DNA from: Eledone cirrhosa
Lineage: Eukaryota
Assembly (NCBI GenBank): GCA_964016885.1
Contig: OZ024757.1
Coordinates: 18,786,001 to 18,850,000 of the forward strand
Length of the DNA stretch: 64,000 nt
Direction: 5' to 3'
Shown piece after piece: positions 1 through 64,000 of this stretch. Positions within the stretch are counted from its first letter, which is position 1; the number at the start of each line of letters is the position of its first letter. The position numbers were made by a program, and so were the translations under genes. Below the pieces are notes generated by a model. That model was not told the origin of the DNA. It ran no database searches and saw only the letters and a list, made by a program, of their open reading frames with translations.

Positions 1-40390: not shown

Positions 40391-41252
40391 TAAACAGAAA
40401 CAACAACACAATCTGTACAGTATATGGAAGAAATATATTAGGTTAATGCTTGATATAGCAGGTAGAGGGTCTTAACGTTTCAGATGCTAGTCCTTCATTG
40501 GAAGAAAGAATGAGAAATAAGATAGATCGAGGGGATAGGCGGGTTGGAATTGGAAAAAATGTCTTTAGATAAAAATAACAGCATCATCGTTTAACGTCCA
40601 TCTTCCACGCTAGCATGGGTTAGACGGTTTTGTTCCATTTGATGCGGGAATGGTCGGGAGACCATGTCTCACTCGCACGGAAATGTCTCTGGCAGGTTTT
40701 TTTTTACAGCTGGATGCCCTTCCTAACACCAACCACATTTACAGTGTGGACTGGGAGCCTTTTTATCGTGTTTCATACATGACCACCTTACAGTGAGACT
40801 GTTGTGTCATCGACACAGTGGACGGAACGGGAGAGGAAGGATGGGGTAGGGTGTGTGGGGTGGGGTATACATTGAGTTAAGAGGTGCCTACTGACTGTAG
40901 GTTTGTATGCAATGGCAGTTGGGTCTTCTGTACAACTGCATGGTGCCAAAGATCTCGATCCAGTGTCATTGTCTTAGAGAGGTGTAGGTGGGCAAGGTCA
41001 GCTTTTATTACCTTGTCCCAAGTTTTTCTTGGTCTGCCCAGTCCGCAACTTCCATCAATTTTCATTGCCCTGCACTTTTTTATACAGCTGTTGTCCTTCA
41101 TAGGCATCACATGTCCATATATATATACATATATATATATATATATTTTTTTTTCCCCAATATCACACATCAATCTAAAACTACTTCTCATATGTTGATT
41201 TAAAACTGAACTATCCACAAGTGTTTTTTAACCTTCATATCATGTCTTCCTC

Positions 41253-41319
41253 TTTTATCTGATGAAAACACAAATATTATTGCATGATGATATCTGTTTT
41301 TGAAATGCGCATAATAAAA
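41253..41319 (+). ncRNA. Minimal type I hammerhead with palindromic stem III
   Basis: ttttat-CTGATGA-aaaca...tgttttt-GAAA-TGCGCA-TA-ataaaa; ATGCGCAT is self-complementary. Confidence 0.75.
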
Positions 41320-41351
41320 TACATGGAACTCTTTTAACCATCTTTTGTTCT

Positions 41352-41395
<44 letters not shown>

Positions 41396-41978
41396 TATAA
41401 GAATAAAGGAACAAGGATTCAGTGTTGCATCATAACATATTACACATGATTCACTGTCGATCAGCTCGAGGAACGACCTATTACTGATCGAACCTGACTC
41501 TGTAATCAAAAGATCATCAGATATGTTTCCTATGTGGTCTCGTCTCCAATTCTATATACTCTGCGTGAGCATTGAGTGCTCAACCGGCATACCACCTACG
41601 GATGCAATTTTTCTTGCAACCATACACCTATATATTCATTTTTATTTCATTTCACTTTACGTCCGCTTTTTACCTGCTTGCAAGGGTGGGACGGGAACCG
41701 ATTCTGGCTTGATTTCTACAGCTGGATGCCCTTCCTATCACCAATCTCATATACAGTGAGTGCTGGGTGCTTTTTTGCCGTGGCACCTCCACGACCACTT
41801 TACAGTGGAATGATAGGGACCCCAGTCCCTATATTCTCATTTCTACAGCTGAGTAAACTGGAGCAATGTGAAATAAAGTGTCTTGCTCAAGGAAACAACA
41901 CATCACCCGGTCTGAGAATTGAACTCACAACCTTTCGATTGCAAGGCCAATGTTCTAACCACTAAGCCATGTGCCTCC

Positions 41979-42013
<35 letters not shown>

Positions 42014-42104
42014 TGTATGTATGTATGTATGCATGTAGACTCACAACTACATACATACATACATACATGCATGTATGTATGTAGTCGTGCGTTTACATGT
42101 GAGA

Positions 42105-42198
42105 ACATATATCTGAGGAGCTTTCACTTCGAGAGTCAGGAACGAACATAATCAATGGTTCCTTGAGCTGATCGACAGTGAAACATATGTAATATGGG
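42105..42198 (+). ncRNA. Hammerhead with long stem II (family D); inverted partner at about 41436-41528
   Basis: acatatat-CTGAGGA-about 60 nt-GAAA-CATATG-TA-atatg; partner reads aacatat-CTGATGA...GAAT-catgtg-TA-atatgtt. Confidence 0.6.
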
Positions 42199-43172
42199 GT
42201 TAAATATGTATATGATGCAACACTGATTCTTTGTTCCCTAATTATATATACACACACACACACACATATACACAGTTGTCCTTGCAGCTGTCACATTCAA
42301 CAGGGTGTCTGTGTTTGCTCACAACTGTACTAGCACCTAAAACTCATAGCAAGATTATAGTACACATTATTAAGTCAAAACTCGATTTGAAATGAAATAT
42401 ACAGTTGTCCCCTGCTATTTATGGGGGTCACATTCCTAGAGCACAAAGAGTGAAAAATCACGAATATTGGACATGGTCCATAAAAATACCTATAAAAGTC
42501 AAAACAACGTAAAATATAGGCCAGCAAATACGGTATATTGTTATTAATAATTTAGTGTTAAAAAGCATTAAAACAATATATATTGCCACGAAAAAAACCA
42601 TTAAAAAATCACAGAACAATTATTAGTTAAGTTCTGAGGGGAAAATTCCGCCAATATACACACTATATATATATATCATCATCATCATCATTTCATTTTA
42701 CGTCCACTTTTCCCTGCTTTCAAGGGTGGGACGGGAACTGATTCTGGCTTGATTTCTACAGCTGGATGCCCTTCCTAACACCAACCTCATTTACAGTGAG
42801 TGCTGGGTGCTTTTTTGCCGTGGCACCTGCACGACCACTTTGCAGTGGAATGATATGGATCCCAGTCCCTATCATCTCATTTCTACAGCTGAGTAAACTG
42901 GAGCAATGTAAAATAAAGAGTCTTGCTCAAGGAAACAACACATCACCCGGTCTGAGAATTGAACTCACAACATTTCGATTGCAACATTTCGATTTCAAGG
43001 CCAATGCTCTAATCACTAAGCCATGTGCCTCCATAATATATATATATATATATACATATATAGGAACAAGTAGGACCCCGTCCTACTCGTTCCTATTACC
43101 CACTCTACTACCCTAAGTATTGAGTACTCTGGTGCGTTATGGTCCATCTGGTTCCTTACCACATTTCCTTCG

Positions 43173-43224
<52 letters not shown>

Positions 43225-43227
<3 letters not shown>

Positions 43228-44678
43228 ACGAATATAGTGAAGAGTTTAGCGTAAAAGTTGGCGTCCATCAGGGCTCTGTTCTCAGCCCCCTACTATTTAT
43301 TATTGCCCTTCAGGCTATAACAGAGGAGTTCAAGACAGGCTGCCCATGGGAACTCCTATACGCAGACGACCTGACACTCATAGCGGAATCAATGGCCGAG
43401 CTAGAGAAGAAATTCCAAACATGGAAGCACGGCCTAGAGTCAAAAGGACTTAAAATTAACCTGGCTAAGACCAAAGTTCTAGTTTGTAGGAAAGAAAACA
43501 AGGCGGCGGTCCCTTCTGGGAAATGGTCGTGCTCGGTGTGTAGGAAAGGCGTAGGTAGAAACTCCATTTTATGTCCTAAATACAAAGTATGGGTGCATAA
43601 AAGATGTAGTGGGATCACAGGTAAGCTAACTAAGAACATAGATTTTACATGTGGCCGGTGTTCTGGTGCAATAAGTAGCAGCAAGTGCCCACAAAATACT
43701 AGCTCTTTCAATTGCGCAGAGGGTTCTATAGAAACAGTGGACAGCTTCCGTTACCTGGGCGATAAAATCAGCAGTGGGGGAGGGTGCTCTGAAAGTACTG
43801 TAGCTAGAGTCAGAACTGGTTGGAAAAAGTTCAGAGAGCTTATACCACTATTAGCTGCTAAAGGGTTCTCCCTAAAAATGAAAGGCAGGTTGTACGATGC
43901 CTGCATACGAACAGCAATGTTGCATGGTAGTGAGACCTGGGCATTGTGTGCAGAGGATATACGCAGACTAGAGAGGAACGAAGCTTGCATGCTCCGCTGG
44001 ATGTGTAACAGTAATATACGTGAACGGCAAAGCATAAACGAACTAAGGAAAAAATTAGAGATAAGAGGGATCAGATGTTGTTTACTCGAGAGAAGGCTGC
44101 GTTGGTATGGACACGTGATGCGCATGAAAGTCGATAGCTGTATAACAAAGTGCAGGGCAATAAAGATATACGGTAGCCACGGAATAGGCAGACCTAGAAA
44201 AACATGGGATGAGATGAGCTGATAAACTCCGACCTCACACACTTACACCTCTCCAAGACAATGTCACTGGACCGAGACCTTTGGCGGTACTCAGTAACAG
44301 AGAAGACCCGCCTTGCCAGTAGGCATCTCTAACAAAATACACCCCGTCCCGCCACCACCCCCACCCCATCCACACCACCCCGTTCTATGTAAAGTTATGT
44401 TGGTGCCGCGCCATCCAGGCCGAAACAAATGAGATTGTGTAGGTGTCACGACAAAAAAACACACAGTCCACGCTGTAATGTGGCCGTGTAGGCAACACGG
44501 TAAAAACCTCCCAGACCCACACTGTAAATGTGGTTGGTGTTAGGAAGGGCATCCAACTGTAGAAAACCTGCCAGACAGTCCTATGTGAGCAAGACAATCA
44601 CTCTTGCCTCAAGTGGGACTACCCCCATCCAAACCCATGCAAGCGTGGAACACGGACGTTAAACGTTGATGATGATGA
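43225..44678 (+). mobile_element. 5'-truncated RTE LINE: RT C-terminal half plus 3' UTR
   Basis: [52 protein letters not shown]; (GAT)n tail. Confidence 0.95.
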
Positions 44679-44893
44679 TATATATAAACAAATTTAATAC
44701 AGAAATGGCTTCTACAGGACTAGAACTGTTTTATTCAAAGGAAATCATCAGGGCTTTCCTAATGATTTCCTTTGAATGAAACAGTTCTAGTCCTGTAGAA
44801 GCCATTTCTGTATTAAATTTGTTGTTTACACTACACTCTACTAATAATGTATTGAGTACCTTACTTACTGTGGTTACCCCCGATTGAAAGGGA

Positions 44894-44938
<45 letters not shown>

Positions 44939-45311
44939 CATTGGATAAAATGCTTTGTGGTATTTGTTATGACTCTGTGCAATCCTATCTGTCTGTAAAA
45001 CACTGCCTCAAAAGGTGCGACCCATGCCAGCATGGAAAAGTTAATGTAAAAGCTATGATGTTGAGTATAATAAAATGCACACAAAAAAAAACTGTTACAT
45101 AAGATGAACTGACAGCTGTATCTCCTGACCTCATCAACCACCTGTTGGCATGCAGTTCTGTGTGGAACAAATACATATATATATATATGCAAAAGTTCTA
45201 TTTAAATTGTTGGGATACAACAAGCAAAGACTATCTCTGATGTCTTCCAAAAGTAACGGTTGCATTTTGAAAGGGTATGTCAATATTTATTTATAAAACT
45301 GGTATATATTG

Positions 45312-45376
45312 TATTTTGTCTGATGAAAGCATACCATAATTTAACATGGTATCCTTGAAATATGTATAATAAAATA
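45312..45376 (+). ncRNA. Family C minimal hammerhead
   Basis: tattttgt-CTGATGA-aagcataccat..atggtatcctt-GAAA-tatgta-TA-ataaaata; stem I extends as atttataaaac/gttttataaat. Confidence 0.78.
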
Positions 45377-45412
45377 GATATGGTTTTATAAATATAGTTT
45401 CCATTTGTTAAT

Positions 45413-45453
<41 letters not shown>

Positions 45454-45650
45454 TAATATAAACAATGAAATAAAAACAAAGAACAAGCTCCTTATATTAA
45501 AAAATTCATGATTTTACGATCGTTTCTGGGATGTATATGTGTGTTGGTATGTATATCATATAGATCTATGTAAAAATATTACAAATTATCAGAGGAAATA
45601 TACATACCTTCATGTATACATGCCTTCCTCATTGCATATATGTATGCATG

Positions 45651-45683
<33 letters not shown>

Positions 45684-45687
<4 letters not shown>

Positions 45688-46472
45688 TCATCATCATCAT
45701 CACCGTTTTAGGTCCGTTCTTCCACGCTAGCATGGGTTAGACGGGTTGTCCTGTTGTGGGCAGTGTCTGGTCGGCTGACCATGGCTTGATTTCTACAGCT
45801 GGATGCCCTTCCTAACACCAACCTCATTTACAGTGAGTGCTGGGTGCTTTTTTGCCGTGGCACCTCCACGACCACTTTGCAGTGGGAAGGTGTGGGGGCA
45901 TATTGTCTATATGCTTCAGCTTGTACCAATGGGAGGTCGGGTACTCTGTATTACTGCGTGACGCCAGAGGTCACGGTCGTGTGTCATCGCCTTTGAGAGG
46001 TGTAATTGGGTAAGGTCGGCTTTTATCACCTCGTCCCAGGTCTTCTTGGGTTTCCCCACTCCGTGGTTTCCATTGACTTCTAGTGCTCTGCACCTTTTTA
46101 TGCAGCTGTCATCCTTCATACGCATCACATGTCCATACCAACGCAACCGTCTCTCCTGCACACAGCATGATTCCTCTTATGCTCAGTCTCTCTCTCAATT
46201 CATTTATGCTTTGTCGTTCGTGTATATTACTATTACACATCCATCGGAGCATGCAGGCTTCGTTTCTCTCTAATCTACGTAAGTCTTCCACCTTCAGCGC
46301 CCAGGTCTCACTACCATGTAACATTGCTGTTTGGATACACGCATCATACAGTCTGCCTTTCATTTTGAGGGAGAAGCCTTTTGCAGCTAGCAGTGACAGT
46401 AGTTCCCTGAACTTCTTCTATCCCGTTCTTACCCTAGTTATTGTACTTTCTGAACACCCACCTCCGCTGCTA
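45684..46472 (-). mobile_element. RTE LINE 3' fragment, frameshifted, with SINE-like 3' UTR
   Basis: [39 protein letters not shown]. Confidence 0.9.
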
Positions 46473-46474
46473 AT

Positions 46475-46522
46475 TATATACATATGTATGTGTATATATA
46501 TATGCATGTATCTATCTATCTA

Positions 46523-46605
<83 letters not shown>

Positions 46606-46648
46606 ATATGTATATATATGTATATATATATATGTATATATATATATG

Positions 46649-46735
<87 letters not shown>

Positions 46736-46778
46736 ATATGTATATATATGTATATATATATATGTATATATATATATG

Positions 46779-46839
<61 letters not shown>

Positions 46840-46892
46840 GTATATATATATATGTATATGTATATATATATGAAATATAATATATATATATG

Positions 46893-46941
<49 letters not shown>

Positions 46942-46978
46942 GTATATATATATGTATATATATATGTATATATATATG

Positions 46979-47011
<33 letters not shown>

Positions 47012-47012
47012 G

Positions 47013-47049
<37 letters not shown>

Positions 47050-47062
47050 GTATATATATATG

Positions 47063-47093
<31 letters not shown>

Positions 47094-47094
47094 G

Positions 47095-47125
<31 letters not shown>

Positions 47126-47126
47126 G

Positions 47127-47198
<72 letters not shown>

Positions 47199-47498
47199 TA
47201 TATATATGTATATATATGTATATATATATATGTATATATATATATATGCATATATATATATGTATATATATATATGCATATATATATGTATATATATATA
47301 TGTATATATATATATGCATATATATATGTATATATATATATATGCATATATATATGTATATATATATATGCATATATATATGTATATATATATATATGCA
47401 TATATATATGTATATATATATATGCATATATATATATGTATATATATATATGCATATATATATATATATGTATGCATATATATATATATATGCATATA

Positions 47499-47545
<47 letters not shown>

Positions 47546-47580
47546 GCATGCATATAAAGATATATATACATATATGTACA
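46475..47580. repeat. Long degenerate (TA)n/TG microsatellite
   Basis: Direct inspection. Confidence 0.95.
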
Positions 47581-47702
47581 CTTCATCATCACAAACATAC
47601 ATTGTTCCACATTACAACTGGGGAAATAATATTCTACAGTATTTCACAGTTTAACACAGATCGATATGATTGCCTTTGTTTTTGTTGTTGTTGTTGTTGC
47701 CG

Positions 47703-47750
<48 letters not shown>

Positions 47751-48377
47751 CATAGTAGTTGTTGTTTCGAGTTTGATTCATGTCATCTGTTTACTTTCAG
47801 GAAATGGAAAAATGGTTTGTATGTGTATGTGGAGCGGGGGGGGGGGTGAAGAGGGCAGGTGGTGGTGGAGGAGGTGGTGTGGAGGTGGTGGTGGTGGTGG
47901 TGGTGGTGTGGAGGTGAAGGGAATATTGACATGAAATTAAATCATATGCACTTTGCTTTCGTCCAATAACAACTCTCTCTCTCTCTCTCACCCTCTCTCT
48001 CACCCTCTCTCTCTCACCCTCTCTCTCACCCTCTCTCTCTCTCTCCATCTCTCACCCTCTCTCTCTCCATCTCTCACCCTCTCTCTCTCACCCTCTCTCC
48101 CTCACCCTCTCTCCCTCACCCTCTCTCCCTCACCCTCTCTCTCTCACCCTCTCTCCATCACCCTCTCTCCATCACCCTCTCTCCATCACCCTCTCTCTCT
48201 CTCCATCACTCTCACCCTCTCTCTCTCCATTTCTCACCCTCTCTCTCTCACCCTCACCCTCTCCATCACCCTCTCTCTCTCTCCATCACTATCACCCTCT
48301 CTCCATCACTCTCTCTCACTCTCCTCATTTCTATGTACATGCAATTTGATATTCACACGCACATATATCATCCATTC

Positions 48378-48442
<65 letters not shown>

Positions 48443-48463
48443 TATATATATATATACTCACAC

Positions 48464-48644
<181 letters not shown>

Positions 48645-48663
48645 CATATATATATATATATAT

Positions 48664-48756
<93 letters not shown>

Positions 48757-48767
48757 TATATATACAC

Positions 48768-48798
<31 letters not shown>

Positions 48799-50224
48799 TA
48801 TATATATATACACACATATATATATATATATATACACACACACATATATATATATACACACATATATATATATATACACACACATATATATATATATATT
48901 TGATATCTTGCTAGCAAGGGAAATGGACGTTAAATTATGATGATATATGCACACACACACACATATATATTAAATGGTGATGATGATGATATATATATAT
49001 ATGTATACATACATACATTCATGCACACACTCACTCACACAGACACACACATATATATATATACATACACACTCTCATATATCACATTGGCGCAAAGCAA
49101 ACACACACATACATGTCTAAGTGTGTGTGTCTGTTTGTGTATGTGGGTGTGTGTGTGTTTCTGTGTGTGCTGGTGTTTGTGGCTGTGTGTGTGTTTCTGT
49201 GTGTGCTGGTGTTTGTGGCTGTGTGTATGTGTGTTTGTGTCTGTGGCTGTGTGTGTGTTTCTGTGTGTGGTGTTATATATGACTGTGTGTGTGTCTGTGG
49301 CTGTGTTTCTGTGTGTGGTGTTATATATGACTGTGTGCGTGTGTGTTTGTGTCTGTGGCTGTGTGTGTGTTTCTGTGTGTGGTGTTATATATGACTGTGT
49401 GTGTTTGTCCATCTAAAAACAAAGCATGGCTGTCCTATACAAAGTAAATCCCAGAATACTTGAAGAGGAAAGAGTTAAGTGTGTATTTATTAAGGACCAG
49501 CTTAGAGATATATGGGTCCACTTTCGACCCCTTTAGGGTCTTTTTCAACCCCTTTAAGGTCTTTTTCAACCCCTTTAAGGTCTTTTTTTACCCTCTTAAG
49601 ATCATTTTTGACCCCCCTTAAGGTCTTTTTTGACTCCTTTAAGGCCTTTCTTGACCTCTTTAAGGTCTTTTCCAAACTGGCTTCAAAATTAATAAGCCAC
49701 ATAATTAATAAACCTTGTAAAGATAAACCGAGATAGAGAGAGAGATACATAGACAGATAGAAGGAAGGAGAGACAGATAAATAGATATATGGAAATATTC
49801 AGGACCCCAATGGCTGAGCTCCGGCTGTTTCGATAGCTAGCTAGATAGATAGATGGATAGATAGATAGACAGACAAGTAGGTAGGTAGGTAGATATAGTG
49901 TTTAGCTAGATAGAGATGGATATAGAAATCAACATCACGGGGATAAATACACACATATTTACACATACATACACACACTCACAAACTAACACAATGTGAC
50001 ACATACACACACACACACACTGACTAACAATCCAACACAATGTGACACATACATACATATACAGACACACACTCACACAACTATTGACTGAAGTTAGAAT
50101 GTCTTTAAATAGCAAAGTTAAGCCAACATATGTTCGATTCCAAATCAATCTTCGTCAACAATTCTGTGCCAAGATCTTTCGACAACTTCTGTTCATTCTT
50201 TTTCTCGCTTTTAATATTAATTCT

Positions 50225-50269
50225 TTAATCTTTCTTCTTTGGTCTTTTGTCTTCCATTTTCGATTTCAC
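50225..50269 (-). CDS. Candidate terminal exon VKSKMEDKRPKKKD*
   Basis: catttttcaag acceptor; purine-rich unique sequence; frame ambiguous. Confidence 0.3.
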   Translation of the reverse strand: MKSKMEDKRPKKKD

Positions 50270-51156
50270 CTTGAAAAATGGCTGCCTTGTTCGTTTTGTT
50301 TTGTAGGTTTTTTTGTACAGGGAATTCTCTATATTTAACTCTTTAGTATTTACATTACTCTATATATACTATTGTATTTTCACAGTAAAGGCTTTATCTT
50401 CACATAATTATCTCATATAATATCGAATCTATGAGAGTTAGATATTATTTATTTTGAGAACTGTACCTAAACATCAGTATGAGTGGCCAGTTACAGCCGG
50501 TTTGAACAGAAAGAGGTGAGAGAATTCTGGCCAGATATGGCTGGGTTTAATGCTAAAGAGTTAATTCTTTAACCCTTTATCATTTACATTACTCTATATA
50601 TACTATTAGATTTTCGTGGTAAAGGATTTACTTCATAATTATCTCATATAATATTGAATCTATGAGATTTTGATATTATTTATTTTGAGAACAATACCTT
50701 AACATTAGTATGAGTGGCCAGTTGTAGCCGGTTTGAACAGAAAGAGGTGAGAAAATTCTGGCCAGATATAGCCGGTTTAAATGCTAAAGGGTTGATTCTT
50801 TTAGCCTTTTTGTGCTTGAGCACTTTCCAAATATATATATATATATATATTTCGTTTCTGAATTTGTTTAGCAAGATTCTTTATCTGATAACGTGTGTTG
50901 AAACCGATATTGTTATGCTTTAGGAGGGTCATGTTGCCAATAACATAATATATATATATATAAAGAGAACGTTTTACGCTCTACATGGCTGAATACAATA
51001 AATATAATCAGAGTTTTTCGAATATTAATAATAACATTCGATTCGTTTGCAATTATGCAAGCAAGCCTCATCAGTGGATCTGCTAATATGCAAATCAGGC
51101 CGATCAGTCACTGTGTATTTTTGAAAATAGCATATATTTTCACTAGCTCTGACAGT

Positions 51157-51236
51157 TTGGCAGGTGAAGAGTGAGCTGTACTGATGAAGGGTTATACCCA
51201 GAAACATTAGCGTCTGCAGTTCTGTTCACATGCCAA
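51157..51236 (+). ncRNA. Intact-looking type I hammerhead ribozyme with extended stem I
   Basis: gagctgta-CTGATGA-agggttataccca-GAAAC-attagc-GTC-tgcagttc; stem I extends as ttggca.gtgaa / ttcac.tgccaa; predicted cut after 51214. Confidence 0.85.
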
Positions 51237-52527
51237 CACAAGAGCAATAATGAAGTATTCATTCTACTGCCATGGCTATAAAAGTGAGGCTTGTTTGCAT
51301 AATTGCAAACAAATCGAATGTTTTTATTAATATTTCGAAAAACTCAGATTACATTTATCATCATTTCATCATCATTTTACGTCTGCTTTTCCCTGCTTGC
51401 AAGGGTGGGACAGGAACTGATTTCTACAGCTGGATGCCCTTCCTAACACCAACCTCATTTACAGTGAGTGCCGGGTGCTTTTTTTTTTTACTGTGGCACC
51501 TCCACGACCACTTTGCAGTGGAATGATAGGGACCCCGGTCCCTATCATCTCATTTCTACAGCTGAGTAAACTGGAGCAATGTGAAATAAAGTTTCTTGCT
51601 CAAGGAAACAGCACATCACCCGGTCTGAGAATTTAACTCCCAACCTTTCGATTGCAAGGCCAATGCTCTAACCACTAAGCCATGTGCCTCCATATATATA
51701 TATATATGTGTGTGTGTGTATATATATGTGTGTGTGTGTGTGTATGTGTGTATATATATATATATATGTGGGCAAAGGGCAAAGGAGCTCTTAAGAGTCA
51801 ATGGCCATCCGAAATCACCGGGAGAGATGACCCCTTAGCCTTTGTCAAGGCAGAATTCTAGGAGAAGGAAAACTCTGATATAACATCTGCAACCCTGATG
51901 GTATCCAATGATGTTGACTTGTTCTTCTTTTTGGTAAATATCATCTTGGTTAAGAGAGTGGGACTGGCCTTTGCTCACTATAAAAGCTTCACGGCACAGG
52001 CATTGCTTTATATCTGGAGATCTCTCTGCACTTGTCGTCACATGGTACCATGGGCCCAGCACTATGTGTCAATAATTGTCACAAGTGTAGTGTTTGTACC
52101 AGAGTTTTCAAGTCACTAGCTGGACTAAAAAGTCACACTCGTTCAGTGCATCGGTAGGGGTTCTCCTACATGGATATAAAGTAATGGCCGTACTTGAAAA
52201 CGAGTTGGCAGCCACCATTAAGACCTCGGATAGAATGCGTTATGGTATTTGTACCACCTCTTTGTGCTCTCTGAGTTCAAATCCTGCTGAGGTTAACTTT
52301 GGCTTTCATTCTTTCGAGGTCGATAAAAAAAAAAAGGGTTCCAGTCCAGTACTGGGGTCGATTCTTCCTCTACAGAAAAAATCTGCTGTGTTCAGACCTG
52401 AAAAGGGTTGGGCTCCACCAGGTTTATAAGTGCCCTGGACACACTGTATAACGGTGCCACTATAACTCCACAAGGAATTGTGAGATCTTTATCCTTTGTA
52501 TATACTATATATATATATATATATATA

Positions 52528-52960
52528 TGGTAGTGAGACATGGGCAGCAACTGCAGAGGATATGCGATGGCTGGAGAGAAATGAGGCAAGCATGCTCCGT
52601 TGGATGTGCAGTGTCAATGTGCGTGAACGACCCAGCATGGATGTGTTGAGAGAGAAACTGTGTCTGAGAGGGATAGAATGTAGTGTGCGAGAGAGGAGAC
52701 TGAGGTGGTATGGACATGTGATGCGCATGGAGGATGACCGATGGGTGAAGAAGTGCCAGGAAATGCCAGTTGAAGGAAGACGTGGTAAAGGTAGACCACG
52801 AAAAACATGGGCGGGGGTGGTGAGAACAGACCTCAGATCATTGAAGCTCACGGTGGAGATGACGAAGGACCGTGACAAGTGGAGAGATGCTGTGCTGAAT
52901 AAGACCCATCCCACCCTTACAAGCAGGGAAGAGCAGACGTAAAATGATCATGATGATGAC
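52528..52960 (+). mobile_element. RTE LINE 3' end with no long UTR
   Basis: [36 protein letters not shown]; tail nearly identical to the SINE family 1 tail. Confidence 0.92.
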
Positions 52961-53066
52961 AAACAATACTGTTCCTTTGTGTACACCATCTTCACAACAC
53001 TTCTATGTACATATCCTTATATGCATTCTATACACACACACAAATATATATATATATATATATAAT

Positions 53067-53412
53067 ATACGATATTAAACAAATGGAAACTATATTTATA
53101 AAACCATATTTATTTCATTATACATATTTCAGGGATACCATATTAAAAATATGGCATGCCTTCGTCAGATAAAATACAATATATAACCAGTTTTATAAAT
53201 AATTTTGACGTACCATAGTATTTTATCTGACGTAGGCATGCCATATTTTTAATATGGTATCCCTGAAATATGTATAATGAAATAAATATGGTTTTATAAA
53301 TATAGTCTCCATTTGTTTAATATCGTATATCTACTCTAAAAACTTGTCGAGTGCTTTATATCAGTTATAAAATATTTACCTGTTGTAACCCAACAATTTT
53401 AAATAAAACTTT

Positions 53413-53417
<5 letters not shown>
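53067..53417. mobile_element. Family C fold-back element, about 110-bp arms, HHR on both strands
   Basis: Arms 53067-53177 and 53218-53328; HHR 53111-53176(-) CTGACGA and 53219-53284(+) CTGACGT. Confidence 0.8.
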
Positions 53418-53448
<31 letters not shown>

Positions 53449-53451
<3 letters not shown>

Positions 53452-53847
53452 CGAAGGAAATGTGGTAAGGAACCAGGTGGACCATAACGCACCAAAGTAC
53501 TCAATACTTGAGGTAGTAGAGTGGGTAATAGGAACCAGTAAGACCCCGACAGCTGAGCTCAAGCCGTTTCGACGGCTAATTCAGAATTAGCCGTCGAAAC
53601 GGCTTGAGCTCAGCTGTCGGGGTCTTACTGGTTCCTATTATATATATATATATATATATATAACGAAGGAAATGTGGTAAGGAACCAGGTGGACCATAAC
53701 GCACCAAAGTACTCAATACTTGAGGTAGTAGAGTGGGTAATAGGAACCAGTAAGACCCCGACAGCTGAGCTCAAGCCGTTTCGACGGCTAATTCAGAATT
53801 AGCCGTCGAAACGGCTTGAGCTCAGCTGTCGGGGTCTTACTGGTTCC

Positions 53848-53881
<34 letters not shown>

Positions 53882-54275
53882 CGAAGGAAATGTGGTAAGG
53901 AACCAGGTGGACCATAACGCACCAAAGTACTCAATACTTGAGGTAGTAGAGTGGGTAATAGGAACCAGTAAGACCCCGACAGCTGAGCTCAAGCCGTTTC
54001 GACGGCTAATTCAGAATTAGCCGTCGAAACGGCTTGAGCTCAGCTGTCGGGGTCTTACTGGTTCCTATTATATATATATATATATATATAACGAAGGAAA
54101 TGTGGTAAGGAACCAGGTGGACCATAACGCACCAAAGTACTCAATACTTGAGGTAGTAGAGTGGGTAATAGGAACCAGTAAGACCCCGACAGCTGAGCTC
54201 AAGCCGTTTGGACGGCTAATTCAGAATTAGCCGTCCAAACGGCTTGAGCTCAGCTGTCGGGGTCTTACTGGTTCC

Positions 54276-54280
<5 letters not shown>
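53449..54280. repeat. Four tandem family B fold-back elements separated by variable (TA)n
   Basis: About 192-bp units, each with a perfect 57-bp-arm palindrome, e.g. 53526-53640. Confidence 0.92.
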
Positions 54281-54319
<39 letters not shown>

Positions 54320-54932
54320 CAGCATCTACATCAGCCGATTCTATTCAAATCACTTTATTAAACCATTTCAGTTTAGACTGTTACCATGTCTGAGTGAGGA
54401 GAGAATAGATGTTTGTATATGAAAATGTGTGTATATATATTATGTGTGTGTCTGTGTGTATATATTATGTTTGTGTGTGTGAGTATATATATATATATTA
54501 CATGTATGTATGTATGTACAGTATATATATATTATATGTATGTATGTATGTACAGTATATATATATTATATGTATGTATGTGTGTATGTACAGTATATAT
54601 ATATTATATGTATGTATGTGTGTATGTACAGTATATATATATATATATATAATGTATGTATATGTAATGTACAGTATATATATATGTATGTATGTGTGTA
54701 TGTAATGTACAGTATATATATATATTATATGTATGTATGTGTGTGTGTATGTACAGTATATATATGTATGTATGTGTGTATGTACAGTATATATATATTA
54801 TATGTATGTATGTGTGCATGTACAGTATATATATGTATGTGTGTATGTAATGTACAGTATATATATATTATATGTATGTATGTATGTACAGTATATATAT
54901 ATATATGTATGTATGTGTGTATGCAATATACA

Positions 54933-54982
<50 letters not shown>

Positions 54983-55104
54983 ATATATATGTATATCAGG
55001 AAAAATAATGTTAAATGATGATTGTGTATATATATGTTGTGTATATAGAGAGAGCTATTGTACTCACTACTAATTGTGGTTTCCTCTTCTGACTTGAGCA
55101 CCTC

Positions 55105-56120
55105 CCTCCACCCTACACCACACCACCCTACACCACACCACACCACACCACACCACACCACCCTACACCACACCACCCTACACCACACCACCCTACACCA
55201 CACCACCCTACACCACACCCTACACCACACCACACCACACCACACCACACCACACCACCCTACACCACACCACCCTACACCACACCACCCTACACCACAC
55301 CACCCTACACCACACCACCCTACACCACACCCTACACCACACCACACCACACCACACCACACCACCCTACACCACACCACCCTACACCACACCACCCTAC
55401 ACCACACCACCCTACACCACACCACCCTACACCACACCACCCTACACCACACCACACCACACCACACCACACCACCCTACACCACACCACCCTACACCAC
55501 ACCACCCTACACCACACCACCCTACACCACACCACCCTACACCACACCACCCCACCACACCCTACACCACACCACACCACCCTACACCACGCCACCCTAC
55601 ACCACACCACACCACACCACACCACACCACACCACCCTACACCACACCACCCTACACCACACCACACCACCCTACACCACACCACACCACACCACCCTAC
55701 ACCACACCACCCTACACCACACCACCCTACGCCACCCTACACCACACCACCCTACACCACACCACCCTACACCACACCACACCACCCTACACCACCACCC
55801 TACACCACCACCCTACACCACACCACCCTACACCACCCTACACCACACCACCCTACACCACACCACACCACCCTCACCACACCACCGTACACCACCACCC
55901 TACACCACACCACCCTACACCATCCTACACCACATCACCCTACACCCCACCACACCACCCACCCTACACCACACCACCCACCCTACACCACACCACCCAC
56001 CCTACACCCCACCCTACACCACGCCACCCACCCTACACCCCACCCTACACCACACCACCCACCCTACACCACACCACCCCACCCCACCCTACACTACACC
56101 GCACCACCACACGCTACACC
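55105..56120. repeat. (CACCA/CCCTA)n pentamer repeat
   Basis: Direct inspection. Confidence 0.92.
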
Positions 56121-56870
56121 AAAAAACAGACCAGAAGTTGTTTATTTTCTCCTATACAGTGGTTTGCCAGTAATCGGTAGAGCATCAGACACCACACTTT
56201 GCAGCATAGATTTACGGCCATTTAAGTACCAGTGATGCACTGGGGTAATTGCTGGCCTTCTGCCAAAAGGAGAAACTCAGGGCGGTGGATTGGCAGTATT
56301 GGTAGAGGGTTGGACGCCTTGCTTTGACGCATAGAGTTATGGCCCTTTACATTCTGAGTTCAAATCCCGCCGAGGTTAACTTTGCCTTTCATCCTTACGG
56401 GGTCGATAAAATAAAGTACCAGTAATGTACTGGGTTATTGCTGGCCTTGTGCCAAACGTAGAAACAATCATTTTCTCCTATACAGTGGATTGACTGTAAT
56501 TGGTAGAGGGTCGGACACCATGCTTTGCAGCATAGAGTTATGGCCCTTTACATTCTAAGTTCTCAATCCTGCCGAGCTTAACTTCCTCTTTCATCCTTAC
56601 GGGGTCGATAAAATAAGACACCAGTAACTCGGCAGAAGAAGTCTCCACTACTGCATCCCATTGCTGCTTTGTTCTTCCTAACCACCAAGTACCAGCAACT
56701 TAGTTATCCTCTGATGAGGAGACAAAAATGTCTGAAATACAGAAAAACAAATGAAAGTTGAAACTGTTAATTTCAAAACAGTCTTTATATTTACCTTAAA
56801 TTTACATAAAAATCTTCACACACACACACATAAATACATACACACATGCATACATACATACATACATACA

Positions 56871-56906
<36 letters not shown>

Positions 56907-56954
56907 TATATACGATATATTAACAAATGGAAACTATATTTATAAAACCATATT

Positions 56955-57019
56955 TATTTCATTATACATATTTCAAGGACACCAAGTTAAATTATGGTGT
57001 GCTTTCATCAGATAAAATA
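56955..57019 (-). ncRNA. Family C minimal hammerhead
   Basis: Minus strand tattttat-CTGATGA-aagcacaccat..ttggtgtcctt-GAAA-tatgta-TA-atgaaata. Confidence 0.72.
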
Positions 57020-57097
57020 TAATATAGAGCAGTTTTATAAATAAATATTGATATACCCTTAAAGAATGCGACCATTACTGTTGGAAGGTGCCGGATA

Positions 57098-57142
<45 letters not shown>

Positions 57143-57160
57143 TATACTCACACATATAGT

Positions 57161-57196
<36 letters not shown>

Positions 57197-57346
57197 CTCA
57201 CACACATAGACACATACATACACATATATATATATATATATACACACACATATACATATATAGATACTCACACATATGGACACACACACACACATATATA
57301 TATACATAGACACACACACATATATATATATATAGACAGACACAGA

Positions 57347-57418
<72 letters not shown>

Positions 57419-57674
57419 CATATATACACAGACACACACGCATATATACATAGACACACACACACACATATATATATATATAAATATACATAGACACAGA
57501 CACACACACCTCTCTCTCTATATATATATACATATATACACAGACACACACACACACACATATATATATATTTATATACACACATACAGTTACACCCAAT
57601 GTAAAGAAAAGCAACAGGTTTATATTCTTACCACTATATAAATTATTCAAAAGATGGTAATTTTTGTGTGTGTG

Positions 57675-57717
<43 letters not shown>

Positions 57718-57734
57718 GTGTGTATATATATGTT

Positions 57735-57781
<47 letters not shown>

Positions 57782-57886
57782 ATATATATGTGTGTGTGTA
57801 TATATATATGTGTGAGTGTATATATATATAGATGTGTGTGTGTGTGTGAGTGTATATATATATATATATATGTTTGTGTGTGTGTG

Positions 57887-57921
<35 letters not shown>

Positions 57922-57952
57922 ATATATATATGTTTGTGTGTGTGTGTGTGTG

Positions 57953-57998
<46 letters not shown>

Positions 57999-58087
57999 TT
58001 TGTGTGTGTATATATATGTTTGTGTGTGTATGTATATATATATATATGTATATGTGTGTGTGTACATATATATGTTTGTGTGTGTAT

Positions 58088-58137
<50 letters not shown>

Positions 58138-58261
58138 ATATATATGTATATATAAATATGTGATTGTGGGAACAGAATAGATAAGGTTTGAAATTAATGA
58201 AAACAAATTGAAACCCATACAAATACCCCGCTACACACACACACACATATATATATACTTT

Positions 58262-58760
58262 TGTCTCAAGCACCACACACACACACACACGTCTCTAGTC
58301 CTCTCCCCATCCCCAGCACCAAACACACACATACACAAACATATATATATATATATAGACACACCCGTCCCTCATCCCCTCTCACAAGCACCACACACAC
58401 ACACACGTCTCTAGTCCTCTCCCCATCCCCAGCACCAAACACACACATACACAAACATATATATATATATAGACACACCCGTCCCTCATCCCCTCTCACA
58501 AGCACCACACACACACACACACGTCTCTAGTCCTCTCCCCATCCCCAGCACCAAACACACACATACACAAACATATATATATAGACACACCCGTCCCTCA
58601 TCCCCTCTCACAAGCACCACACACACACACACGTCTCTAGTCCTCTCCCCATCCCCAGCACCAAACACACACATACACAAACATATATATATATATAGAC
58701 ACACCCGTCCCTCATCCCCTCTCACAAGCACCACACACATATACACACACATCTCGAGCA
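58262..58760. repeat. About 117-bp tandem repeat, 4 copies
   Basis: acgtctctagtcctctccccatccccagcaccaaac repeated. Confidence 0.9.
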
Positions 58761-59369
58761 CCACACACACACACACACACACACAAGAGTAAAATATTTC
58801 AGATCTAAAAATATTTACAAGTTATCTTAGTATTTTAATGAGTTACATTCTCTTATTCTTTCTTTCTTTTGTCTCTTACTGTTACACATATACACACACT
58901 CACACACATACACGCACATATACATACATACACACACTCACACACATACATACACACACACACACACACACATAAATACACGCACATATACAGGCACACC
59001 CATACATACACACATACATAGACACACACACACACATACACACATACTTACACATACACACACAGACACAGACATACACACACACACAGACACACACATA
59101 CATGCACACATACATACATGCACATACATACACACACACATACATACACACACACACATACATACATATACACACACACACAGACACACACATACATACA
59201 CACACACATATACATACACATACATACACACACATACATACACACACATAGACACATACACGCACATACAACACACACTTACACACACACAATGTGTCTC
59301 CCATCAAGCTGTGACTACAACAAGTAATGAAACTGGACTTCTACATTGCTGGTACAATTCATCATTGAC

Positions 59370-59645
59370 TGGCCTTCCATACTTTCTGTCAATTTAATGG
59401 TCTTCCATACTTTATGTCAATTCAATGGCTTTCCGTACTTTCTGTCAATTTAATGGTCTTCCATACTTTGTCAATTTAATGGTCTTCCATACTTTGTCAA
59501 TTTAATGGTCTTCCATACTTTGTCAATTTAATAGTCTTCCATACTTTCTGTCAATTCAATGGCTTTCTGTACTTTCTGTCAATTCAATGGCCTTCCATAC
59601 TTTCTGCCAATTAATGGCCTTCCATACTTTCTGCCAATTTAATGG
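59370..59645. repeat. 26-28-bp minisatellite
   Basis: ggtcttccatactttctgtcaatttaat, about 10 copies. Confidence 0.9.
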
Positions 59646-60130
59646 TAACTAAAGGGTTGAATTATTTCTGAAATAACATTTGTGGACCAAAACAACCATA
59701 TGTCTGTTGTGGTGGTGGTGGTGGTGGTGGTGGTGGTGGTGAAGATGGTGGTGGTGGTGGTGGTGGTGGTGGTGGTGGTGAAGATGGCAGTGGTGATGGT
59801 GAAGGTGGTGGTTGTTGTTGTGGTGGTGGTGGTGAAGATGGTGGTGGTGGTTGTTGTTGTGGTGGTGGTAGTGGTGAAGGTGGTGGTTGTTGTTGTGGCG
59901 GTGAAGGTGGTGGTGATGAAGGTGATGGTGGCGGTGGTGGCGGTGGTGGTTATGGCGGCAGTGGTGGTGAAGGTGGTGGTGGTGGTGCTGGTAGTGGTGG
60001 TGGTTGTTGTTGATGTAGTTGTTGCAGTAGCACGTGTCTTATGGTAATAATAGACAGGAATACAGATGGCTGTTTATGTAAATAGCTAAATGATTTTGTA
60101 TGTATGTATATTTGTGTCCAAATGTGTGTG

Positions 60131-60202
<72 letters not shown>

Positions 60203-60371
60203 GAGTATATTATACACTGACATGGGACAAATATAGGCACACCCAATCTCATTCTTACACAGATATCTATGTATATATATATATATATATATACACATAG
60301 ACACATATATATATATATATATATATTACATATGTATATATATGTAAATATATTATATATATATGTATATA

Positions 60372-60417
<46 letters not shown>

Positions 60418-60704
60418 ATGTACATATATACATATATAATGTACATACATATTTAATGTATGTGTGTGTATATATATATATGATGATGATGATGATGATG
60501 TAACATATATGTGTGTGTGTGTATATATATATATATGCTGATGATGATGATGATGATAACGTGTGTGTGTGAAAGGCGGAGGGAGGGAGTGTCAGACAGT
60601 ATTAAAAAAAATGTAAATATGTCATGAGGTTGGAGGGTGGGTGAAGAGGTGATAGACAGAAAGATTGGGGGGGGGGGGGGGGGTTAGACAAAGAGTGAAT
60701 AAGA

Positions 60705-60742
<38 letters not shown>

Positions 60743-60751
60743 TAGATTCAT

Positions 60752-60792
<41 letters not shown>

Positions 60793-60933
60793 TAGATAGA
60801 TTCATTGATATATATATATATATAGATAGGTAGATAGATTCATTGATATATATATATATATATATATATAGGTAGGTAGATAGATTCATTGATATATATA
60901 TATATATATATATAGATAGGTAGATAGATTCAT

Positions 60934-60987
<54 letters not shown>

Positions 60988-61284
60988 AGAGAGAGAGAGA
61001 GAGAGATAAGTAGATAGATAGATAAGTAGATATATGGTTAGATTGATTGATAGACAAATATATATAAAGATAGACAAGTAGTTAGATAGAGAAGTAGATA
61101 GATAAGAGAGGGATAGAGAAGTAGATAGATAGATAAGAGAGGGATAGAGAAGTAGATAGATAAGAGAGGGATAGAGAAGTAGATAGATAGATAAGAGAGG
61201 GATAGAGAAGTAGATATAGATTTCTAAGTGTCTTTAAGTGAAAACAGAAGCCACTGCTACTCTGCAGAAATGCCAAGTACTTAC

Positions 61285-61383
61285 CATTTTCTCAAGAATG
61301 TCTGCAGAAAAGATTGTTGTCTATTTCTAGAACCCATCCAATATGAATGCCATTGATTCTGAGACTCGACAAATTTTTGTACT
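61285..61383 (-). CDS. Candidate exon VQKFVESQNQWHSYWMGSRNRQQSFLQTFLRK, or a 17-nt microexon at 61285-61301
   Basis: ATG|gtaagt donor; acceptors attgtag or cttttctgcag; the 99-nt version is open in one frame. Confidence 0.5.
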
Positions 61384-61788
61384 CTACAATAGTGTTAGAA
61401 TTATTTCAAGATGGCTGCCTGGATGGATGGATGGTTGTGTCATATCGTTTTAGAGTCAGGGAAGGACAGGGAGGAGTGGGGAAGGGTGGATTGGGGGTAG
61501 GCTTGGCTTGGCTGGGTTGGGGTGTGTGGTGGTTTGGTGTGGTAGGTTGGAGGGGAGGTGAGGCTGTGTGAAGTAGAACGACAATAGACAGTAAAATAAA
61601 AAGTATATATGTGTGTGTGTGTGTGTGTATCTAAAAAGTAGTACGCACACACACACACACATGTGTATGTGTGTATATGTATGTATATATATATATATAT
61701 ATGTATAAATATATATGTATATATAAAATAAATTCTATCTAATCTTAGAATCACAGGAAGGAAATAACTAAATAAATATAGTGATTTT

Positions 61789-61838
<50 letters not shown>

Positions 61839-62159
61839 TATCAATTTATGGATAAAAAGGATTGATTTCCACCACCCCATCTCCACCCTCCATCCTTATG
61901 ACAGGAGAAAGAGGGCAATATATGTGACCTTCTTCGACTCTGAAATATTGGTAGGAAGAAGGGAGGGAATTGAATTGACAAAGGATTAAGTCTTTGGCTG
62001 TGTCAAAAGCAAGACAACCTCCTTAATGCTGGTGATATGATAAAAATACACCCAGTTCACTCTGTAATGTATGCTGTCATATGCAAGCAAATAAGATCAT
62101 TGATTGCCCTAATCTGTACACAAAACACTGAGAAAATACAGTTAAACCAACCACTGACT

Positions 62160-62855
62160 TACACTCATAATTCCCATTAAACCAACCTACACTCATAATT
62201 CCCATTAAACCAACCTACACTCATAATTCCCATTAAACCAACCTACACTCATAATACCCATTAAACCAACCTACACTCATAATACCCATTAAACCAACCT
62301 ACACTCATAATACCCATTAAACCAACCTACACTCATAATTCTGGTCAAACCAGCCTATACTCATAATTCCCATTAAACTGACCTACACTTGTAATTCCCA
62401 TTAAACCGACCTACACTCATAATTCCCATTAAACCAACCTACACTCATAATTCCCATTAAACCAACCACCAACCTACTACACTCATAATTTCCATTAAAC
62501 TAGCCTGCACTCAATTACCATTAAAACAACCTATACTCATCATTCCCATTAAACCAACCTACATTCATAAGGGGGCCCACAATAATTTTCTATTTGTTTG
62601 TTGCAAGGGCCTCACAATGTTTTTCAATTTGTTTATGCTATAAGGAGGCCCGCAGTAATGCTGTTCAATTTGTTTATGATGTAAGGGCCCCACAATGTTG
62701 TTTAATTTGTTTATGTTGTAAGGGGTCCTACAGTAATATTGTTCAATTTTTTTATGGTACAAGGAGGCCCACAATAATGTTGATTAATTTGTTTATGGTA
62801 TAAGGGGTCCTACAGTAATGCTGTTCAATTTGTTTATGATATAAGGGGTCTTACA
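62160..62855. repeat. Adjacent 28-bp and about 38-bp minisatellites
   Basis: ttcccattaaaccaacctacactcataa, then tgttcaatttgtttatgatgtaagggcccacaat. Confidence 0.9.
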
Positions 62856-63074
62856 GTTCTGTTGTGTTATTTGTGAAAAGTGTCCCTTAATCTGATTAAG
62901 GGATATTTTTTCACATTCCTTCTCAGAATTTATAAGTAGTTTTAAAGGATTATATATATATACACAGGGTGTCCAAAAAAATGTATACATGTTTTTATTC
63001 GAATGCTGCTGAAGTGTGTATACGTCTTTTTGGGGACACACACATTTATATATATATATGTGTGTGTGTGTGTT

Positions 63075-63202
<128 letters not shown>

Positions 63203-63326
63203 GAAGGATTTGGATTAATGAGATTTTAAAAATGTAACAAAAATAAAGTGGATGAAAAATAGTACACACTCAAATAAAGACACACACACATATATATATC
63301 TGTACCTATACACATACATGTCTGTA

Positions 63327-63368
<42 letters not shown>

Positions 63369-63452
63369 TAAATATATATATAGGCATACTGGTGTATATA
63401 TATATATATTAATTCAAAATATTAACAAAATAGATATTCTTGTGATCAAGTA

Positions 63453-63519
63453 TATTTTATTATACATATTTCAGAGGTACTGAGTTAACTTCAACAGTAC
63501 GTCCTCATCAGATAAAATA
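63453..63519 (-). ncRNA. Diverged family C hammerhead
   Basis: Minus strand tattttat-CTGATGA-ggacgtactg..cagtacctct-GAAA-tatgta-TA-ataaaata. Confidence 0.75.
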
Positions 63520-64000
63520 AGATGATGCATGACATACCCTGAGATGGTAGATGTATTGTAAAACTCATTCTTTGATTTATTCATTGAACTTTGTTTAACC
63601 TTTAAATATATCATTTTTTCATCATTTCATCATTTCATTTTACGTCCACTTTTCCCTGCTTGCAAGGGTGGGACGGGAACTGATTCTGGCTTGATTTCTA
63701 CAGCTGGATGCCCTTCCTAACACCAACCTCATTTACAGTGAGTGCTGGGTGCTTTTTTCCGTGGCACCTCCACGACCACTTTGCAGTGGAATGATAGGGA
63801 TCCCAGTCCCTATCATCTCATTTCTACAGCTGAGTAAACTGGAGCAACGTGAAATAAAGTGTCTTGCTCAAGGAAACAACACATCACCCGGTCTGAGAAT
63901 TGAACTCACAACCTTTCGATTGCAAGGCCAATGCTCTAACCACTAAGCCATCTGCCTCCATATATATATATACACACACACACAGACATATCTGTGTATA

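What the first reader, a model, noticed from the sequence alone, without database searches (positions are those of the whole stretch)
51010..51346. Best-preserved hammerhead nested between inverted arms that carry a second, divergent core
Seen: a canonical CUGAUGA/GAAAC/GUC ribozyme at 51157-51236 with an 8-bp stem I plus an 11-bp extension beyond an internal loop. It is flanked by inverted repeats 51010-51070 and 51283-51346; the left one reads CTGATGA-stem-GAAT on the minus strand. This is the top candidate for an active ribozyme.
Basis: partly seen in the sequence, partly recalled or inferred. Interest (0 to 1): 0.72.

Follow-up and report, generated by a model that had tools for sequence, protein, structure and literature searches.

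The report
Ordinary copy of a ribozyme retroelement
This is one slightly decayed copy of an abundant 438-base jumping repeat that carries a predicted self-cutting RNA motif and was likely pasted in by Penelope-type retrotransposon enzymes; the flanking inverted arms are a back-to-back partial duplicate, and the supposed second ribozyme is an accident of the join.

Summary
The type I hammerhead at 51157-51236 is real, with the predicted cut after C51214. It is neither unique nor best preserved. It belongs to a 438-nt non-coding repeat with 1,387 exact 34-nt core matches in the genome. This copy has three changes in the ribozyme (51169, 51193, 51211); the last breaks the self-complementary helix III. 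The arms are longer than reported (50998-51070, 51285-51358). They are the repeat's own 3' end present twice, in a head-to-head inversion seen in 106 of 166 family loci. One arm ends about 37 nt further out than the other in 69 of 73 classifiable cases, next to (TA)n: the published Penelope 'tail' signature. The 'second core' is a junction chimera: 0 of 125 other arm copies have it and it forms no stem I or III. Verdict: new member of a known kind (animal non-LTR retrozyme, non-autonomous Penelope-like element). One extra lead: 5' truncations pile up in the 17 nt just after the cleavage site, suggesting self-cut RNA templates. The scan has reported the same architecture for other repeats in this genome. 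No activity or expression was tested.

The parts
50948..50961 (.). (AT)7 microsatellite at the left end of the insertion; its last 4 nt overlap the end of the inverted arm
   Evidence: sequence; 136 of 154 family 3' ends at the two fixed sites have (TA)3 or more beside them
50958..50997 (-). One-sided 'tail', monomer positions m144-180 (m1 = first base after the cleavage site), present on the left arm only
   Evidence: alignment to the family monomer; one long and one short terminus in 69 of 73 classifiable inversions
50998..51070 (-). Left inverted arm = 5'-truncated inverted copy of monomer m71-143
51068..51074 (-). CTGATGA word at the inversion junction: TGA from the arm (m71-73) plus the reverse complement of TCAG from the forward copy (m262-265); not a ribozyme core
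   Evidence: 0 of 125 other arm copies have CTGA in front; best stem I 2 bp, stem III 0 for both GAAU options
51070..51358 (+). Forward 5'-truncated copy, m261-438 then m1-143, with a 33-nt deletion between 14-nt direct repeats; 96% identical to the family monomer over 51079-51358
51157..51236 (+). Type I hammerhead motif: core 51181-51187 and 51201-51205, stem II 51189-51192/51196-51199, helix III 51204-51213, predicted cut after C51214; changes against the family at 51169 (distal stem I), 51193 (loop II), 51211 (helix III)
51285..51358 (+). Right arm = m71-143, the 3' end of the forward copy, stopping at the short fixed terminus
51359..51450 (.). Unrelated dispersed repeat abutting the right end in place of a (TA)n run
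   Evidence: matches in many loci independently of the family; sequence

Best explanation
The locus is a single, slightly decayed insertion of a 438-nt non-coding repeat family with a type I hammerhead motif (1,387 exact core matches), likely copied into TA microsatellites by the reverse transcriptase and endonuclease of a Penelope-like element. Shown: family size, monomer length, two fixed 3' ends about 37 nt apart (m143, m~180) beside (TA)n, variable 5' ends, head-to-head inversions with one long and one short terminus, up to 1.8 monomers per arm, compensatory stem I changes between subfamilies, and the chimeric origin of the 'second core'. Inferred: tandem copies are transcribed; the hammerhead cuts after GUC, probably best as a dimer through the self-complementary helix III, releasing monomers that may circularise; a Penelope-type enzyme nicks TA-rich DNA and starts reverse transcription at the two internal sites, one per DNA end; the two truncated cDNAs are joined at their 5' ends by microhomology, which gives the inverted arms. 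Here one cDNA stopped at m71 and the other ran through the ribozyme to m261. This copy has only one core and a damaged helix III, so I expect weak cleavage at best (about 50% for detectable, about 15% for efficient monomer cleavage; judgement, not data).
For: Copy number: 694+693 exact matches, reversed-pattern control 0; 2,773 matches to a looser pattern that includes sister families. Monomer period 438; median identity to the monomer 94% over 204 segments. Inversions in 41 of 67, 28 of 45 and 37 of 54 loci. One long and one short terminus in 69 of 73 inversions with both ends classifiable; 33 more had one or both ends unclassified. (TA)n beside 136 of 154 fixed 3' ends. These match the inverted 5'-truncated copy and 30-40 bp one-sided tail described for Penelope-like elements (PMC8557442 passages) and the two internal RT start sites that define the tail (PMC11167929). 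Stem I pairs 1-6 are kept across subfamilies: A-U to C-G and U-A to A-U double changes between family A and C. Two cores in direct tandem in 8 of 67, 1 of 45 and 1 of 54 loci. The genome holds long RT plus GIY-YIG open frames. Helix III self-duplex -8.8 kcal/mol in the family and -2.9 in this copy.
Against: No autonomous partner was found: 46 GIY-YIG loci (of 150 scored from 10,595 candidates) gave no homology between a coding element's ends and the monomer, only inserted family copies and a sister non-coding unit. Rfam reports no hammerhead here. The minimum-energy fold of both this copy and the family sequesters the core, about 6 kcal/mol below the hammerhead fold (tertiary contacts are not modelled). 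The A.A opposition at the base of stem II departs from the usual pair, though it is family-wide (98 of the first 100 listed). Covariation rests on one subfamily split, not many events. Most copies are under two monomers, so circular RNA is not required by the data. In a purified Penelope system hammerhead cleavage was not needed for insertion (PMC11167929), and 8 of 9 predicted Xenopus dimers did not cleave in vitro (bioRxiv 10.64898/2026.07.22.740005).
Confidence: 0.87

Rival explanations
1. One reading: a special locus with the best-preserved active ribozyme, nested in arms that carry a second, divergent hammerhead on the other strand.
For: Canonical core and long stem I; real inverted arms; CTGATGA followed by a hairpin and GAAT on the minus strand.
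Against: The word spans the junction and is absent from the family monomer's minus strand and from 125 of 125 other arm copies. No stem I or III can form, against 8 and 2 pairs for the real motif. The copy is average in divergence and lacks the intact helix III.
Confidence: 0.03
2. A miniature DNA transposon (MITE) with terminal inverted repeats that captured a hammerhead.
For: About 75-nt inverted repeats flank a short non-coding interior; TA-rich flanks.
Against: Arm length and junction differ in nearly every locus; 60 of 166 loci have no head-to-head inversion; the two ends are usually unequal by about 37 nt; copies are circularly permuted and run past one monomer.
Confidence: 0.03
3. The repeat is mobilised as described, but the ribozyme is a passenger: templates are uncut read-through RNAs, and the pile-up of 5' ends near the cleavage site comes from the stem I helix stalling the reverse transcriptase.
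For: Most copies cross the cleavage site without a scar (10 ends at m1 among 216 segments covering it). The core is sequestered in the predicted fold. Cleavage was dispensable in vitro for a coding Penelope element. Positions m1-21 are the 3' strand of stem I. Five of the nine m1 junctions inspected show 2-3 nt microhomology with the partner arm, three with the same partner position.
Against: The core is invariant and stem I covaries across subfamilies A, B and C. The excess stops abruptly upstream of m1 (0.0134 per nt in m1-17 against 0.0038 in m422-438) and is absent at the helix entry (m18-34, 0.0018).
Confidence: 0.3

Closest known systems
Animal non-LTR retrozymes (PMC7229834, passages and section 13 read; bioRxiv 10.64898/2026.07.22.740005, parts 1-3 of 5 read)
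   Same: Non-coding, low-GC unit of a few hundred nt with one type I hammerhead per unit, thousands of copies, some direct tandems, highly self-paired predicted circle (-167 kcal/mol; no shuffle control). Two-pair helix III with a mismatch at the base of helix II resembles axolotl HHR_Amex2 (U.U mismatch, 22% monomer cleavage in 1 h, better as dimer).
   Different: Unit of 438 nt is slightly above the 170-400 nt reported for expressed circles; copies are mostly 0.3-1.8-mers in head-to-head pairs, not long arrays; expression and circles not shown here.
Penelope-like elements: inverted/tandem pLTR insertions with one-sided tail (PMC8557442 passages; PMC11167929 parts 1-2 of 4; PMC4209133 part 1 of 4)
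   Same: 5' truncation, adjacent inverted truncated copy, 30-40 bp tail at one end, (TA)n targets, hammerhead upstream of two internal 3' ends, self-complementary helix III.
   Different: No ORF; canonical long stem I instead of the minimal pLTR hammerhead; no coding partner identified.
Other hammerhead repeats noted by this scan in the same genome (310, 445-450, 466, 592 nt units, AI notes)
   Same: Back-to-back arms, two fixed 3' ends, TA microsatellite targets.
   Different: A sequence look-up of this copy found no look-alike note, so this 438-nt family seems not to have been noted; those loci were not checked here.

Membership tests
Type I hammerhead ribozyme | Core CUGANGA, GAAA, UH in type I order with open stem I | tested here: met
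Type I hammerhead ribozyme | Stems I-III can pair, with covariation | tested here: met
   stem I pairs 1-6 kept with two double changes across subfamilies; stem II 4 bp; helix III reduced to one C-G pair beyond A15.1.U16.1 in this copy
Type I hammerhead ribozyme | Paired 10.1-11.1 position closing stem II (recalled convention) | tested here: not met
   A.A here and in 98 of the first 100 listed copies; a U.U mismatch there is tolerated in HHR_Amex2
Type I hammerhead ribozyme | Match to an Rfam hammerhead model | tested here: not met
Type I hammerhead ribozyme | Site-specific self-cleavage | not testable with these tools
   bench assay needed; indirect hint
Second hammerhead on the minus strand | GAAA core half, stem I and stem III | tested here: not met
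   junction origin
Animal non-LTR retrozyme | Non-coding repeat unit of a few hundred nt with one type I hammerhead, many copies | tested here: met
Animal non-LTR retrozyme | Direct tandems with two complete hammerheads | tested here: met
   10 of 166 family loci; not met by the window copy itself
Animal non-LTR retrozyme | Expressed as linear and circular monomer RNA | not testable with these tools
   no RNA holder listed
Non-autonomous Penelope-like element | 5' truncation, inverted adjacent copy, one-sided 30-40 bp tail, microsatellite target | tested here: met
Non-autonomous Penelope-like element | Sequence shared with the ends of a coding Penelope-like element | tested here: inconclusive
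   none in 46 GIY-YIG loci of 10,595 candidates
MITE | Constant terminal inverted repeats and equal ends | tested here: not met

The most novel reading that the evidence does not exclude
The family's insertions keep a fossil record of ribozyme cutting in vivo: reverse transcription often stopped in the 17 nt just after the cleavage site, and most often exactly at it, because the Penelope-type enzyme ran off the 5' end of self-cut linear monomers, while copies that cross the site came from circles or uncut multimers. That would be genomic evidence that hammerhead-cut RNA is a real template for Penelope-type insertion, which an in vitro study did not find.
Probability: 0.5. Interest if true: 0.5.

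Novelty: new member of a known kind. Interest (0 to 1): 0.25.

Why it matters
The locus itself is ordinary: one of well over a thousand copies, and not a good one. The family is a clean example tying animal retrozymes to Penelope-type insertion through the tail and inversion signature, a link already proposed in print from sequence homology. The excess of 5' ends right after the cleavage site offers a testable handle on the open question of whether the ribozyme acts during transposition.

Tried and rejected
Rfam scans found no hammerhead. Sequencing runs: no RNA holder listed; four contig sets of unrecorded type were laid and show only that the repeat is present, with 3 contigs each in organisms B and C; nothing on expression is drawn from them. 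Search for a coding partner: GIY-YIG loci, ORFs around sister-family copies, a terminal-motif pattern and the family D units near two ORFs led nowhere. The MAFFT alignment of subfamilies misaligned family C at helix III, so pairs were counted by anchoring on the core. A first monomer build failed on an indexing slip and a first SINE count used a faulty pattern (1 of 166; redone). ARAGORN found no tRNA. The 5'-end excess was not seen in the two samples selected for an intact core (9 ends, 0.0049 per nt against 0.0043; 2 ends, 0.0042 against 0.0045), where the main copy must span the site. MITE and second-ribozyme readings were rejected as above. Rows dropped before counts: L001, L026 (the window), L005, L006, L049, L058 (near-identical duplicates), L071, L078, L190, L195, L206, L210, L217, L229 (same place as another locus), L131 (from the GIY-YIG search), and segment starts at m105-112 (restarts after another repeat's insertion). 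An earlier count gave 51170 and 51194 for two changes; the correct places are 51169 and 51193. Paper searches; none of the texts I read reports this family or a pile-up of truncations at the cleavage site, but I read parts only and no supplements (bioRxiv supplements are closed), and repeat libraries could not be searched.

Full report
Observation. The window reads CTGATGA at 51181-51187, GAAAC at 51201-51205 and GTC at 51212-51214, in type I order, with a stem I that can form 8 proximal pairs and a distal 10 pairs around one mismatch. The segment folds better than 199 of 200 shuffles, but the minimum-energy fold pairs the core with the helix III loop. Rfam gives no hammerhead hit. The inverted repeats are real and longer than reported: 50998-51070 and 51285-51358.

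The family. Searching the window's 3.0-Gb genome gave 1,324 candidates for the ribozyme region and 1,387 exact matches to a 34-nt core pattern, with 0 for the reversed control. Copies share a circularly permuted 438-nt monomer; m1 below is the first base after the predicted cut. I mapped 166 distinct loci in four samples. The 3' ends cluster at m143 and m~180 and sit beside (TA)n in 136 of 154 cases counted. 5' ends vary. A head-to-head inversion is present in 106 of 166 loci. Where both outer ends could be classed, one was long and one short in 69 of 73 (33 further inversions had an unclassified end). The longest arm was 790 nt, and 10 loci hold two cores in direct tandem.

This is the insertion style described for Penelope-like elements: 5' truncation, an inverted truncated copy at the 5' end, a 30-40 bp tail at one end only, (TA)n targets (PMC8557442 passages). 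In vitro, the tail lies between two internal reverse-transcription start sites (PMC11167929). The genome has long RT plus GIY-YIG frames, but I found no coding element sharing ends with this monomer in 46 loci.

The window copy. The forward copy is m261-438 plus m1-143 with a 33-nt internal deletion; the inverted arm is m71-180, ending in (AT)7. The minus-strand CTGATGA spans the join: TGA from the arm and CTGA from the forward copy. None of 125 other arm copies in the loci then held has it; 84 read AAAAT there. It can form at most 2 stem I pairs and no stem III with either GAAU, against 8 and 2 for the real motif.

How well preserved. The copy differs from the family at 51169, 51193 and 51211 within the ribozyme. 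Among the first 100 listed core matches, 99 have T at the helix III position and 1 has T in loop II (my count). In 44 full ribozyme regions not selected on the core, 7 have fewer than 3 differences, 16 have 3, and 31 keep the intact helix III. The family helix III is self-complementary (-8.8 kcal/mol duplex) and this copy's is not (-2.9); the constrained double-hammerhead costs 8.0 against 12.3 kcal/mol over the free dimer fold (relative values only). Self-complementary helix III and dimer cleavage are described in PMC4209133 and PMC7229834.

A hint of cleavage in vivo. Over all 328 segments, 5' ends occur at 0.0134 per covered base in m1-17, against 0.0040 in m150-399, 0.0038 just upstream and 0.0018 just downstream; m1 is the top single position, 10 of 216. 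The excess was first seen in the arm-query sample (12 ends) and repeated in a new sample (30 ends, 0.025 against 0.0037). It is absent in the two samples selected for an intact core. Caveats: the window was chosen after seeing the first sample, several m1 junctions have 2-3 nt microhomology, and m1-21 is one strand of stem I, so stalling is a rival. PMC11167929 found no RNA ends at the site and no need for cleavage in vitro.

Comparison and verdict. It works like, and meets the testable sequence features of, an animal non-LTR retrozyme mobilised by Penelope-type machinery, a link argued in bioRxiv 10.64898/2026.07.22.740005. Expression, circles and cleavage are untested. Earlier notes of this scan describe the same layout for other units in this genome; I had reached the family, inversion and tail reading before that look-up, and took the wording 'one start per DNA end' from those notes. 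No note matches this sequence. New member of a known kind; interest 0.25.

Noticed in passing
family loci, monomer m109 (e.g. L069, L052, L095); relatives at window 56297-56466, 24172-24342, 9350-9486: A second repeat of about 170 nt, SINE-like, is inserted at the same ATTATT site of the monomer in 34 of 166 loci, with a fixed 3' junction and variable 5' junctions, suggesting site-specific targeting.
   Followed up: partly
L151-L159, L160-L170, L181:7200-8001, L183: Sister families B, C and D share the hammerhead frame and a terminal hairpin region; C has a minimal palindromic helix III and a GUU site; A, B and C all keep the A.A opposition under stem II.
   Followed up: partly
window 6186, 11000, 11175, 11451/11457, 12585, 13702, 15747, 32924, 41259, 44751, 45320, 53168, 57011, 63511: Many other CTGANGA...GAAA motifs that look like minimal Penelope-type hammerheads of several unrelated families, one as a perfect back-to-back pair.
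   Followed up: no
L108, near the inversion junction: A short run of TTAGGG-like repeats lies inside a family copy at a junction.
   Followed up: no
L171:3809-6622 (-), L172:1988-4519, L173:1775-5062: Uninterrupted open frames of 938, 844 and 1096 aa with RT matches; GIY-YIG in all three, by Pfam scan in L171 only: candidate intact Penelope-like elements.
   Followed up: partly
window 50170-50810: Tandem unit of about 231-234 nt just upstream of the insertion.
   Followed up: no
window 29936-30838 and 14119-14911: Minisatellites of 112 nt (99% matches, 8 copies) and 129 nt (6 copies); the 112-nt unit shares words with the repeat at 51420-51470.
   Followed up: no

What the first reader, a model, noticed from the sequence alone, without database searches (positions are those of the whole stretch)
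53449..54280. Compensatory double change in copy 4 of a tandem palindrome array
Seen: copies 1-3 are identical; copy 4 has C to G at 54210 and the mirror G to C at 54236, which keeps the hairpin perfect while destroying the GAAA core. Two independent mirror mutations are improbable. This implies arm-to-arm correction via a cruciform or template switch, or serial independent insertions into one (TA)n hotspot. The varying (TA)n spacers fit either.
Basis: partly seen in the sequence, partly recalled or inferred. Interest (0 to 1): 0.75.

Follow-up and report, generated by a model that had tools for sequence, protein, structure and literature searches.

The report
Mirrored mutation in duplicated Penelope stub
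Four tandem copies of a short palindromic stub of a very common Penelope-type jumping gene share one insertion scar, and the matching change in both arms of the fourth copy is likely a single mutation copied from one arm to the other, a known kind of DNA repair event.

Summary
Copies 1-3 are identical; copy 4 differs only by C>G at 54210 and G>C at 54236, and both 57-nt arms stay perfect. The unit is a minimal insertion of a Penelope-like retroelement with Hydra-clade motifs (about 4,300 young copies in this genome): two back-to-back element ends in (TA)n. The GAAA is the 3' half of the parent's predicted hammerhead; its 5' half is missing here. All four copies share a rare centre (1 of 71) and a rare end (92 hits genome-wide), so one insertion was duplicated. 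The mirrored C>G occurs at no other locus, so it most likely arose after insertion by arm-to-arm templating. That is rare here: tight palindromes keep unmirrored changes, and most other mirrored variants come from source lineages at insertion. Raw-read confirmation was inconclusive. Earlier scan notes described the family-level mirror insertions on other DNA of this genome. Ordinary parts, modest interest.

The parts
53450..53640 (.). Copy 1 of the minimal Penelope-like insertion: tail plus inverted arm (element sense on the minus strand), 1-nt loop at 53583, direct arm (sense on the plus strand)
   Evidence: positions 53450-53582 match the upstream pseudo-LTR of full-length element L062 exactly
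53450..53525 (-). 76-nt 'tail': element sequence between the two fixed outer ends, present on one side only; in L062 it leads toward the ORF start
   Evidence: tail concept from PMC8557442 and PMC11167929
53662..53852 (.). Copy 2, identical to copy 1
53880..54070 (.). Copy 3, identical to copy 1
54090..54280 (.). Copy 4, arms 54166-54222 and 54224-54280, with the mirrored change
54210..54210 (+). C>G in the inverted arm, at a CpG
54236..54236 (+). G>C in the direct arm; the first base of the GAAA of the parent's predicted hammerhead core
53584..53640 (+). Direct arm: 3' half of a predicted type I hammerhead (stem II 3' strand, GAAA, stem III, GUC, stem I 3' strand); the 5' half is absent; ends in the rare out-of-phase junction shared by all four copies
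53417..53450 (.). (TA)17 target, left flank
53639..53662 (.). (TA)12 spacer
53851..53880 (.). (TA)15 spacer
54069..54090 (.). (TA)11 spacer
54279..54310 (.). (TA)16 target, right flank

Best explanation
The array is four copies of one short palindromic Penelope-like insertion in a TA microsatellite, and the paired change in copy 4 is likely a single substitution copied from one arm to the other after insertion. Step 1 (shown): the unit is two element ends back to back, truncated and joined at the centre. Step 2 (inferred): both ends were primed from the two cut target strands on one source RNA. Step 3 (inferred, strong): the single insertion was duplicated through its flanking (TA)n tracts, whose lengths then slipped. 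Step 4 (inferred): during or after duplication one base changed in one arm of copy 4, and the nascent strand folded back on itself, or the mismatch in an extruded hairpin was repaired, so that the other arm took the mirror base. No function or selection is needed.
For: Parent element: L062 holds the left 133 nt exactly, upstream of a 720-aa RT plus GIY-YIG-type ORF. Centres are made anew at each insertion: they vary widely, and this centre occurs in at least five subfamilies with the tail on either side. One origin for the array: this centre with this tail side is 1 of 71 young palindromes; the rare end has 92 hits genome-wide, 4 of them ours, against 4,328 young tail-arm hits; 0 of 30 rare-end loci examined have this centre. 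Pure duplications exist elsewhere (L395 x5, L396 x2). No source lineage for the variant: 86 hits genome-wide with a single +/- pair, ours; among young-type hits 1 mirrored locus, 17 unmirrored, 6 without partner. Geometry is ideal: 57-bp arms, 1-nt loop, about -74 kcal/mol as DNA. Template-switch correction of inverted repeats is documented (PMC5677150 and 10.1101/2023.04.19.537475, passages).
Against: Arm-to-arm correction is rare in this family. Tight-loop palindromes carry unmirrored non-CpG changes at 66/8173 arm sites against 92/9386 tail sites (P=0.23), with one private mirrored change (L082); upper 95% bound about 8%. Mirrored variants do not build up in older subfamilies, and most trace to source lineages (87C>T mirrored at 18 of 43 loci), some with arms 180-1,400 nt apart. 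The array has no other substitution, so its only event has to be the rare type. Neither the variant nor the copy number was confirmed in reads.
Confidence: 0.6

Rival explanations
1. The variant was born mirrored at insertion, as the family's mirrored variants usually are (one template feeding both arms). The array then holds both states because the insertion intermediate was a heteroduplex that was duplicated before repair, or because the other copies were later converted to the consensus by ectopic copies.
For: Arms agree at subfamily sites in 148 of 163 pairs, most disagreements being single changes. Rare variants are mirrored far above chance: 88A>G at 4 of 12 informative loci, 113A>G at 4 of 18, 87C>T at 18 of 43 loci.
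Against: No second mirrored locus exists for this variant, unlike the lineage variants. It needs extra steps: both arms reverted in the ancestor of copies 1-3, or strand-specific fold-back at birth. Only one clearly subfamily-discordant pair was seen (L145).
Confidence: 0.2
2. Assembly or polishing artefact: a true one-arm variant, or an error, was written into both arms because reads inside a palindrome map in either orientation; or the copy number is wrong.
For: No read support obtained. Fold-back duplications on small contigs exist in this assembly (L393).
Against: A systematic effect would mirror many one-arm variants, yet 61 of 71 informative variant loci are unmirrored, including loci with loops of 0-2 nt. 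Four different TA spacer lengths fit real copies.
Confidence: 0.1
3. Serial independent insertions into one (TA)n tract, copy 4 arriving with its variant in both arms.
For: Serial insertion is the usual source of neighbours: 26 of 27 other head-to-tail junctions join different units.
Against: Centre, tail side, end junction and orientation are all shared; joint chance 1.4-2.9e-4 for one extra insertion; 0 of 30 rare-end loci have this centre.
Confidence: 0.05
4. Two independent point mutations at mirror positions, or selection to keep an RNA hairpin.
For: The site is a CpG and about 34,000 arms give many trials.
Against: Expected chance doubles are 0.011 among young loci and about 0.06 over all subfamilies, assuming 10,000 palindromes. 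Family palindromes tolerate unmirrored changes. No Rfam family reached its gathering score.
Confidence: 0.05

Closest known systems
Hydra clade of endonuclease-bearing Penelope-like elements (Craig et al. 2021, PMC8557442; section 11, passages and two supplement rows read)
   Same: Single ORF with RT then C-terminal GIY-YIG-type domain; DKT, CxCx5C linker, CxxC and CxH near the C-terminus, no GxKF/Y; (TA)n target; 5'-truncated inverted copies; one-sided tail; hammerhead in the pseudo-LTR.
   Different: RWR in place of RWK; tail of about 76 nt against the 30-40 bp described for PLEs; unit about 3 kb. Two end motifs of this family were not found in the paper's supplement, so it is not shown to be Hydra-1_Obim.
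PAc (Poseidon) in vitro mechanism (Frangieh et al. 2024, PMC11167929; parts 1-2 of 4 read)
   Same: Both target strands are cut and extended; two internal start sites define the tail. This fits two fixed outer ends meeting at a variable centre.
   Different: PAc is a different clade with ATT preference; how the two cDNAs are joined was not shown there.
Quasi-palindrome correction by template switching (PMC5677150; 10.1101/2023.04.19.537475; passages read) and concerted palindrome arms (PMC6649704, passages read)
   Same: One event makes both arms of an inverted repeat identical; different perfect forms of one palindrome occur at orthologous loci.
   Different: Here the substrate is a retroelement insertion scar, and the tandem copies give the before and after states at one locus.
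PLE hammerheads with U3-A8 core (Cervera and de la Pena 2014, PMC4209133; passages read)
   Same: Type I layout in the pseudo-LTR, U3-A8 covariation, long helix II; dual motifs on opposite strands were noted there.
   Different: The parent's motif has a 40-plus-nt extension of stem II and a full stem III; the array unit keeps only the 3' half.

Membership tests
Penelope-like element (EN+) | Single ORF with RT and GIY-YIG-type endonuclease contiguous with this end sequence | tested here: met
   L062: 720-aa ORF with YRDD and VIY..YIG motifs directly after the pseudo-LTR that matches the unit exactly. Pfam gave 0 families, so the call rests on motifs.
Penelope-like element (EN+) | Pseudo-LTRs, inverted 5'-truncated copy, one-sided tail | tested here: met
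   L062 and other long loci; tail on one side in the 90 centre-selected loci as far as printed
Penelope-like element (EN+) | Hammerhead motif in the pseudo-LTR | tested here: inconclusive
   Unconstrained fold gives a three-way junction with UUGAGAA, GAA and C unpaired; Rfam found nothing at E<=10; cleavage untested
Hydra clade | DKT motif, CxCx5C linker in place of CX2-5CxxC, CxxC and CxH flanking, no GxKF/Y | tested here: met
Hydra clade | RWK motif | tested here: inconclusive
   RWR at residue 37, a conservative change
Hydra clade | (TA)n insertion preference | tested here: met
   Flanks
Hydra clade | RT phylogeny groups with Hydra references | not tested
   Reference proteins were not loaded; no tree built
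Non-autonomous element or MITE moved as a whole palindrome | Dispersed copies share both ends and the centre by descent | tested here: not met
   Centres vary widely; this centre recurs across subfamilies and on both tail sides; rare end and this centre do not co-occur elsewhere in 30 loci
Template-switch (quasi-palindrome) mutation | Ancestral and derived states both perfect, change mirrored, no outside donor with the change | tested here: met
Template-switch (quasi-palindrome) mutation | Event dated after formation of the palindrome, by alleles or pedigrees | not testable with these tools
   Inferred only from shared junctions of the four copies; no population alleles available

The most novel reading that the evidence does not exclude
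Duplication and mirror-copying were one event: repair synthesis that slipped between TA tracts to multiply the unit also folded back at the perfect hairpin. More widely, tight Penelope insertion palindromes in this genome are edited arm to arm or purged over time. Tight loops make up 36 of 71 unselected young palindromes but 9 of 45 selected for a variant (P=0.001). Thousands of near-identical scars with graded loop sizes would then be a natural genome-wide reporter for template switching in an animal germ line.
Probability: 0.15. Interest if true: 0.55.

Novelty: new member of a known kind. Interest (0 to 1): 0.3.

Why it matters
As a single locus it matters little: a known element class, a TA-driven duplication and one likely template-switch event. 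Its use is as a dated case, since the tandem copies hold the state before and after. The family-level counts are more useful. Minor variants appear in both arms at insertion, which supports both cDNAs coming from one source, an open point in how Penelope-like elements integrate. Later mutations mostly stay unmirrored, which bounds arm-to-arm correction at a few percent.

Tried and rejected
Read check: one run search and two layings. Contigs covered the family broadly; at 100% identity 5 contigs in 2 of 4 runs covered only the right arm with the variant and ran on into longer parent sequence, so they come from other loci. No verdict. Rfam on 53000-54400 gave only hairpin-driven matches below gathering score; nothing on the parent pseudo-LTR. 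Pfam found nothing on the ORF. A templated origin of the variant from the parent's adjacent inner sequence was considered; rejected because C>G (14 hits) is not enriched over C>A (11 hits) at this site. A-to-I editing was rejected for this change, which is G>C in element sense. Pure snap-back from one cDNA as the general insertion route was rejected: either arm can be the longer one and the tail sits on either side of the same centre. Two apparent mirrored pairs at site 119 (L392, L393) were dropped as inverted duplications across TA tracts, and L379 and L391 were left out of the young-only test as older subfamily. Only 30 of 75 site-119 hits and 30 of 86 hits were fetched as loci, plus three pairs picked from the site-119 listing; the rest were judged from coordinates. 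Ten duplicate loci were removed before the counts. mis-parsed two other copies and was redone. One search was out of frame. A sequence look-up of earlier notes found nothing. Paper searches showed no report of mirrored substitutions in PLE insertion palindromes; most subscription papers are not held.

Full report
Observation. The four units start at 53450, 53662, 53880 and 54090. Copies 1-3 are identical over 190 nt; copy 4 differs at 54210 (C>G) and 54236 (G>C), symmetric about 54223. Each copy has perfect 57-nt arms and a 1-nt loop, and the TA runs are 17, 12, 15, 11 and 16 repeats. Two random substitutions would be mirror-complementary within one copy with probability about 2.5e-4.

What the unit is. 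A DNA search of the own genome gave 831 candidates; the 40 scored included 38 dispersed copies identical over 189 nt. A 25-nt arm motif has 34,349 exact hits and the young subfamily of this unit 4,328. Longer copies lead into a full element: L062 holds the left 133 nt exactly, just upstream of a 720-aa ORF with RT and GIY-YIG-type motifs, with a second pseudo-LTR downstream and an inverted truncated copy upstream. The ORF has RWR, DKT, CxCx5C, CxxC and CxH and lacks CX2-5CxxC and GxKF/Y, which matches the Hydra clade as described in PMC8557442 section 11. I had first read it as Neptune-like; the Hydra lead came from earlier scan notes. No tree was built and Pfam was silent. The unit is therefore a minimal insertion: one element end with the tail, inverted, joined to a second end without the tail. 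This layout is described for PLEs (PMC8557442 passages), and in vitro a PLE protein extends both cut strands from two internal start sites (PMC11167929, parts 1-2 of 4).

The GAAA. The parent pseudo-LTR folds without constraints into a three-way junction with UUGAGAA, GAA and a C after GU unpaired, a type I hammerhead layout with the U3-A8 variant reported for PLEs (PMC4209133 passages). Rfam does not detect it. Position 54236 is the G of that GAAA. The array unit lacks the 5' half, so the change is not expected to alter any activity in cis.

How the array arose. Centres are formed anew at each insertion. In 90 unselected young loci they vary widely, and the centre of this unit, 561 hits, occurs in at least five subfamilies with the tail on either side. 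With the tail on this side it is 1 of 71 young palindromes. All four copies also end in an out-of-phase junction that has 92 hits genome-wide, four of them here; 0 of 30 such loci examined have this centre. Independent arrival of a matching unit has a chance of 1.4-2.9e-4 per insertion. Of 33 head-to-tail junctions found by a pattern allowing 6-36 spacer bases, 3 are ours, 27 others were fetched and 3 were not; 26 of the 27 join different units and 1 joins identical ones. Serial insertion is thus the family norm, but this array is a duplication, like L396 (two copies) and L395 (five identical non-palindromic units, spacers 25-73 nt). L395 shows that duplication needs the TA flanks, not the hairpin.

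The mirrored change. The variant motif has 86 hits, and only this locus gives a +/- pair. Among young-type hits at this site, 1 locus is mirrored, 17 unmirrored and 6 have no partner arm. So there is no source lineage for it. Since the four copies descend from one insertion, the simplest order is duplication, one substitution, then copying to the other arm by fold-back synthesis or hairpin mismatch repair. That process is documented in yeast and primates (passages).

Results against. Mirrored variants in the family are mostly not of this kind. Arms agree at subfamily sites in 148 of 163 pairs. 87C>T is mirrored at 18 of 43 loci, 88A>G at 4 of 12 informative loci (one was how I found the site) and 113A>G at 4 of 18, three of these eight with arms 183-360 nt apart. 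These fit minor source elements copied into both arms at insertion. Tight-loop palindromes carry unmirrored non-CpG changes nearly as densely as their tails (66/8173 against 92/9386, P=0.23), so correction is at most a few percent of substitutions (upper bound about 8%). One signal points the other way: tight loops are 36 of 71 unselected young loci but 9 of 45 variant-selected ones (P=0.001), and young tight arms have half the change of loose ones (P=0.02). Their tails show the same trend (P=0.15), so loss of tight palindromes with age explains it at least in part. The samples were selected by different patterns and masked for that, so these rates are rough.

Reads. Logan contigs did not bridge both changed bases or reach the unique flank. 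The variant and the copy number remain unverified. An artefact that mirrors variants systematically is unlikely, since 61 of 71 informative variant loci are unmirrored.

Verdict. A real and correctly described feature, built from known parts: a Hydra-like PLE insertion scar, a TA-mediated duplication and, at about 0.6, one arm-to-arm templated substitution. Searches showed no paper on mirrored substitutions in such scars; earlier scan notes covered the family's mirror insertions but none held all the words of this finding. Names such as RTE and MITE below are recalled, not tested. Interest 0.3.

Noticed in passing
window 935-1133, 2287-2434, 10190-10360, 43080-43174: Four more copies of the same Penelope-like end in this window, of older subfamily type and with other centres.
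   Followed up: partly
window 53065-53330: AT-rich palindrome with 116-nt arms and a 34-nt spacer just upstream of the array; a 25-mer of it occurs in 8 of 427 held loci, so it is a dispersed, MITE-like repeat (label recalled).
   Followed up: partly
window 52484-52942: 152-codon frame resembling the 3' end of an RTE-type LINE protein (family name recalled).
   Followed up: no
L062:3433-5739 (G000:C1:11225500-11232800): Near full-length element of the same young subfamily with an open 720-aa RT/endonuclease frame and no Pfam match.
   Followed up: partly
L395 (G000:C17:24166500-24169200): Five identical non-palindromic units of this family in tandem, TA spacers 25-73 nt, next to an older independent insertion; lies beside an exon-like stretch of a host gene.
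   Followed up: partly
L392 (G000:C4:302882200-302883700) and L393 (C1072): Whole insertions duplicated in inverted orientation across a TA tract, private variants included; L393 is on a small contig and may be an assembly fold-back.
   Followed up: no
unit position 119 (window 53568): Variants at this site are more frequent (75 hits, about 50 being A>G in element sense) than at position 113 (29 hits); it lies in the loop of a small internal hairpin. RNA editing or loop mutability was not tested.
   Followed up: no
family-wide (L171-L200, L248-L307): Both arms stop mostly within about 10 nt of the same point, at the base of the predicted stem II loop, and the centres show short templated repeats suggestive of end joining.
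   Followed up: partly
held loci with the 5' core: Young copies have a U3-A8 core (13) while 9 have C3 with A8, a mismatch, and 6 have other variants.
   Followed up: no
L145: The one palindrome seen whose two arms belong to different subfamilies: two templates or ectopic conversion.
   Followed up: no
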